Assembly: GCA_030059665.1 (NCBI GenBank)
Contig: JANVYR010000001.1
Location: forward strand, 793,046 to 857,045
DNA length: 64,000 nucleotides
Direction: 5' to 3'
From: Candidatus Calditenuis fumarioli
GTDB lineage: Archaea; Thermoproteota; Nitrososphaeria_A; Caldarchaeales; Calditenuaceae
Shown: positions 1-64,000 of the stretch, piece after piece
How positions within the stretch are numbered: position 1 is the first letter of the stretch
Layout of the letters: every line of letters starts with the position of its first letter
Made by a program: the position numbers and the translations under genes
The notes under the pieces: model-generated
What the model was told of the DNA's origin: nothing
What the model saw: the letters and a program-made list of their open reading frames with translations, nothing else
Database searches by the model: none

Positions 1-726
1 CCTGCGGTCGTCACAAGGTACTATCCGCCCCTCCGCGGGTTCGGAAGGCTCAAGGGCATCAGGGTGGTAAGGATCGCCACGCATCCGGCATTGTGGGGCC
101 GGGGCCTGGGGTCATATGCGGTCCAGAGGCTCGTCGAGGAGGCAAGGGAGATGGGGATGGACTGGGTGGGTTCGGGCTTCGGTGCCACCCCACAGCTCCT
201 CAGGTTCTGGCTCAGGAACGGCTTCCTTCCCATAGCGATAGGGCCGTACAGGAACAGGGTCTCGGGCGAGTTCAGCGTCCTGGTCGTTCGACCCTTGACC
301 GAGGAGGCAACGACGTTCGTGACGGAGCTCAGCAGGGAGTTCAGGTTGAGGCTCGTGACCGGCCTCTCGGATCCGTACTTCGACCTGGACCTCGAGACCG
401 CCTGGCTCCTCCTCAGGAACGGATTGGGCCGAAGGGAGAGGGCCGAGCTGAGGGGGTTCCAGAGGGAGAGGCTGGAGAACTACCTGCGCGGGTACCTCAA
501 CTACGAGGGCGCAGCGGACGGGGTAAGGGCCCTTGCGGAGGCCCACTTCCTCACGGCGAGCGACCAGAGGCTCGAGCTGAGCGAGCTGGAGGAGAAGCTG
601 TTGCTGGCCAAGACCCTCCAGGGTAGGCGCTGGGACCAGGTCTCCGCACTGCTGAGGGTCAAGGCGCGCGAGCTGATGGAGCTGATGCGCGACGTGACCA
701 GTAGGCTTTACGGGCACTACGCTTGA
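1..726 (+). CDS. tmcA: tRNA(Met) cytidine acetyltransferase TmcA/Nat10 family, C-terminal part (5'-truncated by window)
   Basis: Frame open from base 1; GNAT motif RIATHPALWGRGLGS, GSGFGATPQLLRFWLRNGF and a C-terminal helical domain typical of TmcA. Confidence 0.8.
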   Translation, partial: PAVVTRYYPPLRGFGRLKGIRVVRIATHPALWGRGLGSYAVQRLVEEAREMGMDWVGSGFGATPQLLRFWLRNGFLPIAIGPYRNRVSGEFSVLVVRPLTEEATTFVTELSREFRLRLVTGLSDPYFDLDLETAWLLLRNGLGRRERAELRGFQRERLENYLRGYLNYEGAADGVRALAEAHFLTASDQRLELSELEEKLLLAKTLQGRRWDQVSALLRVKARELMELMRDVTSRLYGHYA

Positions 727-777
727 CGATCGCGTGATCCGAAACGGCGTCGTGGACCGGGCTAGGACTGAGACGTC

Positions 778-1332
778 CTAAAGCGGCTCGGGCACGAACT
801 CGTCTATCCTCAGGGCTCTGATCCCCGACTGCCCGCTCCGCTCCTCCGGGCTTCGTTTCACGTCCCCGACCCTGTAAACGTAGAAGGTGTGATATCGGTA
901 GCTCGTGTCGGACCAGATCCTCAGGACCTCCCTTGGCGTCCATCCCCTGATCTTGTAACCGTGGGTGATCACGACCGCGTCGCGTCCCGCGGTCAGAAGC
1001 GCCGGCTTCAGGACCTCCAAAGCTTCGGTGGTGAGGTACGCGTAGACGAAGTCCACGCCGTTGAGGTCGACGTACCGGGCGTCCCCCTCCACGAAGGCGA
1101 CGTTCCTCAGACCCATCGACCTGCTGATCCTCAAGGAGTGCTCGACGAGCCTACCGTTGACCTCGACGCCCACAGCTCTCGCGCCGAAGTGCCTGGCCGC
1201 AGCTATCGGCACTCTGCCGTCACCGCTCCCCAGATCGACGAGGACCCTGTCCCTCTCGAGGCCTGCCTCGCCGAGGGCCTTTACGACGACGTCCAGAGGG
1301 GACGGAACGAAGGGGTTCAGCCTCCGTCCCAT
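778..1332 (-). CDS. Class I SAM-dependent methyltransferase
   Basis: PFVPSP..VV and LVDLGSGDGRV motif I; GVEVN motif II; substrate unknown. Confidence 0.8.
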   Translation of the reverse strand: MGRRLNPFVPSPLDVVVKALGEAGLERDRVLVDLGSGDGRVPIAAARHFGARAVGVEVNGRLVEHSLRISRSMGLRNVAFVEGDARYVDLNGVDFVYAYLTTEALEVLKPALLTAGRDAVVITHGYKIRGWTPREVLRIWSDTSYRYHTFYVYRVGDVKRSPEERSGQSGIRALRIDEFVPEPL

Positions 1333-1399
1333 TCCCGCAGGTCACCGTCGGCACCACGGTAAAAAGCTCAGACGAGACGACCGGCAGAGAAGCGGTCCC

Positions 1400-2062
1400 T
1401 CAGGGGTTGCGCCTGAGCAGCGGTGTGATCGTGACGTACCTCCGGATGGAGGGCAGAGCCCTCAGGACCGCGCCGTAGACGGCCATAGCCGGGATGACGC
1501 TGACGAAGACGTGGATCGCGTTGAAGACGCCGTTGAGCGTGGTCATCAAGAGCGCCAACGTGAGCTCTCCCTGAACCGAGATACCGACGCGCTGAAGGGC
1601 CCTGCTCCCGAAGGGGAGGTAGACGTTGGGGAGGAGCACGTAGTACAGCAGGAAGGTGACGAGCGACATGACCAGCGTCCTCGAGGCGACCGCGCCGACC
1701 AGACCCCACCAGATCGATCCCCTGCTCAACCGGATCCCGAGGAAGAGGCCGAGGAGCGTCGAGAGGACCGCGATCAGCTTCATCGTCTCGCCCACCCCGG
1801 GCACCAGGGCACCTCCGTTCACGATCAGCCCGTACCAGTGAGCAAGGGATGTGACCAGTCCCCCAATCGGCCCGAAGATCAGGAAGGAGAGGACGTCGAA
1901 TATCTCGGCCGCGTCGAACCTGAGGAACGGCAGCAACGGGAACGGTGTGCTAAGCCTCGCTATCCCCGCAGCTATCGCAGCACCTCCCAGCGAAGCAACA
2001 CCGGCTGTCCAGAGCGACCTTGGCATGCGGTCGCTTCCGGCCATCTCACGCCAACTTTCCAA
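1400..2062 (-). CDS. ECF transporter S component (PanT/RibU-like)
   Basis: About 6 hydrophobic segments; PFLRFDAAEIFDVLSFLIFGP resembles the F-LK-D-S-vP-l-G---GP signature. Confidence 0.7.
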   Translation of the reverse strand: MESWREMAGSDRMPRSLWTAGVASLGGAAIAAGIARLSTPFPLLPFLRFDAAEIFDVLSFLIFGPIGGLVTSLAHWYGLIVNGGALVPGVGETMKLIAVLSTLLGLFLGIRLSRGSIWWGLVGAVASRTLVMSLVTFLLYYVLLPNVYLPFGSRALQRVGISVQGELTLALLMTTLNGVFNAIHVFVSVIPAMAVYGAVLRALPSIRRYVTITPLLRRNP

Positions 2063-2099
2063 ATGACGTATTTAGGACTTGTCAATGACTTGGCTGAAT

Positions 2100-2117
2100 T
2101 GTGGTTTGAAAATCACA
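2100..2117. promoter_or_regulatory. Imperfect inverted repeat, candidate operator upstream of the first S-component gene
   Basis: TGTGGTTT-GA-AAATCACA (7/8 arms) in an AT-rich spacer. Confidence 0.35.
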
Positions 2118-2138
2118 TTTCTGCTAAGTTGTGGACGC

Positions 2139-2429
2139 TCATTTCGTGAATTGTGTTGCTATTTTCAGCAAGTCATCTAACTCCTTCTGGTGCCTGAGGG
2201 CGACGACGCGGGACCTTCCGACCTCGTGGACCGTGACTATCCCCGCCTTCCGGAGCGTGGCCACGTGACGGTAGATCGCGCTGTAGCGGACCTTGAGCGC
2301 CCTGGACAGGGCCTTGATGTGAAGTGGTCTGTCCGTCTCGGCGATGAGCTTGATGATCCGGAGCCTGGTCCTGTTTCCGAGCGCTCCTAGGACGTCCGCC
2401 ACCCTGTCGATCAGCTCGTTCTCCAGCAC
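2139..2429 (-). CDS. ArsR/SmtB family winged-HTH transcriptional regulator
   Basis: LGALGNRTRLRII...LSRALKVRYSAIYRHVATLRKAGIV..VGRSR. Confidence 0.85.
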   Translation of the reverse strand: MLENELIDRVADVLGALGNRTRLRIIKLIAETDRPLHIKALSRALKVRYSAIYRHVATLRKAGIVTVHEVGRSRVVALRHQKELDDLLKIATQFTK

Positions 2430-2496
2430 ACCTTAACACTTCGAAGGCATCTATTAATCCAATTCCGAGCAAACTTCCGGTCGACGGCGGCTGAAT

Positions 2497-2512
2497 TACT
2501 CAGATCTGAGTA
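2497..2512. promoter_or_regulatory. Perfect 16-bp palindrome between the divergent ArsR and S-component genes, candidate operator
   Basis: TACTCAGATCTGAGTA, about 15 bp upstream of a TTTAAAA TATA-like box. Confidence 0.5.
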
Positions 2513-2552
2513 GGTACGCAGAGTTGTTTAAAACCCCAGAGGGCCGGGGGGT

Positions 2553-3167
2553 GTGGACACCAAGGAGCTCGCTGCCGGGACCTCGACCGCGGCGATCTCC
2601 GCGGCCATGGCGCTGCTTCCCCTGAGCTTCTCATACCCCCCGATACCCTACCTGAAGTTCGATCTGGCCGAGGTGCCGGTGTTCCTGGCGCTGCTGGGCT
2701 TCGGGCCGACCGCGGGCTTCCTCTCGGCGACGGTCTACCTCTTCGCGCTCCTGCTGATGGGGCAGTTCTCGCCGCTGGGGCCGTTGATGAAGTACGCCGC
2801 AGTGGTCTCGACCTTCCTCGGCATCTGGGCCGGCCTGAGGCTCATCGGCAGGTCCGGGCCCCGGGCTAAGCTCGTCCTCTCGGGGACGCTCGGCGCCGCC
2901 CTCAGGATAGCGGTGATGACCGCGCTCAACTACCTGGTGCTTGTGGTCTTCTTCCCCGATTTCCTGGGGTTCGCGGTCGGCGCGCTCTCCGCCTTCATGG
3001 GGACCAAGCTGGATCCGGGGACGGTCGGCCTGCTGCTGGTGCTGGCGCACACCGCCCTTTACAACGCACTCCACACCGTGATGAGCCTCGCGCTCTCGGT
3101 GGCGGTGCTGAAAGGCGTGATGGCCGCAGGGGCACCCAGGCCCGGCTGGAGGCCCTGGATCGTCTGA
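2553..3167 (+). CDS. ECF transporter S component (PanT/RibU-like)
   Basis: PIPYLKFDLAEVPVFLALLGFGP signature; about 6 TM segments. Confidence 0.75.
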   Translation: MDTKELAAGTSTAAISAAMALLPLSFSYPPIPYLKFDLAEVPVFLALLGFGPTAGFLSATVYLFALLLMGQFSPLGPLMKYAAVVSTFLGIWAGLRLIGRSGPRAKLVLSGTLGAALRIAVMTALNYLVLVVFFPDFLGFAVGALSAFMGTKLDPGTVGLLLVLAHTALYNALHTVMSLALSVAVLKGVMAAGAPRPGWRPWIV

Positions 3168-3175
3168 CGGACAGA

Positions 3176-4441
3176 TCACTCGTAACGCAGCGCCTTCACC
3201 GGATCGAGCCTCCCCGCCCTCCACGCGGGATAGATGCCGGCTAGCACGCTGATCATCAGAGCGAACCCAAAGGCCATGAGGGTCATCTCCGGCGATATCA
3301 CCGGGGTTATCTGCAGTGACGTCTGAGAGGCTCCTCCGAAAGGAGGGCCACCGAACCCGCCTGCGCCCCTTACGGGCCCGCCAGCAGGGACCCTTGGCGC
3401 AAAGGACGTCAGCACCGACGGGAGCAGGTAGGAGCCCACAGAGCCAATCGCGATCCCCAAAAGGCCTCCGAAGACCCCGATCAGGAAAGCCTCGGTCAGG
3501 AATATCATCAGGACCTCCCTGTCCCTGTAGCCGAAGGCCTTCATCACGCCGATCTCCTTGGTCCGTTCGACCACCGAGATGACCATGATGTTGGTGATGC
3601 CGAGCCCGGCGACCGCCAGCGAGATGGCCGCCACGGAGGCCAGCAGCAACCCGAACGAGGCGATGATCCCGCTCACCGTCTCCGACAGCGCCTGGACCGA
3701 AACGATCCTGGCGTTGTTGCCGTACATGACCGTCAGCTGGTCCACAAGGTCCTGGACGTAGTCCACCGAGCTGGCCCTGACCAGTATCAGGTTGTAGTCC
3801 CTCCTGTTGGTGAGCGTCTTGACCGCGTCGAGCGGTAAGAAGACCGAGCCGTCGATGGAGACGAACGCGGAGGCGCCGTACCTGTCAAGCACACCGCTGA
3901 CTATGACTGTGATCCTTCGGGAGAAGGTCTGGAACCTCTGCTCGAGGATTAGGGGCTGGTTGACGAAGACCTGCCTGTTGCCTCCCGCGCTGGGCGGGAA
4001 CGTCACGTCGTACCCTGCCAGACCGATGGGCGCGGTGGTGGGCGGATACGGCTGCCCCTCGATCAGCTTCAGTTCGCCCAGCAGCAAGGGGAGCTGTTCT
4101 GGCCTGACCCCGATCACTGTGAGCTCCACGTCCTGACCGGAGACGGTCATGTAGGCCCTCGTCGAAACCATTGGGATCACGGCCTCCACGTTCGGGAGCG
4201 ACGAGATCATTGCCACGTCAGCGTCTGTCAGCTGCGTCCTCCCGAAGGGCGTGATGACGATGCTCGTGGGGCCAAGAGTCTGGAGCGACCTGACAACCGA
4301 TTGCTGGACGCCAGCGGTCTGGGAGGTGAGCGCTATGACCGAGGCGACGCCTATGGCTATCGCGAGCATCAGCAGGAATACCCGCAGCCTCTTCTCGCGC
4401 CAGTGCCTCAGGCTCAGGAAGAAAACGTCGCTCGCCCTCAT
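3176..4441 (-). CDS. MacB/FtsX-family ABC transporter permease
   Basis: LLMLAIAIGVASVIAL TM1, large extracellular loop, GITNIMVISVVERTKEIGVMKAFG, YPAWRAGRLDPVKALRYE. Confidence 0.9.
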   Translation of the reverse strand: MRASDVFFLSLRHWREKRLRVFLLMLAIAIGVASVIALTSQTAGVQQSVVRSLQTLGPTSIVITPFGRTQLTDADVAMISSLPNVEAVIPMVSTRAYMTVSGQDVELTVIGVRPEQLPLLLGELKLIEGQPYPPTTAPIGLAGYDVTFPPSAGGNRQVFVNQPLILEQRFQTFSRRITVIVSGVLDRYGASAFVSIDGSVFLPLDAVKTLTNRRDYNLILVRASSVDYVQDLVDQLTVMYGNNARIVSVQALSETVSGIIASFGLLLASVAAISLAVAGLGITNIMVISVVERTKEIGVMKAFGYRDREVLMIFLTEAFLIGVFGGLLGIAIGSVGSYLLPSVLTSFAPRVPAGGPVRGAGGFGGPPFGGASQTSLQITPVISPEMTLMAFGFALMISVLAGIYPAWRAGRLDPVKALRYE

Positions 4442-6390
4442 CGCCTGAACCTCCTCCCCACGAAGAGGCCAACTCCTAACCCAACCACCGCCGTGATGAC
4501 CGGCAGGATCAGTCCCTGCGTTTGGACTTGCTGTGTTGCCTGTGCGGTCTGGCGCGCTCCACCTCCGAACCGACCACCGAACTGCCCTGCCGACTGGCCT
4601 CCGCCGATCGGCACGGTGACCGACAGCCTCTCCGTGTGCTGCTCGCCCATCTCGTCCCTGTATGCCACCAGCAGCGGTATCTGGACGGGCCCTGGCCTGG
4701 TCGCGTTCGGAGCCACGAATGTGAAGGTCACCGAGGTCGGAGTGTTGACCGCGACGTCTCCGAGGAAGGTCCTCGACTGTCCGAAGGACCTGACCTCAGA
4801 GCCACGATCGACGCTGACCGATGTAGCGATCGCCCTCGCGGTTCCCGTGTTCACCAGAACGAGGGTGACGGAGAAGGTCTGTCCCGGAGCCGGTCTCTCG
4901 GGCAGCACGGTGTAGTCCACGATCTCGAACTTCCTGATCCCCTTCACGAGGACGCCCAGCTGCCTCTGCTCAGACTTCTGGACGTTGTCGGGCCCGTAGT
5001 ACCTCACTCCCACGTTAAGTGTCAGCGATGTCGGCGCGTCGCTGGGGACGAAGAGGCCCACCGAGAACCTCCTCTCCTCGTTCGGCTGGAGGGATTCGAC
5101 AGAGAGGACCGCATCGGAGATCCAGGTGGCCGTGCCAGACTGGAGCAGCTCGACCGTCAGCGCGTTCAGGACGGATCCTCCCACGTTCCTGACGACCAGG
5201 GTCACGTTGTTCACCATTCCCGAGTAGATCACCGTCGGCGATACCCTCACGTCGAGGGGCGACAACAGCTCCCTAGGCTTCGCGGAGACGAAGAACGTGA
5301 TCGACCTGGTCTCGGTCCTGAGCTGGTTGGCGTCGTCGAGGTAGCTGAGCGTCAGGGTGACCGGAACAGACGGGGCGGTCGTCTCGGCGAGGTAGAGCCT
5401 CAACGGGATCGCTACGCTCTCACCGATTTCTATCGAGTCGATGTGGAACCTCCCGTCGGATCCGATCATGATTATCGGGAGACCCACCGAGACCAGCACG
5501 GTCAGGTCCCTCACCGAGGACGTACCTGTGTTGGATAGCCTCAGGGTTACGTCGTTGACCTGCTGCATCACGAGCTCCGAGGCCGACGCCTCCACTAGCA
5601 GGTTGGGGACCTTCGGGTAATCCGCAACGAAATCGACCGTTTTCGTCACGGTCTTCTGGTTCAGGTATGGATCGAGGTAGCTCACGGATAGCGCCAGCGA
5701 GATCGACGCTCCTGCGAGGTTCGGAGGGATGTAAATCCTTACCCTCACTTTCGCAGCCTTACCCGCCTCCAGGTCGCCCAAATCTATCGTTCTGTCGAGC
5801 ACGCTGATCTGCTGCTGGGAGGACACCTCGAGTCGCAAGTTGCGGGCCGTGCCGGTGCCAGCGTTCTGGACCGACAGCTCCACGGTGTTCTGCGTTCCTG
5901 CAACCACTGACGATCTCGATGCGATCACCCTCAGGTCGGTCGTCCCGAGAACCCTTACCGGCAGCGAGACGGTTCCGGAGAACGTGGTGTCGTCGGACCT
6001 CGTGCCGGTGATCAGCGCCTGGACCTGATAGGTGCCTAGCTGCAGGGCTTCTGCCAGGTTGAGCCTGAAGGTTACTGTCACCGACTGACCGGGCTGCATC
6101 GCCGGAATGTAGACTGACGGTCTGGGATCTCCATTTGCGGATTCGAACCCGTCCGGTAGGAGGAGGGTTACGGTGCCGTAACGCAGCTGGATCTTCCCCG
6201 TGTGGAGGAGCGTGATCGTCAGAGGGGCCCCAAAACTTCCAGGTCCCACCTCGACGGGCGACCCTCCCTCGGACCATCTCACGTCGGTCACGGCGATGTC
6301 CCCGACCTCCTGCGGAAAGGCCGGGATTGGAGCAAGAGCGACTACACCTAGGATGACCAGGGCCGCAAGGACGAACGCAGCGCCCCTCAA
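4438..6390 (-). CDS. COG1361-like membrane-anchored protein with tandem Ig-like (CARDB-type) domains
   Basis: Signal peptide; repeated V-N-G...A-NL/V-V motifs; Gly/Gln-rich linker, C-terminal TM and RRFRR tail; lies between ABC ATPase and permease. Confidence 0.75.
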   Translation of the reverse strand: MRGAAFVLAALVILGVVALAPIPAFPQEVGDIAVTDVRWSEGGSPVEVGPGSFGAPLTITLLHTGKIQLRYGTVTLLLPDGFESANGDPRPSVYIPAMQPGQSVTVTFRLNLAEALQLGTYQVQALITGTRSDDTTFSGTVSLPVRVLGTTDLRVIASRSSVVAGTQNTVELSVQNAGTGTARNLRLEVSSQQQISVLDRTIDLGDLEAGKAAKVRVRIYIPPNLAGASISLALSVSYLDPYLNQKTVTKTVDFVADYPKVPNLLVEASASELVMQQVNDVTLRLSNTGTSSVRDLTVLVSVGLPIIMIGSDGRFHIDSIEIGESVAIPLRLYLAETTAPSVPVTLTLSYLDDANQLRTETRSITFFVSAKPRELLSPLDVRVSPTVIYSGMVNNVTLVVRNVGGSVLNALTVELLQSGTATWISDAVLSVESLQPNEERRFSVGLFVPSDAPTSLTLNVGVRYYGPDNVQKSEQRQLGVLVKGIRKFEIVDYTVLPERPAPGQTFSVTLVLVNTGTARAIATSVSVDRGSEVRSFGQSRTFLGDVAVNTPTSVTFTFVAPNATRPGPVQIPLLVAYRDEMGEQHTERLSVTVPIGGGQSAGQFGGRFGGGARQTAQATQQVQTQGLILPVITAVVGLGVGLFVGRRFRR

Positions 6391-7067
6391 TTCCTCCTCA
6401 CCTCGCTCTCCACCCTGCCATCCCTCATCCGGACGATCCTGTCTGCGTACTCCGCGATCTCGAGGTTGTGCGTCACCAGCAGTATCGTCTTCCCCTCGCG
6501 CTTGTTGATTTCCCGCAGGAGCTCGACGACGTTCTTCGCGTTGGCGGAGTCGAGGTTCCCCGTCGGCTCGTCGGCCAGTATCACCGAGGGGTTGTTGACA
6601 AGGGCCCTCGCGATGGCGACCCTCTGCTGCTCCCCTCCCGAGAGCTCCGTAGGTTTCTTCGAGGCCTTGTTCTCCATTCCCAACCTGGCCAGCATCTCGA
6701 GCGCCCTCCGCCTCCGCTCGGATCTGGGGACGCCGGCGGCGATCAGCGGTAGCTCCACGTTCTCCAGTGCCGTCAGGTGCGACAGAAGGTTGAAGGTCTG
6801 GAAGACGAATCCCAGTTCCTTCCGCCTGAGCTCGTTAAGTCCTGACCTGCCGAGCGAGGTGTAGGAGGTGCCGTTGAGGACTATGTCGCCCTTCGTGGGG
6901 AGGTCCAGCGCACCAACTAGGTTCAGCAGCGTCGTCTTCCCCGAGCCGGACGGCCCAACGACCGCCACGAACTCGCCGTCCTCGATCCTCAGGGTTACGC
7001 CCCTCAGCGCCGGATATTCGACGCTCCCGGTCCTGTAGACCTTCCAGACGTCGATCAGTTCCAGCAT
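6387..7067 (-). CDS. ABC transporter ATP-binding protein (LolD/MacB-like)
   Basis: GPSGSGKTT, LSGGEQQRVAIARAL, ILADEPTGNLD, VTH. Confidence 0.95.
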   Translation of the reverse strand: MLELIDVWKVYRTGSVEYPALRGVTLRIEDGEFVAVVGPSGSGKTTLLNLVGALDLPTKGDIVLNGTSYTSLGRSGLNELRRKELGFVFQTFNLLSHLTALENVELPLIAAGVPRSERRRRALEMLARLGMENKASKKPTELSGGEQQRVAIARALVNNPSVILADEPTGNLDSANAKNVVELLREINKREGKTILLVTHNLEIAEYADRIVRMRDGRVESEVRRN

Positions 7068-7223
7068 TTCGCGATGCTTCTTGAAAACGTTGATTTAAGC
7101 GAGATGGACGAATCGTCTAAGGGAGCTAGTGCGAACCCGCAGGCGGCCTGAGGGTTTTGCAACTCCACCGGCGACATTGGTTTAAGGGTAGGGAACCCGC
7201 AATCACCCCTGAGGCGCTCGGAT

Positions 7224-8939
7224 TTGGAGGTAATTGACTGTGATGTGGTCGTGGTCGGCTCAGGCCTCGCGGGGCTGAGGGCCGCGATAGAGGCCGCCCG
7301 CGTCGGCGGTCCCAAGCTCAGGGTCGCGGTCGTGACCAAGACGCAGCCGATGAGGTCCCACAGCGTCTCCGCCGAGGGAGGGACGGCCGCGGTGCTTTAC
7401 CCGGAGGAGGGGGACTCCTTCGAGTCGCACATGTGGGACACCGTGAAGGGCAGCGACTTCCTGGCGGACCAGGACGCGGTCGAGCTCTTCGTCAGAGAGG
7501 CTCCCAAGGAGATAATCCAGCTGGAGCACTGGGGGATGCCCTGGGCCAGGAGGGAGGACGGCAAGATAGCGCAGCGCTACTTCGGAGGCCAGTCCTATCC
7601 GAGGGCCTGCTTCGCGGAGGACAGGGTGGGCTTCTTCGAGATGAGCACGCTCTACACCACGTGCCTCAGGCACGACAACATCGAGTTCTACGACGAGCGC
7701 TGCGCGACCGCAATCGTCCACGAGGACGGAGGCAGGTTCGCGGGGGTGGTGGCCTACGACATCAAAAGCGGTGACCTCGAGTACTTCAGGGCCAAAGCGG
7801 GGATCATCGCCACCGGCGGTGCCGGGAGGCTGTACCCATTCGCCTCGTTCGGTCACAGCTCCACGCCAGACGGTCTCGCGATGGCCTTCAGGGCCGGCAT
7901 ACCTCTGAAGGACATGGAGTTCGTGCAGTTCCACCCTACGGGCCTCGTTCCATCGGGGATCCTCATCACGGAGGCCTCGAGGGGTGAGGGGGGAATTCTC
8001 CGCAACTCCAAGGGCGAGCGGTTCATGGAGCGCTACGCTCCGAAGATGAAGGACCTCGCACCGAGGGACATCGTCTCCAGGTCCATCATGACCGAGATCC
8101 GGGAGGGGAGGGGCTTCAAGGACGAGGAGAGCGGGTACGAGTACGTCCTGCTGGACCTGACCGTGATAGAGCCGGAGAAGATCGTGAAGAGGCTGACCAG
8201 CATCAGGGAGATCTGCCTGAAAATGAGGGGGATCGACCCGATCAGCGAGCCGATACCCGTGAGGCCCGTCGCCCACTACTACATGGGAGGGATAGACGTC
8301 AACATCAGCGGTGCGACCGAGATGCCGGGGCTATGGGCCGCCGGCGAGGCCGCCTGCGTCAGCATCAACGGCGCCAACCGGCTCGGCTCCAACTCAACCA
8401 CCGAGTGCCTCGTTTGGGGGAGGATAACGGGCGCTGAGGCGGCGAGGTTCGCGATGAGCCACGACGACCCGGACCCCACAATGGCGACCCTGCAGCAGGA
8501 GGAGAAGAGGATCTACGACGTCCTCCTCGGGCCGGCTCCGAGGGTGGACCCCTACGACGTCAAGGCGGAGCTCCAGAAAACGATGGAGGAGCACTTCCAC
8601 GTCTTCAGGGAGAAGGGATCGATGGAGGAGGGCCTCAGGAAGATCAGGAAGCTCAGGTCCGAGTTCGAGATGGGCGTGGTCGACAAGAGCAGGAGGTACA
8701 ACACGAACCTCGTCCACGTGCTGGAGGTAGATGCGATGCTGGCAGTCTCGGAGCTGATCGGTGCGGCCGCGCTTCACAGGACCGAGAGCAGGGGAGCACA
8801 CTACCGCGTTGATGCGCCGAAGAGGGACGACGCAAGCTGGCTCAAGCACATACTGCTGAGGAAAACGGCCGAGGGCTTCGCCTTCGACTACAAGCCCGTC
8901 GTCATCACGAAGTACCAGCCGCAGGAGAGGGTCTACTGA
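7224..8939 (+). CDS. sdhA: Succinate dehydrogenase/fumarate reductase flavoprotein subunit
   Basis: GSGLAGL FAD motif, RSHSVSAEGG covalent-FAD His, QFHPTG, LAPRDIVSR, HYYMGG, GANRLGSNS, RTESRGAHYR, C-terminal ERVY. Confidence 0.93.
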   Translation: MEVIDCDVVVVGSGLAGLRAAIEAARVGGPKLRVAVVTKTQPMRSHSVSAEGGTAAVLYPEEGDSFESHMWDTVKGSDFLADQDAVELFVREAPKEIIQLEHWGMPWARREDGKIAQRYFGGQSYPRACFAEDRVGFFEMSTLYTTCLRHDNIEFYDERCATAIVHEDGGRFAGVVAYDIKSGDLEYFRAKAGIIATGGAGRLYPFASFGHSSTPDGLAMAFRAGIPLKDMEFVQFHPTGLVPSGILITEASRGEGGILRNSKGERFMERYAPKMKDLAPRDIVSRSIMTEIREGRGFKDEESGYEYVLLDLTVIEPEKIVKRLTSIREICLKMRGIDPISEPIPVRPVAHYYMGGIDVNISGATEMPGLWAAGEAACVSINGANRLGSNSTTECLVWGRITGAEAARFAMSHDDPDPTMATLQQEEKRIYDVLLGPAPRVDPYDVKAELQKTMEEHFHVFREKGSMEEGLRKIRKLRSEFEMGVVDKSRRYNTNLVHVLEVDAMLAVSELIGAAALHRTESRGAHYRVDAPKRDDASWLKHILLRKTAEGFAFDYKPVVITKYQPQERVY

Positions 8940-9016
8940 ATAGCTGCGCCGGCGAGGTAGCGCCTTCCCGCTTCGCGTGAACTCATATACTTCTAACCAT
9001 CGGTGGTGCGGGGCAC

Positions 9017-9640
9017 ATGTTCTCGGAGCTGACGAGGTGGGCGCTCGAGTTCGCCAGGAACCACCTCCTCCATTACGGCCCCCTGGGTCTCGCGGTCCTC
9101 TCCTTCTCCGAGGCCGTCTTCTTTCCCGTCCCTCCGGACGTCCTGCTGATACCTCTCGTGCTCATCGACCCAGCCAACGGTCCCCTCTACGGGCTGATCA
9201 CGGTGGCCTTCTCGGTCGCCGGAGGGCTCTTCGGATACCTGCTGGGAAGGAAGGTGGGGAGGCCCCTGCTGGTCAGGTTGGTGGGAGAGAGTAGGTTGGT
9301 GCCCCTCGAGAGGTACTTCCAGCGTTACGGCGTGATGGCCGTCGGCCTCGCGGCCTTCACCCCCCTTCCCTACAAGGCCTTCACGGTCGGCGCAGGAGCG
9401 CTCGGACTCAGGGACTTGCGCGGATTCACGGTCGCGTCGCTTTTGGGCAGGGCTGGAAGGTTCGTTCCCGAGTCGGTAGTCCTCTCAGTCTACGGCGATC
9501 GGGTGATGGAGCTGCTGCTGACGTACATCGACGCCATCGGATATGCGACGCTCGTTGCGGCCGCGGTCTACCTCGCCTTCACTCTGCTTCGCCGGAGAGC
9601 TCGCGCTCGAGCGCCTTCATCTCCTCATCGACCATCTTAG
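9017..9640 (+). CDS. DedA/YqaA (VTT domain) membrane protein
   Basis: SFSEAVFFPVPPDVLLIP, FTPLPYKAFTVGAG, GRAGRF. Confidence 0.85.
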   Translation: MFSELTRWALEFARNHLLHYGPLGLAVLSFSEAVFFPVPPDVLLIPLVLIDPANGPLYGLITVAFSVAGGLFGYLLGRKVGRPLLVRLVGESRLVPLERYFQRYGVMAVGLAAFTPLPYKAFTVGAGALGLRDLRGFTVASLLGRAGRFVPESVVLSVYGDRVMELLLTYIDAIGYATLVAAAVYLAFTLLRRRARARAPSSPHRPS

Positions 9641-11144
9641 CCGTCACGCCGATCGACTTCAGAAGCGGCATCACGTCCGGAGGCTCCGTCCCTGCCACGT
9701 ACGCCGAGTGCTTAGCTATCATCGGGAGGTACCTCGCGTAGACGCTGAGCCTCTTCTTCGCGGCCTCCCGCTTCTCTATCTGGCTGAGGTAGAGCCTGAG
9801 GGCCCTGGCGCACTCCCTTATGGCCATCGTCAGCTCCCTCTCTATCTCCGGCCTGTCGGAGACGGCCTCCTTTCCGACGGTCTTGTAGGGCACCTTGGGC
9901 GAACAGATGCTGGTCAGGACCAGCACCGGCATCCCCTTCTGAACCTTGTAGGAGGGCCAGTCGATCCGCTCGCTGATCACCTTCCAGGAGACGTCCGCCT
10001 TCTCGTCGTAGAGCAGCGGTATCTTGTTGGCGAACCTCAGCAGCTGTATCTCCTCCGACGGCTCTATCCCCCCTCCGTAGGCGATCGCAGCCTCGACGAC
10101 GAAGGGTATGCCCGAGTAGCTGGACGGAGGCCTCTGCACCACGTGGAGGAACTCGGGCCTGTAGATCGACTTCAAACCTGCCTCGATGAACTCGACCCCG
10201 ACGGGGCTGAGGGTCGAAGTCTCCGGGGCCCTGAACTTGCCGTACTGCCTGAAGGCCTCCACGAGCCTCGTGACCTCGTCGTGCGTCAGGTCCTTGACCC
10301 TCTTCTCCGGATCGATCCCGGCCAGCTTCAGCACCTCCTCGGCCGTCTTCGGACCGATCCTCTGGAACTCGTTGACCAGGAACGATCTGACGTCCCTGCT
10401 CTTGGTGTTAGCGATGAGGCGATTCACCGTCTCGACGTCCACTCCGAGCGGGTGAGGCTTCCCCTCCCTCGGAGGCTCCGGCGCCTTCTCGATCACCCTC
10501 CTGAAGACGTAGACCCTGCCCTTCGGGTCGACGAAGACTATGTTGGCGTTGGGGTTGACCACAGCGGTCATCTCGAAGTAGCTCAGGATCTTGGGCCTGC
10601 TGGTGCTGTAGTCGCCCTCCAGCGTGACCCTCACGATCGTCCCCCTCCACCTCTTCGCGTTTGGGTGGACCTTGTGCTCGATGACCTTCGGCTTGTTCTC
10701 GACGATGTCGATCATCAGCTTGTACTCGTGTATCTCCTTCCCTCCCCTGCTGGAGATAACCGTGAAGGGCGTGTTGGTGGTGATCTGTCCGTAAAGGAGC
10801 GCCATCGTCCCTCCCACCCCGAAGGTTCCCCTCGACTGCTTGAAGCCGTACTTGCTGCCGTAGAGGACGGTGCCGAAGGCCTTCGGGATCATCGCGCCGT
10901 CGACGCCTATGCCGTTGTCCTTGACCGTGAGCGTGAAGAAGCGCTCTCCGTTCTCGTCGGCGCTCTCGAGGCTCACCCAGATGTTGGGCAGTATCCTGCC
11001 AACCTCCGTCGCGTCGAGGCTGTTCTCCACCAGCTCCCTGATGCACATGTACAGGGACCTCGCGGGGTTCGAGAAGCCCGCCAGGTCCCGATTCCGGTAG
11101 AAGAAGTCCGCTGGGCTGATCTCCTCGAACCTGACTTCGGTCAT
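9579..11144 (-). CDS. top6B: DNA topoisomerase VI subunit B
   Basis: ISPADFFYRN, RELVENSLDA, DNGIG, QSRGTFGVG GHKL motifs, RFANKIPLLYD; start reassigned to ATG 11144. Confidence 0.97.
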   Translation of the reverse strand: MTEVRFEEISPADFFYRNRDLAGFSNPARSLYMCIRELVENSLDATEVGRILPNIWVSLESADENGERFFTLTVKDNGIGVDGAMIPKAFGTVLYGSKYGFKQSRGTFGVGGTMALLYGQITTNTPFTVISSRGGKEIHEYKLMIDIVENKPKVIEHKVHPNAKRWRGTIVRVTLEGDYSTSRPKILSYFEMTAVVNPNANIVFVDPKGRVYVFRRVIEKAPEPPREGKPHPLGVDVETVNRLIANTKSRDVRSFLVNEFQRIGPKTAEEVLKLAGIDPEKRVKDLTHDEVTRLVEAFRQYGKFRAPETSTLSPVGVEFIEAGLKSIYRPEFLHVVQRPPSSYSGIPFVVEAAIAYGGGIEPSEEIQLLRFANKIPLLYDEKADVSWKVISERIDWPSYKVQKGMPVLVLTSICSPKVPYKTVGKEAVSDRPEIERELTMAIRECARALRLYLSQIEKREAAKKRLSVYARYLPMIAKHSAYVAGTEPPDVMPLLKSIGVTAKMVDEEMKALERELSGEAE

Positions 11145-11414
11145 TTCCTTCCCGGCCCATCCCTGGAGCTGTATTTGAACCGCAATCGGGTCAGCCAAGT
11201 CAGCGGACGCGCGGTATTTCCCCTCGCTGAGTTGAGCATTGAAGTCAAGAGCCGATGTTCCATGTGGAGGCCCGGACGCGGCGATCGAGGCAGACTAAAG
11301 CCGTGAGAGGCGAGGCGACGTGCGGACGCTACTGCCTGACGTATGAGAAGGCGTTACATGAGGAGCGAGTTAATACGAGACGAGACCTGTTCGACGAGGA
11401 CCGTGAGACCCGCG

Positions 11415-12632
11415 ATGGAGCAACGCCTCACGCAGGAGGAGGTGACAGAGCTCTCCGAGGCGCTGAGGTGCATCAGGTGCGGCTTCTGCAACTCCGTCTG
11501 CCCGACCAGCCTGATACCCGAGGCCTACAAGCCCTCGCGGACCGCTCGGGGTAGGATGGTGCTGATCCAGTCGGCCCTGAGCGGCCTTAACCTCGACCTC
11601 TTCGACGGGGACGTGGCGGAGCTGATGGACCTCTGCTACGGCTGCAACCGGTGCCTGGCCGTCTGCCCCGCGGGCATCCCGATACCTGATTTGATTCGGA
11701 GCTACAGGCATGCCCTGTTGAAAAGGGAAGGTGAAAGGGAGCGCGTGATCGGGTTCTACACGGAGACCCTCCCGCAACTCTTCGGTCTTCCCGGACCCTT
11801 GAGGCGCCTGCTCCTCTCGATCGCTCCCAAGCGCCTGATAGCGATGTACCTGGGGCTTGCGACCGATGTGGAGCTTCCGGTCCCCGAGGGCGTGGAGGTT
11901 CGCGAGGTGATGCGGAGAACGGGCGTGCTGGGAGGTGACGATGCGGAGCTCGCCTACTTCGCCGACACCTACTACCGATACGTGAGGCCCTCGTCGCTGG
12001 AGCCGCTCTTGCACGCGCTCCGGGAGCTCGGTCACAAACTCTCCTTCCCGAGGCAGTGGGACTCCGGCGTCCTCTTGTGGGAGTACGGCGACCGGGATGG
12101 GCTCAAAGCGCTCGCGGAGAGGAACGTGGCCTCTCTGGTCCAAGAGGTCGAGCGGGGCAGGAGGGTCCTCACCACCTCGCCGGCAGCGACGCTGATGCTA
12201 AGGGAAGTTTACCCCAGGGTCCTCAGAACTCCCGAAGCCACGTCGGTCTCGAGAGCGGTCGTCGACGTCTGCGAGCTGATGCTGGAGCTTTCAGAATCTG
12301 TGCCCGAGAGGCTGGCCGTGAGGGAGAACGCGGTAACCCTTCACTCCAGCTGCTTCTCGCAGCACCTGGGCTTGACGCCCAAGCTGATCGGAGCGCTCGA
12401 GGGCCTCGGTGTTAAGGTCGTCGCGGTGAGGGGGGAGTGCTGCGGCGTCGGCGGTCTGTGGGGACTTTTGAAGAGGAACCGGAAGACCTCCTTGCGCGTG
12501 GCGGAGCGGCTCGTATCGCACCTCGAAGGGCCCGTCGTCACCTACAGCGAGACCTGTCACCTCCAGCTCGAAGGACTCTGCGGACCTCGGGTTCGTCTGC
12601 CGTTCCAGCTCATCGCACCTCGAGGGGGTTGA
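11415..12632 (+). CDS. (Fe-S)-binding oxidoreductase subunit, GlpC/GlcF/HdrD-like (2x[4Fe-4S] + CCG domains)
   Basis: CIRCGFCNSVCP and CYGCNRCLAVCP; HSSC...ECCGVGG...ETC in the second CCG domain; start at ATG 11415 assumed. Confidence 0.8.
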   Translation: MEQRLTQEEVTELSEALRCIRCGFCNSVCPTSLIPEAYKPSRTARGRMVLIQSALSGLNLDLFDGDVAELMDLCYGCNRCLAVCPAGIPIPDLIRSYRHALLKREGERERVIGFYTETLPQLFGLPGPLRRLLLSIAPKRLIAMYLGLATDVELPVPEGVEVREVMRRTGVLGGDDAELAYFADTYYRYVRPSSLEPLLHALRELGHKLSFPRQWDSGVLLWEYGDRDGLKALAERNVASLVQEVERGRRVLTTSPAATLMLREVYPRVLRTPEATSVSRAVVDVCELMLELSESVPERLAVRENAVTLHSSCFSQHLGLTPKLIGALEGLGVKVVAVRGECCGVGGLWGLLKRNRKTSLRVAERLVSHLEGPVVTYSETCHLQLEGLCGPRVRLPFQLIAPRGG

Positions 12633-12635
12633 GCG

Positions 12636-13379
12636 TCAAGGTTCCCGCGAACACCAATCGGTATCCGGATTGTACTTCACTTTCCCCACCACAGGTTCAA
12701 CAAGCTGCTCAACTTGGGAGGACTCATAGCTCGAAATGGTGCGAAACATAGCAAACGCTCGGATGTCGACGTTCGGAACATCCTCCTTGATGCGCCATGC
12801 GCAAGCCATCACGGTATTTCCGCTGGTGATTATGTCGTCCACAAGAACCACCGTGTACCTCTTGGACCCATTGCCGAAATAACGCTTCAGCAAATCTTGA
12901 TCGATGGCTATCGTTCTGTAATGGTCCGAAACGCGTCGTTGAGCGGATTTTCCCGTTCTCGCTGGAGTCACGGGCTGGGTTCTTATCAAGAGAGGAACGA
13001 TTTTTGTTCCCTGAAATCGTTTAGCTACCACCGGTTTAACAATTTTCTCGCATATCCATCTCGCAGGCCAAGCGGAATTGGCAAATTTTAACGGGCTCGA
13101 ACGCGGGACAGGAACGAGGACTGTCTGGGAACCCACGAAGACGGGAACGAGTGTTCCCACGAACCCCCGTGAGAACGTATTTGTGAGGGACGAAATGACG
13201 TCATTTCGGCAATTTTTGACAGCTTTCATCAAATCCTGAGAGAGCTGAGCTGCACGGCTCAGTCCTTCGAATCTTTGTTGACCCCTTGAACCCCTACCTA
13301 CAGGGTAGTACCGGAGCACGGACCCAAAATTCAGTTCGGTGATGGGTGGTGGATTCTTCAACGGCGATGAAAAACTCAT
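12636..13379 (-). CDS. Type I phosphoribosyltransferase (ComF/ShosT-like PRTase domain)
   Basis: LVPVPRS and the PRPP-binding loop VVLVDDIITSGNT; visibly more AT-rich than flanks. Confidence 0.8.
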   Translation of the reverse strand: MSFSSPLKNPPPITELNFGSVLRYYPVGRGSRGQQRFEGLSRAAQLSQDLMKAVKNCRNDVISSLTNTFSRGFVGTLVPVFVGSQTVLVPVPRSSPLKFANSAWPARWICEKIVKPVVAKRFQGTKIVPLLIRTQPVTPARTGKSAQRRVSDHYRTIAIDQDLLKRYFGNGSKRYTVVLVDDIITSGNTVMACAWRIKEDVPNVDIRAFAMFRTISSYESSQVEQLVEPVVGKVKYNPDTDWCSREP

Positions 13380-13383
13380 ATCA

Positions 13384-14097
13384 TCAGAAATGGAGCAGCG
13401 TCAGCTGCCTCACCAGCTCCTGAGGCGACATCCACGGGAGTAGGTCGAGTAGCTCATCCAGCTCATCGGGATCCTGCAGCACCATCGCACCGTATTTCAT
13501 GAGCTCATCGACCCAAGACGGGCGCCGAGATTCAACCAAACGGGAGACGAAGAGGGGCCTGTTCAACCTGATCGACTCCCAGGCCTGGGAAATGACTCCT
13601 GACTTCTCACCGGCCTCGACGATCACCGTCGCGTTGGAGATGAGCGCCATCGTCCTGTTCCTGAGGACGAAGTTCTTTCTGGTTACCGGTGAACCGATTG
13701 GGAACTGGCTGATGACGAGGTGCTCCCGCATGAGCATCAGCTGGAGTTCCCTGTTCTCAGGCGGGTAGAACCGGTCGAGCGGCGTCCCGAGGACCGCGAT
13801 CGTGCGGCCACCCTTCTCGAGCGCCGTCCTATGCGCCACCGTGTCTATTCCTCTGGCCAGACCGCTGACGATGATCACCCTTTCCCTCACCAGGTTCTCC
13901 ACGAGCCTCCGCGCAAAAGCGATTCCCTCATCGGTGGGCTGACGCGTGCCGACAACTGAGACCCTCGGGACCGGTAAAGGCACCAATTCCTGGATCTCCC
14001 CCACAACCTGAAGTCTCTTGGGCGCGTACTTGGCTTCGTACTCGTTGAGCGTCGAACCCAAAAGGTCCTCCGGTCGCAGCTCGGTGAACTCAAACAT
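13384..14097 (-). CDS. dprA: DprA/Smf family DNA-processing protein (Rossmann core only)
   Basis: VSVVGTR, IIVSGLARGIDTVAH, F..RNRTMALIS, VEAGEKSG; GGAG SD before ATG 14097. Confidence 0.9.
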   Translation of the reverse strand: MFEFTELRPEDLLGSTLNEYEAKYAPKRLQVVGEIQELVPLPVPRVSVVGTRQPTDEGIAFARRLVENLVRERVIIVSGLARGIDTVAHRTALEKGGRTIAVLGTPLDRFYPPENRELQLMLMREHLVISQFPIGSPVTRKNFVLRNRTMALISNATVIVEAGEKSGVISQAWESIRLNRPLFVSRLVESRRPSWVDELMKYGAMVLQDPDELDELLDLLPWMSPQELVRQLTLLHF

Positions 14098-14284
14098 CTC
14101 CCCGTTGATTTTCAGGATGGTATGACCGTGATGACGGTGAGCAGCAGTTGAAGTCATACGCCTGTAGTATCGCCGCAATGCTCGCTTTTGGGCATTGCTG
14201 GAACCGGCCCGAAAGTGGGAACGCCTCGGCCACCCCCGCTAATCGTTCACCTTTAAAAGCGGCTTGGGAGGGTGAGGGTTCAGG

Positions 14285-14674
14285 ATGGCGACGTTCGACT
14301 GGGTCTCGGGGCTCTTCACGAAGCTGTACAACAACGAGATGGCGAGGAACAAGGAGTGCGTCCACAAGTACTCGAAGCTGGTGGTGGAGATCCTGAAGAC
14401 GCTCCAGAGGCACGGCTACGTCGGGGCCATCGAGTACGTCGAGGACGGGAGGGGAGGGAAGGTGATAATTCAGCTGCTGGGCAGGATCAACAAGGCAGGT
14501 CCCATCAGACCGAGGTTCAGCGTGAGCAAGGACGGCTACGAGGAGTTCGAGAAGAGGTACCTCCCGAGCAGGGACATAGGGATACTCGTGGTGACGACCA
14601 ACAGGGGCGTGATGTCGCACAGGGAGGCGATAAAGCAGGGCCTCGGCGGGAAGCTCCTCGGCTACGTCTACTGA
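14285..14674 (+). CDS. rps8: 30S ribosomal protein uS8
   Basis: [53 protein letters not shown]...[10 protein letters not shown]. Confidence 0.95.
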
Positions 14675-14742
14675 TCCTTCCACGCCTGAAAATCCTCAGG
14701 ACCTTCTCCGAAGCAGTCCATCCCCTCCGTCACGGGACGACC

Positions 14743-15663
14743 TCAGACGGATTTGCCGAGCAGTTCCCTGATCACGAGCCTGGCAGCCTCTATGCCTGCC
14801 GCCCGCTGGGCCTCGTGGGTCTGGGCTCCCATGTGGGGCGTGGGTATCAGGTTGGGCAGCGAGAGGAGCTCGAGGTCGGTGGGTGGCTCCGTCTCGAAGA
14901 CGTCCAGCGCAGCTCCGGCTATCCATCCCTCTCTCAGGGCCCTCTTCAGAGCAGTCTCGTCGACGACCCCTCCACGGGCCATGTTGACGAGGAAAGCGGT
15001 CCGCTTCATCTCCCTCAGCTCCCTCTCCCCGATGAGTCCCCTCGTGGACGGGTCAAGCGGCGTGTGGATCGTTACTATGTCCGACTCGCGCAGAAGGGTG
15101 AGGAGGTCCACCTGCTTCCCTTCCACCGACTCGAGGAAGTCCCTGGGGACCTCTATCACGTCGTTCACCAGCACCCTCATCCCGAGGGCGTGGGCCATCC
15201 TCGCCACCTCCCGACCGATCCTCCCGCACCCTATGATCCCGACCGTCTTGCCGCGGAGCTCGATGCCGTGCGCCTCGGACTTCAGCCACCTCCCCTGCTT
15301 GAGCTCGGAGGCGTACCGGACTATCCCCCTCGCGAGGCAGAAGAAGAGCCCGACCGTCAGCTCAGCGACCGCCCTCGTGACGGACTCCGGAGTGTTCAGC
15401 ACCTTGACGCCGAGCTTGGTGAAGCCCTCCACGTCGACGTTGTCGAGCCCCACCCCCGCCCTCACGATGACCCTCAGGTTCCCCTTTCCGCCGACCGGCC
15501 GCGCCTTGACGTTGCTCCTGATGACCACCGCGTCGTAATTGACGTACCTCCTGTCGAACTCCTGCTGCGTGATCCTCTCCTCGTAATCGACCTGAAGTCC
15601 CGCCGACCTCATCAGCTCAATCCCCTCCCTGTCGAGCCTGCAGGCGACGAGCACCCTGCTCAC
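14743..15663 (-). CDS. D-isomer-specific 2-hydroxyacid dehydrogenase (SerA-like, no ACT domain)
   Basis: RAGVGLDNVD, GIIGCGRIG, VNMARGGVVDE, DVFETEP, TPHMGA; start set at GTG 15663. Confidence 0.9.
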   Translation of the reverse strand: MSRVLVACRLDREGIELMRSAGLQVDYEERITQQEFDRRYVNYDAVVIRSNVKARPVGGKGNLRVIVRAGVGLDNVDVEGFTKLGVKVLNTPESVTRAVAELTVGLFFCLARGIVRYASELKQGRWLKSEAHGIELRGKTVGIIGCGRIGREVARMAHALGMRVLVNDVIEVPRDFLESVEGKQVDLLTLLRESDIVTIHTPLDPSTRGLIGERELREMKRTAFLVNMARGGVVDETALKRALREGWIAGAALDVFETEPPTDLELLSLPNLIPTPHMGAQTHEAQRAAGIEAARLVIRELLGKSV

Positions 15664-15797
15664 GTCATTAAGAGCGGCGAGCCGCATCAAATGTTTGCGC
15701 TCCTTTGTAGGTTGGGCGTCCGGCATGTCACGGCAACGCTCAGCCCCCGCATCGCACCAGAACACCTATAATTTGGGTCTGGGGTCGTTTTGAAGGG

Positions 15798-16322
15798 TTG
15801 GAGGAGACCGAGGAGGGCCATAGCTGCCCGATCGACGTCACTCCCTCGATGATCACGGGTCTGCTGGAGGTCCTGAGGCTCTGGAAGGGCAGGATGGACC
15901 TCAACCAGCTGGCGAGGGAGGTGGGAATGGAGCCGGGCCTGCTGCTGAGGGTGGCGGAGGTGGGGAAGTTGCTCGGTCTGCTCGAGTTCGTCGACGGCGA
16001 CCTGGTCCTGACGAAGGCCGGCGAGTCCTACACCAGGAGGTCCTCCTCGGGAAAGCTCGGGATGCTGAGGGAGCTGGTGCCCAACATAGAGCCCTTCAGG
16101 TCGGTGATCGGGCTCCTCGAGCGGAACAGGTCTCCCATGACCGTCTCCGAGATCAACGAGCACCTGAAGGTGTGCACCGATGACGAGCAGCTCGAGACCT
16201 TCAAGACCTTCCTGATCGACTGGCTCGTCGCCACGGGAATCCTCGAGTACTCGGGCGAGGAGGAGACGTTCAGGCTGAAGAGGAGGAGGGCAAGGGGCCA
16301 GGTCAGCTCAGGAGCATCATGA
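15798..16322 (+). CDS. Stand-alone winged-helix protein resembling the C-terminal AAA-associated domain of NitT/TauT ABC ATPases
   Basis: GRMDLNQLARE...LLRVAEVGKLLGLLEFVDGDLVLTKAG, L.TLIDW...GILEY pattern. Confidence 0.7.
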   Translation: MEETEEGHSCPIDVTPSMITGLLEVLRLWKGRMDLNQLAREVGMEPGLLLRVAEVGKLLGLLEFVDGDLVLTKAGESYTRRSSSGKLGMLRELVPNIEPFRSVIGLLERNRSPMTVSEINEHLKVCTDDEQLETFKTFLIDWLVATGILEYSGEEETFRLKRRRARGQVSSGAS

Positions 16323-17061
16323 CCTCGTCGACCAGCTTGAGGAAGGTCTCGTCCTTCCTGTTCCTCGGCCTTTCCAGATCGATCCTCACCTCGGCGACCA
16401 CCGTCGCAGGCCTCCCCTTCAGCACCAGGACCCTGTCGGCAAGCTGGATCACCTCGTCGATGTTGTGGGAGACCATTACGACCGAGGCAGGAGGCAGGCT
16501 CGAGTCGAACCACATCTCCTCCAGCTCCCTCATCAGGGCAAGCGCCGTTAGGGGGTCGAGGTTGCTCATCGGCTCGTCAAGCAGGAGCAGGTCTGGCAAG
16601 ACCACGAGGGCCCTGGCGAGGGCGACGCGCTGCTGCATCCCCCCGCTGAGCTCACGGGGATAGGCCGAGGCGTACCCAGACAGCCCCACGAGGTCGAGGA
16701 ACCTCATCGCCAGCTCCTCCTTCTCCTCCTCGCTCATGTCCCTCCTCGAGAGGAGCGGGAGCTTGACGTTCTCGAGGACCGTCAGCCACGGCAACAGGTT
16801 CGGCGACTGGAACATCATCGAGATCTTCGGGTGCGGGCCTTTGAGCTCCTCGCCCTTGAAGTAGACTTTCCCGTTCGTGGGTCTGAGGAGGCCGCACATC
16901 AGCCTCAGCAGGGTCGATTTGCCCGTCCCGCTGGGGCCGACGACGCCGACGAACTCGGTGTAATCGACGTGTAGGTTGATGTCCGTGAGGATCTTGGTCC
17001 TCGATCCGGGATATGCGAAGTCGACGTCCACCATCCTCAGCAGCTCCCTGCTCCCGTCCAT
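16303..17061 (-). CDS. ABC transporter ATP-binding protein, nitrate/sulfonate/taurine (NitT/TauT) type
   Basis: GPSGTGKST, MFQSPNLLPWLTVLENV, YPRELSGGMQQR, LLDEP, VSHNIDEVIQLADR. Confidence 0.92.
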   Translation of the reverse strand: MDGSRELLRMVDVDFAYPGSRTKILTDINLHVDYTEFVGVVGPSGTGKSTLLRLMCGLLRPTNGKVYFKGEELKGPHPKISMMFQSPNLLPWLTVLENVKLPLLSRRDMSEEEKEELAMRFLDLVGLSGYASAYPRELSGGMQQRVALARALVVLPDLLLLDEPMSNLDPLTALALMRELEEMWFDSSLPPASVVMVSHNIDEVIQLADRVLVLKGRPATVVAEVRIDLERPRNRKDETFLKLVDEVMMLLS

Positions 17062-17138
17062 GATCTCCGGGTCGCCTGAAACTGGGGACGTTATATGGTG
17101 AAAGGCGCGTGAGCAGGTGCAGATGGGTTGGACCGCGA

Positions 17139-17720
17139 CTACACGTGGCCCCGGGTGAACAGGAAGTATTTGTTGTTGGGATCGGAGAGCTCCTGAAGGA
17201 TCCTTTTGATCACGCTAGCCCTCGAGTCCTGGATGCCGGTCCTCCTGTCTATGTCCTCGAAGCTCTCGAAGGGTTTCTTCTCCCTCTCCTCCAGGACCTT
17301 CAGCATGGTCTTCTTCCCTATACCAGGGATGACCTCGAGCGCGTGGAGCCTCGGCGTTAGCGGGCCGCAGGTGTTGAAGAACTCGACGAACTTCTTCTCT
17401 TTCTCCCGGACGATCCTCTCCACGGCCCGCTCGAGCTCCATCTTCGCCGTCTCCGGCAGGTCGTTGTAACCGATCCGCCTCACGATCCTCACCACGTCCC
17501 TCGGGACGTCCTTCCCGATGTAGAGCACGTTGCCGGGAGCCAAATTGATCTCGGGCGAGACCGCGGCCTCCAGCAGCGTGAAGTGCTCGGTCCCGAGGAG
17601 GTAGGCCCTGTTGAACTGGGATTGGTGCCCGTGCCTCGGACCCCACCTGGGAGGAGCTACGTCAAGCACTATCGCCTCGTCCTCGTAGATCTTGGGCCTG
17701 AACCTCTCCTGCTCCCGCAT
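17139..17720 (-). CDS. DUF655 family protein (predicted RNA-binding, HhH)
   Basis: LGTEHFTLLE, FFNTCGPLTPRLHALEVIPGIGKK; conserved rpl21e-rpoF-DUF655 context. Confidence 0.9.
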   Translation of the reverse strand: MREQERFRPKIYEDEAIVLDVAPPRWGPRHGHQSQFNRAYLLGTEHFTLLEAAVSPEINLAPGNVLYIGKDVPRDVVRIVRRIGYNDLPETAKMELERAVERIVREKEKKFVEFFNTCGPLTPRLHALEVIPGIGKKTMLKVLEEREKKPFESFEDIDRRTGIQDSRASVIKRILQELSDPNNKYFLFTRGHV

Positions 17721-17730
17721 GCCCTACTCC

Positions 17731-18075
17731 TCAACCGCTCCCTTCGGAGCTGGACTCGACGTATTTCCTAACGGTCTCCGCGATGCCCCTCATCTTCTCC
17801 TCATCCGCAAGCACCGTCAGCAGCAACCTCCTGTAACCGGAGAGCACCGTCCTCACCTCCTCCACGGTCCTCGGGCAGATGTTGACCACCTGCACCGCCT
17901 CGATCTCCTCGAGCCCGAACTTCTCCATCAGCTCCTCCTTCAGCCTCCTCGCGGAGTCCGCGTCGAGCTTCGAGAAGGCAGTGACGTAGCTCAGTATCCT
18001 CTGGGCCACTGGCGAGGCCGATTGCGCCCTGCTCTCGAGGATCTCCTTCACCTCAGGAAGGGAGACCGGCTTCAT
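17731..18075 (-). CDS. rpoF: RNA polymerase subunit Rpo4 (RpoF)
   Basis: SLPEVKEIL, YVTAFSKL, VNICPRTVEEVRTVL; gene context. Confidence 0.9.
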   Translation of the reverse strand: MKPVSLPEVKEILESRAQSASPVAQRILSYVTAFSKLDADSARRLKEELMEKFGLEEIEAVQVVNICPRTVEEVRTVLSGYRRLLLTVLADEEKMRGIAETVRKYVESSSEGSG

Positions 18076-18111
18076 CGACAGCGTCCTCCTCGGCAGCTCC
18101 CCTCTACCCCC

Positions 18112-18414
18112 TCACGCGTTGTGAGGTCTTATGTGATCGGGAAGGACGTAGAGGATTTTCCTCTTCGAGCCGAGGTAGACCTCGACCTCGTAACCCCTTC
18201 CCCTCCTTCCTAGGACGACCCCGACCTTGCCGTGATACCGTTTGTGCGGCATCCCCTTCTGGACAGATGGGTCTGCGACGACGACCACCTTGCTCCCCAC
18301 CGGATACTCCACCAGATACACGTCGGGCCTCGGCCCCATCCTCGATCCGGCGGGCTTGGTCATCAGGGTCCTCGTCCTGCTCCGGTAACCGTGATGTCTC
18401 GCCAAACCCAGCAT
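18112..18414 (-). CDS. rpl21e: 50S ribosomal protein eL21
   Basis: GYRSRTR, PSVQKGMPHKRYHGKVG, PDHIRP. Confidence 0.95.
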   Translation of the reverse strand: MLGLARHHGYRSRTRTLMTKPAGSRMGPRPDVYLVEYPVGSKVVVVADPSVQKGMPHKRYHGKVGVVLGRRGRGYEVEVYLGSKRKILYVLPDHIRPHNA

Positions 18415-18680
18415 CCCGTGACCCGCGCAGGGCTATTAAACGTATCGGTGGCATGGGTGGCGACTGTCGAGTGCCGGCGCTCACCTGCTCGGGTGGATGG
18501 CAGAGGTGCGGTTGGTGGAGATCGAGCGGTTGAAGTCGAAGTCGGGGAGAAGCGGTGCGGAAACGGGTTGCGAAAGTGGATCGAGGACCTGCGAGATGAA
18601 ACGTCCACTGAAGGGCGCGCACGTCTCGTTTCCTCGTTTCAAATAATTTGATATTGAGGTCCACCAGCAGATGCGGCGAG

Positions 18681-19919
18681 GTGGGAGCGCTAACCGGAGC
18701 GATCTCGCTGGTCTGCCGGGAATGCGGCAAGGACCACGGCCACGTGCTGGCCTACGCCTGTGACGAGTGCCTCGGAGCCCTCGAGGTGAAAATCGATTTC
18801 GACAGGGTTCAGGTGACGAGGACCAAGATCTCGTCGAGGAACAAGGACCTCTGGAGGTACAGGGAGTTCCTGCCGGTAATCGACGACTCGTGTGTCGTGA
18901 ACCTCGGAACCGGCTTCACACCGCTGCTCAGGGCCGATTCGCTCGCCAAGGCCATAGGCGTCAGGAGGCTCTACATCAAGAACGACACGGTCAACCCGAC
19001 GTTCAGCTTCAAGGACAGGCCTGCGGGCATCGCGGTCTCAAAGGCGAGGGAGTTCCGGATGGCCGCGGTCGGATGCGCCTCCACGGGAAACCTCGCGGGT
19101 TCCACGGCGGCCCACGCCTCCGCTGCGGGTCTGAAGTCGTTCGTCTTCATGCCATCCACGGTAGAGGACCCGAAGGTCTTCCACGCCTCAATCTACGGGT
19201 CGACGGTGATCCTCGTGGACGGCACGTACGACGACGTGAACAGGATGGCAGCCCTCGCCGCGGACAGGTTCAACATCGGCGTGGTCAACGTCAACCTCAG
19301 GCCCTACTATGTCGAGGGGTCGAAGACGATGGGGCTCGAGATAGCCGAGCAGCTCGGGTGGAGGCTCCCTGACAGGATCGTCGTGCCCTGCGCCAGCGGA
19401 GCTCTTCTCTCCGCGATACACAAGGGGATAGCCGAGGCCCACGAAGCAGGCCTTATCGAGGACGACAGCGTCGCGATGACCTGCGCCCAGCCGGAGGGTT
19501 GCTCTCCGATCGTCTCGGCCTTCAGGAGAGGGCTCGAGAGGGTGGAGCCGGTGAGGAACCCCAAGACCCTGGTCCAGAGCCTAGCCATCGGAGAGCCGGG
19601 CGACGGGCTCCAGGCGCTGCGGGTCATCAGGAAGACCGGCGGGACAGCGGGCGCGGTCAGCGATCAAGAGGCGATCGATGCGGTTTACCTGCTAGCGAAA
19701 GAGACGGGGATCTTCGCGGAGCCGGGCGGCGCCATCTCGGTGGCCGTGCTGAAGAGGCTCGTCGAGGAGGGCGAGGTGGGAAGGGACGAGGAGGTGGTGT
19801 GCTGCGTGACGGGCACTGGGTTCAAGACGCTCGAGGTCTTCCCTCCGCCGGAGAACCAGATCAGGATACCTGCCAGCTTCCAGGCGCTGAGCGCCGCGAT
19901 AGGGCCGCTCCTCCGCTGA
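18681..19919 (+). CDS. thrC: Threonine synthase-like PLP enzyme with N-terminal Zn ribbon
   Basis: CRECG..CDEC, NPTFSFKDR PLP lysine, CASTGN, YYVEGSKT, EPGGA; start GTG 18681 assumed. Confidence 0.88.
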   Translation: MGALTGAISLVCRECGKDHGHVLAYACDECLGALEVKIDFDRVQVTRTKISSRNKDLWRYREFLPVIDDSCVVNLGTGFTPLLRADSLAKAIGVRRLYIKNDTVNPTFSFKDRPAGIAVSKAREFRMAAVGCASTGNLAGSTAAHASAAGLKSFVFMPSTVEDPKVFHASIYGSTVILVDGTYDDVNRMAALAADRFNIGVVNVNLRPYYVEGSKTMGLEIAEQLGWRLPDRIVVPCASGALLSAIHKGIAEAHEAGLIEDDSVAMTCAQPEGCSPIVSAFRRGLERVEPVRNPKTLVQSLAIGEPGDGLQALRVIRKTGGTAGAVSDQEAIDAVYLLAKETGIFAEPGGAISVAVLKRLVEEGEVGRDEEVVCCVTGTGFKTLEVFPPPENQIRIPASFQALSAAIGPLLR

Positions 19920-19968
19920 CGGGTGTGTGGATCAAGCTTAATTTGCTCAAGTCAGACCAACAGCACGG

Positions 19969-20241
19969 TTGAGGGTCAGGACGCTCTACTTCGCCAGGCT
20001 CAGGGAGCTGACGGGAAGGGAAGAGGAGGAGCTGGACGTTCCCGAGAACGCGACCTGTGCCGACGTCGTCAGGTTCATCGCGGATCGGTACGGAGACGCC
20101 CTCCGCCGCTACCTCTTCGACGAGTCCGGATCCCTCAGGCGTGGTCTGGCGATTGCCCTCAACGGGGAGAAGGTCAGCCCCGAGACGCCGGTTCGCGAGG
20201 GCGACACGGTAGTGGTCATCCCTCCGATCTCGGGTGGCTGA
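19969..20241 (+). CDS. MoaD/ThiS/SAMP ubiquitin-like sulfur carrier
   Basis: LYFARLRELTG...LNGE...LxEGDxVxxIPPISGG with C-terminal Gly-Gly. Confidence 0.93.
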   Translation: MRVRTLYFARLRELTGREEEELDVPENATCADVVRFIADRYGDALRRYLFDESGSLRRGLAIALNGEKVSPETPVREGDTVVVIPPISGG

Positions 20242-20556
20242 TCAGCGCCTCAGTTTCCTCAGCAGGTCCACGTCGAGCGTCCCGGTCAGCCGGTAAACGT
20301 GGACGAGCAGGATCACGGCAACCGCGATCACCGCAGCCCCCACTCCGAGCGAGAGCAGGACGAAGCCCATCCCGAGGGGGTCGACGCCGAGGTCGCTGGA
20401 CGTGGCGTACGTCACCAGGTTCAAGTGGGCCGCGTTGATCATCAGCTCTATCGCCACCAGCTGCTTGATCAGGTGACGCTTCGATGCGAGCGTGTAGACT
20501 CCGAGCGCGAAGAGCAGGGCGGCGAAGACCGTGAGGATCGTGATGGGCAGTGCCAA
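20242..20556 (-). CDS. nuoK: NADH-quinone oxidoreductase subunit K / MnhC-like
   Basis: 3 TM; LIKQLVAIELMINAAHLNLV, GVGAA. Confidence 0.85.
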   Translation of the reverse strand: MALPITILTVFAALLFALGVYTLASKRHLIKQLVAIELMINAAHLNLVTYATSSDLGVDPLGMGFVLLSLGVGAAVIAVAVILLVHVYRLTGTLDVDLLRKLRR

Positions 20557-20560
20557 TCTC

Positions 20561-20827
20561 TCACCTCCTCGAGATCACCACGACTAGGCCGCCGATGCCG
20601 AGGGCAAGCGCGAGGACTACGACGAAGATCCCGATCAGTGGGAACGCGAGCCCGGACCAGAGCAGGGAGCTGACGTCCCTCCCGAGAGCTCCCACGTCCT
20701 CCCTTACCAGCCTGTTAAGCGCGTCCCCCCAGTACCTGTAGACAGGTGGTGAGGTGGCGAGGGTGAAGAAGATCACCGCGGCCAGCAGGATCGAGGAGAC
20801 CGTGCCGAAGACCTGCGTCCACCTCAT
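20561..20827 (-). CDS. Small membrane protein, likely C-terminal half of a split NuoJ
   Basis: 2 TM; DVGALGRDVSSLLW..FPLIGIFVVVLALALG resembles the NuoJ C-terminal G..LF....PFE...LLL region. Confidence 0.6.
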   Translation of the reverse strand: MRWTQVFGTVSSILLAAVIFFTLATSPPVYRYWGDALNRLVREDVGALGRDVSSLLWSGLAFPLIGIFVVVLALALGIGGLVVVISRR

Positions 20828-21075
20828 GCCGTCTCATCCCTCCTCCGCGTGAACATGACCACCAGCATCAGCAGCGCTACCGCTCCTCCCGAGTAGACCA
20901 GAATCTGGAAGATCCCGACGACAGCGGCGCCGAGCGCCACGAACAGCAGCCCGAGCGAGACCGTGAAGACCAGGAACCACATGGCCGTCCTGACGAGGCT
21001 CCTGCTCTCGATCGCGAGGATCGCGGATGCGGTGGCCAGCAGCAAAAGCGCCGCCTCGATCGTCGACGGTTCCAT
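20824..21075 (-). CDS. nuoJ: NuoJ N-terminal half (3 TM)
   Basis: LGAAVVGIFQILVYSGGAVALLMLVVMF signature; ATG 21075. Confidence 0.85.
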   Translation of the reverse strand: MEPSTIEAALLLLATASAILAIESRSLVRTAMWFLVFTVSLGLLFVALGAAVVGIFQILVYSGGAVALLMLVVMFTRRRDETA

Positions 21076-21119
21076 CAGGCATTCAGCTCTGCAAGCATCT
21101 CTTTTACCTTCACCCGCGC

Positions 21120-22286
21120 CTAATCCGACCTGATCTCGATGACGTCGCCGTCCTGGAGCTGGTGGTCGGGGCCGACGCGCTGCCCCTGAACCTTGACCGA
21201 CCTGCCCCAAACCCTCGCGTACCGGAAGTTCCTCGCAAGGTCCTTGTGGATGAGCTCGGCCAGCTCCAGGACCGTCGAGCCCTTCGGCATCAGGATCGGC
21301 CTTTTGGAGACCACCCCGTCCTTCTGGGTGTAGACCCTGATCATCTCGAGCGACGCGAAGACCTCAGCCTTCAGCGCCTCGAGCGACAATGTGTCGTTCA
21401 CCGAGGCTGCGACGACCGGGATCCGGAGATGCGACCTTATCTCCTCCGCCAGCCTGTCGATCCGCGAGCGCTCCACCAGATCGGCCTTCGTCAGGACCGC
21501 AAGCGCCTTCCTGTAAACCGGCTGAAGGATGACCTGCTCCTCGATCTCGTCCAGGTCGGCGTCCCCGATCACCTTCACGATCGCGGACCTGTAGCCGTAG
21601 GACTTCAGCAGCTCGACCACCTCCTGGTAGCTGCATCGCAGGTTCCCCATCACGACGAGCCTGAGCCCTCCCGTGTCGGTCCTCTGGATCCTGACCTCGC
21701 ACGACCTCTGCCGTAGCGAAACCCCGTGATCCGAGAGGAGCTCCGTGAGCGACTTCAGCTCGGTCACAGGGTCCCTCGAGGCGTCGGCCACAAGCAAGAT
21801 CAGATCGGAGTTGCGGGCAACGGCTATCGACCTCGTGGCGAGCGAGGTGGGCCTCAGGTCCTCGGTCAGAACCGATGGCAGGTCCACCAGCTGGAGCTCC
21901 GCGTCCTGGAAGAGCATCATGCCGGGGAAGGGCCTGGTGGTGGTCAGGGGGTAATCAGCGACGGGCGACTTGGCACCGGTCAGCGCGTTGAAGAGGGATG
22001 ACTTGCCGGAGTTCGCCGCCCCGAGCAGAACGATCTGGGCCCACCCCTCCTTCTCCACCGAGAACTCGTCCCTCCCCCCACCGGATCTCCTCTGCCTCCT
22101 CTCCTCCAGCTCCCTCCTGAGCTCCGCGAGCCTCCTCCTGAGCTGCCTCCTGAGCTTCTCGGTCCCCTTGTGGTCCGGTATCAGGCCGATGGCCTCCTCG
22201 AGCTTCTCGATCTTCTCCTCGAGCGTCCTCGCTGCTGAGTACTCGGCGAGCTTCGCCCTGGCCTCGGCTGGGAGGTTGGTGGGCAT
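21120..22286 (-). CDS. DRG/OBG family GTPase with TGS domain
   Basis: HKGTE, GAANSGKSS, DYPLTT, DLPS, TKAD; TGS with YARVWG..GQRVGPDH.L.DGD. Confidence 0.93.
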   Translation of the reverse strand: MPTNLPAEARAKLAEYSAARTLEEKIEKLEEAIGLIPDHKGTEKLRRQLRRRLAELRRELEERRQRRSGGGRDEFSVEKEGWAQIVLLGAANSGKSSLFNALTGAKSPVADYPLTTTRPFPGMMLFQDAELQLVDLPSVLTEDLRPTSLATRSIAVARNSDLILLVADASRDPVTELKSLTELLSDHGVSLRQRSCEVRIQRTDTGGLRLVVMGNLRCSYQEVVELLKSYGYRSAIVKVIGDADLDEIEEQVILQPVYRKALAVLTKADLVERSRIDRLAEEIRSHLRIPVVAASVNDTLSLEALKAEVFASLEMIRVYTQKDGVVSKRPILMPKGSTVLELAELIHKDLARNFRYARVWGRSVKVQGQRVGPDHQLQDGDVIEIRSD

Positions 22287-22340
22287 GGGCCCTCATCCCG
22301 CTCGGAGCGGCGCGCTTTTCACCTTTGCCGGCTCCTCGGG

Positions 22341-23135
22341 TCACCGCTTCCTGAAATCGGTGATCTCCTTGAAGAGCTGGCCCGCCTTGTGCACCCTGAC
22401 CGCTATCAGGTCCTCGATCCCCGAGGTGGCTATTTTCCTGCCGAGGACCTCCTCGACCTGGAAGACGCCTGCCTCGTTGACGATGTGCACGTCGATCCGA
22501 AGGGGCCTGCTATCTCCCCTGTGGATCTCGACGGAGGAGATGGCGAGCGCCGAGAGCGCGTGTATGTCGGACTTCCCGTGCCGGTACGGGATCCTTGCCC
22601 TTCCCTCGCTCATGTCAGTTCCGTCGGCCACCTTCACGATCCCCGCCTCCACCGTCAGCGACTGGACGCTCTCGTCGTGGCTGAGGATGCAGTGGAGGAC
22701 CTCCGTCCTGATCCTCCGCTCAATCCTCCCGCGCCCGTACACCTTTGGGAGGATCTCCGAGAGGACGCGGTCCGCGATGAAGACGCCCGTGAGGTGATGC
22801 ATGGTCCTGTGCACCATGTTTCCTATGTCGTGGAGGTAGGCGCCGAGCATGGTTATGGCCATCGCGTCCTCGTGCCTGATCCCGTCCAGGCCAACGGTGG
22901 AGAACTTGATCCCGCTGGCCCTCAGGACGTCGAATATCTCGAGCGCCGCACCGGCAACTATCCTGGCGTGCATCGGCCCGTGATCGTTGTAGAAGAGGCG
23001 CTTCACCACCATCTCGTTGCACAGCTCGAGGTAGTCCTGGACCTCCTCGCTCCCCTCCAGGAGCTCGAGGAGCGCCTCCAGCTTCTCCTTCCCCTTCACC
23101 TTCTCCTTGAGGAGCTGCGCCGAGACCCTCACCAA
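22341..23135 (-). CDS. HD-domain phosphohydrolase (COG3294-like)
   Basis: NDHGPMH, LHDIG, H+D, ADGTDMSEGRAR, HALSA. Confidence 0.85.
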   Translation of the reverse strand: MVRVSAQLLKEKVKGKEKLEALLELLEGSEEVQDYLELCNEMVVKRLFYNDHGPMHARIVAGAALEIFDVLRASGIKFSTVGLDGIRHEDAMAITMLGAYLHDIGNMVHRTMHHLTGVFIADRVLSEILPKVYGRGRIERRIRTEVLHCILSHDESVQSLTVEAGIVKVADGTDMSEGRARIPYRHGKSDIHALSALAISSVEIHRGDSRPLRIDVHIVNEAGVFQVEEVLGRKIATSGIEDLIAVRVHKAGQLFKEITDFRKR

Positions 23136-23251
23136 GCCCCCGTTACAGCAAGCGTTCGGGATAAAGGGGTTAGCGGTCGGTGGTTCCTAGGACGAACGGC
23201 CCCATCGGAGGGTCCCTGGCTCCATCACGCCGTCCGAGCTGAAGTGTACGG

Positions 23252-24724
23252 TCACCTGACATCCGGGTAGGAAAGGGCTCGGGAAAGCCACGCCTTAAGC
23301 TCCGATACCGGAACCCTCTCCTGCCTCGTGGTGTCCCTGTCCCTGACCGTAACGGTGTCGTCCTGGAGCGTCTGGTAGTCCACGGTGACGCAGAAGGGAA
23401 CCCCGATCTCGTCGAGCATCCGGTACCTCTTCCCGATCGTGTCGTCGGCCTCGTAGACCGCATCGAAGTCGATCCTGAGGGCCTCGTAGACCTCCATCGC
23501 CTTCTCCGGGAGGCCGTCCCTGTCCACCAGCGGAAGCACCGCTACCTGCACGGGTGCGAGGAATGGCGGCAGCCTCAGTACCCTTCGGCGGCCGTCGCTG
23601 GTGAGGTTGTGCTCGAGCAGGACGTAGACGCTACGGTCGACGCCCATCGAGAGCTCGAAGACGTGCGGGACGAACTTCCTTCCCCTGTTGTATGCGGTCA
23701 GGTCCTTCCCGCTGACCCTCATGTGACCCGAGAGGTCGTAGTCCCCCCTGTAGTTGCATGCCACGAGCTCGACCCAGCCCAGCGACGTCTGGACCTCCAG
23801 GTCCCACGACTCCCTGGCGTAGAAGGGCTTCTCGTCCTCGCCGAGCCTCCTCAACCTGATCCTCGTCCTGTCTATCCCGATGATCTCGTAGAACCTCTGT
23901 ATCAGCGCGAGGTAGTAGGCCTCTATCCTCATCGGCACAAGTCCCTCCCTGACCGCTTCCTCGGCCGTGATCTCCGTCACCGACTCGCCGTCGTGCGCGA
24001 GCCTGAGCCTGTGGTCCTTGAGCCTGGCCCACCTTCTTTCGTCCAGGTCGTCCTCCGGGTCGAAGAGGACCTCGACCTCTGCCTGGTAGAACTCCCTAAG
24101 CCTCAGCAGCCCCTGTCGGGGCGAGATCTCGTTCCTGAAGCTCTTGCCGAACTGGCATAGCGGCAACGGGAACCTAGACCAGCCTATCTTGTAGACCCTG
24201 AGGAAGTCGATAAAGAGGGACTGGCACGTCTCGGGTCTCAGGTAGGCCTCCGCACCCTCCCCTCCAACGGAGACCCTGAACATCATGTTGAACCTCGTCA
24301 CCTCTGAGAGCTCGCCGCCGCAGCTCGGGCACCTCACGCCCTCCCTCAGGATCATCGCGTAGATCTCGCTGTCCGGTAGGCGCTCGGGCACGATCTTGCC
24401 GGTCTTCTCCTGGAGGAGTCTGTCGGCCCTGAACACCGAGCCGCATCGGAGGCACCTGGTTATCGGGTCGGCGAACGACTCGAGGTGCCCGGAAGCGACG
24501 AAGACGTCCTTCGCCATGATCACCGAACCGTCGAGCTCCACCATCCCGTCGTACCTGACCACGTACCTCCTCCAAGCCTCGACGTACCTGTTCTTCAGCG
24601 CGTTCCCCAGCGGTCCGTAGTCCCAGAAGCCAGCCGGTGCACCGTCGTATATCTCGCAGGATGGGAAGTAGAACCCCCTCCGCAGCGCGAGCTCCATCAC
24701 CTCGTCGTAAGCCCTTCCTGACAT
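23252..24724 (-). CDS. glyS: Glycine--tRNA ligase (alpha2, archaeal/eukaryal type)
   Basis: RRGFYFPSCEIY, YLRPETCQ, GKSFRNEISPRQGLLRLREF, IGKRYR.DEIGVPFCVTVD. Confidence 0.96.
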   Translation of the reverse strand: MSGRAYDEVMELALRRGFYFPSCEIYDGAPAGFWDYGPLGNALKNRYVEAWRRYVVRYDGMVELDGSVIMAKDVFVASGHLESFADPITRCLRCGSVFRADRLLQEKTGKIVPERLPDSEIYAMILREGVRCPSCGGELSEVTRFNMMFRVSVGGEGAEAYLRPETCQSLFIDFLRVYKIGWSRFPLPLCQFGKSFRNEISPRQGLLRLREFYQAEVEVLFDPEDDLDERRWARLKDHRLRLAHDGESVTEITAEEAVREGLVPMRIEAYYLALIQRFYEIIGIDRTRIRLRRLGEDEKPFYARESWDLEVQTSLGWVELVACNYRGDYDLSGHMRVSGKDLTAYNRGRKFVPHVFELSMGVDRSVYVLLEHNLTSDGRRRVLRLPPFLAPVQVAVLPLVDRDGLPEKAMEVYEALRIDFDAVYEADDTIGKRYRMLDEIGVPFCVTVDYQTLQDDTVTVRDRDTTRQERVPVSELKAWLSRALSYPDVR

Positions 24725-24821
24725 CCCGCCACCCGTTCGTCCCCTCACCGGAGCTATTTGAGCGTCGGTTTCGCAGGAGCGGGTTCACTCCACGGATGTC
24801 GTCTTTGCGTTGACCGTGCCT

Positions 24822-25661
24822 TCAGCCGAGTGGGGCCCCGCAGTTCGGACACCTGCCCCCTATGTCGCGCCAGGTCTCCACGCACTCCCTGTGCATTGGA
24901 GCACCGCAGGAGCCGCAGGTCTTCAGCGCGCTGGCCGGGATCTGATCGCCGCAGATGGCGCACTCCATGCTGGCTGCTTGTGCCCTCGGAGGCTGGACGG
25001 CCTGAGGTCCAACGGCGGCCCTCTCGGCCTGCGAGTCCCTGACCTCTACTGCGGATTCCTCCTGCCTGAGGAGCTCCTCGAAGACCTCCTCCTCCCTGCT
25101 CAGGGAGGGCTCCTCGTAGCTGGTGACCGTCCCCGTCTCGTACTCCACAGCCGGGACCTGCGAGGGCGTGTAGGCCATTATCGGTACCTGCGAGGGAGAG
25201 GGCGAGGGCCTCAGGGCCACAAATCCTATCACAGCGGATATGAACCCTCCCCCTGCCATGGCCACGCCGGTGAAGAGCGCCGCGATCGCTCCCACCTCGG
25301 GCTTGAACTGGACCTCAAGAGACGGCAACTGGTGGAGGATGACGTACAGCGGCGAGAGGATCGCGAGCGCTGCTCCTCCGAGGGCCAGTGCCGGGACCGT
25401 GAAGCGCAGGACCTTGACGTTCGAGGAGAGGGACGCCAGCACCCCAGCGCCCCCGGCCAGTAGGCCCGCCAGGATGGAGAGGGTGAAGCTCCAGCTCAGG
25501 ACGAACCCCTGGATGCCCCGGACGACGACGTTGTCGTTCAGGAGCGAGGCCCAGTCCAGCAGCAGCGTCAGGACGTGGATCGCGCCGAGCACCGCGATCA
25601 GCGATCCCACCCGGATCAGCCTCACCAGCGCGTCCCTTACGTCGGTCCCCGTGACGAGCAT
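24822..25661 (-). CDS. Four-TM membrane protein with C-terminal C4HC3 RING-like zinc finger
   Basis: Four hydrophobic segments, Pro/Glu-rich linker, CAIC-x11-CGSC-x4-H-x2-C-VETW-x6-CPNC. Confidence 0.75.
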   Translation of the reverse strand: MLVTGTDVRDALVRLIRVGSLIAVLGAIHVLTLLLDWASLLNDNVVVRGIQGFVLSWSFTLSILAGLLAGGAGVLASLSSNVKVLRFTVPALALGGAALAILSPLYVILHQLPSLEVQFKPEVGAIAALFTGVAMAGGGFISAVIGFVALRPSPSPSQVPIMAYTPSQVPAVEYETGTVTSYEEPSLSREEEVFEELLRQEESAVEVRDSQAERAAVGPQAVQPPRAQAASMECAICGDQIPASALKTCGSCGAPMHRECVETWRDIGGRCPNCGAPLG

Positions 25662-25760
25662 GCCTGCGTGTCCACCACTCAGCTCGTATATAAGTCGGCA
25701 CGGCGCATGGGATGCGGACGCTTCACGGGTAGCGCCGCCGTCCGGTAAGGGGTCGCTCGT

Positions 25761-26210
25761 TCATGGAACCTCCTTCACGGTCTCGAAGACGAAGCAGGTC
25801 TCGGTCCTGGCGACGCTCTTCATGGTCCTGAGACGGTCTATCACCAGCCTGCCCACGTCCTCCGTCGAGGCCGCACGGACCTTCAGGATCATGTCCCACT
25901 GGCCGCTCACAAGGTGGACCTCGTAGACGTCCTCGATCCGCGCTATCTGGGAGGCCAGCTCCCGTTGCGATATCTCCTGAGCTGGAGTGAACGAGACCAG
26001 CACGAACGCGGTCGTCCCGCGTCCTATCTTGGCGTAGTCCGGTATCGCGGTGAAGCTCCTGATGTACCCGAGCTCCGTCAGCCGCCGAACGCGCTCCTGA
26101 ACCGTCGTCCTCGGTATCGAGAGCTCCGCCGCGAGCTCGGTGAACGACTTCCTCGCGTCCCGCCTGAGCGCCTCCAGTATCCTCAGGTCCCTCTCGTCGA
26201 TCTCCGTCAC
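25761..26210 (-). CDS. Lrp/AsnC family transcriptional regulator
   Basis: IDERDLRILEALRRDARKSFTELA HTH; VSGQWD RAM domain; GTG 26210. Confidence 0.92.
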   Translation of the reverse strand: MTEIDERDLRILEALRRDARKSFTELAAELSIPRTTVQERVRRLTELGYIRSFTAIPDYAKIGRGTTAFVLVSFTPAQEISQRELASQIARIEDVYEVHLVSGQWDMILKVRAASTEDVGRLVIDRLRTMKSVARTETCFVFETVKEVP

Positions 26211-26296
26211 GTTGACGGCATCCCAAGGCCCAAATATAACACTGTGACTTAAACAACCGCCTAACACAAGCCGGATTAAGATATTTAAAGGACTTA

Positions 26297-27361
26297 GTGG
26301 AACCGGAGGTGTTGAGCCGCGTCAAGGACGTCGCGATCCTCGGCTACGGAGGGTACGTTCCCCGATACAGGATAAGGGCCTCCGAGATAGCGCGGGTCTG
26401 GGGAAGGGACGACGACGCGCTTCCGATCAAGGAGAAGTCGGTCAACGGGATCGACGAGGACGTGATAACCATGGCCATAGAGGCGTGCAAATACGCGCTG
26501 CGGAGGGCCGGGATAGACGTCCGGAGGATAGGCGCCGTGAACGTGGGGTCCGAGTCCCACCCATACGCGGTAAAGCCGTCGGGGACCGTCGTGGCTGAGG
26601 CGCTCGGGATACCGCCGACGCACCTCTCCGCGGACCTCGAGTTCGCCTGCAAGGCCGGCACCGAGGCGATGCAGATGATCGCGGGCCTGGTGTCTTCTGG
26701 GCTGATAGAATATGGGATAGCGGTTGGAGCTGACACAGCTCAGGGGAGGCCCTCCGATGCCCTCGAGTTCACGGCCGCAGCCGGAGCGGCAGCCTTCGTT
26801 CTGGGCAGGAGCAACGGCGACGAGGTGGCGACGATCGAGCACGTGGTGAGCTACGTCACCGACACGCCCGACTTCTGGAGGAGGGCCCACGAGAGGTATC
26901 CCCGACACGCCTCGAGGTTCACCGGCGAGCCGGCCTACTTCCACCACACGGTATCTGCCGTGAAGGCCCTTCTGGAGGAGACGGGACTGAAGGTCTCCGA
27001 CATCGACTACTTCGTCTTCCATCAGCCCAACTACAAGTTCCCGTACGCCGCCGCGAAGGTCCTGCAGATACCTAAGGAGAAGGTGGATCCCGGGGTCGTG
27101 ACGAACGTGATAGGCAACACCTACGCCGCCTGCTCTCCGCTGGGGCTCGTCAGGGTCCTCGACCACGCCAAGCCCGGGCAGAGGATCGTGCTGACCTCCT
27201 TCGGTTCCGGTGCGGGAAGCGACTCCTTCCTCATCGTGACGAGGGAGGGCCTGGAGAGGAAGAGGAACCTCGCTCCGCTGCTGGACACCCTGATCGCCCG
27301 TGCCAAGTACATCGACTACGCCCAGTACCTGAGGCACCGCGACAAGATCAGGACCTCGTGA
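26297..27361 (+). CDS. Hydroxymethylglutaryl-CoA synthase (archaeal)
   Basis: GSESHPYAVKP, EFACKAGT, FHQPN, GNTYA, SFGSGAGSD. Confidence 0.95.
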   Translation: MEPEVLSRVKDVAILGYGGYVPRYRIRASEIARVWGRDDDALPIKEKSVNGIDEDVITMAIEACKYALRRAGIDVRRIGAVNVGSESHPYAVKPSGTVVAEALGIPPTHLSADLEFACKAGTEAMQMIAGLVSSGLIEYGIAVGADTAQGRPSDALEFTAAAGAAAFVLGRSNGDEVATIEHVVSYVTDTPDFWRRAHERYPRHASRFTGEPAYFHHTVSAVKALLEETGLKVSDIDYFVFHQPNYKFPYAAAKVLQIPKEKVDPGVVTNVIGNTYAACSPLGLVRVLDHAKPGQRIVLTSFGSGAGSDSFLIVTREGLERKRNLAPLLDTLIARAKYIDYAQYLRHRDKIRTS

Positions 27362-27367
27362 TGGTCG

Positions 27368-28534
27368 ATGAGGACGGTCTACTTGGCCGGCGTGGGGTAC
27401 ACGAAGGTCTCCGAGCACTGGGACCGGTCCCTGACGGAGCTGGCCGCTGAGGCGGCGCTCGCTGCGGTGAGGGATGCCGGCGTCGAGCGGGTGGACGCGA
27501 TCTACTTCGCGAACGCGGCCGCAGAGATCACCTCGCACCAGATGGGGATCAGCGCGATCGTCTCAGAGGAGCTCGGTCTCTCCGGCGTTCCCTCCGTCAG
27601 GGTCGAGTGCGGTGAGGCCTCCGGGATGGCGGCGCTCTTTCAGGCACACGCGGCCGTCTCCTCGGGTTTGGCGGAGGTGGCCCTCGTAGTCGGTGCCGAA
27701 AAGCTCTCCGATCTGATGCCGGAGGAGTTCAACACGGTCTTCTCGATGACGCTCCCGTACGAGACGATGGGCTTCGCCGGCGTGACGCCCACCGCGATAG
27801 CGGCCCTGCTCTACCGCGTCTACATGGAACGCTATGAGGTCCCTCAGGAGTTCGTGGCCCAGTTCCCGGCACTGATGCACAGGAACGCGAAGGGGGTGCC
27901 CCACGCCCAGTTCCCGTTCGAGGTGAAGCTAGAGGACGTGCTCTCGTCCCCTCCCGTCGCCCCTCCTCTCAGGAGGCTAGAGTGCACCGCGCCCTGCGAC
28001 GGGGCCGCAGCGGTGGTGCTCGTCTCCGAGGAGTCGGTGGGAGGAGCGAGGTCGGGGACCGTCACGAAGCTCGCAGGCGTCAGCCTGAGGACCGATTACG
28101 CCTCGCCGTTCGATCGGGAGGACCCGCTCCACCTCTCATCGGTCGCGCTCTCGGTGGAGGAGGCCCTGCTACGGTCGGGCATCGACCGCGATGAGCTGGA
28201 CGTCCTCGAGCTCCACGATTCCTTCTCGATCATGGCTCCTCTGGTGCTGGAGAGCGCCGGTTTCTCTCCGAAGGGGAGGAGCGGCCTCGAGCTGAAGGAG
28301 GGGAGGTTCGAGCTCGGAGGGGAGCTTCCCATCAACACCTTCGGCGGGCTGAAGGCGAGGGGTCATCCTTTCGGGGCATCTGCGCTCTACCAGGTCGCGG
28401 AGCTCCACCTCCAGCTCACAGGGAGGGCGGGGAAGAACCAGCTGGACAGGGCCAAGAGCGGCATGGCGGTCTCCACCACCGGGTTCGGAGCCCTGTCGGG
28501 TGCGGCAGTCCTCATCGGAGGTGACAGCGCGTGA
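27368..28534 (+). CDS. Acetoacetyl-CoA thiolase (archaeal)
   Basis: VRVECGEAS catalytic Cys, DGAAA, ELHDSF, NTFGGLKARGHP. Confidence 0.92.
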   Translation: MRTVYLAGVGYTKVSEHWDRSLTELAAEAALAAVRDAGVERVDAIYFANAAAEITSHQMGISAIVSEELGLSGVPSVRVECGEASGMAALFQAHAAVSSGLAEVALVVGAEKLSDLMPEEFNTVFSMTLPYETMGFAGVTPTAIAALLYRVYMERYEVPQEFVAQFPALMHRNAKGVPHAQFPFEVKLEDVLSSPPVAPPLRRLECTAPCDGAAAVVLVSEESVGGARSGTVTKLAGVSLRTDYASPFDREDPLHLSSVALSVEEALLRSGIDRDELDVLELHDSFSIMAPLVLESAGFSPKGRSGLELKEGRFELGGELPINTFGGLKARGHPFGASALYQVAELHLQLTGRAGKNQLDRAKSGMAVSTTGFGALSGAAVLIGGDSA

Positions 28535-28938
28535 GGCCCGGCATACGTCCCCAGGAGCACTGGCGCTCGAAGAGGTTCAGGTACATGCTGGAGGTGCTCA
28601 GGTGTGCCAACTGCGGCACCGTCAACGCCACCCGCAGGTCAGTCTGCCGTCGCTGCAGGTCCACCTCCCTCGTCCGCGAGAGGCTTCCAGAGAGGGCCAG
28701 GCTCTTGGCCTTCACGGAGGTCAAGTCCGCGACCGACGTGCACGACGAGATGGCTCCCTACCTGGTGGGCCTGCTCGAGTTCGAGGACGGCACGAGGATA
28801 GTGGCGCAGCTGACGGACGCCGACTACGAGGAGCTCAGGCCCGGCATGGAGATGGAGATGGTCGTCCGGAAGATCGCCCAGGACGGCGAGTCCGGCGTGA
28901 TAGTCTACGGCTTCAAGTTCAGGCCCGTCGTCTCCTGA
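28531..28938 (+). CDS. DUF35 Zn-ribbon/OB-fold scaffold of the thiolase-HMGCS complex
   Basis: CANCG..CRRC followed by OB fold; GTGA overlap with thiolase. Confidence 0.92.
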   Translation: MRPGIRPQEHWRSKRFRYMLEVLRCANCGTVNATRRSVCRRCRSTSLVRERLPERARLLAFTEVKSATDVHDEMAPYLVGLLEFEDGTRIVAQLTDADYEELRPGMEMEMVVRKIAQDGESGVIVYGFKFRPVVS

Positions 28939-29020
28939 GCCACCGTCGCGGCCCTTCCGTTCTTCCGTCGCAGCGTCGCCTCGAAAGGCTCTTATCGTCA
29001 GCTGAGGGTTCGGGTAAAGA

Positions 29021-29704
29021 ATGCAGGTCCTGAAGGAGAGGGAGAGGAAGTACGTCCGGCAGCTCTTCGAGAAGGAGCTCTCGGGCGACGTCAGGCTAGT
29101 GGTCTTCACGCAGAAGTTCGAGTGCGAGGGGTGCGAGATCACCAGGAGCATCGCCGAGGAGCTGGCAGAGCTTTCGCCACACCTGAGCGTTGAGGTATAC
29201 GACTTCGAGGAGAACGCAGACCTCGCGAGGAAGTGGAAAGTCGACAAGATACCGGCGCTGCTCGTCTTCGGCAAGAGGGAGTACGGCATCAGGTACTTCG
29301 GCATGCCCACAGGGTACGAGTTCTCCGCCCTCCTGGACGACATAGTGGACGTCTCGAAGGGGAGGTCCAGGCTCTCGGAGGCCACCAGGTCTAGGCTCAA
29401 GGAGATCTCTGAGCCGGTTCACATCCAGGTCTTCGTGACGCCGACGTGCCCCTACTGCCCCAGGGCAGTCAGGACGGCCCACATGTTCGCGCTCGAGAAC
29501 GAGAACTTCGTGGGCGACATGATCGAGTCGCTGGAGTTCCCCCATCTGGCTAACAAGTACAACGTGATGGCGGTCCCGAAGGTGGTGATCAACGACACCC
29601 TCGCCTTCGAGGGGGCGGTTCCGGAGCACATCTTCCTTGAATACGTCCTTCACGCCCTGGAGCACGCGAGGGAGGGCCACGGACACCACCATCACGGTCA
29701 TTAG
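29021..29704 (+). CDS. Protein disulfide oxidoreductase (two thioredoxin folds) with His-rich tail
   Basis: CEGC and CPYC motifs, G.P.GYEF, VMAVPK; ends GHGHHHHGH. Confidence 0.92.
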   Translation: MQVLKERERKYVRQLFEKELSGDVRLVVFTQKFECEGCEITRSIAEELAELSPHLSVEVYDFEENADLARKWKVDKIPALLVFGKREYGIRYFGMPTGYEFSALLDDIVDVSKGRSRLSEATRSRLKEISEPVHIQVFVTPTCPYCPRAVRTAHMFALENENFVGDMIESLEFPHLANKYNVMAVPKVVINDTLAFEGAVPEHIFLEYVLHALEHAREGHGHHHHGH

Positions 29705-29728
29705 GAACGCGGTTCATTTCGGGGCAGG

Positions 29729-30382
29729 ATGGAGGCGAGGGTCCTCAGGGATGACGGGAAGTCGATCGAGCTGGAGCTGAAGGGCGTACCGCTCTCGATA
29801 GCCAACGCGATAAGGAGGCACCTGATCAACGAGGTACCCACGATGGCGGTCGAGGAGGTGATGGTGATCGAGAACTCCTCATCGGTTTACAACGAGGTCC
29901 TAGCCCACAGGATCTCGCTCATACCCTTCAAAACCGACCTGGACAACTTCGTGCTGCCGGAGGAGTGCGACTGCGGCAACAGGCTCGGTTGCGACAGGTG
30001 CGTGGTCAGGTTCTCGCTTAGGGCGAAAGCCGTCTCGGAGGTGGTCACGGTCTACTCGAGGGACCTGGTGAGGGAGACGGGGACGGAGGTGGTGGAGCCG
30101 GTGAGCGGGGACTTCCCGATCGTGAAGCTCGCGCCTGGTCAGGCGATCGAGATGGAGCTCTACGTCCGGCTCGGGACCGGAAAGAAGCACGCGAAGTGGA
30201 TACCCGGGATAGCCACGCTCTACGACGGCCCCGACGGTTCCAGGACGCTGTACTTCGAGTCCTTCGGGTTCCTCCCCCCTGCCAGGGCGGTTCTGGAGGC
30301 GGCGAAGATATTTGAGAAGAGGACCGGCGAGCTGGAGAGGGTCCTGATGGAGGCGTTGGGGGATGCCGGGAAGGAAGCCTGA
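29729..30382 (+). CDS. rpoD: RNA polymerase subunit Rpo3 (RpoD)
   Basis: ANAIRR..EVPTMAVE, NEVLAHRISLIP, PIVKLAPGQ, GTGKKHAKW. Confidence 0.96.
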   Translation: MEARVLRDDGKSIELELKGVPLSIANAIRRHLINEVPTMAVEEVMVIENSSSVYNEVLAHRISLIPFKTDLDNFVLPEECDCGNRLGCDRCVVRFSLRAKAVSEVVTVYSRDLVRETGTEVVEPVSGDFPIVKLAPGQAIEMELYVRLGTGKKHAKWIPGIATLYDGPDGSRTLYFESFGFLPPARAVLEAAKIFEKRTGELERVLMEALGDAGKEA

Positions 30383-30722
30383 GCCGACGAGGTACGCGCA
30401 TTTGGTCAGGGTCGTCAGCAGGCTGGCGGAGGAGAGCCCGTTCTGGGAGAGGGTGCTCGAGGAGCTGAAGAGGAGCAAGAGGTCCAGGAGGGTGGTGAAC
30501 GTGGAGAAGCTCAATCGGGTCACGAGGCCGAACGAGAGGGTGCTGGTCCTCGGGAAGCTGCTCGGGACCGGCAGGCTCAACCACCCGCTCACCGTGATCG
30601 CGTTCGACTTCTCAGAGGCTTCCTACAGGAAGGTCCAGGAGGCCGGTGGCACGCCGCTCTACCTCGACCAGTTCATAGCCTCGGGCAAACCCGACGTCTC
30701 CGGCATCAGGCTGGTGGGGTGA
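30363..30722 (+). CDS. rpl18e: 50S ribosomal protein eL18
   Basis: VNVEKLNR, VLGKLLGTG, FSEA..KV.EAGG. Confidence 0.93.
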   Translation: MPGRKPEPTRYAHLVRVVSRLAEESPFWERVLEELKRSKRSRRVVNVEKLNRVTRPNERVLVLGKLLGTGRLNHPLTVIAFDFSEASYRKVQEAGGTPLYLDQFIASGKPDVSGIRLVG

Positions 30723-31198
30723 TGGTGGTGAGCGCGGAGGACCTGGTGGTGATAGACGGCTCGAACCACAGGCTCGGCAGGCTCGCCTCCCGGGTGGCTA
30801 AGATGCTCCTAGAGGGGAAGAGGGTGGTGGTGCTGAACGCCGACAAGATCGTCATCACCGGCAGCAAGTCCGCAATCCTCGCCAGGTACCAGTACCTCCT
30901 CGACAGGACGTGGCTCTCCTCGATCGAGAGGGTCCAGGTTTGGAACCCGAGGAGGCCCGACAGGATCTTCTGGTACACCGTCCGCAGGATGCTGCCGAGG
31001 AAGAAGCCGAAGGGCAGGGAGGCCCTCTCCAGGCTGAGGGTCTACAACGGCGTGCCCGAGGAGTTCTCGAACTTCAAGGCCGTCACCGTCGAGGACGCGC
31101 TGCACAGGAGCGAGATCAGCCGCTCGGGCAAGCTGATCAAGTGGATGACGCTCGGCGAGCTCTCCAAGCTCATAGGCGGGAAGGTGAGAGCGGAGTAA
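30719..31198 (+). CDS. rpl13: 50S ribosomal protein uL13
   Basis: LGRLASRVAK.LLEG, PDRIFWYTVRRMLPRK, RLRVYNGVP. Confidence 0.94.
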   Translation: MMVVSAEDLVVIDGSNHRLGRLASRVAKMLLEGKRVVVLNADKIVITGSKSAILARYQYLLDRTWLSSIERVQVWNPRRPDRIFWYTVRRMLPRKKPKGREALSRLRVYNGVPEEFSNFKAVTVEDALHRSEISRSGKLIKWMTLGELSKLIGGKVRAE

Positions 31199-31202
31199 GG
31201 TC

Positions 31203-31601
31203 ATGCCCTCGCCAGAGCGCAATGCGATCGTGCTCCTCCTCAAGAAGAGCAGGAGGCATCTGGGACCGGATGAGGTAGTGGCGGTCCTCGGGGCCGTCGC
31301 GCAGATGGGTGAGGGGCCCTTCTCGCTGAGGGAGCTGAGGAGGTACCTCCCCGAGAGGATGGTCGCGAAACGTAACGTGATGAGGAGCGTGGGCGCTCTG
31401 CTCCAGACCCTCGTCTCCATCGGCTACCTCGAGCGCTTCAGCCAGCGGAGGTACAGGAAGAGGTACGAGAGCCTAGCGCACTACCTCATGTCGCAGGTCA
31501 TGGAGCTAGCCAACCTCGAGACCTCGGCTGTCCAGCAGCCCCAGCAGGAGGAGAAGGTGCTGAGGGTTCTGGGCTCCAAGAAGGCAGGCAGATCTGGCTG
31601 A
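31203..31601 (+). CDS. Hypothetical protein, probable winged helix
   Basis: FSLRELRRY...LQTLVSIGYLERFSQRRYR helix-wing pattern; host-like codon usage. Confidence 0.55.
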   Translation: MPSPERNAIVLLLKKSRRHLGPDEVVAVLGAVAQMGEGPFSLRELRRYLPERMVAKRNVMRSVGALLQTLVSIGYLERFSQRRYRKRYESLAHYLMSQVMELANLETSAVQQPQQEEKVLRVLGSKKAGRSG

Positions 31602-31722
31602 CCGGCGGGGAGCGTCGCCACAACCCTGCCGTTCGCACGTCCTCCAACCGAGCCCAGACGAGGCACGGGCCGGTACGATGCCGAGATGAGCTTTATTCCA
31701 AAGCGGACCATATCAGTGGTGA

Positions 31723-32391
31723 GTGGGGTTGGCGTTCACCGGTCGTCAGAAGCTTGAGGACGTGAGGAGGCTCGTGCTGATGCTGGCGAAGGACCACACG
31801 AGGAAGTCCCTGCTCGCGGTGAAGACCCTGGCGCAGATACTCGAGGGTATCCGTGAAGGCGTACGGGAGGAGCAGGCGTTCAGCTCGAAGTACGCCGAGA
31901 TACTGAAGATCGACGACGAGTGCAAGGAGCTGAGGCTCCAGGCCGAGAGGGGGGTCCTCGAGATAGGGGCGCTCCTGGCGGAGCGGGGCGAGTACATCAG
32001 GTTCCTCGGGTGCATCGACCGGATACCTGACAGGATCGAGGGAGCGGCGTACAGGCTGCTGGCCCTGACCAAGATCTCGTATCCGAGCGGGGACGTGGTG
32101 ACGGCGATCCAATCGATACTCGAGAAGGTCCGGGACTCGGTCGAGTCGCTCAACCGCGCCATCACGGCCCTCGAGATGGACTCGGGCCAGGGCCACAGGC
32201 TGCTGAGGGAGGTCTCGGAGCGCGAGAGGGAGGTCGACGAGGTCTTCAGGAGGGTGACGGTTGAGCTGCTGAGGAAGGAGCTCCCGCTGCCGCAGCTTTT
32301 GCTGGCAAGGGAGGTCATCGACATGCTCGAGTCCGTCGCGGACACCACCGAGGAGGCGGCCAACGTATTGACCGTGCTCTACCCTGCCTGA
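31723..32391 (+). CDS. DUF47 family (PhoU-like phosphate transport regulator)
   Basis: Two helical repeats with ECKELR...DRIPDRIE and EREVDEVFR...LESVADTTEEAA. Confidence 0.85.
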   Translation: MGLAFTGRQKLEDVRRLVLMLAKDHTRKSLLAVKTLAQILEGIREGVREEQAFSSKYAEILKIDDECKELRLQAERGVLEIGALLAERGEYIRFLGCIDRIPDRIEGAAYRLLALTKISYPSGDVVTAIQSILEKVRDSVESLNRAITALEMDSGQGHRLLREVSEREREVDEVFRRVTVELLRKELPLPQLLLAREVIDMLESVADTTEEAANVLTVLYPA

Positions 32392-32963
32392 TGCCCTTGT
32401 CCGGAGGAAACCCGAGGCCGCGCTTCAGGGGCGTCTACGTCCAGGGGAGCGTGGTCGTTCTCGACCCAGATATGGCAAGGGAGCTCTACTCGCTGGGTTA
32501 CTACGGGAAGCCGCTCGGCGTTCCGAAGCCGAAGGGGGCTGACTTCGAGGCTCCGCTGGTGATGGACCTCATAGAGGCCAGGTACCTCGTCGAGTCGGGT
32601 CTCCTTGAGGTCTACAGGGACGGCCGCAGGATGAGCCTGGAGGAGCTGGTGGAGCTGGGGAGGAAGCATTACAGCAGGTACGACGAGCTCTGCGCCGTCT
32701 ACACCGACCTCAAGAGGAGGGGGTTCTACGTCACCAGCGGGATCAAGTTCGGCTCCGACTTCGCAGCGTACATTTACGGCCCTGGAATAGACCACGCGCC
32801 GTTCATCGTCCTGGTGAGGAGCCCAGATGACGTCCTCTCCGCGAGCGACCTGATAAGGGCCGGCAGGCTCTCGCGCTCGGTGAGGAAGAGCTTCCTGATA
32901 GCAGTGCCAGACACCTCCACGGGAAGGGTCAGGTACGTCTCCGTGAACAGGGCCGAGCTCTGA
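32391..32963 (+). CDS. endA: tRNA-intron endonuclease, catalytic subunit
   Basis: LDLIEARYL, VYTDLKRRGF.V.SGIKFGSDFAAY, GIDHAPF, SVRK catalytic Y/H/K. Confidence 0.93.
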   Translation: MPLSGGNPRPRFRGVYVQGSVVVLDPDMARELYSLGYYGKPLGVPKPKGADFEAPLVMDLIEARYLVESGLLEVYRDGRRMSLEELVELGRKHYSRYDELCAVYTDLKRRGFYVTSGIKFGSDFAAYIYGPGIDHAPFIVLVRSPDDVLSASDLIRAGRLSRSVRKSFLIAVPDTSTGRVRYVSVNRAEL

Positions 32964-33058
32964 GGGGGCCCTCGCCGATACCTGGGTATTCCTTCCGTAT
33001 TGGCCGGTCTCCGGTCTCCTCGGAAGGCTTACCGCATGGGTTGCAGGTTGGCGGTCGG

Positions 33059-33463
33059 ATGAGGACCTTCGCCGTCTCCGTCAGGAGGGGGGAACTGGAG
33101 GTCAGGGTCGAGGGCGGATCCGCGGAGGAAGTCATCTCGGCGCTTCCTGAGCTGAGGCGGATCCTCGAGGCAGCGACGGCCGAGCTGAGGCCCCAGCCCT
33201 CACCGGGTGCCCCGACGGTCCCATCGAAGAGGAGGGGCAAGTCGGAGGCTGTACTGGCGCTCGAGATCATCGAGACGCAGCTGATACCCTCCGGCTTCTT
33301 CTCGTCGCCGAGGTCCACCAAGGAGGTCAGGGAGGAGATCCAGCGCCTCAGCGGCCTCAAACTCCAGAGCCGGAAGGTCAGCCAGGCCCTCGGGGTGCTG
33401 TACGAGAAGGGCGTCCTCAGGCGGACCGGACCGAGGGGAGACTACAGGTACTTCTCGGTCTGA
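33059..33463 (+). CDS. Hypothetical protein with C-terminal winged helix
   Basis: FFSSPRSTKEVREEI...VSQALGVLYEKGVLRR.G....YRY. Confidence 0.6.
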   Translation: MRTFAVSVRRGELEVRVEGGSAEEVISALPELRRILEAATAELRPQPSPGAPTVPSKRRGKSEAVLALEIIETQLIPSGFFSSPRSTKEVREEIQRLSGLKLQSRKVSQALGVLYEKGVLRRTGPRGDYRYFSV

Positions 33464-33529
33464 CGTGCTCCATCCGCCATCGTTCCCCGGCGAGACCGTT
33501 TTAACCAGCGAGGCGCTGGTTGAGCTGGC

Positions 33530-34327
33530 ATGTCCCTGCTGCTGAGGAAGAGGGGCTTCCCGAAGGAGGGGGAGCTGGTGGTGGCAACGGTCAAGGAGAC
33601 CTTCAAGCACGGCGCCGTGGTGACGCTCGACGAGTACGGCGACCTGGAGGCCTTCGTTCACATCTCCGAGGTCTCGCTCAAGTGGGTCAGGAACATCTCC
33701 GACTACCTGAGGGTAGGTCACAAGACCGTGTTGAAGGTGATCAGGAGCGATCCCGAGAAGCTCCAGGTCGACGCCAGCCTCAGGAGGGTCTCGAAGAAAG
33801 AGCAGGCGGAGAAGATGATGGAGTGGAGCAGAAGGGTCAAGGTCTCGAAGATGATCGAGGCCGTCATGAAGGAGACCGGGACACCGCTTGAAACTGTAGT
33901 CTCGGGCCTGATCGAGCCCGCGCTGGACAGGGGCAGGGAGGTTCACGAGCTGCTGGAGGAGGTGGCGTCCGGTGAGGAGCTCCCGAGCTGGGTGAAGCTT
34001 CCTCCGGAGTTCGCGGAGAGGCTGGTCGAGCGGGCCCGGAGGGAGCTGAAGAGGCCGACGTACGTCGTGAAGGCGGTGGTGAAGATGACCTCGAGGTTCG
34101 GTGGGGTCGAGAGGCTTAGGAAGGCCGCGGAGGAGGGCATGTCGGTCGGTAACGGTCAGGTGAGGATCACGCTGATCGGCTCACCGCGATACATGATCAG
34201 GGTCGAGGCGGGGGACCGGCAGCAGGCCGAGGAGATGCTGTCGCAGGCCATCGAGCGGATGAAGTCCGTCCTCTCCGGGCCCGGTGACGAGCTGGTGGTC
34301 GTCGAGGGGCCGGGTGGTGGCTCCTGA
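33530..34327 (+). CDS. eif2a: Translation initiation factor 2 subunit alpha
   Basis: FPKEGELVVATV S1 domain, LDEYG..AFVHISEVS..WVRNI, DASLRRV, GSPRY. Confidence 0.95.
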   Translation: MSLLLRKRGFPKEGELVVATVKETFKHGAVVTLDEYGDLEAFVHISEVSLKWVRNISDYLRVGHKTVLKVIRSDPEKLQVDASLRRVSKKEQAEKMMEWSRRVKVSKMIEAVMKETGTPLETVVSGLIEPALDRGREVHELLEEVASGEELPSWVKLPPEFAERLVERARRELKRPTYVVKAVVKMTSRFGGVERLRKAAEEGMSVGNGQVRITLIGSPRYMIRVEAGDRQQAEEMLSQAIERMKSVLSGPGDELVVVEGPGGGS

Positions 34328-34506
34328 GCGTCCTGAGGAAGTGCACCTCCTGTGGCAGGTACACGCTCCGCGACGTCTGTCCCGCCTGCGGCTCACCGAC
34401 CAGGTCCGCGCATCCGCCGCCCTTCAGCGAGGGCAGCCCGAGGCTCGAGGTCCTCGTTAGGGCGCTGATCGAGGGCCGGAGGAGACCGAATCAGGGGGGA
34501 TCTTGA
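34324..34506 (+). CDS. nop10: H/ACA RNP protein Nop10 (missed by the ORF track; CTG start)
   Basis: Manual translation (L/M)SVLRKCTSCGRYTLRDVCPACGSPTRSAHPPPFS...; canonical position after aIF2-alpha. Confidence 0.92.
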   Translation: MSVLRKCTSCGRYTLRDVCPACGSPTRSAHPPPFSEGSPRLEVLVRALIEGRRRPNQGGS

Positions 34507-35063
34507 GCGCGGGATCCTCGGGCTGGGTTTTCGACCTCTTCGCGGCCGTCGCCTCCCTGAAGGCCCTCCGCAGGAAGGGCTGGGAGCTGAGGGGCGTCAG
34601 GGACCCCGAGAGCGTCGCCGACCACTCCCTCTCGGTGGCGGTCCTTTCGGTGGCCCTCGCAGCCGCACGGGGCCTCGATCCGGGAAGGGCAGCGTTGATC
34701 GCCGTCCTGCACGACCTGGCCGAGTCGGTGACGGGCGACCTCACGCCCGCCGAGAAGGCAGAGCTCGGGTCGGAGAGGTTGGACCGGTTGGAGAGGGAGG
34801 CGCTCGACAGGGTCCTAGGAGGGGCTCCGGGAAGGGTCAGGGAGACGATCCTCAGGGCGCTGAGGGAGTACCGCGACGGTTCGAGCGAGGAGGGGAGGCT
34901 GGTGAGGGACGTGGACAAGCTGGAGATGGCCCTTCAGGCCCTCCTCTACCGGGACCAGCTGGGAGACTCGGGCGTGGCCGAGTTCGTTTCATCCGCGCTC
35001 AGAGAGGTCTCGGATCCGGAGATCAGGTCGCTCATCGAGGAGGTGGTGGGCGATGGCCCGTGA
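34503..35063 (+). CDS. HD-domain 5'-deoxynucleotidase (YfbR/HDDC2-like)
   Basis: RKGW..ESVADHS, HDLAESVTGD, DVDKLEM. Confidence 0.88.
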   Translation: MSAGSSGWVFDLFAAVASLKALRRKGWELRGVRDPESVADHSLSVAVLSVALAAARGLDPGRAALIAVLHDLAESVTGDLTPAEKAELGSERLDRLEREALDRVLGGAPGRVRETILRALREYRDGSSEEGRLVRDVDKLEMALQALLYRDQLGDSGVAEFVSSALREVSDPEIRSLIEEVVGDGP

Positions 35064-36111
35064 CGTGACGAGCTTCTACCTCAGCAGCAAGGAGTTCCTC
35101 GCGAAGTACCCCTTCCACTCGAGGGCCAGGGGGTATGTGACGCTAGCCGACCTCTCCGTGGACGAGCTGGTCAGGGGAGGTGGGGAGCTCGTGGTCGCCG
35201 AGAGGAGGATAGTTCGGGCGCTGGAGCGCGGTGAGGACGCGGGGGCCGTGATGCACTCCGATGACCCCGACGAGGAGATCGTGAGCTTCCCGATGGCAGT
35301 TCTCCTGGCCGCTGCGGTCGGAGACAGGTGGTTGCAGAGGAGGTTGGCTCTGTACGAGTCGAGGAGGGCCGAGGCCTTCCTCCAGTCGGACGACGACGCG
35401 GCCCTGCACGAGGTTCTCAGCGACCTGGGTATCACGGCATCGAGGTGCGGGCGTGACGAGGAGGACAGGACCGGATATCCGTACAAGATCTCGGTCGCAG
35501 ACTACCTGCGGCTGATCAGGGGACTCGACGGCGCGGAGTGGAGGCTGGTGAACAGGACCGTGTGGCGAGGCTGGGTCTTCACGACGAGGTCCGAGCTGGT
35601 GAGGCTGGTCGCCGAGGAGATAGAGTCGAGGATCCTGAGGCGGCTCGAGGAGGTCAAGGTGCCCAGGGTTCCGGAGCAAATCAGGGAGGTCGTCGAGAGG
35701 ATCAGGGGGATGCTGGCGTCGAGGTACGCCAGGAGGCTGCCCTCCGCGGAGGTCTCGAGGGACGAGGCGACGTGGCCTCCCTGCATGCTGGCGCTTAAGA
35801 GCGCGCTGCTCTCGGGCTCCAAGGTCGGTCACTTCGGGAACTTCGCCTTCGCGGCCTTCCTCCTCTCCGCTGGGTACAGCGTCGAGGACGTGGTCTCCTT
35901 CTACGCCCAGAGGCCGGACTTCAACGAGAGGATCGCGCGCTACCAGGTGGAGCACATAGCTGGCATGAGGGGTTCGAGGACCAAGTACTCGGTGCCCTCG
36001 TGCCAGACGATGAGGGCCCACGGTCTCTGCATAGAGGACGGTAGGCTGTGCCCCAAGGGGATCAGGAACCCGAGGCAGTACGCGCGGTTGAGGGGAAGGA
36101 CCACCGGGTGA
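35053..36111 (+). CDS. priL: DNA primase large subunit
   Basis: KYPF, WRLVNR.V.RGWV, WPPCM, H..NF, RYQVEHI.G, YSVPSC, GLC Fe-S domain. Confidence 0.92.
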   Translation: MARDVTSFYLSSKEFLAKYPFHSRARGYVTLADLSVDELVRGGGELVVAERRIVRALERGEDAGAVMHSDDPDEEIVSFPMAVLLAAAVGDRWLQRRLALYESRRAEAFLQSDDDAALHEVLSDLGITASRCGRDEEDRTGYPYKISVADYLRLIRGLDGAEWRLVNRTVWRGWVFTTRSELVRLVAEEIESRILRRLEEVKVPRVPEQIREVVERIRGMLASRYARRLPSAEVSRDEATWPPCMLALKSALLSGSKVGHFGNFAFAAFLLSAGYSVEDVVSFYAQRPDFNERIARYQVEHIAGMRGSRTKYSVPSCQTMRAHGLCIEDGRLCPKGIRNPRQYARLRGRTTG

Positions 36112-36237
36112 GGGGCCGAGGTCGAATCCTGCAGAAGGGATCCGCTCGCTCGGTAAGGGTGAGGTGGGAGCGCGAGGCATCAGCTTTGCCGGTGCGGAAC
36201 CAGGTTCATATGAGGCTCCTCGCCTTCCTTCACCGGG

Positions 36238-37410
36238 TTGGGCGCAAGGGAGCTTCCGAAGGTGGGCGAGGTGATGAGGAGGGACTTCGTCCCGATAGAC
36301 GCCGATGAGCCGCTGATCAAGGCCGCGAGCCTCTTCTCCGAGACGGACGCTGACGTCCTGGTCGTCGTCTCGGGTGGAAAGGTGCTGGGCGTGCTGACCG
36401 AGAGGGCCCTGCTCAGACCCAGGGTCAACCTCGTCCAGACCAAGTGCAGGACCTTCGCCGTCCCCTCCCCGAGGATCACGCCGGATGACGCGGTCTCGAG
36501 GGCCGCGAGGCTGATGAGGGAGAACAACCTGAAGGCGGCTCCGGTCGTGAACGAGCGCGACGAGCCCGTTGGCGTCGTGGGGGTGCTCGACCTCGTGACC
36601 TCGGTCCCTGACGTCTTCTCGAGGATCAAGGTCAGGGACGTCATGACCTCTGACCCCATCACGGTCAGCGCCGACGACTCCATAGGCCGTGCCATAGCGC
36701 TGATGAGGGACGAGGGGATCTCGAGGCTCCCGGTGGTGGAGGACGGTCGGCTCGTGGGCATCCTGACGCTCCACGACGTGATAGTCAAGGTCCTCGGCCC
36801 GAGGGTTAGGGCGACGATCGGTGAGGTCTCCGGTGAGAAAATCTACACCCTCGGAAACAGGGTGAGGGAGCTGATGCATTCGCCCGTGATAACCGCGAGG
36901 AGCGACGAGCCCCTGATCGAGGCCGTTCGGAGGATGGCGCACCACGACGTCTCCTCCCTCGTGGTGGTCGACGGCGACCGGATCTCCGGCATCCTGACCA
37001 GGACCGACGTCCTCGAGCCGCTGGCAGCGCTGGACGTCAGAGAGGAGGAAGGGATCTCTGTGCAGGTCACCTACAAGCTCACCAACGTCTCCGACCGGGA
37101 CAAGGAGGAGCTGATGGAGGCGGTGAGGAGCTTCCTGAGGAGGTACAGGGAGACGATCGGCGTCGGCACCCTCACCCTGCACTTCAAGGAGCACCGCGAG
37201 AAGCACGGAGACGTCCACCTGATCCACTGCAGGGCAAGGCTGAACACGGACTCCTGGAGGCTGGTGGCGGTCGGTGAGGGCTGGTCCCTCGCGCTTGCGG
37301 CGAAGGCCGCGCTCAGCAGGATCGAGCGCCAGCTGACCGTCAGCAAGGAGCTGGCCAGGAGTTACGAGCTCCTCAGGGAGGACCTGCTGGAGCTGGCGGA
37401 GCGTTACTGA
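36238..37410 (+). CDS. Four-CBS-domain protein with C-terminal HPF/RaiA-like domain
   Basis: Four CBS repeats (e.g. ISRLPVVEDGRLVGILT); last ~110 aa show beta-alpha-beta-beta-beta-alpha with GEGWSLALAAKAALSRIERQL. Confidence 0.75.
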   Translation: MGARELPKVGEVMRRDFVPIDADEPLIKAASLFSETDADVLVVVSGGKVLGVLTERALLRPRVNLVQTKCRTFAVPSPRITPDDAVSRAARLMRENNLKAAPVVNERDEPVGVVGVLDLVTSVPDVFSRIKVRDVMTSDPITVSADDSIGRAIALMRDEGISRLPVVEDGRLVGILTLHDVIVKVLGPRVRATIGEVSGEKIYTLGNRVRELMHSPVITARSDEPLIEAVRRMAHHDVSSLVVVDGDRISGILTRTDVLEPLAALDVREEEGISVQVTYKLTNVSDRDKEELMEAVRSFLRRYRETIGVGTLTLHFKEHREKHGDVHLIHCRARLNTDSWRLVAVGEGWSLALAAKAALSRIERQLTVSKELARSYELLREDLLELAERY

Positions 37411-37414
37411 GGTC

Positions 37415-37924
37415 TTGTCCGGTTACCCCGGTGCTCCGAGGGGAGGGCCCGACACCGCCGCGGTCGCTGCGGTCATCGATCCCTCGAGGGCCCTGCTCGT
37501 GGTGAAGAGGTCCGAGAGGGAGGGTGACCCGTGGTCAGGTCACTGGGCCCTTCCGGGAGGGAGGTGGAGGGAGGGAGACAGGGACCTGGGGGAGACGATC
37601 CGGAGGGAGGTGCTGGAGGAGACCAGCATAGACCTCGCCGCAGGAGAGCCGATCGGGTGGTTCGGTCCCTTCTCGCCGAGCAACAGGCCCGAGCTGAGGG
37701 TGAGCGTTCTGGCGGTAACGTTCCGTACCAGGCCGGAGGTCCTCCTCGGCGACGAGCTGGTTGACCACCGCTGGGTCAGCGTCAGGTCGATGTCCCTCGA
37801 GACCAGGAGGGTGATGACGTCCTTCGGCCCCAGGGACGTAGAGGCCTTCGTCAGCGGCGACGTCCTGATCTGGGGACTGACCGCTCGGATCATCAGGGCG
37901 CTGATCGGTGCTGGCGTCCTGTAG
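37415..37924 (+). CDS. Nudix hydrolase (CoA-pyrophosphatase-like)
   Basis: PWSGHWALPGG..REVLEETSI Nudix box, IWGLTA. Confidence 0.88.
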   Translation: MSGYPGAPRGGPDTAAVAAVIDPSRALLVVKRSEREGDPWSGHWALPGGRWREGDRDLGETIRREVLEETSIDLAAGEPIGWFGPFSPSNRPELRVSVLAVTFRTRPEVLLGDELVDHRWVSVRSMSLETRRVMTSFGPRDVEAFVSGDVLIWGLTARIIRALIGAGVL

Positions 37925-38013
37925 GACCGCTCCTCTCCTCGGGACGTTGCGGAGTTCCTCAACGATCGCGGGTCACGCGAAATCTAATTATCGCGCATGG
38001 CTGCCGGTGAAAC

Positions 38014-39051
38014 GTGCGGGAGCTCAGGACGCTCTACTGGAAGGGGTCGAGTCTCTACCTGATCGACCAGAAGGCCCTCCCTCACCGGCTCAGGTACGTG
38101 GCCCTCACCGATTACAGGCAGGTCGCCCGGGCGATCAAGGACATGACGGTCCGCGGTGCGCCGGCGATAGGCGTCGCTGCCGCATACGGGCTCGCGCTGG
38201 CCGCGCTCAGGGCGAAGAGTTCCGATCCCCAGAAGGTTCTGGAGAAGCTGCAACGGGCCGCGGACGTCCTGAGGTCCACGAGGCCGACAGCGGTCAACCT
38301 CTTCTGGGCGATTGAGCGCGTGATGGCGAGGGCCGAGGCCGCCGCGAAGAACGGCGAGGACATCGCCCGTGCGGTGTTGGAGGAGGCCCACGCGATCGCT
38401 GAGGAGGACGTCAGGGTGAACAGGGCCATCGGCGAGCACGGCGCCAAGCTGATCAAGGACGGCGCGCGGGTGATGACGTACTGCAACGCAGGTGCCCTGG
38501 CCACGGTCGGGTACGGGACGGCGCTCGGGGTGATCAGGGCCGCGGTCGAGCAGGGGAAGAGGGTCTTCGTCTACGTGCCGGAAACGAGGCCTAAGCTCCA
38601 GGGAGCGAGGCTCACGTCCTTCGAGCTCAAGCTCGAGGGGATAGAACACAGGGTGATACCCGACAACACGGCGGCCTACCTGATGAGCAGGGGCGAGGTG
38701 GACCTGATCGTTGTCGGCGCTGACAGGATCCTGGCCTCCTCCGGTCACGTCATCAACAAGATCGGCACCCTATCGCTCGCGATCGCGGCCAACTACTTCA
38801 ACGTCCCCTTCTACGTCGCAGCGCCCGTCAGCACGATCGACTTCAGACGGACACTCAGCGAGGTCAGGATCGAGGAGCGAGATGAGAGGGAGGTGCTCGA
38901 GGTGATGGGCAGGAGGATAGCTCCGAAGGGCGCGAGGGCGGTCAACTACGCCTTCGACGTGACGCCTCCGAACCTCGTGAAGGGCATCATCACCGAGAAG
39001 GGGATCTTCAGCCCGACCGAGCTCCACAAGCTCCAGCCCTCAGCGGGCTGA
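38014..39051 (+). CDS. mtnA: Methylthioribose-1-phosphate isomerase / eIF2B-like isomerase
   Basis: VRGAPAIG, TRPTAVNL, TYCNAGALAT..GTA, ETRP.LQGARLT, VGADR, NKIGT, FDVTP. Confidence 0.92.
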   Translation: MRELRTLYWKGSSLYLIDQKALPHRLRYVALTDYRQVARAIKDMTVRGAPAIGVAAAYGLALAALRAKSSDPQKVLEKLQRAADVLRSTRPTAVNLFWAIERVMARAEAAAKNGEDIARAVLEEAHAIAEEDVRVNRAIGEHGAKLIKDGARVMTYCNAGALATVGYGTALGVIRAAVEQGKRVFVYVPETRPKLQGARLTSFELKLEGIEHRVIPDNTAAYLMSRGEVDLIVVGADRILASSGHVINKIGTLSLAIAANYFNVPFYVAAPVSTIDFRRTLSEVRIEERDEREVLEVMGRRIAPKGARAVNYAFDVTPPNLVKGIITEKGIFSPTELHKLQPSAG

Positions 39052-39062
39052 GCACTGCTCCC

Positions 39063-39641
39063 TCATAGGACCTCCACCTTCGGCAGCGCGAGCGCCCTGA
39101 TCCTCTCGGCCGCGTCCTTCGCCCGCTCCTCATCGGAAAAGGCCAGCTCGTACCTCCTCCTCTTCCCGGAGGCCGCGACGTCGATCCTGAGGCCGCTTCC
39201 TTTGACCCTCACGGTCACCTTGTCCAGATCGGCGTATGGGGCTGCAAATGCCTCGACAAGCCCGCGGAACTTCATCCTCGGCCCGACGTATCTCTCCAGG
39301 AAGCGGGTGACGTCCTCAGGTCGGTCGCCGGAGAGCGCGCGCAGCACCTCCTCCCTCTCCTCCCGCCTCTCCCTTTGGCCCAGCAGATCGTACAGGGCGT
39401 CGACCAGGACGTTGGTAGCTAAAGTGCCCAGCAGGTCGGTCGCGCTTCCAGGGGTTCCCAGCGGCTTCGCGTAGAGCGACTCCCTCCTCGGGACGACCTC
39501 CGAGAGCCTATCCGTCTCCATCTCGATGAGCCTCGCGTCGGTGAAGAGCAGGTAGCAGAGCCTGTAGCAACGGCCCAGCATCCTCAGCGCGAACGTCTCC
39601 CGCCACGCCTCGAGCGTCAGCACCACCTTCTCCCCGGTCAT
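39063..39641 (-). CDS. Hypothetical protein (possible split PH-like fold)
   Basis: Host-like codon usage, fills gap; LLFTDARLI beta strand and C-terminal helix. Confidence 0.5.
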   Translation of the reverse strand: MTGEKVVLTLEAWRETFALRMLGRCYRLCYLLFTDARLIEMETDRLSEVVPRRESLYAKPLGTPGSATDLLGTLATNVLVDALYDLLGQRERREEREEVLRALSGDRPEDVTRFLERYVGPRMKFRGLVEAFAAPYADLDKVTVRVKGSGLRIDVAASGKRRRYELAFSDEERAKDAAERIRALALPKVEVL

Positions 39642-39694
39642 CGCGTCCGGTCCTCATCGCGGTCGCTCATCTCTTTTATGCTACGCGTCCGACG

Positions 39695-41119
39695 TTGACC
39701 GAGGTGCCAGGTTTGGCGAGGTTCGACGCGGTTGTGATCGGAGCCGGCCCAGCGGGCTATCTCGCGGCCCTGAGGCTGGCGCAGCTGGGGAGGTCGGTCG
39801 CGGTCGTCGAGCGGGAGAGGGTCGGGGGCGAGTGCCTGAACTGGGGCTGCATACCCTCGAAGGCGCTGATCGAGGTGGCGGATCTGGTTCACAGGGCCAA
39901 GAGGCTCTCGCAGCTGGGGATCGAGGTGGAGGTGCGCCGGATCTCGATGCCGGAGCTGATCAAATGGAAGGACTCGATCGTCGCGAAGCTGGTCAGGGGG
40001 ATCGAGACGCTCTTCGACCACTACGGCGTCACCCTCATCAGGGGAGAGGGAAGGGTCAAGGCCGGCAGGAAAGTGGAGGTCCTCTCCGGGAACGGAAGGT
40101 CCGAGGTCGAGGCTGGGTCCGTGCTCCTCGCGGTGGGCTCGGTTCCCGTTACGATCCCCCAGATCCCCTTCGACGGCCGGAGGGTCATCGGCTTCAGGGA
40201 GGCGCTGTCGCTGGAGGAGGTGCCCTCGAGGCTCCTGGTGGTCGGCGGCGGAGCCATAGGCCTTGAGATGGCCTTCGCCTTCAGGAAGCTCGGATCCGAA
40301 GTGACCGTCGTCGAGCTCATGGACCGGGTTCTCCCGGCGATGGACCCCGCCGTCTCCCGAGCGGTCCAGAGGAGCCTCGAGAGGCTCGGCGTCAGGACGC
40401 TGCTGAGGTCGACGGTCTCGTCATCGGAACCCAGAGGCGACTCGGTCAGCGTCAGGATCGCGACGCCGAACGGCGAGCTGACGGAGGATTTCGACAGGGT
40501 GCTGGTCGCTGTGGGGAAGAGGGCGCCGGAGCTCCCGGTCGAGGGCTCAATCGGGCTCGAGCTGGACCAGCGCGGGTTCGTGAGGGTCGATGAGGCGATG
40601 AGGACGAACGTCGAATGGATTTGGGCCGCGGGCGACGTCACAGGGCCTCCATTCCTCGCCCACAGGGCATACCGGCAGGGGCTCGTCGCGGCCGAGTCGA
40701 TCGCCGGTAGGGTGACCACTTGGGCTCCGAAGTCCTACCCCGTTGCCGTCTTCACGGACCCGGAGGCCGCGTCGGTGGGGATGACGGAGGAGGAGGCATC
40801 GCGTTCCGGAAGGAGGTTCAGGTCCTTCGTCTTCCCGCTCGCCGCGCTCGGGAGGGCCCACACGGTCGGCGACGCGGAGGGCTTCGTGAAGGTCCTGCTG
40901 GAGGAGGGGACCGACGAGCTCCTCGGAGTCCACGTGGTGGGCCCGCACGCCTCTGAGCTGATCTCCGAGGCCTCGCTCGCGATGGAGAACCTGATGACAC
41001 CCGATGACTTCCTGAGGGGAGTGAGGCCACACCCGACCTTCTCTGAGGCTCTGGCTGAGGCGGTGGAGCTCGCGCTCGGCAGGCCTCTTCACGTTGCCCT
41101 CAGAAAGGGCTCCTCCTGA
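39695..41119 (+). CDS. lpdA: Dihydrolipoyl dehydrogenase
   Basis: GAGPAGY, GGECLNWGCIPSK, GGGAIGLE, HPTFSEA. Confidence 0.96.
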   Translation: MTEVPGLARFDAVVIGAGPAGYLAALRLAQLGRSVAVVERERVGGECLNWGCIPSKALIEVADLVHRAKRLSQLGIEVEVRRISMPELIKWKDSIVAKLVRGIETLFDHYGVTLIRGEGRVKAGRKVEVLSGNGRSEVEAGSVLLAVGSVPVTIPQIPFDGRRVIGFREALSLEEVPSRLLVVGGGAIGLEMAFAFRKLGSEVTVVELMDRVLPAMDPAVSRAVQRSLERLGVRTLLRSTVSSSEPRGDSVSVRIATPNGELTEDFDRVLVAVGKRAPELPVEGSIGLELDQRGFVRVDEAMRTNVEWIWAAGDVTGPPFLAHRAYRQGLVAAESIAGRVTTWAPKSYPVAVFTDPEAASVGMTEEEASRSGRRFRSFVFPLAALGRAHTVGDAEGFVKVLLEEGTDELLGVHVVGPHASELISEASLAMENLMTPDDFLRGVRPHPTFSEALAEAVELALGRPLHVALRKGSS

Positions 41120-41771
41120 CGGAATCCAGCTGGACCTCGAGGAACACCGGGATGGCCGAGAGGATGTCTCCCAGCTCCCTGGCGAAGGCCTCCGCGAACT
41201 CCCTCACGCCGACCTCAATCCCGAGCTCGCGATGGAGAGAGGTCATCACGTCCGAGGGCATGCCGCAGGGCATGATGGCGTTGAACTTCGAGAGGTCAGT
41301 GGTCAGGTTCACCGCTATTCCGTGGAAGCTGACACCTCCTTTGATCGAGAGGCCGATAGAGGCGACCTTCCTACCCGAGACCCAGACTCCGGGCTTCCCC
41401 TCCACTCGACCGGCGTTCAGGCCGTAGCGCCTCAGCGCCCTGATGGCCGCTTCCTCCAGGACGTTGACGAGCTCCCTCGGACCGAGCCCCCAGTCTTCGA
41501 GACGGATTATCGGGTAAGCCACCAGCTGTCCCGGACCGTGATAGGTGGGACCTCCGGCCCGCTCCACGTGGTGGACTGGGTGCTGGGGCCACAGCAGGTG
41601 CTCCGGCCTGGAGTTGCGTCCGAGCGTGTAGACGTGATCGTGCTCCGTCATCAGGACCACGTCATCGCCAGATCCAGAAACCCTCTCCTGGACCAGCTCC
41701 AGCATCAGCCTGTGGGCCTCGGAGTACTCGGTCCTGCCGAGCCACCAGAACCTGAGCTCACGCGTTCCCAT
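41100..41771 (-). CDS. lipB: Lipoyl(octanoyl) transferase
   Basis: [44 protein letters not shown]. Confidence 0.93.
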
Positions 41772-42660
41772 CCGCCCTCCTCCTCAGCAGGGCCCTCACA
41801 TAGGCCTCTCCCGCGAGATAGGAGCTCCTCACCAGCGGCCCAGAGGCGACGTAGAGGAACCCGAGTCCGTAGGCCATCCGCTCGAGGCGGCTGAACCTCT
41901 CCGGCGTCACGTACTCGACCACCGGCAGGTAGAGCGGTGAGTCCAGCGGCCTCAGGTACTGGCCCATCGTGACGATGTCGACCCCGACGGACCTCAGCTC
42001 CCTCAGCGCCTCGAGCACCTCCTCGTCCGTCTCGCCGAGGCCTAGCATCAGCGATGACTTCGTCAGGACCTCCGGCCTGAGCTCCTTCACGGTCCTCAGG
42101 ACCCAGAGCGACCTGTCGAAGGAGGCCCTCCTGTCCCTGACGAGGGGCGTGAGCCTCCGCACGGTCTCGACGTTGTGGCCGATCACGTCCGGTCCGGACC
42201 TCACCACCAGCTCGAGCGCCTCGGGGTCTCCGCCGAAGTCGGGTATCAGAGTCTCTACGAGGATCGATGGATCAGCGCGCTTGATCGCCCTGACGGTCTC
42301 CGCGAAGACCGATGCTCCTCCGTCGGGTAGGTCGTCCCGGCAGACGGAGGTGATCACCACGTAGCTCAGCCCCAGCTCCGCCACCGCCCCGGCCACCCTC
42401 TCCGGCTCGTCGTGGTCGATGACGCCTTTCGGGTTTCCGTGCGTAACAGCGCAGAACCTGCAGCCCCTGGTGCAGAGGTCTCCCAGGATCATGAAGGTGG
42501 CCGTCCCGGAACCCCAGCACTCGCCCACGTTGGGGCAGAGGGCCGACTGGCAGACGGTGTGGAGCCGGTACCTCCTCACGACGTCCCTGACCCGCTCGTA
42601 GGTGGGCCCCACGGGGAGCCTTACCTTCAGCCAGGGAGGCTTCGCTAGCGCAGTTCCCAT
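41758..42660 (-). CDS. lipA: Lipoyl synthase
   Basis: [30 protein letters not shown]; ATG 42660. Confidence 0.96.
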
Positions 42661-42727
42661 CCGGGAGCTAAACACGCTCAGCCCGGCTAAAGGCTTGCGG
42701 TCAGCAGTCGCCCTTCTGAGAGCTCAG

Positions 42728-43618
42728 CTAACCCCTGACGACCAGCTCGACGTCGTTGCCGTCCTGGTCCTTCACGACGAAGCCGTATCGGCCAGCCAAC
42801 GGCTCCGGGTCCTCGGAGATCCTCACGTTCATCGACCTGAGGTGCGCCAGAAGGTCCTCGAGGCTTCGCTCGTCGGGCAGTAGGAGGGAGAAGGAGAGGA
42901 GCCTCACCGATTCGGGAGGCGGACGGGGAGCGTCGATCCCGGCCCAGACGTTGGCGCCCACGTGGTGGTGGTAATCGCCCGCGGCGAAGAAGAGGGCTCC
43001 GTACCTGCTCCAGTCGAAGGTCACGTTCATGCCGAGCGCTCCTCGGTAGAAGGCCCTCGCCCTCTCGAGACGTGAGACGTGCAGGTGGACGTGGCCCATC
43101 ACCGTTCCCTCCGGCAGCCGGTAACCCTCGCCGGGGACGTCGTCCTCGTCCCTCAGCTCCGAGAGCAGGGACCTCAAATCCAGGGGCAAAGTGTCCATGC
43201 TGAGCTCTCCGGTGGGAAGCCTCCTCCAGGTGCTCCTCGGCCGGTCGGCGTAGACCTCGATTCCGTGACCGTCAGGGTCGGAGAGGTAGAGGGCCTCGCT
43301 GACGAGGTGGTCAGACGCTCCGTGGAGGAACCAGCGCTCAGAGATCCTGAGGTAGGCCCTCGCGAGCTCCCTCCTGCTGGGCAGAAGGACCGCGAAGTGG
43401 TAGAGGCCGGTCGACCTCTGGGGCTTGGGCCTCGCTCCTCTCTGCTCCCTCAGCGCCACCAGCGGCTCGCTCCCGGCCCCCATCACGACCTCCTCGCCCG
43501 AGTCCCGGAGCTTGACCATCCCCAGCACCTCCCGGTAGAAGGCGATCGAGCGCTCGACGTCCGAGACGGATAGCCTCACCCAGCCCGGCCTCGTCCTCGG
43601 GTCTATCGCGAACCCCAA
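42728..43618 (-). CDS. VOC family protein, catechol 2,3-dioxygenase (CatE)-like
   Basis: GLYHFAVLLP, SDHLVSEALYLSDPDGHGIEVY, GHVHLHV, GDYHHHVGANVW. Confidence 0.88.
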   Translation of the reverse strand: MGFAIDPRTRPGWVRLSVSDVERSIAFYREVLGMVKLRDSGEEVVMGAGSEPLVALREQRGARPKPQRSTGLYHFAVLLPSRRELARAYLRISERWFLHGASDHLVSEALYLSDPDGHGIEVYADRPRSTWRRLPTGELSMDTLPLDLRSLLSELRDEDDVPGEGYRLPEGTVMGHVHLHVSRLERARAFYRGALGMNVTFDWSRYGALFFAAGDYHHHVGANVWAGIDAPRPPPESVRLLSFSLLLPDERSLEDLLAHLRSMNVRISEDPEPLAGRYGFVVKDQDGNDVELVVRG

Positions 43619-43677
43619 CCCGGATCGAGCTCGCTGGCCAGGGCATTAAGCCGAGCGGTTCCGCTGGACATCAGGCG

Positions 43678-44793
43678 TCATCCGCGAAACCTGGTGGGGT
43701 CCAGGACCGGGGGTATCAGACCGGCCCTGATGGCGTGGTCCGCGAGCACGATGCCCACCATCGACTCGACCACGGGTACGGCCCTCGGGCCTATGACCGG
43801 GTCGTGCCTGCCGGTGACGACGACCTCCTCCTCTCTCATCGTGGAGAGGTTCAGGGTCCTCTGCGGCTTCGAGATCGATGCGGGAGGCTTGAAGGCCACC
43901 CTCACGAGGATCTCTCGTCCGGTGGAGAGGCCCCCGACGATGCCTCCGGCGTTGTTCGTCCTCGGCAACACCTTTCCGTCGACCAGCGTAAGGGGGTCGT
44001 TGTTCTCGGAGCCCCTGCTGCCCACTGCCCGGAATCCCCTCCCGAACTCCACACCTTTGACCGCGGGGATTGCGAAGAGCGCCCTTGCGATGTCCGCATC
44101 GAGGGAGGAGAAGACGGGTTCGCCGAGGCCTACGGGAACGTTCACCGCGATGCACTCCACCAGGCTCCCTATGCTGTCGCCTGAGGCCCTCACCTGCTTG
44201 ATCAGCTCGACCATGCGGGCCGCGGTCTCCTCATCGGGGCACCTCACCTCGTTCGAGTAGCGCTTCTCCCTGATCTCGTCTACCGTGAGCTCGGGTGCCA
44301 CAACTTCTCCCACCTGCTTCACGTACGCCATCACCTCGATCCCGAGCGTGACCCTGAGGAGCTTCAGCGCAACAGCACCTGCCATCACGAAGCCCGCGGT
44401 TATCCTCCCCGAGAACCTCCCTCCTCCCCGGTAGTCGTTGAAGCCTCCGTACCTCACCCTGGCGAAGTAGTCGGCGTGCCCCGGCCTCGGGACGTTCAGG
44501 AGCCTCTCGTAGCTCCTCGAGTCGACGTCCCTGTTCCAGACGACCATCGCGATCGGAGCTCCTGTCGTGTGTCCCCTGAAGACGCCGCTGAGTATTTCCA
44601 CCCTGTCCTCCTCCCTCCTCGGGGTTGCGATGGCCGACTGGCCGGGCCTCCTCAGGTCGAGGAGCGGTTGGACGTCCTCCTCCGACAGCGGAAGGCCGGC
44701 TGGGCACCCGTCGATGACCACCCCGACGCACCTCCCGTGGCTCTCGCCGAAGCTGACCACCACGAACCGCTCGCCGAGCACGTTACCCGGCAT
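43678..44793 (-). CDS. aroC: Chorismate synthase
   Basis: GESHG, RPGHAD, GGRFSGR.TA, AIPAVKG, NNAGGIVGG, GRHDP; ATG 44793. Confidence 0.97.
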   Translation of the reverse strand: MPGNVLGERFVVVSFGESHGRCVGVVIDGCPAGLPLSEEDVQPLLDLRRPGQSAIATPRREEDRVEILSGVFRGHTTGAPIAMVVWNRDVDSRSYERLLNVPRPGHADYFARVRYGGFNDYRGGGRFSGRITAGFVMAGAVALKLLRVTLGIEVMAYVKQVGEVVAPELTVDEIREKRYSNEVRCPDEETAARMVELIKQVRASGDSIGSLVECIAVNVPVGLGEPVFSSLDADIARALFAIPAVKGVEFGRGFRAVGSRGSENNDPLTLVDGKVLPRTNNAGGIVGGLSTGREILVRVAFKPPASISKPQRTLNLSTMREEEVVVTGRHDPVIGPRAVPVVESMVGIVLADHAIRAGLIPPVLDPTRFRG

Positions 44794-46069
44794 CCCTGAC
44801 CTCCACCTCGCAACCCACCGCCGAGAGGTCCCTGAGGAAGTTCGGGTAGGAGACGTCCACCGACTCGACGCCGAGCGTGGCCACCTTGCCCTGTGAGGCG
44901 AGCGAGAGGAGAGCGAAGGCCATGAAGAGCCTGTGGTCCCCCTCCGGGTCAAGAACGGCCTCCCTCAGCTCTGCACCTCTGACCACCAGACCGTCCCTTT
45001 TCTCCTCGACCGATGCTCCCGCCTTTGAGAGCTCCCTCGCCAGAACCGCGATCCTGTCGGTCTCCTTGTACCTCGCGTGACCGACGCCTGAGACGATCGT
45101 CTCGCCTTCGGCGAAGCACGCCAGCACTGCGACCACCGGAAGGAGGTCCGGAGCGTCCCGGAGGTCGACGTGGACTCCGTGGAGGTCGGACCCGAAGACC
45201 TCGACGTAGTTCTCACCCTCCCTGAACCTCGCTCCCATTTCGCGGAGGACCTCGAGGATCGCGGCGTCGGCCTGAGGCAGCGACCGGTCGAGGTTCCAGA
45301 CCCTGACAGATCCCCCCATGAGCAGCGGCACGGCCATCAGGAACGCGGCCAGCCCGTAGTCGCCCGGCACGGCGAACTCCCTAGCCCTCAGACCTCCGCC
45401 CTCGACGAGGACCCTGCTGCCCTCGAGCGAGACGCGTCCTCCGAAGCGGCGGACCACCTCGCACGTGGCCTCGATGTAGGGCCTCGAGACGACCTCGCCC
45501 GTCAGGCTCACCTCCAGCGCCCCATCGGAGGCGGAGCCAGCCACGATCAGCCCGGAGACGAACTGGCTGCTCACGTCGCCCCTCATCGCGCACTTTCCCC
45601 TCAGGCCCCCTTCGCCCTTCACCACGACCGGAGCGCAGCCGTTGTTCCTCGTTGACCAGGCCTCCACGCCCAACTGCCCGAGCGCCTCGAGGAGCGGCCC
45701 CATCGGCCTCCTCCTCAGGCTACCGTCGCCGGTTAGGACCGTGTAACCGCCCTCGACCAGCGAGGCCACGGCGGTGGCGATCCTGAGCGTGGTCCCCGAG
45801 TTCATCGCGTCGATGACGTCCTCCGGTACCTGAGGCCTCTCCACGCCCTCCACGACCAGCAGTCCCTCCCTCTGGTCAACCTGAGCTCCGAAGGCCCTGA
45901 CCGCGTTGATGGTGGCCACCGTGTCCCTCGAGATCAGGGGAGACCTGACGGTGGAGGTTCCGTCCGAGAGCGAGGCGACGAAGACGGCCCTGTGCGTGTA
46001 GCTCTTCGAGGGCGGTGCCGTCACGTCACCGAATACCTCCTCCCTCTGCCTGACCCTGACCAGCTTCAT
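44783..46069 (-). CDS. aroA: EPSP synthase
   Basis: PPSKSYTHR, NSGTTLR, LRRRPM, SSQFVSG, KETDR, DHRL; ATG 46069 in ATGA overlap with aroE. Confidence 0.96.
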   Translation of the reverse strand: MKLVRVRQREEVFGDVTAPPSKSYTHRAVFVASLSDGTSTVRSPLISRDTVATINAVRAFGAQVDQREGLLVVEGVERPQVPEDVIDAMNSGTTLRIATAVASLVEGGYTVLTGDGSLRRRPMGPLLEALGQLGVEAWSTRNNGCAPVVVKGEGGLRGKCAMRGDVSSQFVSGLIVAGSASDGALEVSLTGEVVSRPYIEATCEVVRRFGGRVSLEGSRVLVEGGGLRAREFAVPGDYGLAAFLMAVPLLMGGSVRVWNLDRSLPQADAAILEVLREMGARFREGENYVEVFGSDLHGVHVDLRDAPDLLPVVAVLACFAEGETIVSGVGHARYKETDRIAVLARELSKAGASVEEKRDGLVVRGAELREAVLDPEGDHRLFMAFALLSLASQGKVATLGVESVDVSYPNFLRDLSAVGCEVEVRDAG

Positions 46070-46908
46070 CCGCCCGACCACCGGACGCATGACCTCGCTA
46101 TATGCTCCATCAGCCGGTGTCCCGGGTCGATCCCTGTCCAGAGCCTGAAGGAGTGGGCCGCCTGCCTCGCCAGCACCTCGATCCCGTCGACGACCTCGCA
46201 TCCCGCCGCCCTCCCCAGCCTCGTCGCCGGCGGCTCGCCGGTCCTCGAGTAGACCAGGTCGACCAGGAAGGCGACCCCCCTGAGGTCCTCGACGTCGAGA
46301 GGGAGGTCCGCGTCGTGCGAGAGGCCCGCGGGTATCGCGTTCACCACCACCTCGGCTCCCCTCACCACGCGTCCCAGCTCCGACAGCGGCGCGAACCTCG
46401 CCGGAACACCGAACCTCTCCCCGCACGTCCTGGACAGCTCGAGGCCCCTCGACTCGGTCCTGTTGACGACCACCACTTCTCGGGCCCCTGTCCTTGCGAG
46501 CGCGTACGCAGCTGCCCTCGCAGCACCGCCAGCACCTATCAGAACGGCCCTCCGGAACCCCACCGCACCCCTCTCCCTCAGCGCCTCCTCTACGGCGACC
46601 CAGTCGGTGTTGTGGCCCTCCCAGCCGTCAGGCGTCCTGACGAGGACGTTGACAGCACCGATCGCCTCGGCGTCCCGCGAGACCCTTACCGAGCACCGGA
46701 AGGCCTCCTCCTTGTGGGGGATCGTCACGTTAAGCCCGAGGAACCCGAGGTCGTGGAGGGACCTGAGGACGCTCCTGACAGCCTCTCGTTCTGAGACGTC
46801 GATGGCCACGTACCTGTGCGGCAGCCCCTTGATCAGACAGGTGACGGAGTGGATGACCGGCGAGAGGGAGTGCGATACGGGATGGCCTATCAGCCCGAGT
46901 AGCGCCAT
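46066..46908 (-). CDS. aroE: Shikimate dehydrogenase
   Basis: HSLSP, NVTIPHK, GAVN, NTD, GAGGAARA, QAA.SF..W; ATG 46908. Confidence 0.95.
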   Translation of the reverse strand: MALLGLIGHPVSHSLSPVIHSVTCLIKGLPHRYVAIDVSEREAVRSVLRSLHDLGFLGLNVTIPHKEEAFRCSVRVSRDAEAIGAVNVLVRTPDGWEGHNTDWVAVEEALRERGAVGFRRAVLIGAGGAARAAAYALARTGAREVVVVNRTESRGLELSRTCGERFGVPARFAPLSELGRVVRGAEVVVNAIPAGLSHDADLPLDVEDLRGVAFLVDLVYSRTGEPPATRLGRAAGCEVVDGIEVLARQAAHSFRLWTGIDPGHRLMEHIARSCVRWSGG

Positions 46909-47609
46909 GCTCCCAACAGCTCCGAGAGCGAGTGGGCGGCCCTCCTCGTCTCCTCGACCGTCATCTGTCCCGGAGCGACCTCCATCCCCTGAAGTGCGGC
47001 GTACGCGAAGGGAGCTCCGAGGACGAGGCTGAGGGGCCTCGTGAAGGCGTACTCCTTCCCGACGGAGAAGGCGATCAGGTTCCCCTTCGACCAAGGGAGG
47101 CTGTGGTACAGCGAGAGCGTGGCGATCGCTCCCACGAGCGACGAGGGCCTGGTGACGACCTTGACCAGGTCGCCGTGCTCCCTCAGGGCATGGGCCAGCT
47201 CCGCGAGCTTCTCCGGGTCGGAGCCGTTGGGGCCGAGGTGCGCAGATGCGATGACCCTTGACCTTCCGAGCTCGGCCACGACCTGCCTGACCTGCTCGTG
47301 TCCGAGAGCGTGGGAGTCCACGTCGATCAGGTCCGATCTGGGACCGACCCTCCTGAGGACGTCAGCGGCCTCTTCCGGTCCCCCCGAGAACCTCCCTCCC
47401 TCCGCGGAGCTCCTGAGGGTTGCGACGGTCTCGATGCCGAGCGACCTCACCTCCCTGAGCGTGACATCGGCCTGATCGAGCCGATCGAGGTAGTCGATCC
47501 TCAGCTCCACCATGTCGGCCCCCTCTTCCTGCGCCCTCCTCGCCAGCTCCACCATCCGGCGGTGGCCCCCGGACGCAATCGAGACGCAGACCCTGTACCT
47601 CAAGCGCAT
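46890..47609 (-). CDS. aroD: Type I 3-dehydroquinate dehydratase
   Basis: DMVELRIDYL, TLRS.AEGG.F, ASAH, VKVV, TRPLS...GAPFAYA..APGQ. Confidence 0.9.
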   Translation of the reverse strand: MRLRYRVCVSIASGGHRRMVELARRAQEEGADMVELRIDYLDRLDQADVTLREVRSLGIETVATLRSSAEGGRFSGGPEEAADVLRRVGPRSDLIDVDSHALGHEQVRQVVAELGRSRVIASAHLGPNGSDPEKLAELAHALREHGDLVKVVTRPSSLVGAIATLSLYHSLPWSKGNLIAFSVGKEYAFTRPLSLVLGAPFAYAALQGMEVAPGQMTVEETRRAAHSLSELLGAWRYSG

Positions 47610-48592
47610 CAGACCTCGTCGATGAACTCCTCGACGGCGATCCCCATGTGCCTCGCGGCTTTCTCGGACACCCTCACCAGGACCTCGTCGCCCTGGGAGA
47701 GGGAGGTGACGTCTAGGACCTCGCCCTTGGGGCTGACCAGCCTGATGGTCTCAGCCTTCTGGAGCGCGACCGACCCGGTGACGCCGTTCACCTCCGCGAT
47801 CACGTTCACCAGCGGCCTCCGCTCGACCTTCACCCTCCCGACCGAGACGATCCTGGTGGAGCCATCGACCGAGACCATCAAAACCCTAGACCCCGACCTG
47901 AGCTCGGAGAGGTAGTAGGTCCTCTCGGAGGGCCCGAGGACGTAGCACTGGACGGATCCCGCGTTCACCCGGAAGGGCCTTGGTGGGGTCATCCGGCTGC
48001 CGATCGACTCGTTGTGGACGAGGAAGAGCATCCTCGCCATGTTCCCCACCAGCATTCCCTCGCCCGGCCTCAGCAGCGAGTTGGTGTCGACGCACGCCCT
48101 CTCGCCGGGACCGAGGCCCACGACGTCCTTTACCCTCGCGGCCCTGAGCTCCAACCTTCTGGGCGTCTCGACGAGCTCCCGGACGTAGTGAAGCTCCGAG
48201 AGGAGGTCCCTGGGGACCACGATCCCGTCAACTCCCCTCTCCAGGACGTGGATTAGGTCCTCGACCTCCTGGACGCTCCTCGCCCTCGCGAAGACCCTGA
48301 CGCCCCTTCCCTGAAGGGCCGCTATCACGTTCTCGAGCGCTATGATCCTCAGCTCCTCCGGCTCCACCAGGACCGCCTCCGTCCCCGGTCCGAGCGACCT
48401 GAGCATCGCCTCCACGTCCTTCTGGTCCCTGATCCTGAAGGTCTGCAATGAGCTGGGATTGTAGACGCGGATGCCGGCGTTCGCCGGTCCAACGTCGCCC
48501 AGCACCGCGTCGGCCCCGGCCTCGACGGCCCTCCTCAGGTCCTCCTCGCCGCCGACCTCTGCGATTAACTCCTTCCGCCTACCTCCGGACAT
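47609..48592 (-). CDS. 3-dehydroquinate synthase II (oxidative deaminating; archaeal aroB')
   Basis: IIALEN, LERGVDG, G.GERACVDT, RPFRVNAG, YLSELRSG, GRVKVERRPL, LQKAET. Confidence 0.93.
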   Translation of the reverse strand: MSGGRRKELIAEVGGEEDLRRAVEAGADAVLGDVGPANAGIRVYNPSSLQTFRIRDQKDVEAMLRSLGPGTEAVLVEPEELRIIALENVIAALQGRGVRVFARARSVQEVEDLIHVLERGVDGIVVPRDLLSELHYVRELVETPRRLELRAARVKDVVGLGPGERACVDTNSLLRPGEGMLVGNMARMLFLVHNESIGSRMTPPRPFRVNAGSVQCYVLGPSERTYYLSELRSGSRVLMVSVDGSTRIVSVGRVKVERRPLVNVIAEVNGVTGSVALQKAETIRLVSPKGEVLDVTSLSQGDEVLVRVSEKAARHMGIAVEEFIDEV

Positions 48593-49364
48593 GGATCAGG
48601 GCCTCCTCCGGCCTCTTCCCCTCGAGGACGATCGCCCGGATCGCCCTGACTATCCCTCTCGGGTTCTCGTGCATGAAGACGTTCCTCCCTATCGTCACGC
48701 CCATGGCACCAGCCCTTACCGCACCCCACACCATCTCGAGGACGTCCTCGTCGCGGTCGGACTTGGGGCCTCCTGCCATCACCACCGGCGCGGGGCAGGT
48801 CTCGACCACCTCCCTGAACGTCTCGGGTGATCCGGTGTAGGGGACCTTGACGACGTCGGCCCCGAGCTCGGCACCGACCCTCGCGACGTGGGCTATCACC
48901 TTCGGGTCGTTCGGGTCCTTCACGTTCTCCCCCCTCGGGTACATCATGGCTATCAGCGGCACCCCGTACTCGTCGCACTCGTCTGCAACCATCCCCAGCT
49001 TCCTGAGCATGTGGGGCTCCGCTTTGCTGCCGATGTTGATGTGGACCGATACCGCATCTGCTCCCATCCTGAGCGCGTTCAGCACAGTCCCGTCCCTAAC
49101 CTTCCAGTTCGGATCGGGACCGAGCGAGGTGCTGGCTGAGAGGTGTAGGATGAAGCCGACCCTCGGAGGTCTCGGCATGTGCTTCAGTATCCCCTTGTTC
49201 GTCAGGACAGCGGTCGCTCCTCCCTCCTCCACCAGCTCTATCGTCCTGTAGATCCTGTCGAGCCCCTTCATCACGCCCGAGGAGACGGCGTGGTCCATCG
49301 GGATGCAGACCATCCTACCGTCCTGAGTTATCCGGGAAAGCCTCACCTGCTTGCCCCAGACCAT
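48579..49364 (-). CDS. 2-amino-3,7-dideoxy-D-threo-hept-6-ulosonate synthase (class I aldolase; archaeal aroA')
   Basis: PMDHAVSSG, HLSAST, MMYPRG, AELGADVVK, AGGPK; cotranscribed with DHQS II. Confidence 0.9.
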   Translation of the reverse strand: MVWGKQVRLSRITQDGRMVCIPMDHAVSSGVMKGLDRIYRTIELVEEGGATAVLTNKGILKHMPRPPRVGFILHLSASTSLGPDPNWKVRDGTVLNALRMGADAVSVHINIGSKAEPHMLRKLGMVADECDEYGVPLIAMMYPRGENVKDPNDPKVIAHVARVGAELGADVVKVPYTGSPETFREVVETCPAPVVMAGGPKSDRDEDVLEMVWGAVRAGAMGVTIGRNVFMHENPRGIVRAIRAIVLEGKRPEEALIHVRR

Positions 49365-50420
49365 CTATCCCAACCTCCCGGTCGCCTTGAGGAGCTCGGC
49401 CGTCAGGATCGCTATCCCCGCTGCCCCCCTCACTAGGTTGTTCGTCAGGCTCACGAACTTCACGGTCCGCTCCGACGAGCCCTTCCTGAGCCTGCCCACG
49501 TGGACTACCATCCCGGACCTGTCGTTCGATCCCGCGTCCAGCCTCGGCTGCGGCCTGTCCTCCTCACGCCTCAGCTCGATGGGCCTCGGTGGCGCCGTGG
49601 GAAGCTCCAGCTGCTGCGGCAGCCCCCTGAAGTCCTCGAGAGCCTCCGCCACCTCCTCGAGCTTCGCCTCCCGGGATAGCGTCACCGTCAGGGCCGCCAG
49701 GTGCCCCACCAGAGTGGGCACCCTCGTGCAGGTGGCGTCGATCGGGACCTCAGCCGGCCTGAAACCTCCGTCCTCGAAGGACCCGAGTATCTTCCTCGGC
49801 TCGAGCTCCACCTTCTCCTCCTCCCCCGGGATGTAGGGGATGACGTTCCCGAGGATCGCCATCGAAGGGACGCCGTTGTAGCCAGCGCCCGAGACGGCCT
49901 GCATCGTGACCACGTTGACGTGCCTCAGCCCGAACTCGTCGAGGAGCGGCTTCAGGGGCATGACGAAGGCCGTCGTGGTGCAGTTCGGGGTCGTCACGAT
50001 GAACCCGTCCCACTTCCTCCGCCTCCTCTGTACCTCTATCGCGTCGAGATGCTCCGGGTTGATCTCGGGAACGATCAGCGGCACGTCCTCGTGGTACCTG
50101 TTCGCCGAGGCGTCGGAGACAACCGGGAACCCGGCCTCCGCGAATTTGTGCTCCAGCTCCCGGGCCGCCTTGGTGGGGAGGCAGCTGAAGACCAGGTCGG
50201 CGTCGACCTTCGCAGGGTCCGAGGGAAGGACCTCCAGGTCCCAGTACTTCCTAGGCACGTCGCCCTTCCCCGCATAGGCCTCGACCAGCTTCTTCCCGAC
50301 GGTCGTGTTCCCCGTGACCGCGCTCACCTCGAACCACGGGTGGTCCGCGAGCATCTGCAGGTAGATCTGCCCGACCATTCCTGTGGCTCCCAGAACGCAC
50401 ACCCTCAACTTCCTTCCCAT
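49365..50420 (-). CDS. asd: Aspartate-semialdehyde dehydrogenase
   Basis: LGATGMVG, PEINP, NCTT, TMQAVSGAG, CTRVP..GH, NLVRGAAG; ATG 50420 with GGAGGTG SD. Confidence 0.96.
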   Translation of the reverse strand: MGRKLRVCVLGATGMVGQIYLQMLADHPWFEVSAVTGNTTVGKKLVEAYAGKGDVPRKYWDLEVLPSDPAKVDADLVFSCLPTKAARELEHKFAEAGFPVVSDASANRYHEDVPLIVPEINPEHLDAIEVQRRRRKWDGFIVTTPNCTTTAFVMPLKPLLDEFGLRHVNVVTMQAVSGAGYNGVPSMAILGNVIPYIPGEEEKVELEPRKILGSFEDGGFRPAEVPIDATCTRVPTLVGHLAALTVTLSREAKLEEVAEALEDFRGLPQQLELPTAPPRPIELRREEDRPQPRLDAGSNDRSGMVVHVGRLRKGSSERTVKFVSLTNNLVRGAAGIAILTAELLKATGRLG

Positions 50421-50426
50421 ACGAGA

Positions 50427-50564
50427 CACCTCCACAAACGAAGCCTGAGCGGAGGGGGCAAGGATGGAGGGAATTCCATTATCCCTCCCAGAAATAGAAG
50501 TAGGTATAGGCCGTGAAGGCGAACCCGAGCAGGTTAACACGGCCCATACCTACCCCCTCCGCTC
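50427..50564 (-). promoter_or_regulatory. Putative attenuator-like 5' leader of the asd-aro operon with alternative helices
   Basis: GAGCGGAGGGGGUA (50564-50551) pairs with UGCCCCCUCCGCUC (50460-50447); GGAGGGA (50488-50482) pairs with UCCCUCC (50472-50466); CCUCCGC or CCUCCAU can pair with the asd SD GUGGAGG. Confidence 0.65.
50479..50547 (-). CDS. Putative aromatic-rich leader peptide MGRVNLLGFAFTAYTYFYFWEG
   Basis: Manual translation; ATG preceded by GGAGG; 4 Phe, 3 Tyr and 1 Trp within codons 9-20; ends 58 nt before the asd ATG. Confidence 0.75.
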   Translation of the reverse strand: MGRVNLLGFAFTAYTYFYFWEG

Positions 50565-50584
50565 GCACCTCGCGGCAAACCCCA

Positions 50585-50593
50585 TAATATAAA
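50585..50593 (-). promoter_or_regulatory. TATA box for the leader-asd-aro transcript
   Basis: TTTATATTA on the minus strand; predicts a transcription start near 50564. Confidence 0.6.
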
Positions 50594-50637
50594 CGTTCGA
50601 AGCAAGGGTTCGGAGAGCAGAGCGACGCGTCGAGCGA

Positions 50638-51174
50638 TCACGAGATCCGGCCGCCATCGCCCTGCGCCAGCTTCATGCGCCTCTCCAGGACCTTCCTCCT
50701 GGGAGCGTGGTCCCTCTTCCAGACCATTACCGTCCTCCTGAACTCGACGACCGGCACGTTGTCCTGGTTGTATCCGACGGTCCTGACCTTGACGATCCCC
50801 ATTCCGGGCCTTGATCGGGACTCGCGCTTCTCGAGGACCTCGCTCTGGGCGTACAGCGTGTCGCCGGCGTAGACGGGGTGGAGGAACCTCACCTCCTCGA
50901 ACCCCAGGTTGATGGCGTTCTGGCTCACGTCCATCACGCTCAGCCCCAGCACAACGGCCAGCGTAAGGGCACTGTTGACCAGCGGTCTGCCCCACTCAGT
51001 CTCTGCGCAGTAATCGGCGTTGACGTGGATCTCGTTCGGGTTCATCGTGAGCAGCGTGAACCAGACATTGTCTGCCTCGGTCACCGTCCTCCCGTAGGGA
51101 TGAACGTAGACGTCTCCCAGCTCGAAGTCCTCGAAGTACCTGCCCTCCCAGCCCCTGAAGACCCTCCCCTTCAC
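50638..51174 (-). CDS. MaoC family dehydratase (hotdog fold)
   Basis: GRYFEDF, RTVTEADN..F..LT.N.N.IH, VYAGDTLYA.SEV. Confidence 0.9.
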   Translation of the reverse strand: MKGRVFRGWEGRYFEDFELGDVYVHPYGRTVTEADNVWFTLLTMNPNEIHVNADYCAETEWGRPLVNSALTLAVVLGLSVMDVSQNAINLGFEEVRFLHPVYAGDTLYAQSEVLEKRESRSRPGMGIVKVRTVGYNQDNVPVVEFRRTVMVWKRDHAPRRKVLERRMKLAQGDGGRIS

Positions 51175-51215
51175 GTCGCTCGTTCTGGAAGGAGGGCTAC
51201 AAATCCTCTACGAGG

Positions 51216-51334
51216 TGCGGGGGGTGGGATTCGAACCCACGAACCCTTCCGCCCGGGTCTGGCCTGCGGGACCGGGTATCCCTTCAAGGGGGACCTTAAG
51301 CCCGGCGCCTTTGTCCTGGCTTGGCTACCCCCGC
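51216..51334 (-). tRNA. tRNA-Leu(UAA) with two 17-nt introns (51278-51294 at 37/38; 51247-51263 in the variable arm)
   Basis: GCGGGGG/CCCCCGC acceptor stem, CCGGG/CCCGG anticodon stem, CT-TAA-G loop, GTGGG-TTCGAAT-CCCAC T arm; removing both inserts gives an 85-nt type II tRNA. Confidence 0.88.
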
Positions 51335-51415
51335 CCCGGAACGCATCGGCGTCCGGAGGATTTAGCTGTGGTGAGGTTGAGCTCCCCGGTACGTAAATTA
51401 CATCGGCGGTCGGGC

Positions 51416-52432
51416 GTGAGCGTGTTCAGGGTCTCGGTGATCAGGGGCGACGGGATAGGGCCGGTGGTGGTGAGGGAGGCGATCAGGGTCCTCGAGGCGG
51501 TCGGCGACCGCTTCGGTCTCTCCTTCCAGTTCGTGGACGCTCCGGCCGGCGACGCTGTCCAGGCGGAGACCGGTGAGGCCCTTCCGAGGGAATCCCTCCA
51601 GAGGATAAGGGGTTCGGACGCCTGCCTCAAGGGCCCCGTGGGGGAGACGGCCCGTGACGTGATCGTGCTCCTCAGGAGGGAGCTGGACCTCTACGCCAAC
51701 CTCAGACCCGCGAAGACCATGAAGGGCATACCCTCGAGGTACGGGAACGTTGACCTGCTCATCGTGCGGGAGAACGTCGAGGACGTTTACAGGGGCGTCG
51801 AGGACGTCGGCCGGGACCACGCCGTGTCGCTCGCGGTCTACACCAGGCACGGAACCGAACGGATCGCTAGGGTAGCGTGCAGAGAGGCCCTGAAGAGGAG
51901 GAGGAAGGTGACGGTCGTGGACAAGGCCAACGTGCTCCTCTCCCACAGGTTCTTCAGGGAGGTGGCGTCGGAGGTGATCAGGTCCCACGGAGGGATCCAG
52001 CTCGAGTTCATGTACGTCGATAACGCCGCGTACCAGCTCGTCGTCAGGCCGGAGAGGTTCGACGTGATCCTGACCACGAACATGTTCGGCGACATACTGA
52101 GCGACGAGGCGGCCGGCGTCTGCGGGACACTCGGCGTGGCACCGTCCGCCAACGTTGGGGACGCCTTCGGCCTCTTCGAGCCTGTGCACGGCTCCGCTCC
52201 CGACATAGATCCGGAGAGGGCAAACCCCACGGCGATGGTCCTAGCGGGTGCTATGATGCTGAGGTGGCTCGGCGAGACGAAGGGGGTCGAGGCGGCTCTG
52301 AGGGCAGCTGGTGCGGTGGAGAGGGCGGTGGAGCTCGTCCTGGCAGAGGGGAAGGTCAGGACGGTGGACCTGGGAGGGGGATCGATCGCGAGGGAGTTCT
52401 GCGACGCGGTGATCGCCAGGCTACAGGACTGA
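51416..52432 (+). CDS. leuB: Isocitrate/isopropylmalate dehydrogenase family (LeuB-like)
   Basis: GDGIGP, LRRELDLYANLRP, RENVEDVY, DKANV, NMFGDILSDE, FEPVHGSAPDI; the track's upstream extension overlaps the tRNA and was discarded. Confidence 0.85.
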   Translation: MSVFRVSVIRGDGIGPVVVREAIRVLEAVGDRFGLSFQFVDAPAGDAVQAETGEALPRESLQRIRGSDACLKGPVGETARDVIVLLRRELDLYANLRPAKTMKGIPSRYGNVDLLIVRENVEDVYRGVEDVGRDHAVSLAVYTRHGTERIARVACREALKRRRKVTVVDKANVLLSHRFFREVASEVIRSHGGIQLEFMYVDNAAYQLVVRPERFDVILTTNMFGDILSDEAAGVCGTLGVAPSANVGDAFGLFEPVHGSAPDIDPERANPTAMVLAGAMMLRWLGETKGVEAALRAAGAVERAVELVLAEGKVRTVDLGGGSIAREFCDAVIARLQD

Positions 52433-52434
52433 CC

Positions 52435-54144
52435 TCAGCCAGACGGCCCAGGCGAGGTAACCGCGCCCTTGCTCGCGGACTGGACGAGCGCCGCGTACTT
52501 CGCGAGCAGCCCTGTTCTGGCCCTCGGCGGCCTCGGCTTCCACCCCTTCATCCTCCTCTCCAGCTCGGCCCGGTCCACGAGCAGCTCGATCCTCCCCTCC
52601 CTCGCATCGATGAGCACCCTGTCCCCCTCCTCCACCACCGCTATGGGCCCTCCGGCCGCGGCCTCGGGGGCCACGTGTCCCACCATCATCCCGCGGGTGG
52701 CACCGCTGAAGCGACCGTCCGTCACCATCGCGACCGAGTCTCCGAGTCCAGCTCCGACGATGGCCGCCGTCACCCTGAGCATCTCCGGCATCCCAGGCGC
52801 TCCCTTCGGCCCGACGTACCTGATCACGACCACGTCGCCCGGTTGGATCTCGTTGCGCCGGATCGCCTCGAACGCCGAGTCCTCGTCGTCGAAGGGCCTC
52901 GCCCTCCCCTCGAACCGCTCGATTCCCGTGGCGGCGACCTTCAGCACGGCTCCCTCCGGTGCGAGGCTCCCCCAGAGTATCCTGATCCCTCCGGTGGGCT
53001 TGATGGGGTTCGCGGGGTCCTTCACCACGTGGTCGTGCGGTATGTCGACGAACCTGTACTCCCTCAGGCTCTCCGCCAGGGTCTTCCCCGTGACCGTGAG
53101 CGCCTCGCCCCTCAGGTAGCCGCGCTCGAGGAGCTTCCTCAGCACCAGCGGCACCCCTCCCACAGCGTCGAGGTCTGCCATCACGTACTGCCCTGCGGGT
53201 CTCATGCTCACTATGTAGGGGACCTTCCTGGAGATCTCGTCGATGTCGCGGAGCGTGAAGCTGACGCCGGCCTCGTGGGCTATCGCCAGCAGGTGGAGGA
53301 TGCCGTTGGTGGAGCCACCCATCGCCATCAGCAGCACCGTCGCGTTGTAGAGGGCGTCGTAGGTCACGACGTCCCTCGCCTTGATGCCCGTCTCTATCAG
53401 GTGGCCCAGCGCCTTCCCCGAGAGGTAGCAGTACATCGCCCTCCTCGAGGAGGTCGCCACAGGAGTCGACGATCCCAGAAGCGCGATGCCCAACGCCTCC
53501 GAGAGGGAGGCCATCGTGTTAGCGGTGAAGAGGCCCGCGCATGTCCCGACCGTCGGGTGAGCGTGCCTCTCTATCTCCATCAGCTCCTCCTCGGAGATCT
53601 TGCCGCTGACGTAGGCGCCGATCGACTCGTAGACGTCCTCTATCGTGAGCTTCCTGTCGCCCAGGTATCCCGGCTCCGCGGAGCCCCCATAGACGTAGAC
53701 TGAAGGCAGGTTGAGCCTGACCATCGCCATCATGATTCCTGGCTGAGTCTTGTCGCAACCGCCGATCCCCACGAGGCCGTCGAACGCGTGGGCCTGGACC
53801 TGGGCCTCTATCGTGTCAGCGATCAGGTCCCTGCTGACCAGGCTGTACCTCATCCCTTCGGTGCCCATGCTGATGTTGTCGTTCACCACCAGCGTCGGCA
53901 CCGCGAGACCCGTGACGCCAGCGGCCTCCATCCCGGCCTTGACGTGTCCTACCAGACCGAGCGTGTGGAAGTTGCACGGCCCGGCCTCGCTCCAGGAGAC
54001 GACCACGCAGCCGAGCGGCCTGTCGATCGCCGCGTCGGAGAGACCGATGGCCCTGAGGAAGGCCCGGTGGCTCGCGTTGAGTACGCCGTGGTACCTCGCC
54101 CTGCTCGGGAGGCCCTCCTTCAGCTCCCTGACCTCCGACATCAC
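52435..54144 (-). CDS. ilvD: Dihydroxy-acid dehydratase
   Basis: [48 protein letters not shown]. Confidence 0.96.
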
Positions 54145-54261
54145 CGCCTGAGGCTCCTACCCCCATATAAGCAGAAGTCAGGCCTCAGGGTCCGGAGGCG
54201 GACGGCCCCACCCCACATGTGCGGATCACGTTTTTCACGAGGAAGTGGGGGAGCAGACCGG

Positions 54262-54678
54262 ATGGCGCAGGCGCTGAGGGTCGACCCGTACAAGACGGTC
54301 TTCGTCGGGAAGAGGAAGGAGGCGGTCGCGAGGCTGAAGGTCGAGCGCGGCCAGGGGAGGGTGATGATAAACGGGATGCCCGTTGAGCTGATCGGGAACT
54401 GGGTGGTGCGCGAGAAGATTCTGGTGCCCCTGCGGCTCGCGGAGGAGGTGTGGAGGACGCACAACTTCTACATCAACGTCCAAGGAGGCGGCATCATGGG
54501 TCAGGCGGACGCCTGTGCTATTGCGATAGCGAGGGCGATCGTCGCCATCGATCCGGACCTGAAGCCCGTCATCGAGCGGTACGATTACCACCTGCTCTCC
54601 GGAGACCCGAGGAGGACGGAGCCGAAGAAGCCCAACAGGAGGTCCGCGAGGCGCTTCAAGCAGAAGTCCTACAGGTGA
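54262..54678 (+). CDS. rps9: 30S ribosomal protein uS9
   Basis: GKRKEAVAR, V.GGGIMGQADA, DPRRTEPKK....ARRFKQKSYR; ATG 54262. Confidence 0.96.
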   Translation: MAQALRVDPYKTVFVGKRKEAVARLKVERGQGRVMINGMPVELIGNWVVREKILVPLRLAEEVWRTHNFYINVQGGGIMGQADACAIAIARAIVAIDPDLKPVIERYDYHLLSGDPRRTEPKKPNRRSARRFKQKSYR

Positions 54679-54740
54679 GCCCACGGGCCCGTCACCGGCG
54701 GGTTCATAGTTTTTACGCGGCTATGGGTTGCTGAGGGGGA

Positions 54741-54971
54741 ATGCTGTTCCCGATAAGGTGCTTCAGCTGCGGCGCGCCGATCGGTCACCTCTGGGACAGA
54801 TACAGGCAGATGGTCGAGTCCGGGAGGAGGCCGGGAGAGGTGCTGGACGAGCTGGGGGTGAAGAGGTACTGCTGCAGGAGGATGTTCATCACGCACGTGG
54901 AGTACATCGACGAGCTGCTCGAGTTCCACATGCAGCGCGTCCAGCAGCTCCGCAAGTCCGGAGAGAGGTGA
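54741..54971 (+). CDS. rpoN: RNA polymerase subunit Rpo10 (RpoN)
   Basis: FPIRCFSCG, LDELGVKRYCCRRM. Confidence 0.97.
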   Translation: MLFPIRCFSCGAPIGHLWDRYRQMVESGRRPGEVLDELGVKRYCCRRMFITHVEYIDELLEFHMQRVQQLRKSGER

Positions 54972-54975
54972 GAGA

Positions 54976-56229
54976 TTGGAGAGCAGGCGGATCGAGAAAC
55001 TGAGGGCGAGGGTCGTCTTCGACAGCAGGGGGGACAAGACGGTGGAGGTCGAGGTGACCGTTGACGGGTTCACCGCGAGGGCCGCCGCGCCCTCGGGGAA
55101 GAGCAGGGGTAAGAGGGAGGTCCAGCCCTTCGCGGAGGGAGGGGCAGAGGGCTCGGTCAGGGCGCTGACGGAGGCGTCGCGGAGGATCATCGGCGCGACC
55201 ATGGACGACCCCCTTGCGGTCGACGTACTGCTCAGGGAGATCGACGGGACCGAGGACTTCTCCCGCATCGGAGGGAACGCTGCCCTCGCCACCTCAGTGG
55301 CCGCGGCGATGGCATACGCCGGTTCCGGGGGCGTGCCGCTCTACCTGGCCCTCTCCAGGCACCTGGGGGTCGAACCCGGGATACCGCTGCCGCTCTCGAA
55401 CGTTCTGGGCGGAGGCGCGCACGCCGGATCTGGGGCTCCCGAGTTCCAGGAGTACCTGCTGGTGCCGGTGGGCGCGAAGAGCGCGATGCAGGCCATCGAG
55501 GCCAACGTGCTCGCCTACAGGAAGCTGGGCAGGCTCCTCTCCCAGGAGGTGCGCGGCTACCCGCTCGGGAAGGGCGACGAGGGAGGGTACGCTCCGCCGA
55601 TCAGCAACAGGAAGGCGCTGGAGCTGGTGGCCAGGGCCGCACAGGAGGGCTCCGACGAGACCGGGGTCCGGATAGCCGTAGGGCTCGACGTGGCCGGAAG
55701 CAACGTCCTCGACCCCAAATCCGGAAGGTACGCGCTCAGGTCCGACGGCCTCTACCTCACCGGCGAGGAGATGGTCTCCTTCATCGGAGAGCTCGTGGAC
55801 AGGTACGGGATCGTCTACGTCGAGGACCCCTTCGCCGAGGACTCGCCCGAGCTCTTCGCGGATCTCCAGAGGTCCGTGCCGCGCGCCTTCGTCTGCGGTG
55901 ACGACCTCGTGGTGACCAGACCGGACCTGATACGTTCTGCGATGGAGAGGGGAGCGATCAGGGCTGCCATCATCAAGCCGAACCAGGTGGGCCTTCTATC
56001 CGTCGCTGCCGAGTCGGCACGGGTCTGCCATGGGCTCTCGGGTCTGCCCGTCGCGTCCCACAGGTCTGGCGAGACCACCGACGCTTACCTCTCCCACTTC
56101 GCCGTCGGGACCTGGTGTAGATTAATAAAATGCGGGCTGATCGGGGGAGAGCGAATGGCGAAGCTCAACGAGCTGCTGAGGATCGGCGAGGAGTTGGGTG
56201 GTGGGAGGATGAGGGGGTTGAGCGGGTGA
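54976..56229 (+). CDS. eno: Enolase
   Basis: DSRG, PSGKS, QE, GDEGG, EDP, GDDL, KPNQ, SHRSGET, IKCG..GER.AK.NELLRI. Confidence 0.93.
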   Translation: MESRRIEKLRARVVFDSRGDKTVEVEVTVDGFTARAAAPSGKSRGKREVQPFAEGGAEGSVRALTEASRRIIGATMDDPLAVDVLLREIDGTEDFSRIGGNAALATSVAAAMAYAGSGGVPLYLALSRHLGVEPGIPLPLSNVLGGGAHAGSGAPEFQEYLLVPVGAKSAMQAIEANVLAYRKLGRLLSQEVRGYPLGKGDEGGYAPPISNRKALELVARAAQEGSDETGVRIAVGLDVAGSNVLDPKSGRYALRSDGLYLTGEEMVSFIGELVDRYGIVYVEDPFAEDSPELFADLQRSVPRAFVCGDDLVVTRPDLIRSAMERGAIRAAIIKPNQVGLLSVAAESARVCHGLSGLPVASHRSGETTDAYLSHFAVGTWCRLIKCGLIGGERMAKLNELLRIGEELGGGRMRGLSG

Positions 56230-56864
56230 TGTCGGACCTCGCGATCACGCCTGAGATGGAGGTCGCGGAGATTCTGGTGAGGTGCAACGCCCACATCGGC
56301 GCCAAGATCAAGGTGGCCCACATGGCGCGGTTCGTCTACAGGCAGCGGTCCGACGGTGTCCACCTCTTCGAGGTCAGGAGGATCCTCGAGCGGCTCAACC
56401 TCGCCGCGCGGCTCATCTCGCTCTACCCGCCGGAGAAGACGCTGGCGGTCTCCACGCACGTCTACGGCACCAGGGCAGTTCTCAGGTTCGCGGAGGTGAC
56501 GGGGGCACGCGCGGTGGCCGGCAAGATACCGGCAGGGATGCTGACGAACAGGGAGCTCCGCTACTACGTCGAGCCGGAGATCGTGGTCGTCTCGGACCCG
56601 AGGTTCGATGCCCAGATCGTGAACGAGGCCAAGATCGCGAAGATCCCCGTGATAGCGATGTGCAGCACCGACAACACAACATCGAACGTCGACCTGGTTA
56701 TCCCGATCAACAACAGGGGCAGGCACTCGCTGCCCTTCGCCTTCTGGTACCTGGCGAGGAGGGTCCTGATAGAGCGCGGTCAGGCGACGCCGGAGCTGCT
56801 CTCCTCGATCACGCTCGATCAGTTCGTGACCCACGGCGCGACCGAGGAGGCAACCGAGGAGTGA
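56229..56864 (+). CDS. rps2: 30S ribosomal protein uS2
   Basis: AHIG, DGVHLF, GMLTN, DP..D.Q...EA, IPINNRGRHS. Confidence 0.94.
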   Translation: MSDLAITPEMEVAEILVRCNAHIGAKIKVAHMARFVYRQRSDGVHLFEVRRILERLNLAARLISLYPPEKTLAVSTHVYGTRAVLRFAEVTGARAVAGKIPAGMLTNRELRYYVEPEIVVVSDPRFDAQIVNEAKIAKIPVIAMCSTDNTTSNVDLVIPINNRGRHSLPFAFWYLARRVLIERGQATPELLSSITLDQFVTHGATEEATEE

Positions 56865-59412
56865 GCACAAGGTACGGGACCGCCCAGACTGCCAGCGATA
56901 GCGCGACGATGGCGTAGAGGCCGTCGGAGGTCGTCAGGACGGCCCCGTTCTCCCAGGGCTCCAGAACCGCCGAACCGCCTGGAACGAGGATCGCCTTTTC
57001 GCGATCGCCCACAACCGTGAGCTCGGCAACGCCGTCCCATCCCGTGACGGAGTAGGACTCGACGACGCCTGCATCGTTGACCAGCCTGACATCCACACCC
57101 GGTGCGGGTAGGCCCAGAGCGTCCCTCACCAGCACCCTGACGGTCCTGACCCGCAGGGGAACGAGGTAGTCTCCGCCGCCGAGCGGTGTCACCTGAACGT
57201 CTCCCTCCGTCTGGAGCGATCCCCTCCAGCTGACGCCCCTCACCTTCCAGACCTCTGGTAGGAGCACCTGGGAGCCCTGAGCGACCTCGATCCTCAACCC
57301 GTTGGCCTCCACGACCACCGAGGAATCCGCCGGCCCGCCAACCGAGACCCTCACCCTCTCGAGGAGCAGCACGCTCCCGGCCTCCACCTTCACAGGCCCT
57401 CTGACGACCACGCGCATTACCTCGGTTCCGAGCGAGACCAGCGCAAGCCTCCCGTCGGACTCCACGATCGCCTCCCGCGGAACGATCAGGAGCTCTCCGT
57501 CCCTCACCCAGAGCTCCCTGCTCCCCAGAGGCCCCATCTCGAGGAGGACCCTGTGCTGAAGCAGCCAGTTGGCCGACGCGACCAGCGGCCGCTCCACCTG
57601 GACCCGCAGGGTGCGCTCATCGGAGGCGACGTCACCGGACCAGCCGACGAAGACGTACCTCGATCCCTCGGAGGCCTCGTGGTGTTCGGGGACCGAGAGG
57701 GTGACGACCGAGCCGGCGTCCGCCCACAGTTCACCGGAGTAGGCCGTGACCTCCGACCTGACCTCGACCAGGTACTGGACGGCGTACCGTGCCAGAGCCG
57801 TCAGGGGCCGATCCACCCTAACGACCGTGACCGGCGATGAGGGGGCGACGTCACCAGCCCACGACCTGAACGCCAACCTGGTCCTGTTGCCGAGGTCCAC
57901 CAGCTCCTCCGCCCTCAGCTCCAGCTCCGAGCCCTCCTCAGCCCAGAGCTCGGTGACCTTCCCGATGGGTTCGCGAACCACCCTCACCAGGTGCTCCCTC
58001 GCCCACACCAGCCGGAGCTCCATCGGCCCGCTCACCTCGACGGACTCGACCGGTTGGCCGCCGACGTCGAAGCCCCTGGCGCTGAGCCTCGTTCCGTTTC
58101 CGAAGTCGACGACCGTCCTCCCAACGACCTCGCGGTAGCTCACCCTGCTGCCCTCGTCGATCCAAAGGGAGAGCTCCCCGTCGAGCGCCGCGATCCTGAG
58201 GAGGTGCTGCCTCACGTAGACCGCCTGAGCCGAGATCGGGGAGTCCACGACGATCTCGACCGACCCGTCCACCACGTTCCCCGGGCCATCCCACCTGACG
58301 AACCGGAGCCGTGTGCCGTTGTTGAAGTCGATCACCTCGTCAATCCGGACCGAGATCCTCGTGCCCCTGTCGAACCAGCCCGAGACCGGGTCGACGGGCC
58401 GCTCCACCCTCACGAAGAACTGCGTGACGTACCTCTGAACCACCGTTACGTGGTCTTTCGGCCTCAGGGTGGTCCTCGCATCGCCCGATATCCTCCTCCC
58501 CGACTCGTCCCACCAGCCCTCGAACCTGAACCTGATTCCGGCCGCGTCGGTGGGGTAGATCAGCCCTTCCGCGGTGAGCTCGACGCTCCCACCGGCCTCT
58601 ACCAGGATCGTCCTCAGCGTGACGGGAGGGCCGTCGTCGATCTGCCTGAGTATCGTCACCCTCATCCTGATCGGCAGGCCGTTGACGTCGAGCAGGTAAC
58701 GGTACGGGATCGAGGCCGGAAGCTCGACCGATGATGGCACGTCTCCGGTGCCGCCGCGGAGCCAGGAGTAGGCCACGGCCAGCGCGTAAAGGTTCAGCGT
58801 GGAGGGCCTGGAACCCCTGACGACGTAGGGATACATCAGGTCCTGGGAGTTGTCGGTGTGGTCGAGGCCAAGAGCGTGGCCGAACTCGTGCGACGAGACC
58901 ACCCTCACCAGCTCCATGTCGGAACCGACGCACCGGAGCGATATCTGGACCCTCGCCGAGACGATCTCGTCCCCGTCTCCGTTCAGGTAGGTGACGCCGC
59001 AGATCCTGCTGCCGAGGTCGCCGGCGAAGGAGACCGTTATGTCGCCGGAGGTCCCGTTGACGCCCCTGATCAGCGTGACGATCGAGAGCCTGTCGAGGTG
59101 TTCGTTGCCGTAGAGCGCCGTGAAGACGCGTATCGCCCTTCCCCACCACCTTATCCCCTCGAGGGCGTTGAGGTTGTGGGCGTCGGACGTGTGGGGCTCG
59201 AGCAACACGGTGAGCGTCGACTTCCTCCAGGAGCCGATCAGGTCTATGCGTGACGTCGAAGAGGCCTCGAGCTGGACCTGGGCCCCTTCCTCGTAGAGGA
59301 CCCTCACCGCCGTCCACGGACTCCCCTGCGGGCGCTCCCCTGACGCGAGGGCCGGCAACGGGACCGTCAGGATCAGCAGCACCAGCAACGCCAACCTACG
59401 GCCCAAGCTCAC
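56809..59412 (-). CDS. Secreted, C-terminally anchored matrixin-type zinc metalloprotease with tandem beta-repeat stalk
   Basis: Signal peptide, HEFGHALGLDH plus LMYP Met-turn, about 4 repeats of W..G..V.l.....R..F..W.GD, C-terminal TM; GTG 59412 assumed. Confidence 0.8.
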   Translation of the reverse strand: MSLGRRLALLVLLILTVPLPALASGERPQGSPWTAVRVLYEEGAQVQLEASSTSRIDLIGSWRKSTLTVLLEPHTSDAHNLNALEGIRWWGRAIRVFTALYGNEHLDRLSIVTLIRGVNGTSGDITVSFAGDLGSRICGVTYLNGDGDEIVSARVQISLRCVGSDMELVRVVSSHEFGHALGLDHTDNSQDLMYPYVVRGSRPSTLNLYALAVAYSWLRGGTGDVPSSVELPASIPYRYLLDVNGLPIRMRVTILRQIDDGPPVTLRTILVEAGGSVELTAEGLIYPTDAAGIRFRFEGWWDESGRRISGDARTTLRPKDHVTVVQRYVTQFFVRVERPVDPVSGWFDRGTRISVRIDEVIDFNNGTRLRFVRWDGPGNVVDGSVEIVVDSPISAQAVYVRQHLLRIAALDGELSLWIDEGSRVSYREVVGRTVVDFGNGTRLSARGFDVGGQPVESVEVSGPMELRLVWAREHLVRVVREPIGKVTELWAEEGSELELRAEELVDLGNRTRLAFRSWAGDVAPSSPVTVVRVDRPLTALARYAVQYLVEVRSEVTAYSGELWADAGSVVTLSVPEHHEASEGSRYVFVGWSGDVASDERTLRVQVERPLVASANWLLQHRVLLEMGPLGSRELWVRDGELLIVPREAIVESDGRLALVSLGTEVMRVVVRGPVKVEAGSVLLLERVRVSVGGPADSSVVVEANGLRIEVAQGSQVLLPEVWKVRGVSWRGSLQTEGDVQVTPLGGGDYLVPLRVRTVRVLVRDALGLPAPGVDVRLVNDAGVVESYSVTGWDGVAELTVVGDREKAILVPGGSAVLEPWENGAVLTTSDGLYAIVALSLAVWAVPYLVLTPRLPPRSRRGSRTDRA

Positions 59413-59524
59413 CCACCGGCCCAACACCCGGGTGATAAGCGATTCCGCTGCTGACGCTTCGAGGTCCTGTGGCGGGCTCAGCTGAACGGTTATCCGGTAG
59501 GCCTCCGGCTCGGCCTGGAGGGGA

Positions 59525-60193
59525 TTGCGGCTCGCGGTCTCGTGGAGCACCGGCAAGGACAGCGCCATGGCGCTCCACAGAGTCCTCTCATCGGGGAGGC
59601 ATCGGGTCGTCTGTCTGCTGACGACGCTGACCGAGGGCTACGGTAGGGTCACGATGCACGGCGTGAGGCGGGAGCTGCTCCACGCGCAGGCCTCCTCCCT
59701 GGGCCTCGAGGTCTTCGAGGTCTGGATACCTCCGAACGCTCCGAACGAGGTCTACGAGGAGAGGATGGGCAGGGCCCTCGCCGAGCTCTCGCGCAGGTAC
59801 GGAGTTGAGGGCGTCGTCTTCGGCGACATATGGCTGGAGGACGTCAGGAGGTACCGGGAGGAGAGGATGCGGGACACGGGGATCGAGCCCCTCTTCCCCC
59901 TATGGGGAGAGGACCCGCTCGGGTTGGTGGAGGAGTTCCTTCGGCTCGGATACAGGGCGTTGGTCGCCGTGGTCGATGCGGATCGACTGGACCCATCGAG
60001 GTTCCTGGGAAGGACGCTCACGCTGGAGCTCCTCGAGGAGCTGAGGGAGGTCTCTGACCCCGCAGGGGAGAGGGGAGAGTACCACACCTTCGTCTTCGAC
60101 GGCCCGGTCTTCTCCCAACCCGTCGCGTTCAGGACGGGTGAGGTCGTTGTCCGGGACGGGCGATTTCACTTCATCGATCTGCTTCCAGCCTGA
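59525..60193 (+). CDS. Diphthine-ammonia ligase-like PP-loop ATP pyrophosphatase (DUF71)
   Basis: SWSTGKDS, MHGVR, FGDIWL, PLW, DPAGERGEYHTFVFDGP. Confidence 0.88.
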   Translation: MRLAVSWSTGKDSAMALHRVLSSGRHRVVCLLTTLTEGYGRVTMHGVRRELLHAQASSLGLEVFEVWIPPNAPNEVYEERMGRALAELSRRYGVEGVVFGDIWLEDVRRYREERMRDTGIEPLFPLWGEDPLGLVEEFLRLGYRALVAVVDADRLDPSRFLGRTLTLELLEELREVSDPAGERGEYHTFVFDGPVFSQPVAFRTGEVVVRDGRFHFIDLLPA

Positions 60194-61379
60194 TCCCTCC
60201 TCTCCTCAGGTCGGCCGCGTACTTCCTTCCGTGCCACTCGACCCTCGCCTTCCCCCTCACCGTCCACGCGGTGACCCTGATGAGGGCCGACAGGATGACG
60301 AGGTGGGCCACCGGTGCAGCCAGCGCGTAGACCGCCCTCTCACCGATGCGCCTCAGGTACACCGCCTGAGCTACCAGCGAGGCGAGGATGGGGGAGAGGC
60401 ACAGGCCGACCGTCACCGGATGGGATGCCAGGACCACCGCCATCAACGGGAGCGCCGTCGGCCCTCCGAGGAAGACCAGCCCTCCGGCGAGGTACTTGGA
60501 GAGCCTACCGACGGGCCTACCGTTCCTCGAGGCCTCGTCCAGCGCGTACTGCGTGAAGAGCCTGATCAGGCCCCCGAAGTGGTCCCTGAGGCCTCCGGCG
60601 AACTCCGCCTCGTATCTGTCCGATGCGTCGAGCAGCGCGGTCCTCCTGCCCTTCGACTTCAGCAGCTCCCCCAACGCCTTGTCGTCCAGCAGCTCGCCCC
60701 TCACCGCCGCGTGACCTCCCACCGACTCGTAGGCCTCCCTCCTGACGGCGATGAACGCTCCGAAGAAGAAGGCCAGCCTCTCCCTCGGATCGTTCGACTT
60801 GCTGGGAGGAGCCAGGAGGTACATCAGCATCAGCAGCGCAGGGAGCATCACCTTCGACGCGAGGGTACGGGTGCTGAGCCTCGGTATCAGCGAGAGCGCG
60901 TCGAGGCCCTCTGAGGAGGCCGCGTCGAGGGCGTTCTGCAGCAGCCTCCGGTCCTTCAGCCTCACGTCGGCGTCGAGGAAGACCAGCCAGTCCCCGCGTG
61001 AGTTCAGGTATCCCACGTGGCACGCCCACGTCTTCCCCATCCAGCCCTCCGGCGTCCTGGGAGGGAGCACGTAAACAACGCCGCTTCGCAGGTACCGCGA
61101 GACGATTCGCTCCGTCCCGTCGGTCGAGTGGTCGTCCACCACGATCAGCTCCATCGCGACGCCCTCCTGAGCCAGCAGCGATTCGAGCGTCTTTCCGAGC
61201 ACGCTGGCCTCGTTCCGCGCCGGGACGATCACCGAGACCGTCGTGCTTTTCGAGCCGTCGCCTGAACCGGTGAGTTTCGGGACGCGGCCGAGGTTCCTCA
61301 GGGATAGGGCCAGAGCTCCCGCCCATGCGATCGCCACCAGCAGCGAGAACGCGGCCAATGCCAGCTCCTCCGCCCTCAT
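60171..61379 (-). CDS. Membrane glycosyltransferase family 2
   Basis: VIVPARNEA, VDDHSTDGT, GW.GKTWAC, FLDAD, FGAF, LLDD; N- and C-terminal TMs; ATG 61379. Confidence 0.9.
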   Translation of the reverse strand: MRAEELALAAFSLLVAIAWAGALALSLRNLGRVPKLTGSGDGSKSTTVSVIVPARNEASVLGKTLESLLAQEGVAMELIVVDDHSTDGTERIVSRYLRSGVVYVLPPRTPEGWMGKTWACHVGYLNSRGDWLVFLDADVRLKDRRLLQNALDAASSEGLDALSLIPRLSTRTLASKVMLPALLMLMYLLAPPSKSNDPRERLAFFFGAFIAVRREAYESVGGHAAVRGELLDDKALGELLKSKGRRTALLDASDRYEAEFAGGLRDHFGGLIRLFTQYALDEASRNGRPVGRLSKYLAGGLVFLGGPTALPLMAVVLASHPVTVGLCLSPILASLVAQAVYLRRIGERAVYALAAPVAHLVILSALIRVTAWTVRGKARVEWHGRKYAADLRRGGIRLEADR

Positions 61380-61434
61380 CCGGCCCCACGCCCGGAGGCC
61401 CGGATTTTGAGGTGAGCCGAGGCCCAAAGGCAAT

Positions 61435-62106
61435 GTGCTCCATACGTTCATATCCGCCGAAGGGGTCCGCGAGGCGGTGCTGAGGATACACGGCAGGGGC
61501 CTCAGGGTGGGCGTGGTGCTGAGGGACCCCGCGACCGCCAGCAGGGTCATCGAGGCCGCGCGATCCCACGGCTTCAGGCCCTTCTGGGCGCTCTCGCCAG
61601 AGGAGCTGCCCCTGGACGTCGAGGTGGTCCTGCACGACGGCTCCTACCCGGCACAGCGGAGCATCGCCTCCCTGGAGCTGCGGGGAGGTGAGGACCCGGA
61701 GGAGGCCCTGCTCAGGGCCCTCTCGCTCTACGCGTCCCGCAGGCCCGGAGGGCTTGAGGTCGCCGTGGATCCGGGAATCAGGACGGGTGCGGTCTTCGTG
61801 AAGGGCGGCTTCCTCCTCTGCTCAGGCGTCTTCAGCGGCCCGGGCGAGCTGCTGGACGCCATCAGGTCCGTCTCAAGGGCTGTCGGTGAGGAGCCCCGGG
61901 CGATCTACGTCGGCATGACCTCCGCACCGCCGCCGTTGGAGCTTGTCGAGGAGCTGAAGCGCGCCTTCCCCCGAGCGAGGATCGAGATGGTCCCCGAGGG
62001 GCCGATGAGGGACCTGAGGGTGCCTGAAGACCTGAAGGGCGACGAGCTGGACGCCTACTTCATCTACCTCAGGGCGGTCACGTGGGGAGCCCAGACCGAG
62101 CCCTGA
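61435..62106 (+). CDS. Hypothetical protein with RNase H-like (YqgF/RuvC-like) C-terminal domain
   Basis: VAVDPGIRTGAVFV, IYVG, C-terminal DELDAYFIYLRA. Confidence 0.55.
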   Translation: MLHTFISAEGVREAVLRIHGRGLRVGVVLRDPATASRVIEAARSHGFRPFWALSPEELPLDVEVVLHDGSYPAQRSIASLELRGGEDPEEALLRALSLYASRRPGGLEVAVDPGIRTGAVFVKGGFLLCSGVFSGPGELLDAIRSVSRAVGEEPRAIYVGMTSAPPPLELVEELKRAFPRARIEMVPEGPMRDLRVPEDLKGDELDAYFIYLRAVTWGAQTEP

Positions 62107-63237
62107 TCAGGGCGGCTTGATCCCGTCCCTCATGCGCCTGCCGATGGAGGACTCGACGCCGTAGACGGCCTGGTAGTGTCCCCTGAGCTCAGAGGTCAAC
62201 TCGTCCGGCGGAACTATCGAGACCCGCACTATCAGGTCCCCCCTTCCTCCGTCCCTCCCCCACCATCCCCTTCCCCTGATCGCGAACCTCTGACCCGATC
62301 TGGTTCCCGGCGGTATCCTGACGGTGATGGGGCCGTCGAAGGACTCGAACCTCACCTCTGTCCCGAGGACCGCCTCGCTCGGGGTTATCGGCACCCTCAC
62401 GTGGACGTCCTGGCCGACCTTACGGAAGTGCTTGCCGCCGTCGATCCGCAGCAGAAGCCTCAGGTTCCCCACCTCCCTGTCCCGGACCTCGATCAGCTGG
62501 CCGTCCTCGACGATCCTCGGTATCCTCACCTCCACCTCCCGGTTCAGCCGGACCACTCCCCTCCCCGCGCAGACCGAGCAGGCCTTCTCGACCACCTTTC
62601 CCCTGCCCATGCAGGACCTGCAGGTGGTGACCGTCGTCATGAAGACGCCCGCCGATACCCTGCGGTAGACGACCTGTCCGGAGCCGTTGCAGTCCCTGCA
62701 GACCCTCAGGTGTCCCGGCTCGGCACCGGTACCGTTGCACCGCGCGCAGACCTCCTCGACTGGGACCGTCAGCCTCACCCTGCCTCCGTTGAAGGCCTCC
62801 CTCATCCCGACCGTCACCTCGTAGACCCGCTCCTGCCTCACCTCACCGCCGAAGCCCGTCCACCCGAAACCGATGTCCCTGAAGAGCCGCTCGAAGAGCG
62901 AGTCGAAGGCCCCGAACCCGAGGTCCCTCAGGACCTCCTCTATGTCCCTCCAGCTGGACCTGAATGCCTCCCGCTGGAACTCCTGCTGGGATGCGTACTG
63001 CCCGGAGAGGCCCTCGTGGCCGTAGAGGTCGTAGAGCCTCCGCTTCTCGTCGTCGATGAGGACCGAGTAGGCCTCGGTGATTTCCTTGAACCTCTCCTCC
63101 GCCTCCGGCGACTTGTTCCGGTCCGGATGCCACTGGAGCGCCAGCCTCCGGTAGGCCCGCTTGATCTCCTCCTTCGTCGCGTTCCTCGGAACCCCGAGTA
63201 TCTCGTAGTAGTCCTTCTTCCTTCCCGTCGACGACAT
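62107..63237 (-). CDS. dnaJ: Chaperone DnaJ (full-length class A)
   Basis: [14 protein letters not shown] region, four CxxCxGxG repeats, C-terminal domain; ATG 63237. Confidence 0.96.
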
Positions 63238-63358
63238 CCCCTCCTCGCAGTACCTCGACCCCCTCAAAACGTTCAGCGGAGGTGAGGCGGTATGGAGTCG
63301 CCTGAGCGGACGTCAGGTGAGTGCGGGCCGGGTCTCTGTGGGACCCCGCCACGGGCTG

Positions 63359-64000
<642 letters not shown>

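Follow-up and report, generated by a model that had tools for sequence, protein, structure and literature searches.

The only reconstitutions of archaeal ubiquitination known to us paired an artificial substrate with a soluble "small RING" E3, and we know of no natural substrate or cellular role of the modification. The locus described here raises the question of whether an archaeal ubiquitin system includes a ligase that resides in the membrane. The window, a stretch of 64,000 nucleotides from the genome of Candidatus Calditenuis fumarioli, contains an open reading frame (ORF) on the minus strand that a first-pass annotation had singled out as a candidate membrane E3 ligase, with four transmembrane (TM) helices, a linker and a C-terminal RING-like finger. 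We call this gene TM-RING. We favor, with some reserve, the reading that TM-RING encodes a putative E3 ubiquitin ligase of the RING type that is anchored in the membrane and belongs to the ubiquitin system of the Caldarchaeales ("Aigarchaeota"), as suggested by its sequence and modelled structure. Ligases of this membrane-bound kind, to which its product probably belongs, have so far been characterized only in eukaryotes.

The gene and its predicted membrane domain

The TM-RING ORF (24822..25661, minus strand; all coordinates below refer to the same strand) encodes a protein of 279 amino acids comprising the four-TM domain, the linker and the finger. As read directly from the DNA, it begins with ATG and ends with a stop codon at 24822-24824. 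The ORF is intact, its orthologues share the same start methionine, and the three strain differences that fall inside it are all synonymous. A TATA-like box (cttatata, 25687..25694), read from the sequence and preceding the ATG by about 29 nt, is a possible promoter of its own that would give a near-leaderless mRNA. A scan for bacterial-type promoters and terminators returned nothing at the locus, the scan model being bacterial and the host archaeal. Directly upstream lies a gene for an Lrp/AsnC regulator (25761..26267). Downstream, after a gap of 73 nt and likewise on the minus strand, is a gene that we name glycyl-tRNA synthetase (GlyRS; 23252..24748) by its sequence and by how long its orthologues are; the two genes are neighbors in each of the four sister-family loci inspected. 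Of two metatranscriptome runs, one yielded a single RNA contig of 268 nt (23538-23805), inside the GlyRS gene, and the other yielded none; no contig fell on the TM-RING ORF, although contigs cannot show absence. No NCBIfam family scored above its cut-off for the TM-RING protein.

The four TM helices predicted by the first-pass annotation were borne out by both hydropathy and structure modelling. Kyte-Doolittle analysis (19-residue window, threshold at least 1.6) gave four hydrophobic segments at residues ~15-41, 50-79, 84-110 and 123-151, and the AlphaFold2 (AF2) model places helices at residues 6-34, 56-78, 82-114 and 123-149 with pLDDT values of 84-98. Together with the orthologue alignment, these data delimit TM1 (residues ~15-37; 25551..25619; invariant G26, H29, L33 and W37), TM2 (residues ~52-78; 25428..25508; invariant G52, S62 and G70), TM3 (residues ~84-110; 25332..25412; invariant S103 and Y106, with P104 in 25/26 orthologues) and TM4 (residues ~123-151; 25209..25295; invariant G124). 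In the AF2 model, outer loop 1 (residues 38-51; 25509..25550) forms a beta hairpin of strands 36-42 and 46-51, which is joined by a strand (118-121) of outer loop 2 (residues 111-122; 25296..25331). Lysine and arginine residues are located in the N-terminal tail and in loop 2, a charge distribution that would place the finger in the cytoplasm.

The membrane domain is modelled as a claudin/TARP-like tetraspan. At the level of the model, it has four TM helices in an N-in/C-in arrangement and a beta sheet, contributed by loops 1 and 2, that faces outward, and it shares this four-helix bundle, its topology and the outward sheet with the fold of claudin, PMP22, MP20, TARP-gamma, Cav-gamma and GARLH proteins. 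Two independent fold searches, Foldseek and VIA-align, both ranked the claudin/PMP22/TARP superfamily first. VIA-align matched GARLH4 (Z 14.0, rmsd 3.5, 148 aligned residues) and claudin-15 (Z 14.0, rmsd 3.1, 138 aligned), followed by MP20, TARP, claudin-19, Cav-gamma and a designed claudin fold. Its best 11 rows all belong to the claudin superfamily with Z of 11.7-14.0, a range in which generic bundles reach 11.7 and in which, by the program's own note, helical bundles can arrive by chance at ~13-14 and commonly below ~13. The best Foldseek E-value was 2.5e-3, with none at 1e-3. The claudin-type rows are only 6-18% identical to TM-RING, without sequence similarity; among the best 25 of its 29 Pfam matches at E<=10, none fell on the membrane domain and none was a claudin-type family, and none of the 18 families matched by TM-RING family members was of that type. 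Residues 1-155, used as an ESM Atlas query, scored 0.82 at best, which is too low to be useful. The model also has three strands compared with five in the claudin fold, and loop 1, having no cysteine, lacks the cysteine pair of claudins, whose signature is a loop-1 W...C...C motif. A RING on a protein of the claudin fold is, to our knowledge, without precedent.

Between the membrane domain and the finger lies an acidic and proline-rich linker (residues 152-229; 24975..25208), predicted to be cytoplasmic and delimited from the orthologue alignment, composition and the AF2 model. It is modelled mostly at low confidence, apart from one predicted helix at residues 188-214, and differs in length and sequence from genus to genus. 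Residues 151-230 (n=80) comprise 13 E, 10 P, 10 A, 9 S, 9 V and 7 Q. The earlier description of this linker as Pro/Glu/Gln-rich was thus roughly right.

The C-terminal finger

The finger (residues 230-279; 24825..24974) was delimited by Pfam, a profile search, the AF2 model and fold searches. Its ligands read C234-x2-C237-x11-C249-x2-C252-x4-H257-x2-C260-x10-C271-x2-C274, so that the eight-ligand C4HC3 pattern is, in translation and in DNA, exactly the one first proposed. The same holds for the tryptophan four residues after the sixth ligand (W264, after C260) and the proline after the seventh (P272, after C271); residues 269 and 270 are G and R, and thus the PHD-type tryptophan ahead of the seventh ligand is absent, as had also been claimed. 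When the 1.57-Mb genome was translated in six frames, the exact ligand pattern turned up once and a relaxed pattern twice, the other copy being the small RING finger protein (srfp), which speaks against a chance match. All eight ligands and P272 are invariant in 26/26 orthologues, while I236 is kept in 25/26 and W264 in 22/26, with tyrosine in the other four. The set of residues by which RING domains contact an E2 (the isoleucine after ligand 1, the tryptophan and the proline) is thus present in the sequence.

Profile comparisons pointed in the same direction. The Pfam family zf-RING_2 (PF13639; cut-off 27.3 bits) matched the whole protein with 28.9 bits and the finger alone with 33.9 bits, and it matched 26/26 family members at E<=1e-3. 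Prok-RING_1 (PF14446), which had been put forward as a family to check, did not hold up, scoring 21.2 bits against a cut-off of 29.1. It matched 14/26 members at E<=1e-3, and zf-RING_2 was the better model for all, although precomputed annotation carries the Prok-RING_1 label on 7/12 homologues. Prok-RING_1 is a prokaryotic RING family tied, like TM-RING, to Ub/E1/E2/JAB neighborhoods, and its bacterial members carry TM helices according to the Pfam description. A family profile of the finger, searched against PDB sequences, gave 115 matches at E<=0.01. Active RING-H2 E3s head the list: Arkadia (1.1e-13), EL5 (8e-12), gp78 (1e-8) and Hrd1 (1.3e-8), with RNF165, ZNRF1, RNF4 and RNF38 also among the leading matches. 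The first PHD appeared only at 2.1e-4.

The AF2 model of the finger (pLDDT 84) is predicted to have the cross-brace RING/U-box fold. Among the matches listed by Foldseek and in 50 rows of VIA-align, nearly all are RING/U-box domains; the best Z was 6.2, and superposition on EL5 gave TM scores of 0.63/0.66 and an rmsd of 2.1 over 49 columns. Pfam, the family profile and the fold matches thus agree with the original assignment of the finger as RING-type rather than PHD or plain double zinc ribbon.

The cellulose-synthase zinc finger is also among the matches of the finger, and RING-type fingers can have non-ligase roles.

At the sequence level, the finger is a RING-H2 derivative, a C4HC3 variant. 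Aligned without gaps to gp78 and Arkadia, the finger has alanine where RING-H2 has its canonical ligand-4 histidine, two residues after ligand 3, and an extra cysteine three residues before ligand 3 stands in for that histidine. The linchpin position, immediately after the last cysteine, is Gly275 rather than arginine or lysine. Across the family this position is glycine in 19/26, lysine in 5/26 and asparagine in 2/26.

Distribution and linkage to ubiquitin genes

The first-pass annotation, citing such a system in Caldiarchaeum subterraneum, had asked for ubiquitin (Ub), E1 and E2 genes in the genome. All three are present: Ub (78 aa, ending in GG), E2 and E1 are encoded at C1:98.5-100.5 kb, ~719 kb from TM-RING. 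The genome's srfp (71 aa) is at C1:264.6 kb, 553 kb away.

Full-length TM-RING is encoded in 71 of 76 genomes of the order Caldarchaeales, with one further copy split over contig ends. As the class-level set consisted of these same 76 genomes, a sample of the phylum served as the outgroup; here TM-RING was found in 42/43 genomes of the order and in 0/258 others, and a canonical E2 in 43/43 of the order. The order-wide occurrence of the gene is described here for the first time, as is the claudin/TARP-like model of its membrane domain. Among the genomes searched, TM-RING was found only in those that bear an E2, in keeping with the co-occurrence anticipated for a ligase. Since both genes are confined to one clade, this co-occurrence amounts to a single evolutionary event. 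In one 95%-complete genome (G062) in which E2 and srfp are present, we found no copy of TM-RING, even at the expected site. A 236-aa ORF at G071:C9 (18 bits) was considered and set aside as a different zinc-ribbon membrane protein, not a TM-RING orthologue. More distant TM+RING proteins (P0064; P0099 with P0158) are of metagenomic origin.

In most sister genera, gene order places TM-RING next to the ubiquitin operon. In the three sister families (f2-f4), E2 and TM-RING lie on one contig within 5.2 kb in 39/57 genomes, and in these TM-RING is 3-5 kb downstream of E2, beside srfp. The four loci that we read have the layout Rpn11 / Ub-E2-E1-srfp-cc / cc / TM-RING-GlyRS, where cc denotes a coiled-coil gene, and the block srfp-cc110-cc280-TM-RING is kept in 14/15 genera. 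Within the family of Ca. C. fumarioli itself, srfp is still within ~2 kb of TM-RING in 10/12 genomes of genera g2-g4. In the genome and genus studied here, TM-RING is unlinked from every ubiquitin gene. Since GlyRS is the partner kept everywhere, TM-RING may lie close to the ubiquitin operon through inherited synteny and not because the genes act together. A functional tie between TM-RING and GlyRS was itself considered as the main reading and rejected: the adjacency is universal, but nothing else joins the two genes.

Competing readings, a possible mechanism and known systems

Three other accounts of the protein have to be weighed. The finger might be a non-catalytic zinc module for oligomerization or docking, as proposed for the RING-type finger at the N terminus of plant cellulose synthases, on a tetraspan unrelated to ubiquitin that acts as a scaffold, sensor or auxiliary subunit. 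The linchpin Arg/Lys is absent in 21/26 members, the sequence and fold matches include cellulose-synthase zinc fingers, and in this genus the gene stands apart from the ubiquitin genes and invariably beside GlyRS; claudin-fold proteins, moreover, are typically scaffolds or auxiliary subunits. We nevertheless consider this account unlikely, as the isoleucine, tryptophan and proline that would contact the E2 are kept throughout the order, the profile matches active E3s best by 5-9 orders of magnitude, and the family was found only where a canonical E2 exists, ancestrally adjoining srfp and the operon. More doubtful still is a related account in which TM-RING is a membrane docking subunit and no stand-alone ligase, recruiting or pairing with srfp and the coiled-coil proteins, perhaps as a RING heterodimer in which srfp, with its linchpin, supplies catalysis. 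The conserved srfp-cc110-cc280-TM-RING block would fit such a partnership, as would the lysine after the last cysteine of the genome's own srfp, where TM-RING has glycine, and in eukaryotes one partner of a RING pair is weak in many cases. Against it, the srfp block and TM-RING are 553 kb apart in this genus.

That the finger is instead a PHD-like or plain double zinc-ribbon module binding nucleic acid, peptide or lipid strikes us as very improbable. The spacing of ligands 3-5 (C-x2-C-x4-H) is formally PHD-like and fits the PHD pattern, and Pfam gives weak matches to DZR (21.1 bits), C1_1 and PHD (PF00628; 11.5 bits against a cut-off of 24), but all of these are below their cut-offs. PHD matched only 3/26 members at E<=1e-3, compared with 26/26 for zf-RING_2; no tryptophan stands two residues before ligand 7; and no PHD fold is among the matches listed by Foldseek and VIA-align.

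If TM-RING is a membrane-anchored ligase, as we prefer to read it, the four helices would pack into a compact tetraspan bundle spanning the cell membrane, with the two termini in the cytoplasm and, in the model, a small beta sheet facing outward. A flexible acidic linker of ~80 residues, predicted from sequence and model, would tether the RING finger in the cytoplasm. The finger, seemingly a RING-H2 derivative with the ligand-4 histidine swapped for cysteine as in the active srfp, would bind the genome's single canonical E2 in its ubiquitin-charged form through I236, W264 and P272, and would promote ubiquitin transfer to lysines of membrane-near proteins. The conserved tetraspan domain could, more speculatively, serve as a localizing or client-binding module. 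An ambitious extension, which we regard as improbable at present, is that the Caldarchaeales ubiquitin system ancestrally had a membrane-embedded E3 whose claudin-like tetraspan recognized membrane proteins in the bilayer while the RING tagged them. Were it true, ubiquitin-dependent control of membrane proteins, along the lines of ERAD, MARCH and receptor down-regulation, would predate eukaryotes, and the claudin/PMP22 fold would have an archaeal representative.

TM-RING is present order-wide and lies ancestrally in the ubiquitin gene neighborhood, and it thus points to the cell membrane as a concrete place to look. It offers a small thermostable construct that can be combined with existing Ub, E1 and E2. 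Proof of activity would make it the first E3 of this membrane-bound kind beyond the eukaryotes, as well as a minimal model of client choice by TM-RING ligases.

The closest known protein is srfp, encoded as CSUB_C1477 in the Ub operon of Caldiarchaeum subterraneum (Nunoura 2011, PMC3082918; Hennell James 2017, PMC5654768), with the identical ligand pattern C-X2-C-X11-C-X2-C-X4-H-X2-C-X10-C-X2-C. Both proteins have the extra cysteine ahead of ligand 3 and the isoleucine and tryptophan that contact the E2. The 2017 study (PMC5654768) describes srfp as a biochemically active C4HC3 variant, in which mutagenesis showed the importance of I30 and W58 at the E2 surface and R69A, at the linchpin position, was impaired. 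The family profile of TM-RING matches srfps at 1e-14 to 1e-7, and the two genes are ancestrally ~1.4 kb apart in the same clade. They are paralogues, not orthologues, since the genome has a separate srfp. Whereas srfp is soluble, with open frames of ~70-125 aa, and has Arg/Lys after the last cysteine (Lys in the genome's own copy), TM-RING has 279 aa, a conserved four-TM domain, a long linker and glycine at that position. Also, srfp is encoded within Ub-E2-E1-srfp, while TM-RING lies, in relatives, beyond srfp and two coiled-coil genes.

Fuchs et al. 2018 (PMC6043591) devote one sentence to a "second E3 protein" adjoining the C. subterraneum operon, and their text contains neither the word "membrane" nor an analysis of that protein. 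In a sister-family genome (G012) that has the published operon layout on a single contig, the sole RING ORF besides srfp is the TM-RING orthologue, ~3 kb downstream of E2. By this comparison, the second E3 is most likely a TM-RING orthologue, and the idea that this gene encodes an E3 is not wholly new. The open-access literature that we searched yielded no paper describing an archaeal membrane or transmembrane RING E3.

Among eukaryotic ligases, the first-pass annotation had likened TM-RING to Hrd1. This likeness stands for the domain order and is limited to it, because the membrane domain is modelled as a claudin/TARP-like rather than a Hrd1-like bundle. Neither Pfam nor the fold searches revealed any resemblance to the membrane domains of such eukaryotic ligases. 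The eukaryotic ligases of this architecture also have the ligand-4 histidine and the linchpin, whereas TM-RING has the shifted cysteine and lacks the linchpin. In domain order, TM-RING agrees with Hrd1/synoviolin, gp78/AMFR, RNF24, RNF13 and ATL/EL5, all of which have one or more membrane segments followed by a cytoplasmic C-terminal RING-H2, and the RING domains of these ligases count among the closest matches of its finger in both sequence and fold.

A membrane protein ending in a RING-H2-derived finger

TM-RING, the membrane RING finger protein under study, is encoded by an intact open reading frame (window 24822..25661, minus strand) that starts with ATG and specifies 279 amino acids; a TATA-like element, cttatata, can be read on the same strand some 29 nt ahead of that start codon. 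Kyte-Doolittle analysis gave four segments above 1.6, at about residues 15-41, 50-79, 84-110 and 123-151, bearing out the four transmembrane helices predicted in the first-pass annotation. The N-terminal tail carries basic residues, as does loop 2 (K83 and R86, with no acidic residue in that loop); the remaining loops, 1 and 3, are either neutral or acidic. Because this charge placement fits the positive-inside rule, both ends of the protein are predicted to face the cytoplasm. The linker (residues 151-230), described earlier as rich in Pro, Glu and Gln, indeed contains all three in abundance, alongside Ala, Ser and Val. The C-terminal 46 residues follow the pattern C-x2-C-x11-C-x2-C-x4-H-x2-C-x10-C-x2-C, in which Ile stands between Cys 1 and Cys 2, Trp four residues after ligand 6 and Pro after ligand 7; the pattern, the Trp and the Pro match the original description exactly. 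Six-frame translation of the 1.57-Mb genome contained this exact ligand pattern once and a relaxed version twice, the other occurrence being a 71-aa small RING protein. The locus is nearly identical in hot-spring metagenome contigs from 12 studies; in two of these metagenome runs, three differences fall inside the ORF, all of them synonymous third-position changes. No RNA contig covered the ORF, which is uninformative either way.

Pfam placed the finger among RING domains, as the first-pass annotation had supposed: against a cut-off of 27.3, zf-RING_2 gave the full-length protein 28.9 bits and the isolated finger 33.9 bits, and Prok-RING_1 (21.2 vs 29.1), DZR (21.1 vs 27.3) and PHD (11.5 vs 24) fell below their cut-offs. 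At E<=1e-3, zf-RING_2 matched 26/26 orthologues, Prok-RING_1 14/26, and PHD and DZR 3/26 each. In a single-sequence search of solved structures, the best relative was the RING of gp78/AMFR (1.7e-4), followed by RCHY1, EL5, RNF24, K3, RNF38 and synoviolin. A profile built from the 26 TM-RING fingers and three srfps (srfp being the small RING finger protein, the soluble E3 of the Caldiarchaeum subterraneum ubiquitin operon and a paralogue of TM-RING) retrieved 115 PDB sequences at E<=0.01, with active RING-H2 ligases at the top; Arkadia came first (1.1e-13), and EL5, RNF165, ZNRF1, RNF4, RNF38, RNF24, RLIM, gp78 and Hrd1 were further leading matches. The first PHD, that of MLL3, entered at 2.1e-4. 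Gapless alignments with solved RINGs identified C252 as canonical ligand 3, with an extra Cys, C249, three residues ahead of it and Ala in place of the canonical ligand-4 His.

Both fold searches matched the finger's AF2 model (pLDDT 84.1) to RING and U-box domains, at scores kept low by the domain's length of only 58 residues. Foldseek returned nothing at E<=1e-3, its best match being RING1B (6.3e-3), with EL5 and gp78 at 7.2e-3 and an rmsd of about 2 Å; VIA-align gave a best Z of 6.2, and nearly all of the 50 rows listed were RING or U-box domains.

The membrane domain

Sequence comparison indicates that the membrane domain is conserved beyond the need of a simple anchor, as R14, G26, H29, L33, W37, G52, S62, G70, S103, Y106 and G124 are invariant in 26/26 orthologues. 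From the predicted helix positions, the polar residues H29, S62, S103 and Y106 would lie in the outer half of the bundle. The AF2 model of the whole protein (mean pLDDT 82.6; membrane domain 84-98) combines four helices with an outward-facing sheet of three strands (36-42, 46-51 and 118-121). Foldseek against the PDB found nothing at E<=1e-3 for this domain (best 2.5e-3), and its rows were nearly all claudins, TARP gamma, Cav gamma or GARLH4, with target-normalised TM-scores up to 0.58. An independent VIA-align search of 48,161 chains likewise placed the claudin-type superfamily in rows 1-11: GARLH4 (Z 14.0, rmsd 3.5, 148 aligned), claudin-15 (Z 14.0, rmsd 3.1, 138 aligned), MP20 (13.3), TARP (13.2), claudin-19 (13.1), Cav gamma (12.9) and a designed claudin fold (12.1). 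After these came generic four-helix bundles, at Z up to 11.7; according to the VIA-align guidance, chance alone can give helical bundles Z values of this size. No claudin-type family appeared in the Pfam results for TM-RING and its orthologues, and an ESM Atlas search with residues 1-155 scored at best 0.82, under the useful range, so no sequence signal was seen. We therefore take "claudin-like tetraspan" as a structural lead only, not as claudin family membership.

Distribution and the ubiquitin neighbourhood

TM-RING is conserved across the order Caldarchaeales: the profile of 26 orthologues found it at full length in 71/76 genomes, and another copy, in G015, is divided between the ends of two contigs. 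Four order genomes yielded no copy; of these, G050 is 59% complete and also lacks E2, and G066 and G071 have contigs that stop short of the expected site. In the fourth, G062 (95% complete), no TM-RING ORF was present at the expected site, the first 740 nt of a contig start (G062:C46:1-3500, L062). This genome retains E2, E1, srfp and both coiled-coil genes, and TM-RING was not found elsewhere in its assembly. Among 301 genomes drawn evenly from the phylum, full-length TM-RING occurred in 42/43 order genomes vs 0/258 others; in the latter, all matches were weak and partial and fell mainly in the finger. Canonical E2 was present in 43/43 order genomes of this sample; outside the order, E2-like partial matches (five above the cut-off, two below) never fell in a TM-RING-bearing genome. 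The expected co-occurrence with E2 thus holds, but since both genes mark one clade, it represents a single evolutionary event and not statistical proof. Only 15 of 1.84 billion representative proteins matched at E<=1e-30, mostly full-length family members or fragments, the weakest being a finger-only match to a 745-aa multi-RING protein (P0054); at E<=1e-3 there were 36,174 proteins, which, on the evidence of the 150 listed and of those whose sequences were inspected, appear to match through the finger only. Four distant metagenomic proteins (P0064, P0099, P0158 and P0135) combine the same ligand pattern with other or diverged membrane domains, consisting of at least four TM helices or of a signal peptide, an ectodomain and one TM helix; archaeal-type membrane-tethered fingers thus probably exist beyond the order.

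The Ub, E1 and E2 genes anticipated for this genome are all present. At C1:98.5-100.5 kb (L006), genes for Ub (78 aa, GG end), E2 (167 aa) and E1 (394 aa) follow one another head to tail, and the HPN motif and catalytic Cys of E2 are invariant among 26 relatives. The 71-aa srfp with two coiled-coil genes is at C1:264.6-266.3 kb (L009), an Rpn11-like JAB gene with a coiled-coil gene at C1:29.8-31.2 kb (L012), and TM-RING with GlyRS, the glycyl-tRNA synthetase gene, at C1:816.3-818.7 kb (window 23252-25661). Three sister families have these genes in one contiguous ubiquitin supercluster; here it is in four pieces, each with its internal partners kept. A second ubiquitin-like cluster, at C2:190.8-194.6 kb (L007 881..4531), encodes a 99-aa RING-like protein (Prok-RING_1 25 bits, under the cut-off), two unnamed proteins of 280 and 361 aa, a 272-aa protein in which a ubiquitin-like domain (PVGG end) is fused to an E2-like domain (UQ_con 30.4 bits), and a JAB peptidase of 205 aa. 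This additional E2-like match was seen only in the window's own genus (6/7 genomes including this one, one under the cut-off).

We read four loci from the three sister families, one of them in a single-contig 1.68-Mb genome whose layout agrees with the published C. subterraneum operon. In 4/4, the genes run coiled-coil (-), Rpn11 (-), then Ub, E2, E1, srfp and a coiled-coil gene of ~110 aa (+), next a coiled-coil gene of ~280 aa (-), then TM-RING (+) and GlyRS (+). In every locus read, the ubiquitin genes have three coiled-coil proteins (about 110, 280 and 264-318 aa) encoded at their flanks (L053 4620..5764; L052 960..1754; L009 1829..3127; L012 2022..2978), and their genes remain with srfp or Rpn11 after rearrangement. 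Pfam gave them only sub-threshold generic coiled-coil matches; they may be unrecognised parts of the ubiquitin system.

E2 and TM-RING share a contig, <=5.2 kb apart, in 13/18, 3/4 and 23/35 genomes of the sister families f2, f3 and f4; in the others the two genes are on different contigs or a copy was not detected, and no f2-f4 genome has both on one contig yet far apart. In the window's own family, this proximity is found in 0/19 genomes; in three of them the two genes do share a contig but are separated by 86-719 kb. The other genera of this family (g2-g4) keep srfp within about 2 kb of TM-RING in 10/12 genomes; the window's genus is the only one in the family to have lost this link as well (0/7). 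The sister-family linkage and the retained proximity to srfp together place TM-RING ancestrally in the ubiquitin neighbourhood. As that neighbourhood broke up in the window's genus, TM-RING stayed with GlyRS, which lies 73 nt downstream in the window. The other neighbours (window 26297-28938 and 22341-23135) are ordinary: HMG-CoA synthase and thiolase followed by a 135-aa likely DUF35 ORF (all +, named from sequence only), an HD-domain protein (Pfam match) and an Lrp/AsnC regulator (confirmed by Pfam). In a sister-family genome (L052), the thiolase and DUF35-like genes are again found at the edge of the ubiquitin cluster, so the region is syntenic but rearranged.

Predicted function and known systems

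The initial observation is thus confirmed: TM-RING is a tetraspan membrane protein, conserved across the order, with a RING-H2-derived finger predicted to be cytoplasmic. Among the genomes searched it was found only where the eukaryote-like Ub/E1/E2 set is present, and it was ancestrally encoded beside that set. This history is good evidence of an old association, yet it allows mere inherited synteny. On balance, we favor a membrane-tethered E3 ligase as the predicted function. In the text of Hennell James et al. 2017 (PMC5654768), ubiquitylation by srfp is abolished by I30Q and impaired by W58A and R69A. Counterparts of srfp E2-surface residues in the TM-RING family are well kept: I236 in 25/26 (one Met), W264 as Trp in 22/26 and Tyr in 4/26, and P272 in 26/26. 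At the linchpin position, directly following the last Cys, TM-RING has Gly; across the family this residue is Gly in 19/26, Lys in 5/26 and Asn in 2/26. At the sequence level, a linchpin other than Arg or Lys is the main argument against a fully competent stand-alone E3, and because of it a non-catalytic or partner-dependent RING stays a serious alternative to the membrane-tethered ligase.

Close homologues are annotated publicly as "RING-H2 finger protein" or "RING finger protein", and full-text searches of an open-access library turned up no paper describing a membrane-anchored RING ligase in archaea. In the relevant passages of Nunoura et al. 2011 (PMC3082918), srfp is the only RING protein described; Hennell James et al. 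reconstituted E1, E2 and srfp, in a text without the word "transmembrane", and Hua 2018 lists "E3-like" proteins without detail. Fuchs et al. 2018 (PMC6043591) mention, in one sentence, a "second E3 protein" beside the operon, which is probably the TM-RING orthologue, since this is the only second RING in the genome with the published layout.

The TM-RING finger and that of the proven archaeal E3 belong to one variant type. The srfp ligand pattern given by Nunoura et al. is identical to that of TM-RING, and the active srfp, as described by Hennell James et al., has the same extra Cys ("C3B"), so that the two proteins have in common both the pattern and the Cys before ligand 3. RING chemistry and the archaeal ubiquitin system were already known; what TM-RING adds to them is a membrane-embedded architecture.

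Follow-up and report, generated by a model that had tools for sequence, protein, structure and literature searches.

Leader-peptide attenuation is a textbook bacterial mechanism. The pheL-pheA, trpL-trpE and thrL leaders of Escherichia coli are leader-peptide transcription attenuators, and several amino acids are sensed by thrL and ilvL. In the ermC and cat systems, a ribosome stalled in the 5' leader open reading frame (ORF) remodels the nearby helices, and the ermC mRNA can also be shielded from 5'-to-3' decay. The control of amino acid pathways in Archaea is generally ascribed to transcription factors, TrpY being an example, and transcription and translation are coupled in Archaea. To our knowledge, hairpin-dependent intrinsic terminators are not used by the archaeal RNA polymerase, and a working archaeal leader would therefore have to rely on another output. 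No description of archaeal leader-peptide attenuation was found in a search of the full-text literature, which yielded bacterial parallels only.

In Corynebacterium glutamicum, the aroF (DAHP synthase) operon is headed by the AroR leader (Phe-Tyr-Phe) (Neshat et al., 2014, as summarized in PMC11802643). According to that summary, ribosome stalling on the Phe/Tyr codons raises the expression of the operon, and the regulation is reported to act on transcription (PMC11802643). In mycobacteria, a leaderless short ORF encoding a polycysteine peptide (Ms5788A) is a translational attenuator: the downstream Shine-Dalgarno (SD) sequence is sequestered and is freed by stalling (bioRxiv 10.1101/834739).

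In the window, which is the whole 64,000-nucleotide stretch of Calditenuis DNA that was analyzed, a leader element heads a seven-gene aromatic operon beginning with asd. A preliminary description had reported a TATA box, a leader SD and a 22-codon ORF with 8 aromatic residues, located 58 nt ahead of asd-aroA'-aroB'-aroD-aroE-aroA-aroC. All these features were found on the minus strand where it had placed them, and both the gap and the order of the genes were borne out by the sequence and the Pfam assignments:
50593-50585, minus strand: TATA box TTTATATTA, identified in the sequence
about 50564-50562, minus strand: predicted transcription start, 21-23 nt 3' of the TATA box
50560-50556, minus strand: leader SD GGAGG, 8 nt 5' of the leader ATG
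50547-50479, minus strand: leader ORF of 22 codons plus TAA, encoding MGRVNLLGFAFTAYTYFYFWEG, with the ATG starting at 50547 and the TAA at 50481-50479
50508-50488, minus strand: aromatic core, codons 14-20, Tyr-Thr-Tyr-Phe-Tyr-Phe-Trp
50433-50418, minus strand: asd ribosome-binding site (RBS), composed of the SD GGAGGUG (50433-50427) and the ATG (50420-50418)
43678-50420, minus strand: operon asd-aroA'-aroB'-aroD-aroE-aroA-aroC (Pfam)

The aroA' and aroB' genes encode a DeoC-family ADH synthase and a DHQ synthase II, respectively, and the gene upstream of the leader, which ends at 50638, encodes a MaoC hydratase (Pfam). The shikimate kinase gene is absent from the seven-gene operon (43678-50420). 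The 3' end of the 16S rRNA, GGAUCACCUCC, is complementary to the strong asd SD GGAGGUG. Three hot-spring metatranscriptomes and one sediment run yielded a total of 8 reads, none of which fell on the leader, and these are too few to be informative.

A TATA-like box was recognized by eye in all four genera of the Calditenuaceae, referred to here as g1 (Calditenuis), g2, g3 and g4; it lies 21-25 nt 5' of the first base of the leader fold described below or, in g3, of an ATG at which the leader ORF would start. In four g3 sequences (L015-L017 and L022; L016:1307-1360), a perfect inverted repeat, GCGGGC-N10-GCCCGC, is present between the TATA box and this ATG, and the same repeat occurs with one or two mismatches in L019, L020 and L021. 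It could be an operator for a transcription factor acting at the leader promoter.

The choice of codons in the leader departs from that of the genes which it precedes. In six of the operon genes, TAC outnumbers TAT 26:1 (TAT is used in 1 of 27 cases) and the ratio in favor of TTC is 34:1. In the leader core (50494-50508), TAT encodes Tyr14 and Tyr18, the latter unpaired in the predicted fold, i.e., two of the three Tyr codons. Rare Tyr codons would therefore be placed at what is presumed to be the sensing site.

The 167-nt leader was predicted to fold at -80 kcal/mol, as compared with -60 +/- 4 kcal/mol for dinucleotide shuffles (z = -5; none of the 200 shuffles was as good), and the closed fold still reaches -32 kcal/mol at 75 C. 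The core of the leader is a 118-nt three-way junction consisting of the helices P1, P2 and P3 (MFE structure), the parts of which are as follows:
50564-50552, minus strand: P1 5' arm GAGCGGAGGGGGU, which holds the leader SD GGAGG and starts at the predicted +1
50551-50538, minus strand: P2 5' arm, which holds the leader start codon ATG (50547-50545)
50515-50502, minus strand: P2 3' arm CACGGCCUAUACCU, comprising the end of Phe11, Thr12, Ala13, Tyr14, Thr15 and the first base of Tyr16
50501-50489, minus strand: J2/3, a 13-nt single strand of Tyr/Phe codons
50488-50466, minus strand: P3 hairpin GGAGGGA/UCCCUCC, whose loop begins with the stop codon TAA
50459-50447, minus strand: P1 3' arm GCCCCCUCCGCUC, which holds CCUCC, a mimic of the 3' end of the 16S rRNA

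Two of these helices had been proposed previously. The pairing between the arm carrying the SD and the distal CCUCC strand proved to be real, although P1 amounts to 13 bp and not to the 14 nt claimed, and in it the leader SD is paired with the CCUCC-rich strand. The pairing of GGAGGGA with UCCCUCC just past the stop was likewise recovered in the fold, with its arms at 50488-50482 and 50472-50466. The third helix, P2, did not figure in the preliminary description: it is composed of 14 bp and is stacked directly on P1, the two together making up a 27-bp helix, and in it the leader start AUG is paired with the UAU of Tyr14.

A cmscan search of the region 49800-51200 against Rfam (E <= 10) yielded chance hits only, all below 19 bits, and no match to the leader region. 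The known leader families (Phe_leader, Trp_leader, Thr_leader, etc.), riboswitches and the T-box were rejected as candidates, given the lack of any covariance-model match. T-box-like tRNA binding was also rejected, since neither a conserved UGGN nor the specifier geometry was found.

With the covariance model R1, a single copy of the element was identified in each of 18 out of 19 Calditenuaceae genomes, which represent four genera, and this copy invariably stands right before asd. The sole genome of the family lacking it is 73% complete and carries no asd orthologue. The preliminary description had suggested looking for the ORF and the helices in related genomes: they are present throughout the family to this extent, but none were detected with the same model in the 57 genomes of three sister families belonging to the same order. 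When the comparison was anchored on asd, a short aromatic ORF was found just upstream in all 18 asd-bearing genomes of the family, and among the 160 asd loci scanned in bacteria and other archaea, aromatic-rich ORFs were limited to members of the family and a few AT-rich chance frames. A scan of metagenomes added five further loci only, which are nearly identical to those of the family. No second copy of the element was found in the Calditenuis genome; an origin as a repeat or a mobile element was rejected, the element being present there in a single copy.

The asd and aroA' genes are adjacent in all the Calditenuaceae loci and in nearly all the sister-family loci tested. In the sister-family loci L027-L030, L032 and L033, where this adjacency is also kept, the stop codon of the preceding gene overlaps the asd start region (GGAGGTGGAATTGAATG). 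Since asd directly follows another gene in these cases, the operon starts further upstream, without this leader. In the Calditenuis genome, no leader ORFs were found before trpE, pheA and tyrA, which indicates that this genome does not contain a system of such sensors. Upstream of trpE (G000 C1:474250-474800), a TATA-like box and an oppositely oriented tRNA gene are present, with no leader ORF carrying Trp codons. A genome-wide scan for mini-ORFs with amino acid runs was swamped by spurious frames in this 62% GC genome.

In the alignment of the 18 sequences (A4), P1 and P2 are both 88% paired and include 4 and 7 doubly changed pairs, respectively; these covariation statistics are inflated by the relatedness of the sequences and by the fitting of A4 to the model. 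All five measures applied to P1/P2 exceeded those of slid controls, and four of them were reached by 0-3 of 500 shuffles, while the count of further pair types was reached by 257 of 500. P1 and P2 were also recovered independently by RNAalifold. The covariation of helices which the preliminary description had proposed to look for was thus observed for these two within the Calditenuaceae, in related sequences and in an alignment fitted to the model. P3 is poorly aligned in A4. A hairpin at the stop codon is absent in g1b and g2, and single-sequence folds showed that it recurs with an unrelated sequence in g3 (GGACC/GGUCC) and, in the g4 sequence L024, as GGAAGAG/UUUCUUCC with one G.U pair and one mismatch; the remaining two g4 sequences adopt other folds.

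In g4 (L023:1439-1500 and L025:2545-2603), the P1 3' arm is immediately followed by another RBS-like sequence, GAGGTG, and then by ATGTCTA, which resembles the g3-type asd start. It opens an ORF of about 15-18 codons, whose end meets the true asd start in an ATGA in L023 and overlaps the asd start by about 14 nt in L025. ATT replaces ATG in L024.

A structure of this kind might in itself be the functional unit, the ORF being incidental or secondary: the three-way-junction RNA might be bound by a regulatory protein or, as riboswitches are, by a small ligand, or might act as a 5'-terminal stabilizer against 5'-to-3' decay at 75-85 C. The fold does combine a very high stability with conservation, and its first base coincides with the predicted +1. 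The leader SD and the start codon are buried in it, which argues against routine translation; the most conserved codons are located in P2 or in the junction, where constraints on the RNA also act, and for any one sequence at about 58% GC, an open frame of 22 codons is not rare.

The pattern of conservation of the frame argues against the RNA alone being involved. The ORFs of the family (18/18 sequences) contain 22-29 codons, 4-8 of which are aromatic, and are located 45-81 nt before asd. The leader frame is open in all 18 sequences, whereas the other two frames, which contain 33 and 23 stops, are open in only 2 and 6 of them. The start codon and the Tyr codon paired with it lie 39, 42 or 51 nt apart, all of these being multiples of 3 (the value of 42 nt is read from the g3 GUA aligned with the start codon, and would be 60 nt if counted from the upstream ATG of g3), which means that the indels in the hypervariable loop of P2 have kept the frame. 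The pair AUG:UAU of g1a and g2 is replaced by GUG:UAC in g1b and g4, a change which is both synonymous and compensatory. In g3, the internal start has been lost (GUA), but this loss is offset by an in-frame ATG at the 5' end, 25 nt 3' of the TATA box, which would be a leaderless start. Initiation signals are therefore present in all the genera: an SD with AUG or GUG in g1, g2 and g4, and a 5'-terminal AUG in g3.

The core T-Y-x-Y-F-[FY] occurs in 17 of the 18 sequences, the exception being the g2 sequence L026, in which CGC stands at the first Tyr codon and only A-Y-F-Y is left. The three junction codons are TAC, TAT, TTC or TTT in every sequence. The approximately 8 substitutions found in the junction are all synonymous or Tyr<->Phe, including a swap in the order of Tyr and Phe in L021; as a yardstick, of the 9 single-base changes open to such a codon, only 2 would leave it aromatic. 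The residues outside the aromatic core are hypervariable across the family, as is the apical loop, a feature typical of leader peptides. The synonymous variation that had been suggested as a check on the short aromatic ORF was therefore observed, in the form of selection at codon level for Tyr/Phe within the Calditenuaceae.

Thr codons are found next to the aromatic core in 17 of the 18 sequences, and T-T-T-Y is found in six of the eight g3 sequences; in L026, they are not directly adjacent to it. In the window, these Thr codons (50503-50514) double as the P2 3' arm, and the conservation of the Thr-Thr-Tyr-Ala codons is explained equally well by the pairing in P2.

As far as can be judged from the sequences, five observations point to the translation of the leader ORF, the aromatic core is shown to be under selection as Tyr/Phe codons, and the ORF, the aromatic core, P1 and P2 are conserved together. 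With no Rfam family to which the junction could be assigned either, we consider it rather unlikely that the RNA fold is the functional unit in its own right. On balance, the element is probably a cis-regulatory leader of the asd-shikimate operon which is specific to the Calditenuaceae and in which the leader peptide senses the supply of Tyr/Phe(/Trp).

The leader peptide might instead be an arrest peptide, stalling the ribosome, as TnaC does, jointly with a metabolite in the exit tunnel, be it a free aromatic amino acid or another compound, in which case it would sense excess and not starvation. The motif G-F-x-T-Y-x-Y-F-Y/F is conserved beyond a one-codon run, and the stop codon is located within a hairpin loop, 19 nt 5' of the CCUCC strand. 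However, the genera differ in the last 2-5 residues and in which stop codon is used; Tyr and Phe are interchangeable and their order can be swapped, unlike what occurs in known arrest peptides; and the rare TAT codons fit tRNA-limited decoding better. An arrest peptide seems to us quite improbable. Slightly less probable still is a small functional peptide, membrane-associated for example, co-expressed with the operon, or a lineage-specific relic without any regulatory role. The peptide encoded in the window does contain a stretch of about 17 hydrophobic/aromatic residues; against these readings, the g3 peptides are insufficiently hydrophobic and start with an Arg/Gly-rich segment dictated by P1, the residues outside the core are hypervariable, and a relic would hardly show such a strict linkage with asd and such a strong conservation of structure over four genera.

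In the case of a leader sensing the aromatic amino acid supply, the preliminary description had suggested that a stalled ribosome switches the sequestration of the asd SD. The effects of ribosome masks with a 28-nt footprint were computed on the 18 sequences using nested thermodynamic folds at 37 and 75 C, and this proposal was not supported: masks placed on the first Tyr codon, the last aromatic codon or the stop codon left the accessibility of the asd SD unchanged in 17 of the 18 sequences. The only one showing a rise under the stall mask was L026 (g2), from 0.25 to 0.41 at 37 C and from 0.52 to 0.64 at 75 C. Wherever the folds were printed, P1 persisted under the stall masks and was at times extended. 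In the closed fold, the unpaired probability of the asd SD at 75 C is 0.36-0.77, the SD being predicted to be about 60% open. When the mask covered the leader RBS or the whole ORF, the accessibility of the asd SD dropped in g1 only (from 0.55-0.66 to 0.19-0.34, the values under these masks spanning 0.11-0.34), because the P1 3' strand is freed by these masks; no such drop occurred in g2, g3 or g4.

Duplex searches showed that the asd RBS can pair with the region of the P2 3' arm, with the P3 3' arm or with the P1 3' arm, all of which are anti-SD-like, but none of these pairings was better than those of shuffled controls. The best duplexes between the ORF and the RBS were mostly located in or near the P2 3' arm, with z-scores of about 0. 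The alternative helix proposed previously, in which C-rich leader strands capture the asd SD, is feasible in this genome inasmuch as CCCUCCA or CCCUCCGC can pair with it over 7 bp at -12 to -13 kcal/mol; these values nevertheless do not surpass those obtained when the C-rich segments themselves are shuffled (z = -1.3 and -1.9). Only weak pairing with the C-rich strands past the stop is available to the asd SD of g3, which is just GGUG. P1, P2 and P3 are nested and mutually compatible, and alternatives were found within single genera only (an extended P1 in g1b and A':asd SD in g1); for the asd RBS, no alternative helix shared by the whole family could be identified. On geometrical grounds, the asd SD might also form a pseudoknot with the P3 3' arm while P1 stays closed.

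The statement that no U-tract terminator follows the leader was confirmed: no run of at least five U residues is present between the leader stop and asd in g1, g2 or g3, and T4-T5 runs occur only in an insert specific to g4. The P2 hairpin with the U-rich aromatic codons was set aside as a candidate terminator, being located inside the ORF and upstream of where stalling could act.

The way in which such a leader would work can be proposed as follows. Since the leader SD (in P1) and the start codon (in P2) are locked once the RNA has folded, a ribosome could enter essentially only during transcription, as a single pioneer; the closed fold hides the leader RBS, and the translation of the leader on mature mRNA is therefore doubtful. 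The translating ribosome would report the supply of charged tRNA-Tyr and tRNA-Phe, and that of tRNA-Trp where a Trp codon is present, by slowing down or stalling on codons 14-20. Ribosome dwell on the Tyr/Phe codons is likely to be the sensing step. The flanking Thr codons might possibly be sensed as well; because asd also supplies Thr/Met synthesis, multivalent sensing of Thr and aromatic amino acids is conceivable. A ribosome held on the aromatic codons would keep P2 and P3 open, whereas run-through would allow the junction to close. The control would be exerted after the initiation of transcription, without any terminator: the SD-like strands (the P1 5' arm, the P2 5' arm and the asd SD) would compete for the anti-SD-like ones (the P1, P3 and P2 3' arms), and this competition would set the initiation of asd translation, the lifetime of the mRNA, or both. 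An output through SD/anti-SD strand competition is our preferred guess, made with low confidence. The complete scheme, in which the Calditenuaceae leader is a terminator-free archaeal attenuator mediated by ribosomes, with the dwell of the pioneer ribosome on rare Tyr/Phe(/Trp) codons directing the re-pairing of the strands, is put forward tentatively and is the less probable part of our proposal.

By analogy, the element looks like the bacterial ribosome-based amino acid sensors. As in the bacterial attenuators, an ORF containing codons for the end products stands right before a biosynthetic operon; unlike in those attenuators, no terminator hairpin followed by a U-tract accompanies it here. 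The features shared with the E. coli attenuators are the ORF rich in cognate codons, the regulatory codons placed in a helix arm and the stop codon near a second hairpin; the Calditenuaceae leader differs from them in that it has no 3:4 U-tract terminator and no demonstrable 1:2/2:3/3:4 exclusivity. As in the translational attenuators, the operon transcript carries at its 5' end an upstream ORF with an initiation signal of its own, but in the nested folds the downstream SD was not found to be sequestered and then freed by a stall. In ermC and cat, the signal consists of an antibiotic and the nascent peptide and not of tRNA charging, and the downstream SD is inside a hairpin. With Ms5788A, the g3 leaders share a leaderless short ORF as the first cistron, and neither system has a terminator; the regulation of Ms5788A is translational, via the RNA structure around the downstream SD, whereas the asd SD is predicted to be about 60% open in the closed fold and insensitive to the stall mask in all the sequences apart from L026. 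As far as the summary of aroR in PMC11802643 goes, the likeness lies in a mixed Phe/Tyr short ORF placed before the common aromatic pathway and not before the branch leading to one end product; the Calditenuaceae element differs from it in being archaeal, in having no terminator, in including a three-way junction which hides the RBS of the leader itself, and in heading an asd/ADH-synthase (DKFP-type) pathway.

We regard the Calditenuaceae leader as a probable archaeal variant of leader-peptide control. With its 118 nt and three helices, the conserved element is a compact test case giving clear predictions for mutagenesis, and a member of the genus Calditenuis is now in stable laboratory culture (PMC12979851). 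In these archaea, the element shows how the asd/ADH-synthase route to the aromatic amino acids may be matched to demand.
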